NCBI RefSeq assembly: GCF_028641065.1
Contig: NC_073389.1
Span: 27,900,001 to 27,964,000 of the forward strand
DNA length: 64,000 bases
Reading direction: 5' to 3'
Origin: Leucoraja erinacea
Lineage: Eukaryota
Shown: piece after piece, positions 1 through 64,000 of the stretch
Layout: each line of letters begins with the position of its first letter
How positions within the stretch are numbered: position 1 is the stretch's first letter
Translations under genes and position numbers: made by a program
The notes under the pieces: model-generated
The model's input: the letters and a program-made list of their open reading frames with translations, nothing else
What the model was told of the DNA's origin: nothing
Database searches by the model: none

Positions 1-124
1 CAAGTTTCCACACTGTATGACTCTACTATAACTGCATGACATAGGTTTTGGTTTATTATTGTCACGTGAACCAATGTTTTGTATGTTTCCAATCAGATCA
101 GATAATACCATATGTAGATTTGGA

Positions 125-415
125 ACGGCGCAGTGGTAGAGTCGCTGCCTCACAGTGCAAGAGGCCCAGGTTCGATCCTGACCTTGGGTGCTGTCTGCAC
201 GTTCTCCCTGTGAACATGTGGGTTTTCTCTGGGTGCTCTGGTTCCCTCCCACACAAGAAGTGCAGATTTGTTGGTTAATTGGCTTCTGTAAATTGCCCCT
301 AGTGTGTAGGATGTGAAACTGGGACAACATAGAACCAGTGTACGGGTGATTGTTGGTCAGCACAGACAAGGTAGGCTGAAGCCCTGTTTACATGCTGTAT
401 CCCTAAACTAAACTA
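125..415 (+). mobile_element. HE1-like tRNA-derived V-SINE
   Basis: A/B-box head (ggcgcagtggtagag..ggttcgatcc), V-domain core, CR1-like tail, (CTAAA)n. Confidence 0.85.
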
Positions 416-1372
416 AAAATGCAATCAAGTCAAAATGTCGACAAACCAGCCACACTTTGTCTTGTCTCTCCTTTCTCCCAGCTTTATTTCCTTCAACCCC
501 CCACCCCCCCCCTCCCCACACCCTGTCATTCCTGCTACTCTTCTACTCTTTGACCGTGTTCATCTCCAGACTTTGTCCTCCCATTTGCCAATCAAACCCA
601 CACCCTCAGATGTATTCACTTATCACACGCCAGGCTTTGCCCTGTCCCTTCTCTCATCCAGCTTTCTCCCCTATCCCCACCACCACAATCAGCCTGAAGA
701 AGGGTATCGATACAAAATGTCCTAACCATATACTCCACAGTTTTATGTTTTGTTTATTGTCAGGTACAGCGAAAAGCTTTTGTTGTTGCGTGCTATCCAA
801 TCAGCGGAAAGACTATATATGATTATAATCGAGCCTCCACAGCGTACGGATACAGGATAAGGGGAATAGCGTTTCGTGCAAGATAAAGTCCAGTAAAGTT
901 TGATTAAAGATAGTCGGAGGGTCTCCATTGAGGTAGATGGAAGGTCAGGACCGCTCGCTAGTTGGTGAGAGGATGGTTCAATTGCCTGATCGCCGCCCCA
1001 TTAGGTATGTGGGTATATGAATGCTAAATATATTGATCTAAATTTCTTAATTTGAAAGGGAAGGTGTTGATATCTCTGCTAATAGATTTATGCATTAATG
1101 GATCGATGTTCATGCTGTGGTTTTTAAAGCTTTTTAAAATGAAGAGTGCCAAGTGGTGTGCACAGAAACAGCTCTGTGGGCTGTTTCTCCTCGGGGTAAT
1201 GCAAAATTCCATCTCATCTTTATTTTCCATATGTTTTTCTCGCTTGTTTTCCAAGCCTGCTGTGTAGATCTTTAATCCAAGAACATTGTGTTGAGCGGTC
1301 TCTATAATGAGGTTCAATATGTCGCAAAACCATCTCGCGGAATTAAACATATTTACAAACACAGAACAGTTT

Positions 1373-1637
1373 TGGGTGGCACAGTGGCACAGAGGTAGAG
1401 TTGCGATCCTGACTATGGGTGCTGTCTGTATGGAGTTTGCACGTTCTCCTTGTGACTGCATGGGTTCTCTCCCGGAGATCCAGTTTCCTCCCACATTCCA
1501 AAATGAGCATTTTTTCAGGTGAATTTGCTGCTGTAAATTGTCCCTCGTGTTTAGGGTAGAACTAGTGTACAGGATAATTGTTGGTCAGCGTGACCTCAGT
1601 GGGCTGAAGGTCCTAGTTCCACACTGTATCTCTAAAC
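1373..1637 (+). mobile_element. HE1-like SINE (part of a duplication of 35780-36235)
   Basis: Same head/core/tail. Confidence 0.8.
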
Positions 1638-2631
1638 TTGAGCACCAGCGCTCTTCAGATACTCAAACAGGGGCATGTCATGTCAGCATAATGCGACATC
1701 TTGTGTAAAATCCGCATTGAAATATAGTTATTAAATAATCCGCTGCCAACCCCTCAGTGCCACACAGTATATGTCAGGAGGTCACAGAGAGGTTAAGATG
1801 GGCTAGTGTGTAGGATAGAGCTGGTGTAAAGATGATTGCCGGTCGGCAGAGACATGTCGGGCTGGAGGTCCTTTTTCTGCACGGTATCTAAACTCTAAAG
1901 TAAAAAGTGCAGCACAGAACAAGCCTCCAGCCCACAATGTCTGTGCCAAACATGATGCCAAGATAAACTAATCAGCTTTATGATGGCAGCTCATTGAGTC
2001 TATAAAGACTGGCCATCTGCATCATCTACACATTTAAACCGTTTGGAACATAGAACAGTACAGCACCAGAACGGGCCCTTCAGCCCACAATGTCTGCGCT
2101 GAGCATGATGTCAAGACCGTTACATATTTACCTGCATCAATCCATTCCCTGCAAGCCCAGGTGCCTATCCAAACGCCACTATCCCATGTGCCTCCACTAC
2201 CACCCCTACCAATGCGTTCCAAGCACCCACCACCGTCTGCGTAAATAAAAACTTGCCCTCCTTTAAACTGTGCCCCTCACACCTTAAAACTCTTCCCCCT
2301 AGTATTTGAGTTAAACATCCTGGGAAAAATATTCAGTCTACCCTATCTATGCCTCTCGTCATTTTCTATTACTTTTTGAGTCAGGGTGATAAAGAGATAT
2401 AGGACGAAACAGGCCATTCGGCCCATCGAGTCCACACCCGGCCATTGACCACCCAGTTACACTAATTCTATATTAAACTCCTTGTTTTATTCTCCTCATA
2501 TATTCCTCAACTCCCCCCGAGATTTTATCACTCATCTACACACTCTCGGCATTTTATTGTGGTCATTTAACCCATCAACTTGAATGTCTTTGAGACAATG
2601 GGAATATCGAGACAACCATTAGGTCACAGGG

Positions 2632-3604
2632 CAGCTGCCTGCCCTTTTTCCGGGGTTACGTCCGTGCCCGGGTGGGGTTAGAAAGGGAATACGCCCTGTC
2701 TACGGGCACCCTGAGGGACCGCTGGGCTCCGCAGGGTGTTGAATGTATCCTCAATAAGGATTCAAGATTCAAGATTCAAGATTCAATTTAATTGTCATTT
2801 GGACCCCTTGAGGTCCAAACGAAATGCCGTTTCTGCAGCCATACATTACAAACAAATAGACCCAAGACACAACATAATTTACATAAACATCCATCACATC
2901 GCTGTGATGGAAGGCCAAAAAAAATTATCTCTCCACTGCACTCCCCCCCCCCCCCCCCCCGATGTCAGAGTCAAAGTCAAAGCCACCGGCTGGCGATGGC
3001 GATTGTCCAGCGGCCATTAAAGCCACGCCGGGTGATGCGAGGTCGCACACCAGGCCTTGGTGTTAGAGCCCCCGGCGTGCGCTCGCAGAGTCCCGCGGCC
3101 ATTCCAAGCCGCGAGGGGCGGTGCTGTATGGCCCCGCTCCAGGAGCTCTTCAACCCCGCAACTCGGGCGGGAGAAGTCGCCGTTGCGAGAGCCCTGAAAA
3201 GCGGTCTCCCTCCAGGGACCCACGGGCTCCCGGTGCCGCCGTCCGCCACACCCGCAGTTGCAGCCTCCGAATCTCCGGAGGTCGGGCCGCAGCAGCAGCA
3301 GCGCTCCACCACCGCTTCACCCACTCCGGACTCGGCCAGCCCCGCGACGGTGAGGTGAGTCGTCGGCAACAGAGTCCCCGGTCTTCTCCTGTTGGAGGCC
3401 GCTCCTCGTTGCAGCCCCAACGACAACGGAGACCCGACAAGAAAAGGTCGGGCGGATTGTGCTTGGATTGTAGCATAGTTTGTATAGTCGTTTATTATGG
3501 ATACATGTTTGTATTGTATTATGGTGGTGGGTTCTGGCTTGTTTTATTGTAGTGTAAATATTATTTTTAATAATTGAATACATTTTTTGATTAAAAAAAA
3601 AAAA
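2632..3604 (+). mobile_element. Tx1-like LINE 3' end with poly(A), inserted in a SINE, itself interrupted at ~2759-3450
   Basis: CLPFFRGYVRARVGLEREYALSTGT..DRWAPQGVECIL C-terminus; A-tail 3593-3605; imperfect 14-bp TSD 2618-2631 / 3605-3618. Confidence 0.75.
2759..3450 (-). mobile_element. GC-rich non-autonomous retroposon with tandem-repeat tail (Rex1/Babar-like, uncertain)
   Basis: (GATTCAA)n tail; same family as 42948-43192; related ends at 30470-31212, 31588-31975, 37521-37888. Confidence 0.6.
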
Positions 3605-4611
3605 ATTTGGTCGCAGGGAGAACGTGCAAACGTCCACATAGGCAGCACCCAAGATCAGGATTGAACCTTGGTTCCCTGGTGCTGTGAAGCAGCAGCTCTA
3701 TTAGGATGGGTTTATTATTGTCACATGTTCTGAGATACGGTGAAAAGCTTTTGTTTGTGTGCTATGCAATTAAATCAGAGTTTGGACAAATTTGGATTGT
3801 TTTCTCTGAGACACGAGGTTGAGGAGAGATCTAAAATTATGAGAAGCATTGGTAAAGCAGACAGTCAGAACCTTTTTCGATCCTAACCACGGGGGCTGTC
3901 TTTACAGAGATTGCACATTCTCCCTGTAACCGCGCGTTTTTCTCCAAGTGCTCCAGTTTCCTCTCACATCCCAAAGATGTGCAGGTCTGCAGGTTAATTG
4001 TTTTTTGTAAATTGTCCCCAATGTATAAGATAGAACTTGTGTGAACAGGTACACAAAAATGTATTGGAGAGAATAAACACGCCTAGTGCACACAACTAGT
4101 GTCCGACTAGTTTTTGGCTGGACTCCTGCGAGTCCCCACTACAATGCAAGTGAATGGTCTTTATTATATCTACAACATCGTGACAAATATCTGAACATAA
4201 TGTTATAAATGTTGCCTTTTCTGAAATTGTCATATCTCTAAACTAAACCAAATCTCTATGCATTGGAAGGAACTGCTGGTGCTGATTTATACTGAAGATA
4301 GACACAAAGTGCTGGAGTTACCCAGTAGGTCAGGCAGCATCTTTGGGAAAAAAGAGCAGACTTGGTCTGAACTGAGTCAGACTTCAGTATGAAGAAGGTG
4401 TCCGATACAAAACATCACCTATTCTTTTTCTCCATGGATGCAGCCTGGCCCACTGAGTTACTCCAGCTCTGTGTGTCTAAACTAAATCTCTACTAGCTAT
4501 GTCACTGTGCTGCCCAAAGTTTAGCTATCATTGAATCTCGTACAGTCTCTGTTCATTCAATAATTGTTTATAATATGTTCTATTGACCATCCCCATTCTG
4601 TTCCCTCCCAG

Positions 4612-5019
4612 TTATTCCAGATACTCTCCGTGCAACATCTGTAGCCCAGGAGCTGAATAAAGTGGAGGGAGATTCGCTGGAGCTGGTGTGCGAGGTCTCT
4701 GAGCAGACGCCGTACCACACGCACGTGGCCGTCACGTGGTATCTCCAGAAGGCAGATCAGAGTCTCAAGGTCATCTCACTGACCCGGGATTTCATCCTAC
4801 GTTCCGGAGAGTCGTACAGGCAGAGGCAGACATCGGGCGATGTCCGACTGGACAAAACTGGAGCCACGTCCTACAGACTCACCATCTACAGACTTCAACC
4901 GTTTGACCAGGGGACCTTCTACTGTGAGGCCAGAGAGTGGATTCAAGACCCAGATAAATCCTGGTACACCATAGCCACCAAGCCCTCCGATAGGACCACT
5001 GTCAACGTAAAAGCCACCG
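4612..5019 (+). CDS. IGSF3: IGSF3 exon, Ig-V domain 2 (VIPDTL...CEAREWIQDPD...VKAT)
   Basis: Polypyrimidine tract + cag acceptor (4609-4611), donor G|gtaagg at 5020; 408 bp, phase 1-1; Ig Cys-Trp-Cys with EWI motif; matches recalled vertebrate IGSF3 domain 2. Confidence 0.95.
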
Positions 5020-6287
5020 GTAAGGCATTGTTTTAGAATGATTATTCCTCAAAAAGGTACATCAAAATCACTATTGCCAAAGTCTGAAACAATAGGGTAT
5101 AGAGAAGGGTCCCGACCTGAAATCAGATCTAAGAGGATCAAAGAGTATGGGTGTCAGAGGTTATGGGGAGGGCAGGAGAATGGGGTTGAGAGGGAAAGGT
5201 AGATCAGCTGTGAATGAATGGCGGAATAGACTCGATGGGCCGAATGGCCCAATTCTGCTCCTATAACTTATGAACTTATGAAGAGTTGCTAATTATTAAG
5301 CTAGAAGAGGAAATGTAGGTGGAAGGGGAGAGAACGAGGTGTTGGGTCCAATCAATCATTTTGTCTCATACCTTCTGTATTTTTTATCTCTGGTCTTTAT
5401 CTTACTGTCTGCCAATCACAAAATCCTCCTCACCTGTATCCACCTGTTACCTACCGGGCCTTGTCCTGCCCCTCCTGGTCATCTTTGGTCTGAATAAGGG
5501 TACCGACCCAAAACATCACCTCCTTTTCTCCAGAGCCTAATCTGTTGAATTACTGCAACACTTTGTGTCCTTTTGTGCAAACCAGCATGTACAGTTCCTT
5601 GCTTGTGCATTTTGAATGTTCAAGTAAGTCTTGGCCAATCACAGGCTTCATTTTTAGAGTGTTACAGCATGGAAACGGGCCCTTCAGCCCGTCTTGCCCG
5701 TGACAACCATGATGCCTCCATTAGTGTAGGAAGGAACTGCAATTGCCAGTTTATACTGAAGATAGACACAAAATGCTGGTCAGGCAGCATCCCTGGAGAA
5801 AAGGAACAGGTGATGTTTTGGGCCTGAACCTTTCTTCAGCATAAAAGTAGAGCAGGGGGACCTGGAGATAGGAAAAGGCAGGAACAAATCAAAGCTGGTA
5901 ATAAGATGACCAAGGAAGGGTGGAGCCCATAATGGCCCATTTGTTGGCTGGGGAAGAGGTGATAACGTCTGCCTCCACTCGTCCCAGCTACCTGCATTTA
6001 GTCTGAATAGAAACATAGAAAATAGGTGCAGGAGGAGGCCGTTCGGCCCTTCGAGCCAGCGCCGCCATTCATTGTGATCATGGCTGATCGCCCCCAATCA
6101 GTAACCCGTGCCTGCTTTCTCCCCATATCCCTTGGTTCCACTAGCCCCTAGAGCTCCATCTAACTATCCTTCTAAACTCTATCCTCCTAAACTTTTCCTA
6201 TTCATGTATCCTGCCTTTTAGTTGTAAATCTTGACCCTAGGATTCTCAAGCAGTCACCGTTAAATGTATGTCTGTGTTTTGTTACAG

Positions 6288-6677
6288 ATAAGAACTTCAG
6301 TGTTCATTTGGAGAATGAAAAGAAAGTCTTCACGGTAGGAGAGAGCTTGGAGTTGAGGTGTGTCCTTGTGGCTCAGAATATACAGGACCGATATTTCTCA
6401 GTGTTGTGGATTTATAACGGCACGCAAATCGTCAATATTGGCCGCAATGCCGTGCCAACGGTCCATGCTGACTACACAACCAGAGAGCGTTTGGGATATA
6501 TAAGGTTTGCAAAAGAGACTGATACAACATATCTGCTGAAGATCTACCACCTTCAGGTGGGAGATAGTGGCAAGTATCACTGTCGGGCCACTGAGCATGA
6601 GAGGACGGTGACAGGAGATTTCATCGGCAGAGACACGAACAAATCTACGAAACATTTAATAATTGTGCTGCCTGTCA
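6288..6677 (+). CDS. IGSF3: IGSF3 exon, Ig domain 3 (DKNFSVHLENEK...IIVLPV)
   Basis: ttacag acceptor, A|gtaagt donor, 390 bp; DRYFSVLW, LKIYHL..DSGKY.CR.TE..RTVTG.FI as in IGSF3. Confidence 0.95.
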
Positions 6678-6749
6678 GTAAGTAACTGTTCAAAATTGTT
6701 AATCCACCCTTGCAGATTTTCTCCTGAAACCTGCCTCTATAACTCCTTC

Positions 6750-7592
6750 CTCAACTACATCCAGGGACTCCCGACAGCCCTTTCAGATGAGGCAGGGGTT
6801 CACTTGCACCTCTTCCAACCTCACCCACTGTATTCGCTGTATCGGCGAGACCAAGCACGGACTGGGCGATCGTTTCGCTTAACACTAACGCTCAGTCCGC
6901 CTTTACCTACGTGATCTCCCATTTGCCAAACATTTTAACTCCCCTTCCTGTTCCCATACTGACTTTTCTATCCTGGGTCTCATCCATAGTCAGAATGAGG
7001 CCACATGGAAATTGGAGGAACAGCACCTCATTTTTCGCTTTGGCAGCTTACACCCCAGCGGTATGAAAATTGACTTCTCTAATTTGAAGTAACCCTTGCA
7101 TTCCCTCTCTCCCCATCCCTCCCTATCCCTCCCTCACCCTAGTCGAAGTGCTAGTTTTACTGTTCATATCCCTTCTGTAAATAGCCAAAGAATACAATCT
7201 GTAGTTCAAGATCATCTTTAATCAGTATTCATCTTATAGCGGTACAGCAGGTTGTTAGTTGTTAGATCATCGTGACCGCTTCCAAGATTGACTAGTGTAG
7301 GAAGTGGGTGTTAGTATAAATTGTACAGTAGGGTGAGATTAGTGATGCTATTCTACTATGATTGGTTCTCATGCATAAACCAATCTACACCTTCATTATC
7401 ACCTCTTCCACAGCCAACAATGGACCATTGTGAGCTCCACTTTTCCTTGGTCATGGGTGCCGGCTCTGATTTCTTCTGAACCATTTCATACCTCTAGTTT
7501 ACCTCTCCCCGAAGAAGGGTCTCGACCCAAATCATCACCTATTTATTTTCTCCAAAGGTGCTGCCTGACCCACTGAGTTATTCCAGCATTTT
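6750..7592 (+). mobile_element. Penelope-like element 3' part: GIY-YIG endonuclease remnant + pseudo-LTR
   Basis: Translates to IGETKHGLGDRFA.H.RSV...AKHFNSPS.SHTD..ILGL...KLEEQHLIFRFGSLHPSGMKIDFSNL*; followed by the pLTR motif gaagaagggtctcgaccc...gctgcctgacccactgagt. Confidence 0.85.
7176..7389. mobile_element. solo LTR (214 bp)
   Basis: TGTA...TACA termini, 5-bp TSD ccttc 7171-7175 / 7390-7394; CCAAT and ATTAAA on the minus strand. Confidence 0.8.
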
Positions 7593-8966
7593 ATAGGAGA
7601 AGAATTAGGCCATTCGGCCCATCAAGTCTACTCCACAATTAAATCAATCATGGGATCATCCTTCCCTCTCAACCCCATTCTCATGACTTCTCCCCATAAC
7701 CCCTGACACTCTTACTAATCAAGAATCTGTCAATCTCCACCATTAAAACATCCATTGACCTGCCCTCCATAGCCTTCCGTGGCAAGGAATTCCACAAGTT
7801 TAGAGGTACAGAGTGGAAACAGGCCCTGTGGCCCACCATGCCCTCGCTGACCATCAATCACCCATTCACACTAGTCCTATGTTATCCCACTTTCTCATCC
7901 ACTCCCCTCTACACACTGGGGGGGCAATTTTCAGAGGCCAATTAACTTACAAACCTGCATGTTTTTGGGATGCGGGAGGAAACCGGAGCACCCGGAATAA
8001 AAACAAACAATCCAGTACTTTTTTTCTTGTTTAAAGTGGGAATTGATAGTGAAATGTCCCTGTGGGGAGATAAGCCCAAAGGAAAGTGTTCACCCATCCG
8101 CAACGACAATATATTCTTTCCAACTGTAATTATTCACGGTCAGCGCAAAAGTCAGTTTCTATAGGTAACTCTGCGTTTGCGATAACCTGACACTTAATCT
8201 TCGAGAGGAACTAATTGGGGATGGGATCGCCACAGGGTCAAACTGGAGTTCTCTAACGTTGGAAATCATGTGGGCTGACCCATCATATCAGGTCTCCAGG
8301 CAGTACAAAGTGCACACATTGTAGCTGGAACGATGAAGCATTTTATCTCCAGTAACATTCTGTTTTTCACAAATCAGACAATTTTGAAAACAGAATTATC
8401 ATCCTCAAAATGGTGTCTTTTCAATATATATGTGCAAAATGTGCAGATATTTAGACTAGTCCCGTTGTAGTTACCAAGGACTTAGAGAAATAGCATCATA
8501 TTTGCCCCAGATTTTTGGCAGTTCTTGGTTTTATCTGACATCAGTTTTCTTTACCTGCTATTCTCCCATCGTCAAGACCCCCATTCCCTTTTATCCCTCC
8601 TCTTCCCGCAAATAGCGTCATAGAGCCATGCAGCGTGGAAACATGCCCAACTTTCCCATGCCGAGCAACATGTCCCATCTACACTGATCCCACCTGCCTG
8701 CATTTGGCCCATATCCCTCTGAACCTATCCTATCCATGTACCTGTCGAAATGTTTCTACAATGTTGTGATAGTACCTGCCTCGACTATTTCCTCTGGCAG
8801 CTCGTTCCATACAACCACCACCCTTTGTGTAAAATGTTAATTTACATTTGTCTGTCTCCCCCTTCCCCTGTCCCCTTCCACCCATATCCCTGCCTCCAGC
8901 TTTACATTTCACTCTGCTTATCTGGCGCCCTTTTGTCTCCTTTAAACCTCCGGCCTTTGTCACTTA

Positions 8967-9607
8967 AGGGCCTGTCCCACTTGGGCGTCATTTACGAGAT
9001 ATAATTTACGTGTCGTGACCAGTGCCGGATTTAGATGAAGAGAGGCCCTAAGCTGTTCCACTTGTGAGGCCCCCAACGACCGGACAGCCATGGCGGCCAA
9101 ATCTCCCACAATTCAAAGCGAGGGAGAAAGTGCCCAGCGCCGACCAGTTGCCGTTGCAGTGCGCATGCGCAGGGCGGCCGATGATGTGCTGGCCGTGGTT
9201 GTGCGCATGTGCAAGGCGGCCTGCCGTGCCAGCGGATGAGGAGCGAGCGGAGCCCGGCGGGGGGAGATGGAGAGAGAGAGATAGAGAGGGGGGCCGCCCA
9301 GAGTTGAACGGTAGGTGTTCTGCCTTGGCCGGAGGCCCCCCAAGACCTCGAGGCCCATCACTTTTTTCGGGGGGGGGGGCCCCTAGAAAGTGGGGGCCCT
9401 AAGCTATAGCTTGTTTAGCTTATACGTAAATCCGGCACTGGTCGTGACGTGCGCATGGCATGCATGATGCGCGTTTGGCGCGTGGTGTGGCGTGGAGGCG
9501 TATGTAATGACGCACGGTAGCGCGCAGCGCCCCAAGATTTTGGGATGCTCAAATCCTCGCACGCCACCCACGTGACGCGCAAATGACGCCCAAGTGGGAC
9601 AGGCCCT
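8967..9607. mobile_element. PIF/Harbinger-type MITE
   Basis: 27-bp perfect TIR agggcctgtcccacttgggcgtcattt, TTA TSD (8964-8966 / 9608-9610). Confidence 0.88.
9020..9440. mobile_element. hAT-type MITE nested in the Harbinger MITE
   Basis: 14-bp perfect TIR cagtgccggattta, 8-bp TSD gtcgtgac (9012-9019 / 9441-9448). Confidence 0.9.
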
Positions 9608-11003
9608 TTATTCCACTCATCTGCCATTTAATGTCCCTCTCACCTGTATCCACCTGTCACTTTCCAGGCTTTGTCCTGCCCCCACCTCTCTTTTCCCAGC
9701 TTTCTCCTCCTCCCCACTCTGAAGAAGGGTCCTGATCTGATATGTCATTCGTCCATTCCCTCCACAGATGCTGCCTGACCCTCTGAGTTCCTCCAGCACT
9801 TTGTGCTTTGCTCCAAAATAAAACAAGATGATATGTATTTTGTGTTCATTACCAATGGCAGAAAATTCAAACTGGACAGATTTTGAAAAAGAAAAACATT
9901 GTTTCAGACACTTCGGAAAAGTAATAGCATTTCTTCAGAGTATTGGCACCTCGCCAACTCCAATCATAGAAAAATTATTTTAGGAACAATAAGTAATTAA
10001 ATCAATCATTCTGCTTTCAACTGACACAATTAAACAAATCTTTCAAGCAGTATTAGTAGTAAAATTAATTAATTACTATCAAATTTTAAAATGCGCTCAT
10101 CAAAAATCTACGCCGTTGCTTATTTTGCAAAACTAGATACAGATCTCACCCAGAAAACTCATTTTTAAGTAATTAGTGGATTTACTTGGCTACAATTCCC
10201 ATAAAATCCAAAACATTGGTTTTTATGATGTGAAACAAGTGGCACCTTCCCCATCCCTGCTATTCCTTACATATCCATTTACCTATCTAAAAGCCTCTTA
10301 AATACCACAATCGTACTTGCCTCTGCCACCACGCTTGGCCGCACGTTCCAGGCATCCACCACTCTCTTTGTTTAAAAAAAAACTATCCCCTCATCTCAGA
10401 GACCCAGGTTCAATCTGTACAGTTTGGACGTTCTCTACGTCCGAGTGAGTTTTCTCCGGACGCTTCGGTTTCCTCCCAAATTCATACAGGTTTGGAGGTT
10501 TATTGACTGGCAAAGATTATATATTTTTTAATAGTCTGATGGTTGTTGGGACGAAGCTATTATTGAACCTGGTGATCACGGTTTTCATGCTCCTGTACCT
10601 TCTTCTTGATGGTAGGATTGAAATGTGAACATGTCCAGGGTGGTGGGGGTCTCTGATGATGCTGGCTGCCTTTTTGAGCTAACGACTCCAATAGATCCCT
10701 TCGATGGTGGGGTGGTCAGTACCCACGATGGACAAGGCAGTGTCCATCTCCTTCAGCATTGAGCGTGGGAGGGAGACATTTTCAAACTTCTGTACATTTT
10801 GCCTGATGGGAGAGGGGAGAGGAGGGAGGGACCGGGTGCGACTGGTGTTTGAATATGGCGGTGGCTTTGTCGAGGCAGCGTGGTGTAGATGGACTCGATC
10901 AAAGGGAGGATAATGGAAAGGAATTGGGGAGCAAGCTGGTGGGTCTTGAAGGCTTGTTTTGCCAATGCTACCAGTTGTACTAATGGTGTTCTGTATTCTC
11001 CAG

Positions 11004-11405
11004 AGAGTAGTTTGAACGTGACTGTCACCAGTAACACCACCAAAGTTTTGGAGGGCGGCATGCTTCAGTTTGTATGCAATGTTAATTTGCCGATCGGCAA
11101 CCACAATCGCCTCTCCATCACCTGGCAGATGATCAACAAGCGGGGTCAGGCCATTGACGTTATCAGCCGGGAACAGGACGGGACCCAAGTCATTGATACA
11201 TCGTACCACAAGCGGGGGGCCAGCGGAGACCTCAGGCTGGTCAAACAAGGGCCGGGCTCCTTTGTGTTGCAGCTCCACAATGCAGCGGTGTCGGATGACG
11301 GAGAGTATATCTGCACCATGGCCGAGTGGATCTCAAGCGCGGCCAGAGATTGGCAGCGGGTCGGGAAGCAATCGGCCCGCATCGGTGCAGTGGTTACTCC
11401 ACTTG
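11004..11405 (+). CDS. IGSF3: IGSF3 exon, Ig domain 4 (KSSLNVTV...CTMAEWIS...VTPL)
   Basis: ttctccag acceptor, G|gtaagt donor, 402 bp, EWI motif. Confidence 0.93.
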
Positions 11406-11524
11406 GTAAGTGTCAGCACCAAAGACCTGAGAACTGAAAATATCTGTGATATGAAATGATATGAAATGAAAATATCTAGCATGGAATGAACATTGACTTC
11501 TCCAGTTTTAGGTAACCTCTAACA

Positions 11525-11800
11525 AGGTGGTGGCACAGTGGCGCAGCAGTAGAGCTGCTGCCTTACAATGCCAGAGGCCTGGTTTTGATCCTGACAACGG
11601 GTGCTGGCTGTACGGTGTTTATACGTTCTCCCCGTGACTGCGTGGGTTTTCCCCAGGTGCTCAGGTTTCCTCCCACACTCCAAAGACGTGTGATCTTTGA
11701 CCAAAAAGGTTGTAGGTTAATTGGCCTTGGTAAAAATTGTACATTGCCCCTTGTGTGTAGGATAGGGCTAGTATACTTGGGTGATCAATGGTCGGCGTGG
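11525..11800 (+). mobile_element. HE1-like SINE
   Basis: Same head/core. Confidence 0.8.
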
Positions 11801-11947
11801 TCGGTTATTTTCGGGTTTGGGTTGGGACCTTTCTACAAACTCATGTTAAAGCCGGCACTGGATGAGAGAGGTGCTTTGTAAAGGCAGCAATAGATTTGGG
11901 GAAAAATAGAAACAAGGAACGGCAGATGGTAGTATACAAGAAAAGGC

Positions 11948-12091
11948 ACAAAGTGCTGAAGTAACTCAGCGGGTCAGGCAGCATCTCTGGAGAACATGGA
12001 TAGGTGATTTTTCTAGTCCCCACCCAAAACGTCACCTATCCATGTTCTCCAGTGATCCTGCCTGACCCGCTGAGTTACACCAGCACTTTGT
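11948..12091. repeat. fold-back (palindromic) Penelope pLTR derivative; others ~4299-4478, 38954-39119, 43425-43575, 62017-62150, 62830-62980
   Basis: Arms acaaagtgctg.agtaactcagcgggtcaggcagcatctctggagaacatggataggtga and its reverse complement. Confidence 0.75.
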
Positions 12092-13573
12092 TGTTTGATT
12101 GAAACTATCTTGTGCTTTAGTCTGGTACATGATTATCCAAAAGAAGTGCTGGAATATGTAGGCACATAGGGATTGCAGATGCTTGTTTACAAAAAAATAG
12201 ACACAAAGTGCTGGAATGAGTGCTGGATCTGCCAGTATCTGTGGAGGATATGGAAAGGTGATGTTTAAGGTTGGGACCCTTCTTCCGACTGATGAAGTAC
12301 AGGGAAAAAGCTGGAAGATGGGTGGGGACAGGACAAAGCCTCCTGGCAAGTGATAAAAGACACAAAAAGCTGGAGTAACTCAGCGGGACAGGCAGCGTCT
12401 CTGGAGAGAAGGAATAGGTGATGTTTTGGCATGTGACCCTTCTGCAGACGAGTGGATGCAGGTGAGGTGGGGGTGGGGTGATTGACAAATGGTTATCCAA
12501 AGGCTAGAGATGAAGAGACAAAAGGTAGTGAGGTAAGGAGAGAAGGATAGAAGAGGCATGAAATGTGATGCCTGAGAAAAGGATATGGATGAAAGGGGGT
12601 GATGGGTTGGGGAATGGAAAGGGGAGCAGGGTAGTGGGAGAAATGTGTGCGCTTCCAGTTGTGGCACAGGGAAGAGGGCAGGGGAGGTATGTTTCTTGGT
12701 TATTACTAACCTAAAACTGGAGAATCCTATTTGGTTGTGAGCTCCCTAAATATGTCAATATTTGTAATATGCCACTGATATTGTTCAATATGGCTAGATT
12801 TTCCAGGGCCATATGTTGACTTGGGAACCAACTATTTTAGTGTTTTACAAAGAGAGTGAGTTAATTGATAATTATGTAATTAAGCTGCCTTTAGAAAAGA
12901 CCAACCATCCATGATAGAATTTTATGAAAAGATTGAAAATGATTTTGTTCAATCCTAAATGTAATCAAAGCAAATTATGGAGCTGGCTACAGAGATTGGG
13001 GAACTACACTACAAGGGATGGTGTTGAAATACACAATGACTAACATTTCGTGAATTAATGCAGTTTATCGCAAAAATACATCTCTTTGTGGCACAAAAAC
13101 CCAACTGGAAAGATTAGCCGAGAATGACAAACAAGAGAAGTTGGCAATAATGTTAGACAAAAGGAAAAAGCTAATAACCTACCAGAAGGCTCAGCAACCC
13201 CATGTAATGAAAAGCATAAAGGAGGTTTTTTTTTTATTAAAGGAAAGTAAATTAGAATATGAATGAATATAGAAACAGATTTCAAATGCCCATTGGTTCA
13301 GAGGTATTTGATTGTCGCATGCAGTGAAATTCATTTTTTGTACATAGTTCAGTAAAAATCTTGCCACAGGTCCACCACCGATTTTCCAGTACCCTTGTTT
13401 CCAGAGCCTAGCAGTATTATCTATCCCGCAAAGTCGACTATGAGAACAGACTGCATGGGACAAATTCAACCTGCTGATCGGCCACGGAAATTAACGATGG
13501 GAACGGATCCGCCTGTCCATTCCCTCCACAGATTCTGCCTGGCCCGCAGAGTTGGTTTTCTTTAGGTTGGTTT

Positions 13574-13975
13574 ACATAGAAACATAGAAAATAGGTGCAG
13601 GAGTAGGCCATTCGGCCCTTCGAGCTTGCACCGCCAGTCATGACCATGGCTGATCATCCAACTCGGTATCCTGTACCTGCCCTCTCTCCATACCCCTGAT
13701 CCCTTTAGCCACAAGGGCCACATTTAACACCCTCTTAAATATAGCCAATGAACTGGCCTCAACTACCTTCTGTGGCAGGGAGTTCCAGAGATTCACCACT
13801 CTCTGTGTGAAAAATGTTTTTCTCATCTCGGTCCTTAAGGATTTCCCCTTTATCCTAAGCTGTGACCCCTTGTCCTGGACTTCCCCAACATCGGGAACAA
13901 TCTTCCTGCATCTAGCCTGTCCAACCCCTTAAGAATTTTGTACGTTTCTATAAGATCCCCCCTCAATCTTCTAAA
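13574..13975 (-). mobile_element. CR1 3' fragment
   Basis: MRKTFFTQRVVNLWNSLP; (TTTCTATG)n tail. Confidence 0.85.
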
Positions 13976-14149
13976 TCTTCTAAATTTTTAACATGCTTTT
14001 TAAGATTACTTTTAAGATACAGCGTAGAAACAGGCTGAGTTACTTCTGCACCTAGCGTCTTTTTATAATATCTTCCCACTGACTATTTAGATGTTGAAAT
14101 TATTGCACTTTGGCACCAACACCTTTTTTATTTGTTGATGGCTTTACAG

Positions 14150-14548
14150 AGAGTGGTTTCAGCGTAACAGCAATAACACGGACACCCTCAGTGACGTACG
14201 GTAATGCGTTTGAACTCCAGTGCTTCATCAGACCAAACTATCCTTCCTGGGTGTCTGTATCGTGGAGGTGGAAATTCCAGTCATCCCAATCAGGCAACAT
14301 CTACGACATGGTCACGTTTGCCCGCGACACGTCTATCATTTGGGGAAATAAGGTCACAAATTTTAAAAGCAAGACGATGATAACAAAGACGCCCAACAAC
14401 GTCCGGCTAAACGTCTCCAAGGCTAGTGATTTGGAGGCGGGGAGATACCAGTGCATTGCAGAACTTTGGCATCAGAATCAGATGGAACAGTGGGTGAGGA
14501 AAGCTGAAAAATCGTCAAACATCCTGGAGGTCAAGGTCAAACCGCCAG
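14150..14548 (+). CDS. IGSF3: IGSF3 exon, Ig domain 5 (ESGFSVTAITRTP...VKPP)
   Basis: tttacag acceptor, G|gtaagt donor, 399 bp; TAI.RTP.VTY, NNVRL.S.ASD.EAG.YQC.AELW as in IGSF3. Confidence 0.95.
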
Positions 14549-14904
14549 GTAAGTGCCTGAGATTCTCTTTCAGTCAGATAGCGATGCACTTGCCTCGGTT
14601 TAATACATCAATATGTCTGCAGTCTAGCCTTGCAGGCACCTGTCTGTTTTCAGTATTGTTGTACATTACAAGCCATTTAAGCTTCTAAACCTGTTTGCTG
14701 CCTTATTAACATTCTGCAGCCCTGAATATTTGGTTGACAATATTTCAATTGTCTAAATGTTTATAATACACTAATTCGTATTCCCGGTTGGACAGTACAT
14801 TTCCTGTTAATGATGTTAAATTCTGCATTCCGCTCCAATTGTTTTCCATATATTCGTATTTGCTGAATGCATCATATTTAGTAAAATACGTTTAGAATAG
14901 GTGC

Positions 14905-14984
14905 GGGTAGACCCGAAACGTCGACTATTTCCTTCCTATAGGTGCTGCCTCATCCGCTGAGTTTCTCCAGCAGTTTTGTCTACC
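14905..14984 (+). mobile_element. 80-bp Penelope pLTR end fragment with 14-bp TSD
   Basis: TSD tttagaataggtgc 14891-14904 / 14985-14998; insert carries gacccgaaacgtc..gctgcctcatccgctgagtttctccagc. Confidence 0.75.
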
Positions 14985-15065
14985 TTTAGAATAGGTGCTG
15001 CTCAATTCTCAGTGTAGAAGCAAGGAAATGCAAATGCTAGTTTAGCAAGGAAAGCGGTAACCAGT

Positions 15066-15093
15066 CTGAAGAAGGGGCCCAGCTCGAAATGTC
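15066..15093 (+). ncRNA. minimal hammerhead-ribozyme-like motif in Penelope pLTR (probably degenerate)
   Basis: CTGAAGA + short stem II + GAAA + TGTC; family consensus CTGAAGAAGGGTCYCGACCCGAAACGTC. Confidence 0.45.
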
Positions 15094-15515
15094 ACCTATC
15101 CATGTTCTCCAAGGATTCTGCCTGACCCGCTGAGTTACTCCAGCACTTTGTGGCTTTCCCTGTTCAATTCTAATTTTTTGAATGAAAGGTTCAGCTTGGG
15201 AACAGGGCCTATGGTCCACCAAGTCCACGCCGACCTTCGATCACCTGTTCACACTAGTTCTATGTCATCTCACTAACGCATCCACTCCCTGCACACTAGC
15301 AGCTATTTACAGAGGCCAATTTTACTTCGGAGTCACGTGAGTGACTACGTGAAGAACCCCGCTAGGACGCATGCGTGTCGTATCGCTACACGCATTGCAA
15401 ACGTCAGGCGGGGTGGAAGGACGTTCCCCCGCAGCGGCTGTTTAAAAAGCCGGAACCCGCAGGTAAGATTATTCTACGGTTAATGTGTGTTTCTTATACC
15501 AACTACAGGTATACA

Positions 15516-15985
15516 GCCTGGGTTTCAACAACTAAGTTACAGAGATAGGTTGAATAAGTTAGGTCTTTATTCTCTGGAGCGCAGAAGGTTAAGGGGGGAC
15601 CTGATAGAGGTCTTTAAAATGATGAGAGGGATAGACAGAGTTGATGTGGACAAGCTTTTCCCTTTGAGAATAGGGAAGATTCAAACAAGAGGACATGACT
15701 TCAGAATTAAGGGACAGAAGTTTAGGGATAATATGAGGGGGAACTTCTTTACTCAGAGAGTGGTAGCGGTGTGGAATGAGCTTCCAGTGGAAGTGGTGGA
15801 GGCAGGTTCATTGGTATCATTTAAAAATAAATTGGATAGGCATATGGATGAGAAGGGAATGGAGGGTTATGGTATGAGTGCAGGCAGGTGGGACTAAGGG
15901 GGAAAAGAATTTGTTCGGCACGGACTTGTAGGGCCGAGATGGCCTGTTTCCGTGCTGTAATTGTTATATGGTTATATGGTTATAT
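15516..15985 (+). mobile_element. 5'-truncated young CR1 LINE nested in the DIRS 5' leader
   Basis: LYSLERRRLRGDLIEVFK..FFTQRVV..WN; (GGTTATAT)n tail; candidate TSD aggta 15507-15511 / 15986-15990. Confidence 0.9.
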
Positions 15986-15996
15986 AGGTAGGAAAC

Positions 15997-17222
15997 ATGG
16001 ACAAAGGAAAGAAAACAAGGGCTGCGATGAAGCTGGTGAAGGACCGCGGAACAGCGGGCAGCCATCAGCGGCCAGCGGCACTTGGATCACCAATAATGGG
16101 ATCAGCTGTGCCCGATGTCGCCTCCGCACCGGCCAAATCCACTCCGCGGCCGGGCGGCAAGGGTACACAAAAAACCAACAAGAGTCGTGGACTCAGAGGA
16201 GTCCGACTCTGAGCAACCACGGGCGGCCAGCGACCGTGAGCGCTGGAGCCGGATGGAGCGGTGCATGGAGCATTTGCTCCAACGTGACAGGCTCTAGGAG
16301 ATGGAGTCGAGTCACTGTGGGCCCTATGGTAAACCCACAGCAGCATCTCTTGGAGGGCTGCACAGTGTCTCTCCCTCATCAGAGGGGAGCACTGGGGGTC
16401 AGTTCTGGGCTGACCTTGAAGAGGGGTTCTCGGAAGAAAAATCAAGTGTGCAGGGGGTGCAGGAAAGAGAAAATCTGCTGGACATGGTGTCCAATTTCAT
16501 ACAGCCAGACCAGGCTGGCAATAACCTGGAGCAAAAGCTTGCTGCCAGTATAGACTATATGTCTTTAAACCAGCTACAAGAACAGGCTGTATTGGACACT
16601 ACATCAAGACATCTGGCACCGGGAAACTGCATATCCCTGAATGTTCCAGCAGTCAACACCTGCATATGGAAATATATTGGAACAGGAGTTAGGAGCATGG
16701 ACGTTAAACTCCAGAAAGTATTAAAACTCCTAGCTGCTGGGATAACAGCATTCGCCCGCACAGTGGATGAAAAAGATATGTCCCAAGACCAACAGGATGC
16801 ACTGGCATTGTGTTGTAACACTCAATATGAGTTAAACAACATCAGAAAGAATGCCATTCGACCCACACTAAATCCAGAATTTGCGGGTCTGTGCAAACCT
16901 GGGACCCCAAAACCGCCAATACTACTGTTTGGAGGGGACTTATCGAAGCAAGTAAAAGAGCTCGATGAAGAATCAAAAAGGGACTTCATCCAAAATCCAC
17001 TACAACTACAGACAGCACCCCTACGCACCCACCAGTAGAACAGGATGGTCTGGGAGACCGACTGGTGAAAGCTCGAAGGTTCGGTACACTAAACATGAGT
17101 CTTTTTTAGGCCATGGCCCAGGCCGACCTTCTTGGAAGATAAGAGAACCTCCAACATCAACCAAACCTCAAACCCAGAATCCACCGCCTCAACATCAACG
17201 AAAGACTTACAGGAAGAAGTGA
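15997..17222 (+). pseudogene. DIRS ORF1 (gag-like), interrupted by frameshifts and a stop
   Basis: ORF pieces 15997-16212, 16115-16297, 16301-17038 and 16965-17222 join into one gag-like frame (..DVKLQKV..LLFGGDLSKQVKE..). Confidence 0.75.
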
Positions 17223-17249
17223 ACCTGCCACTGGTAACTATGGAAGTAG

Positions 17250-19140
17250 GTGGGTCTGGTTCCCTACAAAATACAGGGAGCACGGAGGTTGGGGGGGAGA
17301 TTACACTCCTTTCTGAATGCATGGAGCATGATAACTTATATTTTAAGCAGTATCCAGGGATATACTATAGAATTTATACACAAATACAAACCTCCAGTTC
17401 AACATATACCGAACCAAGTGTTCGTACTTTCGGGTAAAGAGAAATCAGAAGCACATGCTGAACTGGAGCGGCTTTACGCAAAAGGTGTAATGGAAAAATC
17501 CCAACACGAACCATTAGAATTCGTGTCCAATATATTTACCAAAAACAAAAAAGATGGTGGTTGTCGCATCATCATAGATCTGACCAAATTGAATACTTTT
17601 GTACAATACATTCATTTTAAAATGGAAACCTTTGTTACTGCTAAACAATTGATTTCCCAAGGTTACTTCATAGCCAGCATCGATTTAAAAGATGCTTACT
17701 ATTCAGTGCCTATACGAGGTGACCACAGATGTTTCTTAAAATTCAACTGGATGTGAAAGCAATGGCAATACAGAGCACTACCAAATGGGTTAACATCAGC
17801 CCCTAGGCTGTTCACAAAAAGTTTGAAACCAGCCCTAGCATTTCTACGGAAACGAGAACACATGGTCATGGCATATCTAGATGGCATACTCATTGTGGGC
17901 AAAAATTTGGAATTGGCCAAACAAACTGTAACAGCCACAAAACAGTTATTTGAAAAACTGGCGTTTATTATCCATCCAGTTAAATCTAAATTAACGCCTT
18001 TCACTACAATGGACTATTTGGGGTTCACCATTGACTCAGTTCACTGTTGGTGACATTACCAAAGGGAAAGGCGATAGAATTAATAGAGGCTTTCAAAAAC
18101 CTCATTGGCATCAATAAACCATCCATCAGGTTGGTAGCTAAAGTAATTGGCAAAATGGTGGCTGCCTTTCCAGCCACACAATTTGGACCTTTACATTACC
18201 AAAATTTACAAATGGCAAAAATACAAGCTCTCAAAACTAATGCTGGTCATTTTGACAGACCGATGAAGCTACCAATCAAAGCCATAATGGAATTAAATTG
18301 GTGGATAGATAACATTTGGCATTCCTACAACCCAATCATTATCAGCAATCCTTCAACGGTGCTACAAACTGATGCCAGTGCACTTGGTTGGGGTGCCACC
18401 AATTCCAGCTGTGGAGGTAGATGGACTGCTCAGGAAACATCATTATTACTCACACTGGGCATAAACTACCTGGAAATGTTGGGTGCATTTTATGGCCTAA
18501 AATCATATTGTACTGGGTCACACCACCAGCATGTTAGATTACAGATTGATAATACCACCGTGGTAGCATATATCAACCACATGGGTGGAAACAAATCAAC
18601 ATCATGTGACAATCTGGCTAATACAATTTGGCAATGGTGTACTCAGAGAGATATTTGGATAGCAGCAACTTACCTACCAAGTAAACTAAATTTAGTGGCA
18701 GACACCAGGTCACGCAAATTTAATGAAAACACCGAATGGATGTTGAACAAAAAAGTATTTGCTGATATTACAGCACCATATGGAACACCAGATATCGATC
18801 TATTCGCATCCAGGCTTAATCACCAATTATCAAATTATGTTTCGTGGGAACCAGACCCTGGGGCAGCGGCGACAGGTGCATTTTTGCTGCATTGGGGGAA
18901 ATTGTTTATCTATGCATTCCTTCCTTTCTGCCTCATCAGTCGGGTATTAAGGAAAATACAGCAGGACTCTGCGTCTGGTATTTTGATAGTACCCGATTGG
19001 CCTACTCAACCATGGTTCCCAGTGATACTGAACATGGTTTTGGAACCATGTATCACCATCCCAAATAGACCAGACTTGTTGGTACATCCCGTAACAAGGG
19101 ATAGCCACCCATAAATATTTAAATTTATTAATTTGTAGAG
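17250..19140 (+). pseudogene. DIRS pol: RT + RNase H + adenine-methyltransferase-like domain
   Basis: SIDLKDAYYSV; LPNGLTSAPRLFTK; YLDG (degenerate YLDD); TDASALGWGA, INYLEM, DNTTVVAYINHMGG (RNase H); DIDLFAS...YAFLPF...PDWPTQPWF (MTase); stop at 17754-17756 and a frameshift near 18047. Confidence 0.9.
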
Positions 19141-19183
19141 TTTAAAAATACCACTACTACAGCTGGGACTGACGGACCGAACA

Positions 19184-20026
19184 GTGAACATGATTTCGGC
19201 GGCCCAAAGACAGTCCACCCAAAAACAATATCTGGTCTATATCAGGAAATGGGAGATGTATTGCCACATAAACAACATCACCTACAGAGAGATGAACATC
19301 CTGTCTGTTCTGGAATACCTGGCAGGCCTCCATTATGATGAGGGGCTCAGTTACAGTGCCATAAACTGCGCCAGAAGTGCCTTATCAATGTATCTATGGC
19401 AAGGAACAGAGCGTCACTCTGTTGGGACTCACCCACTGGTAACAAAACTCATGAGGGGAATTTTTAATACTAATCCCCCAAGAACCAGGTACTCCCAAAT
19501 ATGGAATATAAGTATTGTCCTGAAGATGCTCAGGAATTGGTCTCCAGCAACAGCTCCGTCCCTACACAGACTGACATTAAAAACAGTCATGTTAATGGCA
19601 TTGGTCACGGCTCAGAGGGTTCAGTCATTACATGAACTGAGACTGGACAACATGACTTCTACACCCGAAAATATTACATTTTACATTTATGAATTAGTAA
19701 AACAGAACAGACAAGGATCAGCAGGCCTCAAAATAGAATTTAGATACTACCCAACAGATGATCGTCTCTGCATAGGCAGACATTTGTCATTATATATGGA
19801 GAAAACAAAAAACATCAGAGGCAATGAGAAGGCACTTTTAATCAGCCATAAACAACCACACAAAAGAGTGACGGTCCAGACCATCTCGAGATGGCTGAAA
19901 CAGGTTCTAACACAGGCTGGGATGGATACTAATGTTTTAAAATCTCATTCCACCAGGGCTGCAGCAACAGAGCTGCAGACTCGTTTCCAGGGCATGAAAT
20001 CACAGAGCTTTGAAATCTTCACGTAG
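19184..20026 (+). pseudogene. DIRS tyrosine recombinase, C-terminally deleted
   Basis: ARSALS..HPLVTKLMRG; TAQRVQSL (catalytic R); TISRWLK; HSTR (HxxR); the downstream catalytic W/Y segment is missing. Confidence 0.88.
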
Positions 20027-20752
20027 TCACTCACGTGACTCCGAAGTAAAATAGTAAGATTAAACGAGAACTTACCAGTTCGAAGTTTGATCATTATTTT
20101 ATGAGGAGTACGTTGAGGGAATACGTGCCCTCCGCTCCCACCCATGATCATACTAAACTGGTATTTCTTCTCTAAACTTACTATGTTTAGTCATTACAGT
20201 TATCTGTGATTTCACACCGCTGCTTTGAAGAATGACACGCATGCGTCCTAGCGGGGTTCTTCACGTATTCCCTCAACGTACTCCTCATAAAATAATGATC
20301 AAACTTCGAACTGGTAAGTTCTCGTTTAATCTTACTATTAACCTGCAAACCCACACGTCTTTGTGATGTGGGGAGAAACCGGAGCACCCGGAGGAACCCC
20401 ACGCAGTCACAGGGAGAACGTGCAAACTCCACATACACAGCACCTGAGGTCATGATTGAACCCAGGTCTTTGGCACTGAGAGGCAATATTTTAATTGTCT
20501 AATGCATGAACCAATAAGTCTTATTACTGTTTAGGCAGCACATTTCCTGGTAATTACTTAAAACTCTGCATTATGCTCCAATTTCTTTCTATATACCCGT
20601 ACTTGTGTTTATTGAATACATTCTGGTTGGCAACATACATTTTAAGTAGGTACTGTTTAATTGTCATTTCAAACCCCTTTTTTCTCTGGAAGATATTGAT
20701 TACTCGCATACCTTAATAGACATTGGGTAGCTTGTGCAGGGACACCATTAAA

Positions 20753-21080
20753 GGGTCGCACAGTGGCACAGCTGATAGAGCTGCTGCCTCACAGAACCAG
20801 AGACCCGGGTTTGATCCAGACTGTGGGTGCTGTCTGTGTGTGGAATTTGCATGTTCTCCCTGTGACCACGTGGCTTTCCTCCAGGTGCTCCGATTTCCTC
20901 CCACATCCCAAAGACGTACGGATCTGTAGGTTAATTGGCCTCTGTAAATTGCCCCCTACTATATAGAGAGTGGATTTGAAAGTGGGATAACTTGGATCTG
21001 GTGTAAACGGGTGATCGATGGTCGGCATGGGCACGGTGGGCTGACAGGTTTGTTTCCATTCTGCATCCCTAAACTCTAAA
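20753..21080 (+). mobile_element. HE1-like SINE
   Basis: Full head/core/tail. Confidence 0.85.
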
Positions 21081-22362
21081 CATTACGTAAACTCTTGCTA
21101 AAAATAAACACACAATGCTGGAGTAACTCAGTGGGTCAGTCAGCATCTCTGGAGAAAATGGGTTGGTGACGTTTCACCTTCCAACATGAGGCAACATGTT
21201 AGTCCCAAAACATGGCTCCATCACACTGCTGGCACTGTCCGTCTCACTGTATTGTGCTGCATCAGCACTTTCCCTGTTGTGCCCGTCACCTTGATGAGGC
21301 TTCTTAATCAACTCCAGGGCACATAATGAACTTAGTCGCTATCAGTCGTCGTCTCTCTCCCTTTTCTAAGTCCATTGTTTAAACTTTATCTCTATCTTCC
21401 TCTGTCTTTCCATCTCTGTCGTCTCTCTTCATCTTAAACATCCCTTGATGTGAGAGTTAGCTTTATTCAGATACCTTGTGAGAAGAATTGAATGGTGCTT
21501 GTAGCCAGTAATGTTCCTGCTGTAGACTTCCAGCAGTAATTACTGTCCCTGTGTGTCAGTAGTAATGAATGTTCAGCTTCGAGCCATCTGTCAGAACAAG
21601 CGGGAATACAAGATTTCACCCTTGCCTCCTTCTCTCGAATTATTCATTGGAATATCCGAGAGCTGCCTCAGATAATCTCAAATCCTCTTTAACATGGGGT
21701 ATGCTTTTGGTTAAACATTAATTTAATGCTGAAAAGTGATTATTTTCAGTTGTGGTGAGCATTTTCGTCAGAAGCCTTTCACAACATCAGATATAACATA
21801 GAAATATGAATAAAGAAGAAGGTACTAAAACATTTTCTTATGGGAGCACTTCGTATCTAATATAAATACATCAAAATCTGATGAATGTGCTCCATTATAA
21901 AATGGGCGCCAAATTGTAATTGGCATCCAGCATACATGTGCTTTGCATAAGATTCCAGCATCTGCAGCTCTTTGTGTCTTTGATACTATTTCAATATTAA
22001 TTTTGTTGAACGAAAAATCATTTTTTTTTAAATACTATTTTTAAAGGATGGATTTTAAGCCATGTTGATGACTGCTTTTAAAAGACACAAACATAATGAG
22101 ACACCTGTAGCTAAAAAATAATTAGTAGTGTGGTTATGTGCTAGCAAGTTCAGTACGTTCATTCAGGTGAGAATTATGATCGGCAGAAATGGAAAATTGA
22201 ACTCAAAACTGAATTGTTCCTGAACCATAGAGCAAAACAGGAAACCCCACGACTGCCTAGACATAAGGATAACGATAAAAGGACCAATGAAAATTCATCT
22301 GACAGATCATATACAGCACGGAAACAGGCCCTTCGGCCCAACTTGTCTATGCCGACCAAGAT

Positions 22363-23204
22363 AGACAATGTGATAAATGTGAGGTGCTACACCTTGGCAG
22401 GACAAATCAAAATAGGACGTACATGGTAAATGGTAGGGAATTGAAGAATACAGTTGAACAGAGGGATCTGGGTATAACCGTGCATAGTTCCTTGAAGGTG
22501 GAATCTCATATAGATAGGGTGGTAAAGAAAGCTTTTGGTATGCTAGCCTTTATAAATCAGAGCATTGAGTATAGAAGCTGGGATGTAATGTTAAAATTGT
22601 ACAAGGCATTGGTGAGACCAAATCTGGAGTATGGTGTACAATTTTGGTCGCCAAATTATAGGAAGGATGTCAACAAAATAGAGAGAGTACAGAGGAGATT
22701 TACTAGAATGTTGCCTGGGTTTCAACAACTAAGTTACAGAGATAGGTTGAATAAGTTAGGTCTTTATTCTCTGGAGCGCAGAAGGTTAAGGGGGGACCTG
22801 ATAGAGGTCTTTAAAATGATGAGAGGGATAGACAGAGTTGATGTGGACAAGCTTTTCCCTTTGAGAATAGGGAAGATTCAAACAAGAGGACATGACTTCA
22901 GAATTAAGGGACAGAAGTTTAGGGGTAATATGAGGGGGATCTTCTTTACGCAGAGAGTGGTGGCGGTGTGGAATGAGCTCCCAGTGGAAGTGGTGGAGGC
23001 AGGTTCATTGGTATCATTTAAAAATAAATTGGATAGGCATATGGATGAGAAGGGAATGGAGGGTTATGGTACGAGTGCAGGCAGGTGGGACTAAGGGGAA
23101 CAAAAAAACAAAAAAAAAACAAAAAAAAAAAAAATTCGGTATGGACTTGTAGGGCCGAGATGGCCTGTTTCCGTGCTGTAATTGTTATATGGTTATATGG
23201 TTAT
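22363..23204 (+). mobile_element. 5'-truncated young CR1 LINE (same subfamily as 15516-15985)
   Basis: Intact ORF2 C-terminus (ORF 22384-23094), GGTTATAT tail, TSD aagat 22358-22362 / 23205-23209. Confidence 0.92.
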
Positions 23205-25265
23205 AAGATGCCCCATCTAAGTTAGTTCCATTTGCCTGCATATCCTTCTAAACCTTTCCTACCCATATACCTGACCAAATGTCTTTTAAGTGCCCTTAAC
23301 TATCTTTGCCCTCAACCTTTCCTACCCGCATACCTGCCTCAACTATCTCCTTTGGCAGCTTTTTCCATGTACCCACCACCTGTGTGAAAAAAGTTCCTCC
23401 TCTCACCTTAAACCTGTGTCCTGTGGTTCTTGATTAGCCTACTCTGGGTAACAGACTTTGCATTCAGCCTATCTATTCCCCTCATGATTTTATACACCTC
23501 CACAAGATCTCCTCTCAGCCTCCTGCGCTCCAAGAAATAAAATTCTATCCTGCCCGACCCCTCCCTATAGCTCAGGCCCTCGACTCCTGGCAATATCCTT
23601 GTTAATTTTCACTACGCTCTTTCCAATTTAATGGCATGCTTCCGATGGCCGGCTGATCCGAAATGAACACAATTCTCCAATTGTGGAGTGCTCCTTGATC
23701 GTTCCAACTAATGCTTTATGCTTCCATTTCCAACAGACGAAATCCACCCTTGATATATTCATTCAACATCTTTGATTTCTCTCTTGCCATTTCTTCTAAT
23801 ATCTAGTCCCTGACTTACTAGGAGTTTCTTATATTTTCTGTTTGAAATTGATGAGACTTAAAAAAAAAATGAATCTGAATTAATTAAAATTATATTTTCA
23901 CATCTAACAAATTATTTAGAAATGTATTAATATTACATGTTTAATTTACATGCACTTCATCATCCTGCCCAAGATCACATTGCCTGTTATTTAACTGAGG
24001 AAATTGATAGCTGGTACACTTCGCTTTAGTTTAGAGACACAGCAAGGCAACGGGTCCTTCAGCCCACCGAGTCTATGCTGACCATAGATCACCCGTTCAA
24101 ACTAGTTCCATATTCTCCCATTTTCTCATTCACTTCTCTACACACTAGGAGCATTTCCACAACAGGCAATTAGCCTTTTTGTAGGCTAATTCGCTTCTGC
24201 AAATTGCCCTTAATGTGTATGAAGTGGGTGCAAAAGTGGGATAGCATAGAACTTGTGTGAATAGGTTGATTGATGATTGGCATGGATTTGGTGATGAAAA
24301 ACTACAACCGCTAAACCTGCACGTCTTTGGGATGTGGGAGGAAAGCAGAGCACCAGTCACAGGGAGAACGTGCAAACTCTACACATGGACAGCACCCGAG
24401 GTTAGGATCAAACCCGGGTCTCTGGTGCTGTGAGGCAGCAACTCTACCAGCTGTGTCATTGTGTCACCACACAGTGGAACGGTACTGAGAATACAAATTT
24501 GTATATGACCCTCCAGCATTTTGTGTCTATCTTTGGTATAAATCAGCATCTGCAGTCCCTTGTTATTACATTTTGATACATTTTTTGTGCTGTTTCTCTC
24601 CGGTTCTGTAGCATTATCTTATTTTGGCCATAACCTTACAAATTGCTGCTGTTTCTGGTATATGTTGTTTGTTGGCTGCTTTTTGAATTGACCCCTGAAG
24701 ATTCCACAGAAGCACGGTTAGGCTGAATGCTAATAAAGATTAAGCTTTGGTGGGAAGTTAACTTCACATCATCATCCAAAAAGGATATTAAGAAACATTG
24801 CTTTTCACTATTTTTTCAATTGGTAGAGTTAAATATTATTGTTTTCTGTATTTTATAGTGTAGAGATTATTTATGACAATGTTGCCAGGACTTGAGGGTC
24901 TGAGCTGTAGGGTGAGGTTGGGCAGACCAGGATTCGATTCCTTGGAGCATAGGAGGATGAGGAGTGATTTGCAGAAGTGTATAAAATCATGAGAGGAATA
25001 GATAGGGTGAATGCTTAGTCTTATACACAGGGTCGGGGAATAAAGAACCAGAAGTAGGTTTAAGGTGAGAGGGGAAAGATTTAATAGGAACCTGAGAGGC
25101 AACCTTTTCACACAGAGGGTGGTGGGTATATGGAAAGAGCTGCCAGAACGTTCCTTCAGCACTGTGTTTTGTTCAAGATTCCAGCACCTGCAGTTCCTTG
25201 CGTGTCTCTACATATCCACACGTAGGAATCACTGGGTTCCTGCCGACTCCGGTAAATAGCAGCAG

Positions 25266-28200
25266 ACATAAAAACATAGAAACATAGAAAATAGGTGCAG
25301 GAGGAGGCCATTCGGACCTTCGAGCCAGCACCGCCATTCATTGTGATCATGGCTGATCGTCCCCTATCAATAACCCGTGCCTGCCTTCTCCCCTTGTCCC
25401 TTGACTCCACTAGCCCCTAGAGCTCTATCTAACTCTCTCTTAAATCCATCCAGTGACTTAGCCTCCACTGCCCTCTGTGGCAGGAAATTCCATAAATTCA
25501 CAACTCTGGGTGAAAAAGTTTTTTCATACCTCAGCCTTAAATGACCTCCCCTTTATTCTAAGACTATGGCCCCTGGTTCTGGACTCGCCCAACATTGGGA
25601 ACATTTTTCCTGCATCTAGCTTGTCCAGTCCTTTTATAATTGTATATGTTTCTATAAGATATCCCCTCATCCTTCTAAACTCCAGTGAATACAAGCCTAG
25701 TTTTTTCAATCTTTCTTCATATCACAGTACCGCCATCCCGGGGATCAGTCTCGTGAACCTCTTCACTCCTATACTGAAATCCTCTTGTTATGAAGACCAA
25801 CATTCCATTGGCTTTCTTCACTGCCTGCTGTACCCGTAAGCCAACTTTCAGTGACCCCCAGGTCTCACTGCACCTCCCCCTTACCAAACCTAAACCCATT
25901 GAGATAATAATCTGCCCCCTTGTTTATGCAGCCAAAGTGGATAACCTCACATTTATCTATATTATACTGCATCTGCCACGCATCTGCCCACTCACTCAAC
26001 CTGTCCAGGTCACCCTGCAACCTCCTAACATCCTCTTCACAGCTCACACTGCCACCCAGCTTTGTGTCATCCGTAAACCTGCTAGTGTTGCTCCTAATTC
26101 CCTATTCCAAATCATTAATATATATGGTAAACAGTTGCGGCCCCAACACCGAGCCTTGCGGCACTCCACTCGCCACTGCCTGCCATTCTGAAAAGGACCC
26201 GTTCACTACTACTCTTTGCCTCCGGTCTGCCAACCAATTTTCTATCCATGACAACACCCTACCCCCAATACTATGTGCTTTAATTTTAGTCACCAGTCTC
26301 CCGTGCGGGACCTTATCAAAGGCTTTCTGAAAGTCTAGATACACTACATCCACTGGCACCCCTTCATCCATTTTATTTGTCACGTCCTCAAAAAATTCCA
26401 GAAGATTAGTCAAGCATGATTTCCCTTTCATAAATCCATGTTGACTTGGACTAATCCTTTTACTGCTATCCAAATGCCCCATTATTACCTCTTTAATAAT
26501 TGACTCCAGCATCTTTCCCACCACCGAAGTCAGGCTAACTGGTCTGTAATTCCCCGTTTTCTCTCTCGCTCCTTTTTTGAAAGTGGGATAACATTAGCTA
26601 TCCTCCAATCCACAGGAACTGATCCTGAATCTATTGAACATTGGAAAATGATCACCAATGCATCCACTATATCTAGAGCCACCTCCCTGAAGATCCTGGG
26701 ATGCAGACCATCAGGCCCAGGGGATTTATCATCCTTCAGTCCCATAAGCCTACCCAATACTATTTCTTGCCTAATCAAAAATAATTTCAGTTCCTCTACC
26801 CCCATAGATCCTCTATCCTCCAGTAAATCAGGGAGATTGTTTGTGTCTTCCTTAGTGAAGACAGATTCGAAGTACCTATTTAACTCTTCTGCCATTTCCT
26901 TGTTGCCCATAATAATTTCTCCTGACTTTGCTACTCTTTTTCCCTTAACATATCTAAATAAACTTTTACTGTCCTTCTTTATATTCCTGGCCAGCTTCCC
27001 TTCGTACTTCATCTTTTCAGCCGGTACTGCCCGTTTTGTTTCCTTCTGTTGTCCTAAGAAAGTTTCCCAATCCTCTGGCTTCCGGCTACTCTTTGCTGTG
27101 TTATACATCTTTTCTTTTAGTTTTATTCTATCCCTAACTTCTCTTGTCAGCCACGGTTGTCTCCTACTCCCCTTAGAATCTTTCTTCCTTTTTGGAATGA
27201 AATGATCCTGCGTCTTCCGGATTATGCCCAGAAATTCCTGCCATTGTTGTTCCACCGTCATTCCTGCTAGGATCCCTTTCCAGTCTACCTTGGCCAGCTC
27301 CCCTCTCATGCCTTCATAGTCCCCTTTGTTCAACTGCATCACTGACACTTCCGATTTAACGTTCTCCTTCTCAAATTGCAGATTAAAACTAATCATATTA
27401 TGATCACTACCTCCTTTTCCTCAAGTTCTCTTATCATATCTGGTTCATTGGACAACACTAAATCCAGAATTGCCTTTTCTCTGGTCGGCTCCATTACAAG
27501 CTGCTATAAGAATCCATCTCGGAGGCATTCTACAAACTCTCTTTCTTGGGGTCCTGCACCAACCTGATTTTCCCAGTCTACCTGCATATTGAAATCCCCA
27601 TCACCACAGTGGCATTACCTTTGTTACATGCCAGTTTTAACTCCTGCTGCAACTTACACCCTACATCCGGGCTACTATTTGGGGGTCTATAGATAACACC
27701 AATTAGTGTCTTCTTGCCTTTATAATTCCTCAACTCAATCCACAGTGACTCTACCTCGTCAGGCCCTATGTCTTCCCTCGCAAGGGACTGAATTCCATCC
27801 CAGCAGAGCTACCCCCCACCCCTCCTCTGCCCACCTGCCTGTCCTTTCTATAGGATGTATAACACTGAATATTAAGTTCCCAGGTACGATCCTCCTGCAG
27901 CCACGTCTCAGTAATCCCCACAATGTCATATCTACCAACCTCTAACTGAGCCTCAATCTCAACTACTTTACTTCTTATACTTCGCGCATTCATATACAAT
28001 ACTTTTAATTCCTTATGCATCTCACCTTTCACATCGATCCCTATTACACTTGGCCATACTCTCCTATGCCTTTGTGAGCTTCCTTTCCTGTTATTTCTGA
28101 GGTCATTAAGCATGCATTTGCTCTCTTTCCCTTTAACTCCATCCTCGACTATCCCATTTAACACCCCATCCCCCTTATTCAGTTTAAAACCACCCGTGTA

Positions 28201-29154
28201 GCAATGGCAAACCTGCCTGCCAGAATGCTGGTCCCCCACCTGTTAAGATGCAATCGTCCCTTTTGTACTGTTCCCCCTTACTCCAAAACAGACACTTTCG
28301 CCAGCACGAGGAACTGGTAGCAAACCAGAGATAACAATCCTGGAGGTCCTGCTTTACAGCATTTTCCGAGCTCTCTAAAGTCATGCTGCAGAATATTCAT
28401 CCCCCTTTTCCGACATCATTTGTGCCGACATGCACAACACTTCCGCCGGCTGTTCACCTTCGCCCTTGAGGATTTTCTGCACTCTGTCCGTGACATCCTG
28501 GATCCTGGCACCAGGAAGGCAGCACACCATCTTCGTCCTCGAATCTCATCTGTTCCTGCAGAAACCCCTGTCCGTACCTCTCACAATGGAGTCTCCAACT
28601 ACAATGGCGTTGACTGACGTTGGCCTCTTTGGTTTTGGCTCAACAGCCCTTTTTGCTTCGCAAGCCAGTCCGCCGCTCAGTGTGATAACGTCTTCTGTCC
28701 TGACAGCTTCTAAGTGGATGAACCTGTTCACAAGAGGTACAACACCCGGGGATGTTTGCATTCCATGTTTCCCTCCCTTTCTCACCGTCACCCACCTTCT
28801 CTCTTCCAGTACGTTAGGTGTAACAATCTTACTGTAGGACTTGTCGAGGAACGACTCCGTTTCTCGGACGAACCTGAGATCATCCACTTCTCCAGTTCCC
28901 CAACACGGTCCTTCAGGAGCTACACCTGGATGCACTTCTCATATTTGTAGCAGCCAGAGGCACTAGCAGTGTCCTTGACCTCCCGCATACTGCAAGCATC
29001 ACACGGAATTAGCTTGCTTGACATCTCCTTCTTTCGTCTCTCCCTCTCCAGCCTTTTGCATAGCCTCCTCTCCTCAGCCGAAGACTCTGGAGCCAAAGAC
29101 TCGCACTTTTCTCACAGGGCACTTCCCTCACAAGTCCGCTCCCTCACTCCCTCA
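25266..29154 (-). mobile_element. Near-full-length CR1 (HER1-like) LINE with ORF1 (Zn finger + SGNH esterase) and degraded ORF2 (APE + RT)
   Basis: ORF1 ATG at 29024 (MSSKLIPCDAC..; IVVGDSIVRGTD); APE LYMNARSIRSK, GITETWL; [38 protein letters not shown]; (TTTCTATG)n tail; several internal deletions. Confidence 0.92.
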
Positions 29155-30469
29155 CTCAGACCCTCAAGTCCTGGCAACATCGTCATAAATCATCTCCGCA
29201 TTCTTTCCACCGTAGTCAAGTCATGTATTTCTTTATCAACATGTATTGATAACGGTACAATCAAATGTATATGTGATGCAGCTTTACAGGCCCACAAACA
29301 CAAGAACACACACATAATGTCCAATAATAGTAATACAATAAATGAATGATCAGTAAAACTGGGACATACAGTCAGTGAGTCATAGTCATGCAGTCAATGT
29401 GCAAACAACCTTGGGTGCTGTCTGTACGGAGTTTGCACATTGTCACATTTGCACTTTGTATCATATTTGTAAACCAACAACTGCAGTTTCATGTTTCTAC
29501 ATTTTGTCCCCTCCCCACCTCTCCCACACAATCAGTCCGAAAAAGGGTTTTGACCTAAAACATCACCTATCCATGTTCTCTAGACATGCTGCCGGACCCA
29601 CTGTGTTACACCAGCACTTTGTGTCATTTTCTTGTAAGCCAGCATCTGCAGTTCCTTGTTTCTGCAGATAATCCGGTTGTTTTGATGCATCGCTGAATGC
29701 TGTATCTGACTTCATCATTTTGTGTATAAACAAGATGTTAAGTGTCAAATCTCAAGAACAGCTCACTCTAAATCAAAGGACCTGATTGTAATGAGTCCAA
29801 TCTACACTGATAAATGCTAATTCAACACAAGGCAGCTCCTCTAAGTTTGTAGAGGCAGAGTCATATCACTCTAAACTTGTCCTATCCTGTCTAAACGTTT
29901 CTTAAACTTTGCAATAGTACCAGCCTCAACTACCTCTGGCAGCTCGTTCTATGCGCCCACCACCCTTTGTGTAAAAAAAGTTACCCTCGGGTTCCTATTA
30001 AATCTTCCCCCCCCCCTTTACCTTAAACCTATGTCCTTTGATTCTCGATTCCCATACTCTGGGCAAGAGACTCTGTGCGTTTACCTAGTCTATTCTCTCA
30101 TGATTTTATACACCCCGATACGATCAACCCTCATCCTCCTGTGCTCCAAGGAATAGAATTCTAGCCTGCTCTACCTCCCTCTCAGGCCCTCAAGTTCTGA
30201 CAACATCTTTCCAATTAGAATGGTGACTGTACAAGATGAATTTATAATGTTGTTAAAGCCTTAGCGATGTGTTAGAGGCCACGATCTACTGTCAAGATGA
30301 AAGGGAGACTCAGAGCATTTGCTGCTTCTGTCGCAGAAATGGTACAAACCCTTCAGGCAAGATTTATGTGTGAGCATTCAGAGGTTGATAACTGAGCGGC
30401 GCTGCTCTATGTTTAGTTTCATGGGGAGTGCATCTTGCTGACTGGCTAATTGTGGATATGCACTGAGTG

Positions 30470-31212
30470 GTGGCGTCAGCGATGGCAGCCTCGCCAACGG
30501 TCTGTCTGTCTTTTCGGCTTCTTTGTTATTTTTTAGTGTGTTTTAAAAGTATGCGTTAACATTCTCTGGTTTGTTTTATGTGAGGGGGGGGTCGGGGGAA
30601 ACATTTTTCAATCTCCTACCTTGCTGGAGATGCGATTGTTTTCTGGACCGTATCTCCGGTCGCTCTGCGGCCTAACGTCATGGAGCTGGCAGCCTTGCTC
30701 GAGACTGACTTTGAGCCCCACCGCGGGGCCGTGGATTTATCATCGGAGCCTGCGATCCCTTGCCTGGGATCGACGCTCCAACTGCGGCCTGCGGATTTCA
30801 ACATTGAGGAGCTTGCAGTCTCGGGTAGAGACCGATGTCGGGAAGCTCCAAAGTCGTAGGAGGTTCGTCCAACCCCGACCCGGGGTCCGATCGCCCGGCG
30901 CGGGGAGTTGAGATCCCCCCGATGGGAGAGCTCGACCGCCCCGACGTGGATCGCTCGACTGCCGGCTACGGGAGCCAAGATCGCCATGACAACGGAAGGT
31001 TCAAGTGCCCCGACCGCGGGAGAACAAAGAATTGAACTTTTTTTGCCTTCCATCACAGTGAAGAATATGGGGGAGTCACTGTGCTGGATGTTCATGTTAA
31101 AACTTTGTTTGGGAGTTTTGTTGATCTTTATTAATGTGACTGTATGACAAATCAAATTTCTCATATGTTGCAAAACATACATGGCTAATAGGGTGCTATT
31201 ATGATTATGATG
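30470..31212 (+). mobile_element. non-autonomous retroposon (Rex1/Babar-like ends), (ATTATG)n tail; inverted partner at 31588-31975
   Basis: gatggcagcc 5' motif, shared 3' block catcacagtga..gagtcactgtg.tggatgtt.atgttaaaa, tandem tail. Confidence 0.6.
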
Positions 31213-32349
31213 AAAGCTGTGCAGGTCAAGAGTATTTAATTGTTGTATTCACTGAAAAGAGAACAATGAAACTGGTACTTACTGGAGGTTTACAGGCCTG
31301 TATATGCAGAAGCACACAGATAAATAGAAAACAATCAATAATGTAACAGATTATTAACATGGATAGGTGATGTTTAGGGTCCGACGAAGGGTGCCACAGT
31401 GGCGCAGCAGTAGAATTGCTGCCTTACAACACCAGAGGCCTGGGTTCGATCCTGACTACAGGTGCTATTTGTACAGAGTTTGTACGTTCTCCCTGTGTCC
31501 GCGTGGGTAATCTCCGGGTGCACCAGTTTCTTCCCACATTCGAAAGATGTACAGATTTCTAGGTCAATTGTAAATTGTCCCTAAATCGTAATCATAATCA
31601 TACTTTATTAGCTATGTATGTTTTGCAACATACGAGGAAATTGATTTGCCATACAGTCATACCAATAAAAAGCAACAGAACACACAAAATACGTTTTAAC
31701 ATAAACATCCACCACAGTGACTCCTCCACATTGCTCACTGTGATGGAAGGCGAAAAAAAAGTTAAATCTGTTAACTTCTTTGTTATCCTGTGGTCGGGGG
31801 CCTCGAGCCTTCTGTTGTCAGGGCGATCTTGGTTCCCGTAGCCGGTGGTCGAGCCTTCTGCATCGGGCCGATCAAGCTCCCGCATCAGGAGGATCTCAGC
31901 TCCCCCACGCTGGACGATCGGACCACGGGTCGGGGCAAGTCGAACCACTTGCAACTTTGGCGCCTCTCGACATCAGTCTCTAACCAAGACTGTTAAATTG
32001 TTAATTTTTAAAGCAGAGATTGCCAGATTCTTGATTAGTAAGAGTGTCAAAGGTTACAGGGTGAAGGCAGGAGGATGAGGTTGAGAGATAGATCACCCAT
32101 CATTGAAGGGCAGAGTAGACTCGATGGGCCGAATGGCCTAATCCTGCTCCTGTGACTTATGAACTTACTCCAGCACTTTTTGTATTAACCAGTATCTACA
32201 ACATTTATTTCTGAATTATTATCAGTATCACCAGGCAACAAAAGATTTTTACTGTACCTCGGTATACGAGAGAATACACTAAACTTATAATTCAAAAACC
32301 GAAGTCCAGGGCAATTTTTTTTACATAGTGCCTGGTACGCACTGCCAAG

Positions 32350-32710
32350 CAAAGGTCCTATAGCAAGCAAGATAGACCACTCCTTCTAAATGCAATGGGC
32401 TGACTTGTAGTACGCAACGGAGCGGAACGTGGACCATTTTTTCAACCATTTCAGTAACCCGCCCCGACCCGACTCTCAGTGTAATCAACGTTGCGGGTGA
32501 ACAGTTTGTGTTAATAAATTATAATTCTGAATATGAGGAGAAGATTTTTTCCAAATAACTTTTATTTTTACGAGTATCCTATGGGACCTTTGGTGCGGAG
32601 ACGGAAGCCGGTTACGGAAATGGGGCCCCGAAAATTACCCATGAATCTGCCCATGACCGTACTACGTCTTTTTCGTAGAGTGATCTATCTTGCTTGCTAT
32701 AGGATCTTTG
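32350..32710. mobile_element. MITE with CAAAG termini and 8-bp TSD (P-element-like)
   Basis: 33-bp TIR caaagg/atcctatagcaagcaagatagac/tcactc (2 mismatches); TSD ctgccaag 32342-32349 / 32711-32718. Confidence 0.85.
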
Positions 32711-35700
32711 CTGCCAAGGGTGGTTATGGCTAACTGAAAGTCTTTTAAAGACCACTAACGTATCTGCTTCAACCATCATCCCTGGTTTCCTCCTACATCC
32801 CACAGACATGAAGGTTTGTATGTTAATTGGCCCCCTGTAAATTGCCCCTAGTGTGTATGGAGTGGATGAAAGGAAGTGGAATAACATAGAATTAGTGTGA
32901 ACGGGTTGTCAATGGTCGGCAAGGACTCGTTTGGTGTAAGTGCCTGTTTCCATGTTGTATTTTGCAATCAATCAATACTGAATTGTAAAGGAAAGTCTTG
33001 AGTGGGCCAGTCAAGCTTTCTTCCCCCACCCTGACAATCAGTCAAAAGAAGGTCCTGGCCCGAACCGTCACTTATCCATGTTGTCCAGAGATGCTGCTTG
33101 ACTATCTGAGTTACACCAACATTTATGTTTTTTTTTTTTACTGGGCCAAAGATAGACACAAAGTGCTGGAGTAACTCAGCGGGTCAGGCAGCATCTCTGG
33201 AGAAAAGTAATAGGGGATGCTTAGGGTTGGGACCCTTCTTCCGACTAAAAGATAGAGGTGGCAGGAGGGGGAGGGAAGAGAGGGACTGGAGGCAAGAAAA
33301 GGCCAGAACCAGAGCCGGCTACACATGCCCTCAGGAAGGGTGGAGTCCATAATGGCCCATTGTTGGCTGGGGAAGATGTGCTGACTACAGGGATGCGAAC
33401 AGTGGAACTACTAGACTGGTTAGTCAAAAAAGAAATCTGAAATAGGTGCAAATGTGAATGGAAATTTGACTGAAACGCTGAACTAATCATTCTGAATAGA
33501 TAAATCACCTAGATTTTGGACTACTACAAATTGCAGCAACCATCAAAAACAAATAATAATCCTTTAATCAAAATTTTGGATTGTTTACAGGCCCTCATTA
33601 AGTCAAACTAGAAAGATGCATAGTCTGAGAATAAGAAGCTGTCGTTTGGGTAATAACTCTCCTGCTTTTGTGTGTACTAATGAAACTATTGGCCAGATTT
33701 AGCTTCTGGGGAAGGTGATTATGCAAATTGTGTTGTCTTTCGTAATAAAGCATCAAGCCTCTCAACGCCTTCATTAGCGAGGTTCCAAGAAGCTGAAGGA
33801 AGTAGCATAATATCCATCTCCTCCCAGGCAAAGAGTACCAATTATTGTCCACTATCACTAACTACGTGTGTTCAGTCGAGAATTTAGACATTAAAGCTTT
33901 TCCAAAATGGAGCCATATTTTTTTTTCTCCTTAAAATGTGCTTTCAGTTGCTCACATGAAAACCCACCCTTTATCAACCTAAATCGCCTCCAATTCACTT
34001 AAACTTTAGACTTTAGAGACACAGCATGGAAACAGGCCCTTCGGCCCACCGAGTCCTGCGCTATCCATTATGCATTATAGCGTCACCTATCCATGTTCTC
34101 CAGAAATGCTGCCTGACCAGCTGAGTTACTGCTGCACTTTGTGTCCATATCAGTATTCAGTATTTCTTTAATATCATTTTCACTGAGTACTCGCATACAC
34201 CGAGGAAACGAAAAAACGTTGCTCGATCAGTTTCCATTCAGTGTAGTTAATAAAAAAGGGTAAATACATAGAGCTTTAAAACAAATTAAAATTACCGTCT
34301 AAAAACAGAAAGTAGGCCTAAAATTTCCGATAGAATAAAAACAGACATTCCGACCAACAGTGGCTTTACTTTGACAGGTGCCTAACTGTCAAAGTATGGA
34401 CGAGGTTGAATGTGTATTCAATGAATATTTAATCTATTCTGTTCTAAATCTTTCCATGAAGGTATGAAAGTAATTATCTAATAAATAACCATATTGGTAC
34501 ATTGCAATATAATGGTTCATACTATCTTGTCCATAATGCCAGCAGAAATTTCTACTTCAGAATATGAATGCTTTCATTTAATGTTTTTGCCAAGCTCGGT
34601 TTGCCAAAAAAAAACCTTATTTCATGCCTGTGCTATTATTGTTATATTAATCAGTTACATTTCCACAAACTAACAGGGAGTTATAATTGGGATTACAGAT
34701 TAGCCTGTTAATAACAATCTCAAAATTTTCACCTGCGACTGCCTGTCTGGCAGTCTTTTCATCTTCATCCTTGTGGACGTAACAGCCTGTGTGGTTATAT
34801 CTTTGTTACCATTCGTGTTTTATGTGTTGTTTGAGTTGTTCCTCGTATGTGGAGCAAGTCATATGTGCGGCCAGTTATTCTGTGGCTCAGAAATACTTTT
34901 AACAAACAAATGGAGATTATATCTATTGTTCCCCATCCTTTCTTTACACACCCCGCAAGTTTTTTGTAACGTACAGCGATCAAAATACAGATGTGCCACA
35001 CTATAACTTCCTTCTTTGTCCTTTCCACCTCGTTCTTTCGTAAATTTACCCAAATGTATTCACCCTGATGGAATACTCACCTGTTTATGAAATGAGCCAT
35101 AAAATTAAACATTATATGTGGAGAATGCATTGTAAATTGGGTAGGCTTCTTCGAGTGGTGATCTGCATTTGAGACATCCTTTAAAGGTGTACTTGCAGAA
35201 GTCGAAGGTTGTTATGAGAGGATTAAAGGTATTGTTTTAAAAAAATTAAAGCTTGATCCTCATTTCCAAATAATTTGGGGTTAGACAGCAGATCTATGAT
35301 AAAAGCATAGACTAGATGAACAGCATGAACCTCTGTTACATAAACATCAGGGTAGCACTGTAACACGTTATCCATTTATACACGCCTGCTCTGTTGGCTT
35401 CTATTAATCAATGTGTATAGCAGATGCATTGTGTGGCTTCAGTCCCCTGAGTGCCACATAGAGCTCTCTCTCTCTCTCACTCTCTCTGCATCCATTTATC
35501 TGAGAACTGTCATCTGTGCAGTCCCTGGTTTTAATTGCAACGTGATGTACAACACTGTGGAATGTAGTCAGCACTCAGCCGGTATGAAGTAGGCGACAAC
35601 CCTGTGGCATTATCAGTAATGTTCTTCCAAAAACCGTCGGATCAGCATCCACTCTCAACAAATGCTGCGCTTGGAGCGGCTATTTCTGGTTGCATTGTGA

Positions 35701-35934
35701 AATATCTTTTAGAATGTCGGGTACCGGCTGAGGTGTCCCACGGTGTAGAGGGCCTGGAAGTCCACCAGCCCAGTAATTGTCTCCCTGTGACCTCCTGACA
35801 AAGACTTTGGGGCACTGAGTGGTTGGCAGTGGATTATTTGATAACTATATTTCAATGCGGATTTTACACAAGATGTTGCATTATGCTGGCAAGACATGCC
35901 CCTGTTTGAGTATCTGAAAGGGCTGCTCCTCAAG

Positions 35935-36235
35935 TTTAGTTTAGTTTAGTTTAGAGATACAGCGTGGAATCAGGCCCTGCAGCCCACCGAAGTTGCACCG
36001 ACTAATAATTATCCTGTACACTAATTCTATCCTAAACACGAGGGACAATTTACAGAAGTCAATTAACCTAAAAAAATGCACATTTTTGGAATGTAGGAAG
36101 AAACCGGGGCACCCTAGAGAATCCATGCAGTCACTCGAAGAACGTGCAAACTCCAAACAGACAGCACCCGTAGTCAGGATCAAACCCGGGTCTCTGGCGC
36201 TGTGAGGCAACAACTTTACCACTGCACCACTGTCA
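35935..36235 (-). mobile_element. HE1-like SINE
   Basis: Full length, (TTTAG)n tail on the + strand. Confidence 0.85.
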
Positions 36236-36715
36236 GCCTCAGTATTGACTGCATTTTAGCCCCCGCTCCTGATCTTTGGCCACTCAATACAGAGGGGGGA
36301 AGAGTCCGTCAGTCGGCGAGGGTTGGGAAGCCCCTGTCGGTTTGCTCCTGGGTCTGATGCCCTCTTGTCTCATTTTCATCTCTAGCCTTTGCCAGACTCC
36401 ACCAATTTCCCCCCCGGTGCCCCTCACCTGTATCCACCCGTCATTTCCCAGGCTTTGTCCAGCGCCATCTCTCTCTTCCAGCATTTTCCCCCTACTCCAT
36501 CAACCTGATATAAAATGTCATCTGTCCATCCCCTCCATAGATGCTGCCTGACCCACTTGGTCCTGCCAGCACTTTGTTTTTTTGCTCCAATTCTGTCCTT
36601 CCGATCAGCCAAACACCTTCAGATTTTCTTCCAATCAAGCCAAACTCAAGTACAATAGATAAAGGGGAAGATACAGAGTGCTGAATATAGTTCTCAGCTT
36701 TGTAGCGCAACAGTT

Positions 36716-38030
36716 CCATAGACATAGATACATAGACAATAGGTGCAGGAGTAGGCCATTTGGCTCCTCGAGCCAGCACCCTATTCAATGTGATCATGAC
36801 TGATCATCCACAGTCAGTACCCCGTTCCTGCCGTTTCCCCATACCCCTTGCTTCCACTTGCCCTAAGAGCTCTAAATCCCTCTTGAATGCATCCGGTGAA
36901 TCGGCCTCCACTGCCTTCTGAGGCAGAGAATTCCACAAATTCATAACTCTCTGTGTGAAAAAGTTTTTCCTCATCTCAGTTCTAAATGGCCTACCCCCTT
37001 ATTCTTAAACTGTGGCCCCTGTTTCTGGACTCCCCCAACATCGGGAACATGTTTCCTGCATCTAGCATGTCCAAGCCCTTAATAATTTAATATGTTTCTA
37101 TAACATTCCCTCTCATCTTTCTAAATTCCAGTGAATGCAAGCCCAGTCGCTCCATTCTTTCATCATATGACAGTCCTGCCATCCCAGGAATTAACCTTGT
37201 GAACCTACGCAGCACTCCCTCAATAGCAAGAATGTCCTTCCTCAAATTAGGAGACCAAAACTACACACAATACTCCAGGTGTAGTCTCACCAGGGCCCTG
37301 TACAACTGCAGTATACTTAAATCCTCTCGTTATGAAGGCCAACGTGCCATTAGCTTTCTTCACTGCCTGTTGTACCTGTATGTTTCCTTTCAGTGACTGA
37401 TGTACTAGGACACCCAGGTCTCGTTTTACTTCCCCTTTTCCAAACCTGACAACATTCCAATAATTATCTGCCTTCCAGTTCTTACCTCCAAAGTGGATAA
37501 CCTCACATTATACTGCATACAGGTTCGACCAGTCCCGACGCGAGGTCCGATCGCCCGGCGCGGGGGAGCTGACATCCCCCCGATGCGGGAGCTTGATCGC
37601 CTCGACACGGAGGGCCCGAATGCTGCCGGCTACGGGAGTCAAGATCATCCCGTCAACGGGGGCTCGAGGTCCACGACCGAGGAAGAACAAAAGGAAGAGA
37701 CTTGAACTTTATTTCACCTTCCATCATAGTGAGGAATGTGTAGGAGTCACTGTGGTGGATGTTCATGTTAAAATGTGTTTTCAAGTGATCTGTTGCTTTT
37801 AATTGTATCACTGACCTGGCCAATAAAATTCCTCGTATGTTGCAAAACATACTTGGCAAATAAAGTGTGATTCTGATTCTGATTCTGATCTGTCATGCAT
37901 CTGCCCTCTCACTGAACCTGTCCAAGTCACTCTGCATCCTCGTAGCATCCTCTTCACAATTCACACTGCCACCCAGCTTTGTGTCATCTGCAAATTTGCT
38001 AATGTTACTTTTAATTCCTTCATCTAAATC
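36716..38030 (-). mobile_element. CR1 3' fragment interrupted by an insertion at 37521-37888
   Basis: CR1 ORF2 C-terminal DNA and TCTATG tail; sequence resumes after the insert (tatactgcat|ctgtcatgcatctgccc). Confidence 0.8.
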
Positions 38031-39904
38031 ATTAGATTAAGTGCAATGTCCGCAATGGGGTAGAGGTGAATAGAACAGCGCCCTAGTTTATGGATAGATT
38101 GTGTAGAAACCTGATAACAGAGGGGAAGAATCTATTCCCAAGTCTGGTGGTGCGAGCTTTCAAGCTTCTGTACCTTCTTCCAGACGGGAGCAGGAAGGAG
38201 TAACAAGGATGAGACAAGTCATTGATTATGTTCTCCACTCTTCAGAGGCAGTGTGAAGTGTAGATGGAGTCATCTAGTCTGTGTGATGGACTGAACTACA
38301 TCTAAAACTCTATGCAATTTCTCATGGTCTTGAGCAGAGCTCAATCATGTCCACTTTGGCCCCATAGTTGCTGATTGGGGCATGTACTCCACCATGCTTC
38401 CTGAAGTCGATAACTCACATTTTCTAGTGTTAGGCCCGTGAACAAAATGTTACCTGGTCACTGCGTCTAACTGTTAGCTCCAAATTTCTGAGCATCTATT
38501 CCATGCAGTAATTTGTTCCCAGAAACCAACTTACAAAGAGGAATTGTTTGATTACATGGCCACTTGTCACCGTGCAGCCCGAGGAACCTGCAGTCCATGA
38601 GTTACTTTTGAATAGCCAGCAGGAGTAACATTACATTTGGCATGATAATGTGTGAGTGCTTTGATTAATTATTAATTTGGAGCACATTTGCACAAGAAAG
38701 ATGCAAACACAGCAACTACACAGCAGCTTTTTGGATATAAAACCTGTTGTACATCACATTGATGACCTCAATGAATATTGCAAGGCAGAGAGAGCGTCAG
38801 CGCTCAATTGCTCTAGGGAACGTTAAAAGCAGGAACCGAGGGAAATATTTTTTTGTTTATCACCTATGTTTCATACCATCTCGGGAGCTTTCTAGATAAA
38901 GTCAAGTTTAATGTAGAAACAAGGAAGTACAGAATCTGGCTTATATCAAAGATAGACACGAAGTGCTGGAGTAACTCAATGGGTCAGGCAGCATCTCTGG
39001 AGTGAAAGAATGGGTGGCATTTCGGGTTGGAATCCGAAGAGCCCGACCTGCAACGTCACCCACCCTTTTTTTCCAGAGATGCTGCCTGATCCGACGAGTT
39101 ACTTCAGCAATTTGTGTCTGTCTAAAGTCAGGTTAAAGTTTAGTATCTTTTACTAAACTGCACAGCAGATGTTTGAATAGGAACCCAAATTTATCCATTG
39201 GCAAAACAAGTCTGAAGAAGGGTCCTGACGTGAAACATCACCAGTCCATGATCCCCAGGGATGCTGCCTGACCCATCGAGTTACTTCAGCATTTTGTGTC
39301 TATCTTTGGTATAAACCAGCATCCGCAGTTCCTTTTTATTATATTTTAAAAACAAGTTTTTGTTGATTGAGAGATACAGCTTTGAAAGAGGCCCTTCGGC
39401 CCACCGAGTCCACGCCAACCATTGATGACACGTTCACACTAGTTCTATGTTATCCCACTTTCTCAAGCACTCCCTACACACTAGGGGCAATTTTACAGTG
39501 TCCATGCACGTCTTTGGAATGTGGGTGGAAACAGGAGCACCCAGAGCAAACCCACGAGGTCACAGCGCCACTGTTATTCGAATAATTTACCCTCTGTGCA
39601 ATTGCTTCATTGACTGGGGAAGAGAAATTTGTTATATGTTCTTGAGGCAATGTAGTTTCAAATTTGATTCTCCGTGTTATCTGTTGATTCCAAGCAACAG
39701 TGGTGAAATGTTTATTTGATGGTGAGTTCCTAGAGACCTGGAACTCAGTGGGTGAAAAGTGCAGTAGTAGATGAAAGTGGTACAGTGGCGCAGTGGTAAA
39801 GCCGCTGTCTCATAGCACCAGAGACCCGGATTTGATTTTGACCTCTGGTCCTGTGTGTGTGGAGTTTGCACGTTTTCCCTGTGACTACATGGGTTTCCTC
39901 CGAG

Positions 39905-41289
39905 TAGGTATGTTACAAAACGTACCTGAATCGTGGCTGAGCATCTGCCCCACCCCTTGTGTGTGATTTTGGCGCTGTTTAGAGGGGGCGGGTTTAAAAC
40001 GCGATTTTTACTAGGCTGTTCCAATCGAAAATGTTCAGCCTAGTAAATCATTAACGGAAAATCGCTGAAAGACCCCGTCGCAAAAGGTATTATTAGTTTT
40101 TATGGCCTTGTATAATATTTATAGTAGTTTAAAAATCACTCTCTCACTCCGCAACCTCTCGCAGCCCCAGGGTTTTATAAAGCAAACAATTAAAGGTATG
40201 TACCTTATTTTTACATTAAATGGGGCTTGTATATAACCCTGTATATAAAGTTTTCTATAGCGAGTAGTTCATTTTGGGCTCTTTATATCCCACAGTATTT
40301 TTCTGGGCACTTGAGGGCACAAATCCAGCGCAATGTGAACGCTCTAAACCAGCGCGTTCACAGGAACCCACTAGAAAGCCGATTTAAATTGACTTTAATT
40401 TACAGCAAAAGAACACTAAATTCCTTCCATTTGGCCTATAAATTGATGTAAATGAGATTTTAAAATCATGTTTTATTGTGAATTATTTGTGAATATTATT
40501 TGGACACTTAGGCTATTTAAAAATGTTAATCGTTTATTAAGAAATGGATAGATGTTTAGATATAGTAATTGAAGTTTGAAATTAGCCACAATTGGGTAAC
40601 TAACTAATTATATGCTTTAATTTCAGGTCTGACGTCTCCGGTCACCCCCCCAAGTGGGAAAGATTAGTTTTATAGGGGGGTGGCCGGAGACGTCACAGCC
40701 CGAGCTGCGCCGCCTTGTTTCAGAATCAGCTTCCTAATCTATGGAATGGAACTGAAAATGCAGTTCATTCAGTTCTCTTATTGGCACTAGCTTTTGCAAA
40801 GAAGGTTAGCTGGGTCACACACATGGCCTTTGGACTGTAAGGGAGCTACAGCTGCTTTTTGTTGCATGTCACGATACACTGTGTAGAAAATCAATAGCGG
40901 GAACAGCAGATGCTCCCGCGCAAATTTCACCGATTTAGTATGACCGACCGGATGGCCATGAAAAAAACATTTTTACCTGTTACTTGAGTAAGATTATTTT
41001 ATATTTGTTTCAGAATGCTTCAATCTATGATAACTGAAAATTTCATTCAGTTCTCTTAATTTTTAAGAAGGTTATGGGCTTTTGACTGTCCACAGCTTTT
41101 TTGTTATGTCCATAGAAAATCAATAGGGAACAAGATGCTAATTTCCGAGTATGAAAATGGCCATAACATTTTTATTACTTGAGATATGAAAGTGAATTAG
41201 GTGTCAAATTAAACTTATTGTTATGCTTTATCTGATGGGATAAATTGCAGACTTGATTTTTTAAATCTCAAAATTTTGTAACATTGCTA
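39905..41289. mobile_element. non-autonomous DNA transposon with TAG..CTA ends and 7-bp TSD (hATw-like?) inserted in a SINE
   Basis: TIR taggtatgttacaaaa / tagcaatgttacaaaa (14/16); TSD ctccgag 39898-39904 / 41290-41296; the SINE rejoins across it. Confidence 0.82.
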
Positions 41290-42210
41290 CTCCGAGTGCC
41301 CTGGTTTCTGCCCACATCCCAAAAACATGCAGGTTTGTAGGTTAATTGGCTTCTGTAAATTACCCCTGGCTATCCCTAGAGTGGAAGAGAAATAGGGTTA
41401 ATATAGAACTAGTGTGAACGGGTGATCAATGGTCGGTGTGGACTCAGTGGGCCGAGAGCATAGAATGGCACAAACCAACAATATCTGCGCCGAACATGAT
41501 GCCATGTTAAGCTGATCTCATCTGCCTATACATGATCTATATCCCTTTATTACTTGCAATGGACGACCAGAACCGCACTAAATACTCCAAAGGCAGTCTA
41601 ATCAAGGTCCTAGATTTTGTTTCTGTGCTGTGTTTTTCAATCAATCAATCATTGAGTATCTTGCTAATAGCCCAATAGTCTGATTGGGGCTGATTGGGAT
41701 AAAGGGTGTCCTCTTTATGGTTAGTGAGCCTGAGAGAGAGAAAAAATGAGGACGTTTTGACTTTAGATGTTAGACATGCAGTGCGGAAACAGGCCCTTCG
41801 GCCCACTGAGTCTCTCCCTCCAGTGATGACCCCGCACACTAACACTTTCCTGCACATTAGGGACAATTTAGAATTTTAGAAGCCAATTAACCTGCAAACC
41901 TGTATGTGGTAGCCACGTAGCTTCACCCTGTCTTCAATCATAGTGACTAAAGGAAAAATTCCTTGAACAAAATGAAAATCTGTCACTATACTGTATATCT
42001 TTGGAGTGTGAGAGGAAACCGGAGCACCTGGAGAAAACCCATGCGGTCACGTGGAGAACGTACAAAACTCCGTTCAGACAGCACCTGCAGTCAGGATCGA
42101 ACCCGGGTTTCTGGTGTAAAGCTGCAATTCTACCACTGCGCCAATTTATTATTAATAAAATGTGTTCACTTTTGTCATGCCAGTGACCAGTACATTGTTT
42201 GTCTTCACAG

Positions 42211-42618
42211 ATGCAAGACTAGAAGTCAGCCAACTAAAGCGAAACTTGGTGGTGACGGAGAATGACAATATTCGCCTGAGCTGTGTCATCACAAACCAAA
42301 CCAGCACCGACTCTCAATTTTCTGTCCAGTGGTACGTTCAACGCTCCCAAGAGGAAGCGGACAGGCTGATTCTGAGATCAAACCGGGATTGCATGTTCGA
42401 ATACGGCAACGAGTTGTTGGGGCACGAGAGGAAGGAAAGACTGCAGGCAGCAAAGACTTCCAGTGGCCATTACACCTTGGTCATACACAAGGCTGACGTC
42501 GATGATAGTGGCAAATACTACTGCCTGGTGCAGGAATGGCTGCTGAGTCCCAACAACAACTGGTATAAAGTTGGAATCAACATGTCGGGATTGACTTACG
42601 TCACCGTACAGCGACCAG
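42211..42618 (+). CDS. IGSF3: IGSF3 exon, Ig domain 6 (DARLEVSQLKR...EWLLSPNNNWYK...VQRP)
   Basis: cttcacag acceptor, G|gtactc donor, 408 bp; EWLLSPN.WYK motif. Confidence 0.94.
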
Positions 42619-42848
42619 GTACTCAATCTTTCATCCCCCTCCTCTCTTCCCTGGGCCCCACCTGGACGCTCACTATCTCACCTACCCATGTTCTCCAGAG
42701 TTCCTGCCTGAGTTACAGTCCCTTGTGTTCCCCCCTGAAATTTTCCTTTATATCTTCTATTAAATTCTGAATCATGCATACTTGTGAATAACACTGTGAA
42801 GTATTCTCTTTAGAGTAATATCTAAAATTTGAAGTAATATTGAAACAG

Positions 42849-43383
42849 TTATCTGAGGGGTGGAGTATTATCTGAGGGGTGGAGTATTATCTGAGGGGTG
42901 GAGTATTTTTCTGAGGGGTGGAGTATTTTTCTGAAGGGTGGAGTACTATAAGATAAGATAAGATAAGATAAGATACATTTATTGTCATTTGGACCCCTTG
43001 AGGTCCAAACGAAATGCCGTTTCTGCAGCCATACATACAAACACATAGACCCAAGACACAACATAATTTGCATAAACATCCATCACATTACTGATGGAAG
43101 GTACTTATCTCTCCACTTTTCATGTCAGAGTCAAAGTGCTGGCGTGGCAATTGTCCCGCGGCCATTAAAGCCTGCCGGGTGGTGCGAGGTCGATTATCTG
43201 AGGGGTGGAGTATTTTTCTGAAGGGTGGAGTATTTTTCTGAGGGGTGGAGTATTTTTCTGAGGGGTGGAGTATTTTTCTGAGGGGTGGAGTATTTTTCTG
43301 AGGGGTGGAGTAGGGGTTTTTCTGAGGGCTGGAGTATTCTCTGAGATTTGGAGTATTCTCTGAGGGTTGGAGTATTGTCTGAG
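42849..43383. repeat. 20-bp minisatellite (ctgaggggtggagtattttt)n, roughly 14-15 units, split by a retroposon at 42948-43192
   Basis: Direct head-to-tail repeats with no spacers. Confidence 0.9.
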
Positions 43384-44539
43384 ATGCTCCCACTCATCTC
43401 CCTTGATAATCCAACAAGAAAATATAAACTGCTGGAGTAAGTCGATGGGTCGGGCAGCATCTGCAGGGGGAATTGGACAGGCGATGTTTCAGTCGAACCA
43501 AAGATCCCGATCTGAAACTTCATCTGACCATTCCCTCCACAGATGCTGCCTGACCTACTGAGTTCTTACTGCACTTGCCGTTAATCTGCACAATTAATTT
43601 CTGATGGCTCTGCTCTTATTGAGAAATGAGCAGAGAATGTTGTGCACTTGTCTTGCTCCGTGATGGGTGGTGGTCTGTATCATCCTTCTGAAATTGTCCT
43701 TTTTTCTTGCCTTAAATGAAGATTCAAAAGCTATTGCAGATCTTATTTCCCGGCAGAAGACATCAGATTAATCCGACTAATTACAATTTAAGTCCAAGTT
43801 ATTATCATCTCCTAAGGATTTCAGAGTTATTTGCAGTGTTAATGTAATTGTAATATCCCACAAAATGCTCTGGTGCTCAATTTCAATTTTGTGGCCATTA
43901 CACCCGAGTGGACTTGCCCTGAGCAGTTGCCTCTTTTGATTTGCATGTCAACTAAACTGAATGATTCAGCCTCGGGGTGATTATACTTTGTCTTTAGCTT
44001 AGTTTATTTTAAAGACACAACTTGCAAACAGGCCCTTCGGCCCACTGAGTCAATGCTGACTATCGACCACCCATTCACACGAGTTCTGTTCCCTCCCTCA
44101 AAACTCTCTCCACTCCTTAAACACCGGGGGCAATTTGCAGAGGCCGATTAACCTCCAAACCTGCAGGTCTTGCGTCAGCCTTCCACGCCCCTTTCATTGA
44201 GGTGCTGCCAGATTCTCTTGCTCCTGACCCTACCTCACTCCGTTATTGCACGTTAGTTTTGTTTAACTTCCTACACTACAATCTTTGTACCATTCTGCTG
44301 TGTCCGCATTTATCATTTTATTTATTGTTGTTTCTATCATTACTATTTTTCACTGTGAACTTAATGAGCTCATGCAAGCAAGGAATTACATTGTACTCTG
44401 GTGTGTCTGACAATAAATTTATATATTTCCATCTGAACCAAGAACCAAAATCCACTTTCGTTCGGTCCCCAAAGAGAGAACATTGAGTATAACAATGAAT
44501 ACTGGTGGTCAGCTCGGCTATAAACTAATACAGCACCTT

Positions 44540-45660
44540 AATAGTCAAGAGTGTTTTATTGTTATATATCCCAAAACGGAACAATGAAATTATTACTTGC
44601 AGCAGCTCAAATACTGCTCAGTAGATACCATAATAAACAGCAAAAAGAAGATCAGTAAATTAAGACAAAACAATATAGGACAAAAACAAAGCCTGAATTT
44701 CCTAGCGCCAATAAGGCAGTTTGTAGTTTGGACCTTACTTGGTGTTTGTAGTGCTCAAGAGCCTGATGGTTGCTTTAAAGAAGATGTTCCTGAACCTGGT
44801 GGTCATGGTTTTCAGGTTCCAGTACCTTCTTCCTGATGGTTGGAGTGAAACGAGAGTATGGCCAGGGTGGTGGTGTGGGTCCTTAATAATAAATAATAAT
44901 AATAATAAACTTTATTACGGACTCGAGGTCCAGACAAGGGGCAACATTACATTTAAAAAATGCATTGCATATTAAATATCATAAAGTACATATAAAATCT
45001 TAGTGTATCACTTATAAAAGCATCATAAATTATATATATTTAAAAACACAATACATAAGTTAAAAATCCAGATTAAAAGAATGATCAATGTCCTACAACG
45101 AGACAACGATACCAGTGTCTCCACAGCTGGGATTCGTAGCGTGTAGTGCTAACCCTTATGTTTGACAAGGCCACAATAATTACATTTTTAGAGTCATTTA
45201 CCCTGCAAATGAATTTATACATGTGATGTTTTAGAATAGCTTCTAAAGTACTGACAAACATATTACTGGCACTACACCATCTAGGTTTCCTTAGCAGTGT
45301 TCTCATGGCATCGTTATATGCCACCTTTAGTCTCTGCAAATATGTCTTTCCATAGTTCGACCACAGGTGCGCAGTGTAGAGTGGTGTGCAGTATGCTCCT
45401 TGATGAAGCTGGCTGCCTTTTTGAAGCAGCACCTCCTATAGATCCCTTCGATGGTGTGGAGGTCAGTACCCGTGAAGGACAAGGGATGGACAAGGCAGTG
45501 TCCACCACTTTTTGTAACCTCTTTCGTTCCTGGGCGTTGGAATTGCTGAAACAGGCTGTGACACAATCAGTCAATATGCTCCCTACTGTACACCTTTAGA
45601 AGTTCAAGAACACATTTATTGACATACCAAAGCTCTACAAACCAGATGCGTTGATGGGCT
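44540..45660 (-). mobile_element. Rex1/Babar LINE 3' fragment (host); similar fragments ~745-990, 10530-10800, 38030-38340, 58770-59110
   Basis: CVTACFSNSNAQERKRLQKVVDTA..TIEGIYRRCCFKKAAS.IK. Confidence 0.75.
44885..45396 (-). mobile_element. RTE-X-like LINE 3' end nested in a Rex1 fragment
   Basis: YCTPLYTAHLW..LQRLKVAYNDAMR.LL..PRWCSAS; (TTA)n tail; host sequence resumes at tccttgatga. Confidence 0.65.
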
Positions 45661-45833
45661 TCACCTAAACCAAACACAACTAATCCAAACATAGCTGGAT
45701 GCTGAGGAAGTCTAATTTTCCACTTGGCCTGCCCAGCATCATTTGCAGAATTTCCCACCAGATTGAATAATAATGAAACTTGAGCAATCAAACTTCCTAT
45801 TAATTAAATTAAAATTTTGTGTAACCTCCACAG

Positions 45834-46244
45834 ATAACAATTTGCAGACAGTGAAGACGGAAAGGGCTATTTCCGTGCCAGAGAACGGTCAGATTCGATT
45901 GGATTGCAAGATCAGCAACCGAACCAACTTGGACTCCCAACTCTCAGTGGTGTGGTTTGCACAGAATTCCCTGGATACAGATGAATATCCCATTTTCAGC
46001 CTGAACCGGAATTCTGTTTTTCAGTATGGTAGCTCAAAGGACAACATGATGAGACTGAGGAATAGACTGCAATATGAGAAACCTACCAACGATTTGTACA
46101 GTTTGATACTTCAGAAGGCCACCATCTCTGACACTGGCAGCTACTACTGTAATGTGGAGGAGTGGGCAGTCGATCCCAATAATATGTGGTACAAACTAGG
46201 AGAGGATCAATCTGGATTAACGACTGTCACTGTACAGCAACCAG
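45834..46244 (+). CDS. IGSF3: IGSF3 exon, Ig domain 7 (DNNLQTVK...VQQP)
   Basis: ctccacag acceptor, G|gtacag donor, 411 bp, intact Ig Cys/Trp. Confidence 0.93.
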
Positions 46245-46821
46245 GTACAGTAGAGTTGTTTCAGTGTGGGGAAATGTGTGCTTCCCATTACCATGAGATG
46301 CTAAAACATCAAGTCACCACTTTGGGAAAACGTTTAACTCATAGTTGTATGGTTCAATTAGCTTTTATTAACAAATAGTCATGGAATTGTAGAGTCATAC
46401 AGCACGGAAACAGCCCAACTCGTCCACACTAGTCTATATGCTCCATCCAAGTGAGTTCCTATTTGCCCTCGTTTGGCCCATATTCCTCTCAACCTTTCCT
46501 GTCATGTAACTGTCCATGTGTCTTTTAAATGTTGTTACAGTACCTGCCTCAAATACCTCCTCTGGCAGCTTGTTTAGATTTCCTATTAAATCTTCCCTCT
46601 CTTATCTTAAACCTATGCTCTCTTGTTTTTGATTCCCCTACTCTGGGTAAATGACTGTGCATTCACCCTATCTATTGTCCACGATTAATACACATCTTTG
46701 AGATCATCTATAACCTGTCAAAATCAATGCATTTTGGTTATCCACTTAGTGGGAAATGTTTCTCATTATTGACTCAATCATAGATTCATATAGCATGTCC
46801 TTTGGCACAACTTTAGTTTAA

Positions 46822-47122
46822 CGGGTGGCACAGTTGTGCAGCAGTAGAATTGCTGCCTCACAGCACCAGAGACCTGGGTTCGATCCTGACCTCAGGTGCT
46901 GTCTGTACGGAATTTAAACGTTCTCCCTGTAACCGTGTGAGTTTTCTCCAGGTGTTCTGGTTTCCTCCCACACTTCAAAGATGTACAGGTTTGTAGGTTA
47001 ATTGGCTTTGGTAATTTGTCCCAAGTGGTAGGATAGTGATAGTGTATGGGGATTGTTGGCTAGTGTGGACTCGATGGGCCGAAGAGCCTATTTTTGCACC
47101 GTATCACTAAATTATACTAAAC
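46822..47122 (+). mobile_element. HE1-like SINE
   Basis: Full head/core/tail. Confidence 0.85.
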
Positions 47123-48865
47123 TAATGGTTTACTTTGTCTGTGAACATTCACACAAGAGTGGGGTGTGGATAAAGGATAAAACAGCAGTGTGGCCAGCCA
47201 GCTGTCTACAGTAAATTTGGCATCATCTACAGGGGTCATCTTGCAAAGCACAGATGATATTAAATGTACAAAGCCAAGCAATCAAATCTAATGTTTTAGT
47301 GTTGTCCTGCCAGAGGCAATCTCTTTAAAAACTCATTAACACTACCGATGTTAATATTGACTGAATCAGAATCTGACTTTGTTTTTTTTAACTAATTAAA
47401 TTGAAATATCACACAAGCACTGTAACATTTAATGATTCTATAACAACATTTAAAAGACATTTGGACAGGTACATGGAAAGGAAAGTTTAGACAGATATGG
47501 GCCAAACGCAGGCTGGTGGGACGAGTGGCATGTTGGTCGGCATGCGCACGTACGGCCGAAAGGACCCATCTTCACATTCAAAGAAGGACCCCCAACCAAA
47601 ATATTACCCATCCACACCCTTCAGAAGTACTGCCTGACCCGTTGAGATACATCACCACTTTATACTCTACGTAAGATTCCAGCATCTGCAGGTCTACAGT
47701 GGACCTTTGCAAACTGCACCTGTGCATCTGAACCAGAATGGCCCAACATCCTTGTGGTGAGTTTGCCACTGCAGATGGGACAGGTTTACACTTATCTGAC
47801 AGGGGACTGGGACACGGATATATACTTGGAAGGGAAGGGTTATTGTAGACATTGCTCGTTTGGGTGCAAGGAGGCACGAGAGGAATAGATTACTTAACTG
47901 CAATATTCTCTAATGAAGGCATGTGGGAATAGCTTGGTTAGGTAACACGGACAAGTTGGGCCAAAGAGCCTATTTCCATTCTGTATTAATTACTCTTTGA
48001 TTCTACGTCAAGGATAGTGACTGAGATTATTAAAGTTAAATACAATTTGCTCACTTAAGTTGAGGAGCTTGTCCTTAAGAAAGGCAAAATATTGGCTGAA
48101 GAAGTGCCCCGGCCTGAAATGTCACATATCAATATTCTGCATAGGCTGCCTGATCCGCTGTTATTCCAGCACTATATGTCTTCATTTGTCCCAACTTCTA
48201 TACTCGGTACCCTGACTGATGAAGGCAAATGCATCAAAAGCCTTCTATAACACCTCATCCACTTGTTACGCCACTTTGAGGGAAATCTGTATCTGCACTC
48301 TGAGATCCCTCTGCTCTGCAACATTCCCCATGATCTTACCATTCACTGTTAAAATTCTGAGCCGATTTGACTTCCCACTGATCTGCAATAAACTTAATTA
48401 GCCATTGCTCTGCGCACCTGCCCAGCTGATCAAGATCTTGATGTAATTTCTGACAACCATCTTTTGATAGGCAGTACATCAGTAAGTATACTAATTGTCT
48501 AGGGCACCTAGGATCCACAACAAGAGTCCGATTCACTTGGTGCCTTTGGTACATCCGTCGTTTTTTTATTTTTGGTTGCTTGACGTGGCCAGAGCTGTTT
48601 GATATGATGGGACTTGTTTTAGTCTTTGCCTGAAGGAGACAATGTCAATGTTAGAGTGAATTCAATGAACCTTTACTCACAGTGGGAAGCCAGATTCATA
48701 AGTCAGAGGACCACAGTAGTGTGACCTTAGGACATGAGTTTCCCGAGGCAGCTCAAGATTGGTCGTCTTATTTTAAAGATGGATAGAGGGCAAACTGTCT
48801 TTTGCAGCTTTCCAAACATTGAACATTAACATATGCTGTCTCTTTATTTTTGATTTCACAAACAG

Positions 48866-49288
48866 AATTTAAAATGCAATTGGATAAAACAGAATTGAAT
48901 ATTACCGTCTCAGAGAAGGACCTGTTCCAGCTCAGCTGTAATGTGACCCAACAAACTCAAGATAACTCTCGATTTGCTGTGTACTGGTTTGCTTGGAAGG
49001 TCAAAGAAGACATTGATGGGATCGTCAAGGAGACGATTCTGAAAGTTGATCACAATTCGGTATTTGGTTTCGAAGCCTTGACGGACAGGGCTAAAAGCAT
49101 GAAGGACAGATTGCAGTTCGAGAGGCCATCCAACGGATTGTACACTCTGACAATACATAATTCAGGCAGAGGTGACACAGGGAATTACTACTGCAACGTA
49201 GAGGAGTGGATTCAAAATGCCAACAACATCTGGTACAAACTTGGAGAGGATGAGTCTGGGCTGCTTACTGTCACTGTTCAAAGCAAAG
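48866..49288 (+). CDS. IGSF3: IGSF3 exon, Ig domain 8 (EFKMQLDK...EEWIQ...VQSK)
   Basis: aaacag acceptor, G|gtaatt donor, 423 bp; TVSEK..FQL.C, SRFAV.W as in IGSF3. Confidence 0.93.
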
Positions 49289-49554
49289 GTAATTTATCAT
49301 AGAAATATAGAATGATGACAGGTGGCTATTTGGCCCATTATGTCCAGTGCAGCTCATACAGAATATGATTCCAACTACACACTGTGCTAAGAGATTTTCC
49401 CAACACTGTTCTTAATTAATGGAATATGATAATATAGCACATGGAACATAGAACGGTACAGTCCACAATGTCCATGCCAAACATGATGTCAAAATCAATT
49501 AATCTCCTCTGCCCACACATGATCCATATCCCTGCAAATCAATTTACCTATCTT

Positions 49555-50005
49555 GGGGCAACACAATGATAGTGTTAGAGTTGCTGCCTTACAGCATCAG
49601 AGACCCGGGTTCGATCCTGATTACAGGTGCTGTCTGTACGGAGTTTGTTCGTTCTCCCTGTGTTTTTTTCTGGATGCTCTGGTTTCTTCCCACTCCAAAG
49701 ACGTACAGGTTTGTAGGTTAATTGGCTTCGGTAAAATTGTAAATTTTCTGACCTTGAGTGCTGTCTGTGCGACGTTTGCATATGCTCCCTGTGATCATGT
49801 GGGTTTCCTCCGGGTGCTCCGGTTTCCTCCCACATTCCTAAGGCATGCGGGTTTGTGGATTAATTGTCTTCTGTAAATTGCCCCTCATGTGTAGATGGGA
49901 TAATGTGAAATTGGGATAACATAGAACTGGTGTAGGGGGTGATTGGTGGTCGGCGCGGACTCGGTGAGCCATAGAGCCTGTTTCCACGCTGCATCTCAAA
50001 AACTA
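49555..50005 (+). mobile_element. two fused HE1-like SINEs
   Basis: Core repeated twice, single tail. Confidence 0.8.
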
Positions 50006-51054
50006 AATTATGGCCTTTAAAGATTTATGGAGAACATGAAAGGATTTAGACATTTAAAAGGTAATTGAACACCTGTTTCTTCCATGTGTGAGTGACTGAC
50101 TTGCTGACTTTGCGATGCTCTCTGGAAATAACCCAACACCCCTTCCTTAGAGCCGCAGTGAAGGGTCAGCTGCATTATGTGACCAGGGCCCTTAGAGTTG
50201 GGTTTGAAAATCACAATCATCTGGCCGGGAGATAAGGGAACTATTATAGAGCTACAAACACTATAGAATGGAGTCCAATGATATCCGGCTGCAAAATAAT
50301 TAATATATTTTATATTACTTCTGAATTTGTCTCATTGTATCTGAACTTGTCCCGTTGGTGCATAAAAAATGACTTAATCTGAGAGTCAAAAGTTTATTTT
50401 ATCATTCTGTACCACCAAGGCATGATGAATTCTAACCAAATATCTGTTTTTTATGTTTAAAAATAAATGTGAAATATATTAAATTTTATCTTGGATCAAT
50501 GTTGGTATGCGAGTTCAGACACATCTTGTAACTTTGGCACACTTTTATAGAACATAGAACAGTGCAGAAACAGGCGCCTCGGCCCACAATGTCCGTGCCA
50601 AACAGGGTGTGAAGTTAAAATAAACTCCTCTGCTTGCATCTGATCCAACCCCTTCATTCCCTGCACATCCATGCTTCTATCTAAAAGTATCTTAAACATC
50701 ACTATCTTATCTGCCTCCACCAACACCCCTGGTAGTATTCCAGATACCCACCACTCTGAAAAGAAAAACGCTTGCCCCATACATCTCCTTTAAACTTTGC
50801 TCCTCTCACCTTCAAGCTATGCCCCCTAGTCTTTGACAACCTTGGGAGAGGGGGGGGGGAGATTCTGCCTGTCTGCCCTATCTGTGCTTTCCATAATTGT
50901 ATATACTCTTATCAGGTCTACCCTCAACTTCCAACACTCCAAATTCGTCCGACTTCTCCATATAACTAAGGTACTCATCCAAGAAGCATTCTGGTAAATC
51001 TCTTCTGCTCCCTCTCCAAAGCCCCCACATGTTTCCTATAATGGGGCGAACAGA

Positions 51055-52147
51055 CCAGTGGTGAATCTGTGGAATCCATCACCACAGAAGGCCGTGGAGA
51101 CCAAGTCAATGAATATTTTTTAATGCAGAGATTGATATATTTTTGATTTATATAAATCCTTTCATGTTCTCCATAAATCTTTAAAGGCCATCATTTAGTT
51201 TTTTCGATGCAGCGTGGAAACAGGTGCTTTGGCTCACCGAGTCTGCGCCGACCACCAATCACCCCCTACACTAGTTTCATGTTATCCCATTTTCACATTA
51301 TCCCATCTACACATGAGGGGCAATTTACGGAAGACAATTAATCTACAAACCCGCATGCCTTAGGAATGTGGGAGAAAACCAGAGCACCCGGAGGAAACCC
51401 ACATGATCACAGGGAGCATATGCAAACGTCACACAGACACAGCAATTTTACCGAAGCCAATTAACCTACAAATCTGTACGTCTTTGGATAGGGAAGAAAC
51501 CAGAGCATCCGGAAAAAAAGACAGGGAGAACAAACAAACTCAAACTAGGGACAATCTGGAGTCCAATTAACCTATAAACCTGCATGTCTTTGGGGTGTGG
51601 GAGGAAACTGGCAAATGGAGAATGTGCAAACATTACACAGATAGCACCAAAGGAAAGGATTGAACTGAGGTGTCTAGCGCTGTGAGGCATCGGCCCTACA
51701 AGCCACACAAATATCAATGTCCAATTTATTTCCTGTCATTCCCGTTATGCTAATTGATATTTCTTTCCCTTCACGCTATGTCACTAAATTATGAGGCACA
51801 CACTGTGCCTAAGACAACTCCTTTGTTCTAACTAAAAGACACACTGAGAACAGCACTCTGCCCACTCGGCATGTCTTTCATCCAAGGCATTTGAAAGATT
51901 CTGGAAATGAATCTGTTGTTATTACCTTGTGCTCCAATGGGGGGGAAAATAATCAAGAGGGCAAATGTTATTCTGAAATTGGTGAAGAGCTCCTGAAAAA
52001 TTATTATCTTTAATTTGAGTTTCCTCCAGGAATAGAAGATACATTTCATCGGCAGCTGGCATTTAAAAAGGGTAGAGTTACCATAATGTTCTACCCTTTG
52101 ACATAAACCATGTTATTCTGGTTTAGCTGCCTTAACAACTCTTGGTT
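51055..52147. other. composite locally templated insertion (three segments)
   Basis: 51057-51152 = 52542-52637 (direct); 51153-51541 = inverted 49641-50048; 51541-52141 = inverted 53921-54521; flanked by a 26-bp imperfect duplication. Confidence 0.85.
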
Positions 52148-52204
52148 ATGCTTCCTATTATGGGGCAAAGAGAACTACACACAATACTCCAAATGCAGCC
52201 TAAC

Positions 52205-52768
52205 CTTTATAATCACAGATCAGACCGCATTTGAAGTATTGTGAGCAGTGTTGTGCCCAATATCTGAGGAAGGATGTGCTGGCATTGGAACGGGTTCAGA
52301 GGTTAAGAGAATGATCCCAGGAATGATTCATTTAACATATGATAAGCGTTTACGGCACTGGGCCTATACTCGCTGGAACTAAAAGGATGAGGGGGGGATT
52401 TCATTGAAATGTACCGACTAGTGAAAGGCCTGGATAGTGGATGGTTCCACTAGTGGGAGAGTCTAGGACCAGAAGTCATACACACAGAATAAATACACAT
52501 ACCTTTGGAATGGAGATGGGATAGAATTTATTTAGTCAGAGAGTGGTGAATATGTGGAATCCATCGCCACAGAAGGCTGTGGAGACCAAGACAATGGATA
52601 TTTTTTAATGCGGAGATTGATATATTTTTGATTTATAAGGGTGTTAGGGGTTATGTGGAAAAGGTAGGAGAATAGAGTTGCGAGGGAAAGAGAGATCAGC
52701 CATGATTGAATGGGGGAATAGACTTGATGCGCCGAATGACCTAATTTTGCTCCTATAACTTATGAACA
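52205..52768 (+). mobile_element. degraded CR1 3' fragment
   Basis: Degraded CR1 ORF2 C-terminus (RPHL..YC..Q..; FSQRVVN.WN) and 3' tail. Confidence 0.75.
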
Positions 52769-54664
52769 AACCAAAGTCCTATGTATCTATATACACGAAC
52801 ATTATACTTCCTCACATTTTCCGTGTTTAAGGTGCTAGATAAATGCAAGTTACAGCAGGTGACAGATGTGCAGCGCTTGCAGTTGGCAGTTCTGTTAATG
52901 TTTTTTTGGGGGAGATAGTGCCCCAGGGCAGTTCATAGAGGTGTGCAATTTAAAACCTGTACTTCAGTTTCACATTTCTCTTGGTCATCAAAAAATGAAA
53001 CCATTCTTTGTCGAGTACAAAACCCAGTAGCGTGGGATTCAATAACAGCTACTTTTGATACTCTTTCGCCTGTTTGTTCTGCAACACCGTGGCATCAATC
53101 ACTGTACATTCTCTCAACCACCCAAGACAAAGTGACTTGAAAGTGTACCCGATATTGAGCCATACACTGCATGAAAATTGTGTATTCATCAGCATTTCCA
53201 TTTTATTCATCATAAGATCATAAGACACAGGAACAGAATTAGGCCATTTGGCCCATTGAGTCTGCTCTGCTATTCAGTCATGACTGATCTATTTTTCGCT
53301 CTCAACCACATTCTCCTGTCTTCTCCCCGTAACCTTTGACACCTTTACTAATCAAAAACCTGTCAATCTCCGCTTTTAAAATACCCAATAACGTTGACTT
53401 GCTTCCGCCGCCATCTGTGGCAATGAATTCCACAGATTCACAACCTTCTGGCTAAACAAAATACATCATTTTATTCTGAGGCTACGCCCTCTGGTTCTAG
53501 ACTCTTATTTGCATCATATTATCTTGGTTTAGATTTATTATTTTCACGTGTACAGTGAAAAGCTTTGTTTTGCATGCTACCCAATCAAACCAGATAATAG
53601 CATGCATAAATGCACTCAAGCCGCACTCAAGTGCAATAGGTAGAGTGAAATGAAAGAGAGTGCAGAATATAAATACTAAGTTTATTTTGGGAACATGAGC
53701 CTTGTTACCAATTTGGATTTTGTTTAAATAAAGGCATTTTTGTGCGGCTGCTGGGAGAGAAAGCCAAAAAGACTGCGTCTGAAACGAAAGCAGAAAATGC
53801 TAGAAATAAATAGGATGTCTCGTTAAACAGTGTAAGAAAATTGACGATGCCATTTCTGTGGGGATAATCCTTCTTCACAATTAGAAAGGGTGTACTTATA
53901 ATTGTATCCCAGTTTCTTGTGAGTTGTTAAGGCAGCTAAACCAGAATAACGTGGTTTATGTCAAAGGGTAGAACATTATGGTAACTCTACACTTTTTAAA
54001 TGCCAGCTGCCGATGAAATGTATCTTCTATTCCTGGAGGAAACTCAAATTAAAGATAATAATTTTTCAGGAGCTCTTTACCAATTTCAGAATAACATTTG
54101 CCTTCTTGATTATTTTTCCCCCCATTGGAGCACAAGGTAATAACTACAGATTCATTTCCAGAATCTTTCAAATGCCTTGGATGAAAGACATGCCGAGGAG
54201 GCAGAGTGCTGTTCTCAGTGTGTCTTTTAGTTAGAACAAAGGAGTCGTCTTAGGCACAGTGTGTGCCTCATAATTTAGTGACATAGAGTGAAGGGAAAGA
54301 AATATCAACTAGCATAACGAGAATGACAGGAAATAAATAGGTGATTGATATTTGTGTGGCTTGTAGAGCCACTGCCTCACAGCGCTGGAGACCTCAGTTC
54401 AATCCTTTCCTTTGGTGCTATCTGTGTAAAGTTTGCACGTTCTCCATGTGCCAGTTTTCTCCCACATCCCAAAGACATGCAGGTTTGTAGGTTAATTGGC
54501 CTCTAGATTGCCCCAAGTATGTAGGGTGTGGATGAGAGAGTGGGATAACATTGAGGTAGTGTGAACGGGTGGACTTGGTAAACTGAAGGCTGTGTTTCCA
54601 TGCTGTATTTCTAAACTAAACTAAAAGCAAATTTCTGATCTTTTTTGGTATTTGTTTTCTGCAG

Positions 54665-54916
54665 GTTCAACCCTTCATCAAGCAATTTGTTCAAACGATG
54701 CTCTGTTTTTACTTCATATTCTTTTATCCCTTTCCAATTTTTGGGGTCCTACTTATTGCCATTTTACTTACACGCTACAAGACTCTAAACGCGCAGAAAA
54801 AGTCTGATGCAAAGAATGGTGTTCCGCTACTCTGGATTAAAGAGCCAGCGGTAACTTATTCCCCAACAAGTCTTGAGCCACCGGATTTCAGAATAGGACC
54901 AGGAAGCATCGCGTAA
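54665..54916 (+). CDS. IGSF3: IGSF3 last coding exon: TM helix + cytoplasmic tail (apparent +1 T at 54706-54710)
   Basis: ttttctgcag acceptor; GSTLHQAICSNDALF, then (frame +1) YFIFFYPFPIFGVLLIAILL...KNGVPLLWIKEP..YSPTSLEPP...GSIA*, the diagnostic IGSF3 C-terminus; stop TAA 54914-54916. Confidence 0.92.
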   Translation, partial: VQPFIKQFVQTMLCFYFIFFYPFPIFGVLLIAILLTRYKTLNAQKKSDAKNGVPLLWIKEPAVTYSPTSLEPPDFRIGPGSIA

Positions 54917-56333
54917 CAAAGGAAAAAGAGAAAAGAATTTTGGACAAATAAATTGATGTTCAACTGAGGTAATATTGAACTAGAGGTGAATATTCACCCC
55001 AAAAAAATGATCAAAATTTGAAAGCAACATCCTCCATCCCTTGTATCATGAATGAAGATCCTGAGGGTCAATCGATTGAGAAATGGGGGAAGAAATGGTA
55101 CTTTTATCGTTAAAATGTTTGACTCAATTGGCCTCCTTCCCAATACACCTAGAAGACTTACTTTGTGTAGCTGGTATATTTTGTTTCACACTAATGTGTT
55201 TATCTTTAAATGGAAGTTCATTCCTGATTGTATAGCACTGACTGCAGCATACATCAGCAACATGTGCTGCATTTGCCTCGGAAATTCCAGACTGAATGCA
55301 ATGTACCATTGCTGCTGTTTGGCTTGGTTAGCGCCTCAGACTGTCGATGAATTTCTAGTCCTAATTTGCCAACTATTTTCACTGCATGAGCACTCTGCGT
55401 ATTACATTAGTCTGCTTTGTGTAATAGGTCTGATGTCATTAAAACCAGATAATCTTCTAAATGTTAAGAATACACAACTGTACAATGGTAGAAACGGATT
55501 GAACTATGATGGAGGATATTTTTTCTTTTAATTGCCCAATCAGTTTGGTTAATGAACCGAAGAGTCAATGTAATATCCAAAGCAAGTCGCAACTGGATGG
55601 ACTGTTATCCAGTCAGGTCCCTGGTAACCAGCACAACTTGAATACTGAACAATGGAAGGCATGGAAAAAGAGTGGGATTTTCATGGAAACCAAGGAAAAG
55701 CCATGGGACTGAAGGCTCATCGATATTGTGTCAGGCGAAACTCCACATTTGATCAATGGGATGTGCAATGGAGAAGCCAAGGAGGGCATTTTGTGTAGGC
55801 AGTGATGTTCCTTAATGTTGTAATTGCATTCTGACCTAAACTGAAACAACTTACCCAAATGCAGAATGTGGGACAACAAAATTCTATTCCTTCCAGTGAG
55901 TACAGTGAAGATTATTAGCAAGTACAGCCAATCTTTCTTGTTTATGAATTTTTGATATGGCTGTCTGATCAAGCTGCAACTTTACAGAATGGAGTTTTCA
56001 TGCAGTTTTTTAAATTTTATTTTGCACTTTTTGAAATAACTTTTTATTCCGTGTTTGAACAAATTTCATTATATTTGCCTGTTTTGTTTCAATAGTGTTC
56101 TTTGAAAGAGTGCTGTTTGACCAAGAGAAAGGGTTACAGATCTGAACAAATCTAATGCCCTACAAAGTTCAACTTGTTATATGGATGTTAGACTTTGCTG
56201 TAAAATCTGCCAAACTAAATCACATAATACTTGCCTCAGCTTACTTACTGTGAAGAATCTTCAAAGAAACTCTCATGTACTCCAACAAAGCAACTCCATT
56301 TTAAATTACTAAATGAAACTTAAAAACACAAAT

Positions 56334-56600
56334 GGGGCAGCACAGTGGCACAGCTGCTGCCTCAGGCGCTGAAGACCCGGGTTCGATCCTGACTACGGGT
56401 GCTGTCTGTGTGGAGTTTGCACATTCTCCTTGTGACTGCATGGGTTTCCTCCCACATCCCAAAGACGTGCGAGTTTGTAGGTTAATTGGCCTCTGTTAAA
56501 TTACCCCTAGTGTGTAGGGAATGGATGAGAAAGTGGGATAACATAGTGTTCGGCGTGGATTCTGTAAGCCAATGGTCCTATTTCCATGCTGATGCTTTTA
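56334..56600 (+). mobile_element. HE1-like SINE in 3' UTR region
   Basis: Head/core/tail. Confidence 0.8.
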
Positions 56601-58484
56601 TTGCAGGAACCACATGGTTTTAATTAATAGTTGATTATTTGATACAGCCTTTAATGATTTCATAGCTGATCACATCAAGCCAGCTGATCAGAACTGCAGC
56701 AGCTATTTTTTATAGTTTGTTAGTCCATGTGAAGAATACTCCTATTGTATCGCATATAATCTCTATATAATGAATCTTAGACCAACATACAGGTACTTGA
56801 CATAAGTCCATGATAAATTACTGCAAACTTAAACAGTTTTAGCTTCTGCACTATTGATCTCATTCAGTGGTTCAATGGTACTTTATTGTCACACGTACCT
56901 AAATACAGTGAAATTATTTGTTGTGCGTACAGTTCAGTAGAATCATACTATACATAAGCTCAATCATACAAGTACAAGAATGGCACAATTGTAGTGCAAG
57001 AATAGTAGATTACGCTGAGGCAGTACACAAAGAGTCGCCACGTTTTGGCACCCTGATTTCAAGTTCTTAAAATAGAGCTTTATCTTGGCCTCAAAGGCCC
57101 ATAACCCTGGCAACAACAGATCCTGTCATTAACAGAACTAATGAACAAAAGAGCTGGTGGTTCTGGTAAGATCCTTACAATTTCTGTTTTTTTTTCTTAG
57201 ATGTTCCTTCTAGACAAAACCAATAAGAGGTTCAGACGGTATTTTGTTCCTTGAAGTGTTGAATGTGTTCAAGTTTTGGTGTCTGTACTTTACGAGCAGA
57301 GATGATTCATGGCTAACAACAGGGTAACCAGCTGCTCTGAAGTTTCTTTGAAGCATGCGTTTAGACTATGTTTATCAAGAGTTGTTTCAAGAGATGGTAT
57401 GTCATCTAAGTTTGAATTTAGATGTCGGATTCATTGTCAGACTAACTATGTAGCCCAAAGATCTTCAAGTGAATACAGTATGTGATCAATGTAACACGAT
57501 ATCTTTATTACCAAAACAGCAAAGACATTTAACCACTAACCTTTTGTAGGCAGTCTCTCAGAACTGAATGTGACTTGCTTCCACCATGGTCTCGAGATGG
57601 ACATGCTTCTATGTGTAATGTGAGCTGGTCTTTGCAAGCCAACATGATCCTTATAGAGTATGGTTCTGGACCAATGGTAAGGAGAGCCAAGGCAACAGGA
57701 GGCCTAGCTTTGCTAAAAAAAAACACAACGTGATGGAGTAACTCAGCGGGTCAGGCAACCTCTGTGGAAGACATGGATAGGTGGCGCTTCAGGTTGGGAC
57801 CCGTCTTCAGATTGATTGCAGTGTAGGAGTGCGGGAAGGACAAAGCCTGGCAAGTGATAGGTTGATACAGGTGAGGTGGGTGGTGAGGGGTTGATTGACA
57901 GATTAGTGGACAAAGGCCAGAGATGAAAAGAAATGATCCCTAGTGAGATAAAAGGGGAGACGAGGAGTGAAATGTGAAGCTAGAGGGACGGATATGGGTG
58001 GAAGGGGAAGAAGGTGGGGGGATAGTGGGAGAAATGGATGAACATCTGGGTTGGGTACAGGAAAGAGAGCAAGAAAAAAGCAAGGGGTAGGGGTTGGGTC
58101 TGGGTACCAAGCTTTGGTGCACCAACTTAACATGCACACACATAATCTGGCCCCCATCCTTTTCCTTGGCCCATCTTGCAGGTACCACATGCTCTCGCCG
58201 TCCACCCCTTCACTCTTTCCTCCAGCAGTTTCCCTTGCATGGTCTCCCAATCGTTCTCTCCCTCCCCTAACTGGCTTCTAAGGTTTCTCCTGTGTGCAAG
58301 TTATCTGTTGCTTCCCTCTCCCTTCACTCACCTCTTTCATTTTTAATCCCTTTCCCCTTCCATACCCTCTCAATTCCTCCACTATCATGTCGCAGCTCCT
58401 TGCTGCCTCCAAGAGTGAGGCTTTTAAACTAGCACTGCTACTTGCCCTCTTGGTGGACCGAGATGCCATGAGAAGTTAATTGCT

Positions 58485-58765
58485 TAGATTAGTTTAGAGA
58501 TACAGCGTGGAAACAGGTACTTCGTCCCACCGAGTCCGTGCCAACCAGCGATAACCCACTCACACTAGTTCTTTTTCCTATACACTAGGAAGCCAATTAA
58601 CCTGCAATCCTGCATGTCTTTGGAATGTGGAAAGAAAGTAGAGCACCCGGAGAAAACCTACATGATAACAGAGAAAGTTCAAACTTCATACACACACCAC
58701 CTGTAGAAAGAACCTAGGTCTCTGGCGCTGTAAAGCAGCAACACGACCGCTGCGCCACTGTGCCG
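58485..58765 (-). mobile_element. HE1-like SINE
   Basis: Head/core/tail on the minus strand. Confidence 0.8.
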
Positions 58766-61038
58766 TTCTGCATTCAGATCATACTATACAAGAATACAAT
58801 CAAGCCATGCACAGCATAACAGGTAGAGCTAACAGAAGAATACCAGAGTGCAGAATATAGTTTTACAGCATTGTGGCATTACAGTTCCAGACAAAAAGTC
58901 CAATATTCGCAATGAAGTTGGTTGGAGGATTGGGACTGACCCCTAGCCTATGGGAGAATCTTTCAGAAGTCTGATAACAGAAGGGAAAAAGTCTGGTGGT
59001 GCGTGCATTCAAGCTTTTGTAACTTTTGTCTGACGGGAGCGGGAAGAAGAAGGAATGACCGGGTTAGGGAAAGGTCCTTGAATATGTTGGCTGCTTTCCT
59101 GAGGCAGATGGAGTTGATGATGGGGAGGCTTTGGCCCAACTCGTTCATGCGACCAAGGTACTAAATCTAAACTAACTCAGTATCTTCACTGTAACTAGGT
59201 CAAGCCAACAAATTCAAACTTTCTTGGAATGACCTGCTGAGTTGTCTAACAGAATGAAATGATCCTGATATTTATGAACTGCAACATTTGGCACCACGGT
59301 AGCAATGCATGAATAAGGGAGCAATTACAGGTATATACCAATTAAGTCTAGGCAGATTAAGCTGAGAAAGGCATAACCCATTCAGCGCTAGACTTTAGAG
59401 CTCGAAAGACCATAGCAACTTCAAAAAGCAAATATAATTGGATCTCTTCTGGAGCTTGAGTGAATGCACAAATACTTTGCAGACGATTGAATAATTGAAT
59501 AGGAATATGAAACACTCGGCATTTAAACATTTTTGTGTTTGGCACTTCATTGCACGCTGTAGAAAAATTCTTATGTTCAGCATTATTTTGGCAATACATG
59601 TCATGCAAGCATACTCCTTCATTAATATTTAAATGGATGTATAATGACATGAATGATGTAACACATTCTCATCATACCCTACAGGGAAATAGATTATGAA
59701 GGAACAATTGCAAATGCTGCAATTTTCCAAGGGTAATAATTATTAACATATTTTTTTATAAGCTTTCACTATCTACTTGAGATAAAAGCAGTTTTCTAAA
59801 AATTGGAAATACAGACCAACATCCTCCATTCAAATCGGGTTCTGCATATAAAATCCAATTGAAATTCTTAGTTGTCATCAATGTATCTGGATGGAAATAA
59901 AGTTCTAAAAAAAAAGAGAAATAGATAGTCCTGACCACCCCCCCCCTCCCTCATCTACCTCATTGGAGATCTTCAAACCATATTTAGTCAGACTTTACTG
60001 GACTTTATCTTGCACCCTTTATCCTGTGTCTGTACACTGTGGTCGGCTTGGTTGGAATCATGTATAGTCTTTTCGCTGACTGGATAGTACGTAACAAAAA
60101 AGCTTTTTACTGTATCTCGGTACAGGTGACAATAAAAATAATATATTGTTAACTAATAAAAAAGAAAATTTAATTTCACAAAATAAAAATTAACATCGCA
60201 AGTTTTTCTTCACAATCTGTGAAGAAATATAATTCATAATTTATTTATACTTTGAATTAATGCATTTAATCAAAGTGAGTATTTTTTAATCTTCAATTTT
60301 TAAAGTCTGAAGCAGAATTGCATGTCGAGTATTACTGAATCGAAAATGATGACCAGAATATGATGACCACTTGATATTCTAACTCTCTTTTTATTTTCTT
60401 CAATATGATAATTTCTCAATTCTCCTAATCTCAGTGGAATCCCATTGGAATATGAACAAATTTTCAATGCATTTAATCCATTCAAATGCCCAATTTTAAG
60501 TCTGACAGTGATTTTCAATATGGTATTCGATTATGTTTGGCATAAAAGCATTGCCTGAGTATCTTTTTAATTGAAATGTTCACGTCGTGCTTTAATCTGT
60601 TCCTGCCTGGTTTTACCAATTTGACTCTTTGGAACAAACTATGGATTTAATTGCTGCCAATCAGGAAGGAGTAATTGAAGGCATGCCAGTATTCCAACCA
60701 GGGAGTCTCCTCGCCCGCTTCATTGCTTCTCCCGGCCCAGGTTTGCTCATTACTTTAGACAAGCTGTCATTCACAGAATCGTACACTTTAACCATCAATC
60801 ATTTGTTAGCCCTTTTTTTTCCTTAAAAAAATGCAGCTTGTTACATTGTCCCAAAATATACCTCTCCATTATTTTGCAAGATACAATTCACTGTTAAAAG
60901 TTACCATTTCAAATAAAATCTCATCTCTCAATTTTGCTTAAATCTATGCATTTTGGTTATCCACTTGGTGAGAAATGTTTCTCATTGTTGATTCAATCAT
61001 AGATTCATCCAGCAAGGAATTGTGCCCTTTGGCACAAC

Positions 61039-61362
61039 GGGTAGCACAGTGGAGCAGCGGTAGAGTTGCCGCCTTACAGCACCAGAGACCTGGGTTCGAT
61101 CTTGACCTCGGGTACTGTCTAAATGGAGTTTGTACGTTCTCCCTGTGATCACATGGGTTTTGTCCAGGTGCTCCAGTTTCATCCCACACCCCAAAGACTT
61201 GAGGGTTTGTTGTTTAATTGGCCTCTGTAAATTGCCCATACTGTGTAAGGAGTGGATGAGAAAGTGGGATAACTTAGAACTAGTGTGAACGGGTGATCAA
61301 TAGACAATGTGGGACCCATTGGGCCGAAGGGCCTGTTTTCATGTTGCATCTTTCAATCAATC
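61039..61362 (+). mobile_element. HE1-like SINE
   Basis: Full length, (TCAA)n tail. Confidence 0.85.
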
Positions 61363-62217
61363 AAACTGAGGTCTCAGTCTTCCAGTTCCTTCATCAGCTG
61401 AAACGCAAGCTCTGGGATTAGCTTGCCTGTTTGTCTGGGAAAAGTAGAGGAGAGAAGGACGATCAGCTATGATCTTGGAACAGAGCAGATTTGAACAGGC
61501 AAATTATCTCCTCCTGATCCTATGATGTTCTGAGGGACAGGATAAAACCCCCTCCAATCCTGCGTACATTTGAATTTCAAAGAGGCAAGAGGTTGTATGT
61601 TCATACCCATGCTAAATAATAATTAAATGCATCCTTAAAGTCAAAATCAAATTTGACACAGTGCTTCATGAATACATAATTTTGCATTATTTACCCATCA
61701 TAGTAAATTCATTAAATACTTAAATAAAACAGCATATTTCCATCAGCATACTGGAGTGCATTTAAAATTGAATGATCAAAGGGTATTTGGTTGGAATGAA
61801 TGTCTCTGCTGAAAGGTAAATATGAGTGAAATTAAGCTACGTTAAACTTTCCATCTAATTTACAGTTATCAAATTTAATTTATTTACCAGAAATACACTA
61901 ACTCCATCGTTAATGGCTTTCATCCTAATCTTGCACAGTCACAATCTGAAATTTCCATGCCATTTGTTGCTGGACCTTGGATTGTGGGGATAAACAGGCT
62001 ATACATGAACACAAAAAGACACAAAGTGCTGGAGTAACTCGGCATCTCTTGAGAATATGGATAGGTGACATTTTGGGTTGAGCTCTTCTGGCTAGAGATG
62101 GGTTACATGAATGGTACCTGAGCTGCTGAGTTGTTCCAGCACTTTGCATTTTTTTTGTGATCCAGCAGCTGCAATCTCTTGTGTCTCTTTTACAAGAACA
62201 ATCATTTGTCACTAAAG

Positions 62218-62515
62218 GGGGCGGGCATAGTGACGCAGCGGCAGAGGTGCTGCCTCACAGCGCCACAGACCCAGATTCGATCCTGAACACGGATGCTGTC
62301 TGTGTGGAGTTTGCAAATTTTCCGTGACCACGTGGGTTTTTCCAGGAGCTCCCAGATCCCAAAGATGTGCGGGTTTGTAGGTTAAATGGTCTCTGTAAAT
62401 TGTCCCCAGAGTATAGGGAGTGGATGCGAAAGTGGGATAACATGGAACTAGTGTGCTGGTGATCAATGGTCGGCGTGGACTCAGAAGGGTGTCTTTCCAC
62501 ACAGTATCTCTAAAC
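62218..62515 (+). mobile_element. HE1-like SINE (further copies ~7800, 24025-24470, 31388, 39365, 41760, 44000, 54370)
   Basis: Full head/core/tail. Confidence 0.85.
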
Positions 62516-63510
62516 TTCTGCCTAAACTCTAAGGGCCGAATGGCCTAATCCTGCACCTATTCTCTATTGTCTAAAGTTAGATCCAATTGGATCCAGAGTT
62601 TCTTCAGAAATGAATTTTGTTTCATTCACGATTTCTCAAATATTTACAAGTTTGACCAGTCAGAAGGTTCTGCTTTGGCCAAGTTGCATTTGATCAATTC
62701 TAGTCAATTTGTATTGTTGTCACTAAACAAAATGGTTGCACTTTGTAACTATAGGGATGGCATACTTCAACACAAATTTAGACTCCCTGCACTGCCTTCA
62801 AGGAGAGGTATTATATATTTTTTAAAAAGGACACAAATTGCTGGAGCAACTCAGCAGGTCAGGCAGTATCTCTGAAGAACATGGATAGATGATGTTTAGG
62901 GTTCTCGATCTTAAACATCATCTATCCATGTCCTCCAGAGATGCTTCCTGACGTGAGTTTCTCTGGCAATGTGTCCTTTTCTGTGTATTAACCAGAATCT
63001 GCAGTTCCTTGATTCTACGAGGTGGTATACATAACATGGCCATCCTGGTTTGAAGTCTTATAGTCAACGTGTTTAACGAGCTTTGCAATATTAAAATTAA
63101 CCTATGGGTCATAAGTGTCACACACCAGCCTGATGTACAAGCTTCTTGCTGGGCAGGCAATTATTTAGGCGTATCCTGTTACTCAGTTATCGCGGTGTTA
63201 AATTTTTTATTGTGAGGTGGAAGCCTTTACTACAAACCATAAACACAAACATTTTCGTACTGTTTGCACTGTAATATGTACTCTAATCTAAAACTCTTAT
63301 AATCAATGGGCACTTCAGTTGGAATGTAAACATAGCTTAACTTGTTGGGATATTCCCAATTTCACATTGTTTGGATGGACATCCTATTTTAGAAATTTTC
63401 TATGTATCAATAGTGCATGATACGGCTGAATTTACTTTGTGATACAAATGTTTAATGTGAATTTTACATTGTGATGCGCTTTGTTTGAATCCTCGTGTAA
63501 TTTAGTTGTT

Positions 63511-63516
63511 AATAAA
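63511..63516 (+). terminator. candidate distal poly(A) signal of IGSF3 (proximal AATAAA also at 54947-54952)
   Basis: AATAAA at the end of a ~300 bp AT/TGTA-rich non-repetitive block; inference only. Confidence 0.35.
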
Positions 63517-64000
63517 ATGTTGGATCTTGAAAAAAATTGTAGTGGATTCAGCCCAGTCTAAACAGATGGTGATTGTGAAACTAAATGTTTCTATTTAAAG
63601 ACCTGCTGGCTCGTTGACATCTCTTCTCTTACCCCAGTGATTGATTTTGCTTTTATAGTTGACGAATGGTATCAAGGTAAACAACCTGAGAAGCTGCATT
63701 GCTGGCATAAATTGGGTGAATTATGTGTTAGCCACAACATTGGAAACATTCCTCGTTCGTCTTCCAATGGAGCATTATACTTTCTTGACTCCACCTGAAA
63801 GAGCCAACATTTCATCTGAAAACGAATATTTCTCACGCTGCTGTACTCTGGTGTTGGGCAGAAGGATCTGTTTCCATGTTGTGTGGCTCCAAGACTCTCC
63901 CTGTCTGGTAAATGGGAAACTAATCACCTGGACTGTTTTATCCTTTAATGTGATGTTGCTGTTGCTTTATCCTTCCAGTCAAATGGGAATTATTACATTA

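What the first reader, a model, noticed from the sequence alone, without database searches (positions are those of the whole stretch)
51029..52173. A ~1.1 kb insertion stitched from three neighbouring templates (template-switch chain)
Seen: a CR1 fragment is interrupted between two copies of a 26-bp sequence (51029-51054 and 52148-52173; 4 mismatches). The insert is built entirely from nearby DNA. Segment 1 is a direct copy of 52542-52637 (joined at a caga microhomology). Segment 2 is an inverted copy of 49641-50048 (two fused SINEs plus unique flank, ~20 bp deleted). Segment 3 is an inverted copy of 53921-54521 (mostly unique DNA); this explains the twin 73-aa ORFs at 51828-52049(-) and 54013-54234(+). 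Established: chains of locally templated segments with microhomology are the signature of FoSTeS/MMBIR or polymerase theta-mediated repair. Inference: this is an old, fixed germline example, since the copies have visibly diverged.
Basis: partly seen in the sequence, partly recalled or inferred. Interest (0 to 1): 0.72.

Follow-up and report, generated by a model that had tools for sequence, protein, structure and literature searches.

The report
Old three-piece copying scar in skate
A 1.1-kb patch in an intron of a skate's IGSF3 gene is made of copies of three nearby stretches and is missing in a related species; it was likely pasted in one old DNA-copying accident, probably begun at a predicted hairpin, and is a known kind of repair scar with no sign of a function.

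Summary
Real, inherited, and of a known kind. 51055-52147 is three abutting copies of local DNA (6/96, 22/389, 31/601 mismatches; homogeneity p=0.88) between two copies of a 26-mer, in the last intron of an IGSF3-like gene. Repeats run through the four source ends that lie in repeats and through none of the four insert junctions, so the insert is the copy. One contig of a relative (organism F) joins 51051 to 52171: the empty site, with one 26-mer. Two other organisms carry junctions. Best reading: one template-switch event (local n-jump or cycle; complex MMB-TI). Microhomology is weaker than claimed (4 and 3 nt, both imperfect; 1; none), and the polymerase cannot be named. Three additions, each tentative: a predicted minus-strand hairpin starts at 52174, the base after the 26-mer; several sites suggest the copy predates F's split, so F lacks it by lineage sorting; the insert carries about twice the source's substitutions in its repeat parts (24:11, p=0.04, method-sensitive). 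Six smaller candidates in 1.8 Mb make the class common here. The scan has noted such scars before on other DNA. The twin ORFs look spurious.

The parts
51029..51054 (+).
   Evidence: empty-site contig matches it to 51051 (X18 record 9)
51055..51056 (.). Junction J1: CAGA (51051-54) also precedes the S1 source, then CC in place of the source's G
   Evidence: bridged by X15 record 11
51057..51152 (+). S1: direct copy of 52542-52637
   Evidence: 6/96
51153..51541 (-). S2: inverted copy of 49641-50048 with a net 19-bp loss near 51440; J2 has TAA shared plus an extra TA
   Evidence: 22/389
51541..52141 (-). S3: inverted copy of 53921-54521 (163 bp repeat-derived, 438 bp unique); J3 shares 1 nt
   Evidence: 31/601
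52142..52147 (.). Junction J4: 6-nt filler of untraced origin
   Evidence: only 8-mer matches nearby, four of them within 46-58 kb; bridged by X4 record 28
52148..52173 (+). Right copy of the 26-mer; the host element resumes after it
52174..52249 (-). Predicted core hairpin (52174-52206 with 52217-52249) between two head-to-head CR1-like fragments; candidate stall site
49641..50048 (+). Template of S2
   Evidence: 334 paralogue HSPs cross 49641 against 0 across J3
52542..52637 (+). Template of S1
   Evidence: 76 and 105 paralogue HSPs cross its ends against 0 across J1 and J2
53921..54521 (+). Template of S3
   Evidence: 109 paralogue HSPs cross 54521; contigs of F, C and D run on 361 letters past the 53921 boundary
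49289..54664 (+). Host: last intron (GT..AG, 5376 bp) of an IGSF3-like gene

Best explanation
The 1,119 extra bases are copies of three neighbouring stretches plus a doubled 26-bp host segment, likely made in one germline template-switching event during replication or break repair, in which a nascent strand probably stalled at a predicted hairpin, copied three templates in turn and rejoined 26 bases upstream of where it left. Shown: the composition, which side is the copy, the empty site in organism F, junctions in organisms B and E. Inferred path, read left to right in pre-insertion coordinates: leave after the 26-mer; jump about 370 nt forward and copy 96 nt in the same direction; switch strand and copy about 410 nt from 1.0-1.4 kb upstream, with a short internal skip; jump and copy 601 nt from 1.75-2.35 kb downstream; add 6 nt; resume at the start of the 26-mer. 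The mirror path on the other strand gives the same product; the hairpin is the only hint for left to right. Processive synthesis (BIR/MMBIR- or FoSTeS-like) is favoured over polymerase theta alone because two patches are 400-600 nt long (inference from recalled knowledge); polymerase theta may have made the joins. The copy is old and probably predates the split from F, which then lacks it through lineage sorting (about 0.6), exact loss between the 26-mers (0.2) or a later origin (0.2). No function is indicated.
For: Abutting segments with 0-6 nt between them and equal divergence (59/1086 pooled, p=0.88). Polarity: 76, 105, 334 and 109 paralogue HSPs cross the four source ends that lie in repeats, 0 cross any of the four insert junctions; the two source ends in unique DNA are uninformative. 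Empty site: X18 record 9, letters 74-274 on 50850-51051 and letters 1-73 on 52171-52243. F, C and D contigs stop fitting at 52141 and at or near 51153, at single-copy depth. X15 record 11 bridges J1 and X4 record 28 bridges J4 with 31 or more letters on each side; X4 record 27 shares at least 11 of 16 insert-specific letters. Hairpin: -25.6 kcal/mol, z -5.3, 0 of 200 shuffles; among the best 1.7-2.8% of random 133-mers; core stem opens at 52174 in all four windows folded. Local-specific duplicated segments: 194 within 10 kb against 19 in a distant decoy. Same architecture in print: PMC7025897, PMC8421209.
Against: Microhomology is weak: J3 1 nt, J4 none, J1 and J2 imperfect. Divergence is uneven inside S3 (p=0.003) and the 26-mers differ at 4/26 (p=0.05 against the pooled rate). 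No contig spans the whole insert; J2 and J3 are not bridged by any listed piece, only indirectly by variant rows at 51170 and 51521; X1 crosses J1 by only 26 letters. Hairpin: found post hoc on today's sequence; 6 of 31 counted core pairs are G-T; the plus strand folds less well (-19.1, z -2.5); the arms are only 64-69% alike overall, beyond the 25% heterology that suppressed instability in yeast (PMC10164571, abstract); only 1 of 6 sibling sites has a flank in the top 5%. Age before F: two sites disagree (51700, 51959).
Confidence: 0.82

Rival explanations
1. Two or three separate insertions or inverted duplications hit the same spot at different times.
For: The repeat part of S3 is more diverged than its unique part (16/163 against 15/438); the 26-mers are 15% apart. 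Single-template local copies are common in this genome (66 local-specific pairs with score 25 or more in 1.8 Mb).
Against: Segment-level divergences agree (p=0.88). Only one flanking duplication exists and no segment interrupts another. Source-side change is even along the insert (11/648 against 5-7/438, p 0.6-1.0). F lacks the whole unit at once.
Confidence: 0.07
2. RNA-templated insertion: a LINE reverse transcriptase or polymerase theta copied pieces of the IGSF3 intron RNA with template jumps, and the 26-mer is a target-site duplication.
For: All three templates lie in the same intron; a flanking duplication is present; LINE fragments are abundant here.
Against: No poly(A) at either end and no TTTT/AA-type site at either 26-mer edge (L1 endonuclease motif recalled). 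Pieces are in both orientations and not in transcript order, so twin priming alone does not give it. Sibling candidates show 3-4 nt microhomology at 4 of 5 junctions displayed.
Confidence: 0.05
3. Iterative polymerase theta end joining alone (synthesis-dependent MMEJ at a staggered break) made all patches.
For: Short imperfect microhomologies, a filler and a dinucleotide slip at the joins; a possible excess of insert-side substitutions (24:11). PMC7407515 (passages) describes germline theta scars with small templated insertions.
Against: Patches of 389 and 601 nt taken 1-2.4 kb from the site are long for theta (recalled; the passages read say only 'small'). The product would look the same as MMBIR, so this is a variant of the best explanation rather than a different event.
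Confidence: 0.05
4. Assembly artefact (mis-joined haplotypes or chimeric reads).
For: No listed contig spans the insert; some contigs are collapsed between the two copies (X1 record 5). The assembly has a probable 1-bp error 2.5 kb away.
Against: Copies differ by 5.4%. X1 matches 51642-51805 with 0 differences, and other organisms bridge J1 and J4. F shows a clean empty site.
Confidence: 0.01

Closest known systems
Complex MMB-TI germline insertions in humans (PMC8421209; passages and part 1 of 2 of section 10 read)
   Same: Insert built from three local templates in mixed orientation, inherited, no gross rearrangement; the paper reports 33 and 26 complex events in two people and up to five templates.
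   Different: Here 1.1 kb with templates up to 2.4 kb away (the yeast events cited there were within 100 bp); 5% diverged and shared between species; 138 of 155 human junctions had microhomology, here one of four has none.
Local n-jumps and cycles of templated insertions in cancer genomes (PMC7025897; passages and section 10 read)
   Same: Copy-and-paste string that returns to the host and re-replicates a host segment; local templates; inverted and direct junctions; copy gain without loss.
   Different: Those are somatic; the paper's 'cycles' typically use templates on other chromosomes, so by its terms this is a local four-junction jump with a cycle-like return.
MMBIR/FoSTeS complex rearrangements, e.g. 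PLP1 DUP-TRP/INV-DUP (PMC4352052; passages read)
   Same: Template switches with microhomology, templated inserts, raised point mutation near junctions.
   Different: Those are far larger and disease-causing; their rate was about 2 mutations in 15 kb, roughly 100 times below the about 2% insert-side excess hinted here.
Short-range template switches fixed in great apes (PMC7954356; abstract read)
   Same: Inherited between species; secondary structure reported at the initial switch site.
   Different: Those appear as short mutation clusters, not a kb-scale three-template gain.
Polymerase theta templated insertions / SD-MMEJ (PMC7407515; passages read)
   Same: Local templates, short microhomology, apparently untemplated filler, germline action.
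   Different: Described as small; the patch lengths here argue for a more processive polymerase (inference).

Membership tests
Local n-jump / cycle of templated insertions (PMC7025897) | String of two or more copied templates in one derivative sequence | tested here: met
   Three abutting segments
Local n-jump / cycle of templated insertions (PMC7025897) | Templates remain intact (copy gain, not cut and paste) | tested here: met
   Sources present, repeats continuous across their ends
Local n-jump / cycle of templated insertions (PMC7025897) | Return to host with re-replication of a host segment | tested here: met
   Two 26-mers here, one in the empty site of F
Local n-jump / cycle of templated insertions (PMC7025897) | Mix of inverted and direct junctions, tightly clustered | tested here: met
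   One direct and two inverted templates within 4.9 kb
Local n-jump / cycle of templated insertions (PMC7025897) | Single event, all junctions in phase | tested here: inconclusive
   Equal divergence p=0.88; all absent in F; no read spans the insert
Complex MMB-TI / MMBIR / FoSTeS | Microhomology or microhomeology at the switch points | tested here: inconclusive
   4 and 3 nt imperfect, 1 nt, none plus filler; chance about 0.04
Complex MMB-TI / MMBIR / FoSTeS | Raised substitution rate in the newly made DNA | tested here: inconclusive
   24:11 by alignment (p=0.04), 28:9 or 20:13 by query, about even in the unique part
Complex MMB-TI / MMBIR / FoSTeS | Origin at a stalled or broken fork; dependence on BIR factors | not testable with these tools
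   Only a predicted hairpin at the departure point
Polymerase theta templated insertion (TMEJ) | Short inserts from templates close to the break | tested here: not met
   96-601 nt from 0.4-2.4 kb away; the size norm is recalled, PMC7407515 says 'small'
Polymerase theta templated insertion (TMEJ) | POLQ dependence | not testable with these tools
   Needs genetics
LINE-mediated (TPRT) insertion | Poly(A) or simple-repeat tail and endonuclease consensus at the duplication edge | tested here: not met
   Neither at 51029 nor at 52173 (motif recalled)
LINE-mediated (TPRT) insertion | Pieces colinear with one transcript, at most one 5' inversion | tested here: not met
   Order S1, S2, S3 is not transcript order on either strand
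Protein-coding gene (twin 73-aa ORFs) | Family match or conserved frame | tested here: not met
   No Pfam hit at E 0.1; organism D has a 1-base insertion at 51945, inside the frame

The most novel reading that the evidence does not exclude
Old germline template-switch scars in skates number in the thousands and keep a readable record of their birth: a burst of about 2% substitutions in the copied patches, far above rates measured for human MMBIR, and a stall at a retroposon-made hairpin. They would then be a fossil assay of which low-fidelity polymerase works in the vertebrate germline, and clean presence/absence markers of lineage sorting among skate species.
Probability: 0.12. Interest if true: 0.6.

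Novelty: new member of a known kind. Interest (0 to 1): 0.27.

Why it matters
It is a clean, outgroup-verified inherited example of a mutation class described mostly from cancer and human disease, in a cartilaginous fish. By itself it changes nothing: the class is known, has been noted before in this scan, and appears common in this genome (6 candidates in 1.8 Mb, 3.3 per Mb, 95% interval 1.2-7.3; none validated by an empty site). It would matter more if the insert-side mutation excess or the hairpin start held across many events, or if the two long inverted arms changed splicing or editing of the IGSF3 last intron.

Tried and rejected
Twin ORFs as genes: no Pfam hit, frame broken in D. Distant repeats as the templates: weaker than local sources. 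A fourth template for the J4 filler: only 8-mer matches, four within 46-58 kb. Selection for RNA pairing of the arms: 18 of 30 transitions keep a G-U pair, p=0.36, and divergence is not reduced. Tandem double substitutions as a polymerase signature: 7 adjacent pairs among 59 against 3.2 expected (p=0.03), but only 3 among 27 insert-derived sites (p=0.09), and some pairs are mixed or late. Strand-coordinated (kataegis-like) spectrum: none seen among 27 sites. First polarisation (27:9:9) was biased by using the source as query; the insert as query gave 20:13 (p=0.30); from the alignment version (80 paralogues) I dropped three columns (51440-42) that came from my unit boundary at the S2 gap, leaving 24 insert, 11 source, 3 both, 6 unresolved of 44. 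Hairpins as a general trigger: 1 of 6 sibling sites. Flanking duplications at sibling inserts: none above 8 bp among the 9 other intervals tested before the script stopped with an error (10 of 13 intervals run, the target included); C5 has its 62-bp duplication. Organism G (X20) had no cover over most of S3 and allows no conclusion; C and D show source-only contigs but no listed empty-site contig. Allele reading from contigs of organisms with both copies is unsafe where contigs collapse (X1 record 5, X15 record 12). PDB search gave only generic Ig hits. PMC7615360 (passages) bears little on this. Paper searches listed no report of such events in cartilaginous fish; none of the 12 listed of 922 papers held 'templated insertion'; this is not proof of absence. 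No supplements were read; those of PMC8421209 hold event sizes that bear on how unusual 1.1 kb is.

Full report
Observation. Self-comparison returns the three segments at the stated coordinates. Global alignments give 6/96, 22/389 (plus 19 gap columns) and 31/601 mismatches, pooled 59/1086 = 5.4%, homogeneous between segments (chi-square p=0.88); the 26-mers differ at 4/26, p=0.05 against the pooled rate. The window lies on contig C13 of a 2.19-Gb genome; the unique part of S3 has only two copies among the 41 matches listed (40 of 2310 candidates scored), and S2's best distant match is 80% over part of its length against 90% locally. The host is the last intron (49289-54664) of an Ig V-set gene; the upstream exon is 99% identical to a record named IGSF3-like of Leucoraja erinacea on a contig of the same length as C13.

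Which side is the copy. In a 1.864-Mb sample (the window plus 180 records of 10 kb in nine blocks, two beside the window and seven picked arbitrarily), paralogue HSPs cross the source ends 52541, 52637, 49641 and 54521 in 76, 105, 334 and 109 cases, and cross J1, J2, J3 and J4 in 0 cases; the ends at 50048 and 53921 lie in unique DNA and give no count.

Relatives. Of 24 runs listed, 20 hold part of the stretch, under seven organism labels; I laid 7 of them (X18 twice). X18 (organism F) has one 283-letter contig whose letters 74-274 lie on 50850-51051 and letters 1-73 on 52171-52243: the empty site with exactly one 26-mer. The S3-source contigs of F, C and D fit up to 52141 and then run on for 361 letters, the length of the source flank 53560-53920, at single-copy depth. 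X15 (E) bridges J1 and X4 (B) bridges J4 with 31 or more letters on each side; X1 (A, possibly the assembled sample, so not independent) crosses J1 by 26 letters and matches 51642-51805 without difference. J2 and J3 are not bridged by any listed piece; the tables are cut. C and D show no listed empty-site contig; G is uninformative.

Junctions. J1: CAGA shared, then CC for G. J2: TAA shared, with one extra TA. J3: one base. J4: none, with a 6-nt filler. A simulation with 2-nt slack gives 0.04 for a best of 4 and a second of 3 among four junctions. This is weak support for microhomology. There is no poly(A) tail, no L1-type nick motif (recalled) and no transcript order, which argues against an RNA route.

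Age. One search lists 40 of 47 variant rows. Of the 19 insert/source differences in 51674-52141, F carries the source letter while C and D carry the insert letter at 51723, 51984 and 52071; 51720 and 51945 point the same way less cleanly. Against this, both window copies share a letter at 51700 that F, C and D lack, and F shares the insert letter at 51959. Five sites are not listed. F differs from the window by 54/1522 around the insertion but 15/1130 at 53560-54900 (p=0.0003), whereas E differs by 21/1605 and 10/564 (numbers read). Insert and source differ more than F and the source do (19/468 against 11/827, p=0.003). The simplest reading is that the copy was made before the F and window versions of the S3 source coalesced, and that F carries an old empty haplotype. 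Exact loss between the 26-mers, or a later origin on a divergent allele, are not excluded. This rests on one sample per organism and on contigs.

Insert-side excess. Polarising the 44 differences in repeat-derived parts with paralogues gave 28:9 (insert:source) with the source as query and 20:13 with the insert as query. A joint alignment gave 24:11, with 3 where both differ and 6 unresolved, after I dropped three boundary columns (p=0.04). In the unique part, polarised with C and D, the counts are about even (6-8 against 5-7), and three of the insert-side changes are absent from B's insert copy, so they are late. Source-side change is even along the insert (11/648 against 5-7/438); insert-side change is not (24/648 against 6-7/438, p 0.02-0.04). 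B shares at least 11 of 16 insert-specific letters in 51619-51900, so most are old and not assembly errors. Totals over all parts give p=0.04 to 0.11. This is a hint of error-prone synthesis, found post hoc, and larger than the 2 mutations in 15 kb of PMC4352052 (passages).

Candidate trigger. The host fragment meets a second CR1-like fragment head to head near 52210 (CR1 label recalled). The minus strand of 52148-52280 folds at -25.6 kcal/mol (z -5.3), the plus strand at -19.1. The core stem pairs 52174-52206 with 52217-52249 in all four windows folded, 25 of 31 counted pairs Watson-Crick; 52174 is the first base after the 26-mer, where plus-strand synthesis would have left. The fold is among the best 1.7-2.8% of random 133-mers. 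Against: post hoc, arms only 64-69% alike (PMC10164571, abstract, found heterology beyond 25% suppressive), and only 1 of 6 sibling sites has such a flank.

How common. At 60 bp and 88% or more, the sample holds 28 local pairs, and the only chain of different templates is this one; the other chain rows are tandem duplications. A more sensitive run kept 201 of 4488 local HSPs as local-specific and gave 8 chain rows: two for this event, two for a tandem array, four other two-template candidates. Inspection of 11 candidates added C5:40011793-40012058, a perfect 62-bp host duplication around a 142-bp insert with pieces from 8 kb away, and C3:30055310-478. A decoy against distant records kept 19 of 3787 segments, against 194 locally outside the window, and gave one chain with templates 50 kb away. 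Four of five sibling junctions displayed have 3-4 nt exact microhomology, though they were picked by overlap. Six candidates in 1.8 Mb is 3.3 per Mb (1.2-7.3); none is validated. This one is the largest seen.

Consequence. In pre-mRNA the S2 and S3 arms could pair with their sources (duplexes of -699 and -1056 kcal/mol), which would bring 49641 (352 nt from the donor) next to 54521 (143 nt from the acceptor). Nothing shows selection for this (18 of 30 transitions G-U-compatible, p=0.36), and no RNA was examined.

Comparison and verdict. It works like a complex MMB-TI (PMC8421209; passages and part 1 of 2 of section 10) and meets the structural definition of a local n-jump with a cycle-like return (PMC7025897; passages and section 10). 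The polymerase cannot be named from sequence. Earlier notes of this scan describe like scars in other genomes; I did not test them. New member of a known kind; interest 0.27.

Noticed in passing
window 54705-54710: An extra T in a T run puts the last IGSF3 exon out of frame. All four runs show one gap in their piece over 54597-54900 (place of the gap not listed), relatives' proteins read through, and the record is named LOW QUALITY: probably an assembly error.
   Followed up: partly
L087 (G000:C5:40011793-40012058): Young sibling event: perfect 62-bp host duplication around a 142-bp insert with inverted pieces of 27, 15 and 62 bp from about 8 kb away and an 18-bp piece from the right flank.
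   Followed up: partly
L112 (C10:20064530-642), L024 (C13:27881143-345), L033 (C13:28037104-337), L015 (C13:27792268-330), L071 (C3:30055310-478): Further two-template local insertion candidates, three with 3-4 nt microhomology at the displayed junction.
   Followed up: partly
L036 (G000:C13:28066564-28066727): 84-bp direct plus 71-bp inverted pieces matching two spots 50 kb away that lie within 250 bp of each other.
   Followed up: no
window 50540-52770: Two CR1-like 3' fragments lie head to head with nearly the same 5' truncation point, 64-69% alike; that start point is not common among paralogues.
   Followed up: partly
window 49641-54521: The two inverted arms could fold the intron RNA so that its donor and acceptor ends come within about 500 unpaired nt; possible editing substrate.
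   Followed up: partly
window 53560-54900 against 49961-53264: Divergence from organism F drops from 3.5% to 1.3% across about 300 bp, while organism E stays near 1.3-1.8%: gene-tree discordance among these species.
   Followed up: partly
L116 (G000:C10:20100590-20105338): 208-bp direct repeats 99.5% alike, 4.3 kb apart, with TG..CA ends and an outer duplication: LTR-element-like. Observed only.
   Followed up: no
L041-L042 (G000:C13:28123360-28130454): Tandem array of about three 2.37-kb units, 98-99.8% alike.
   Followed up: no
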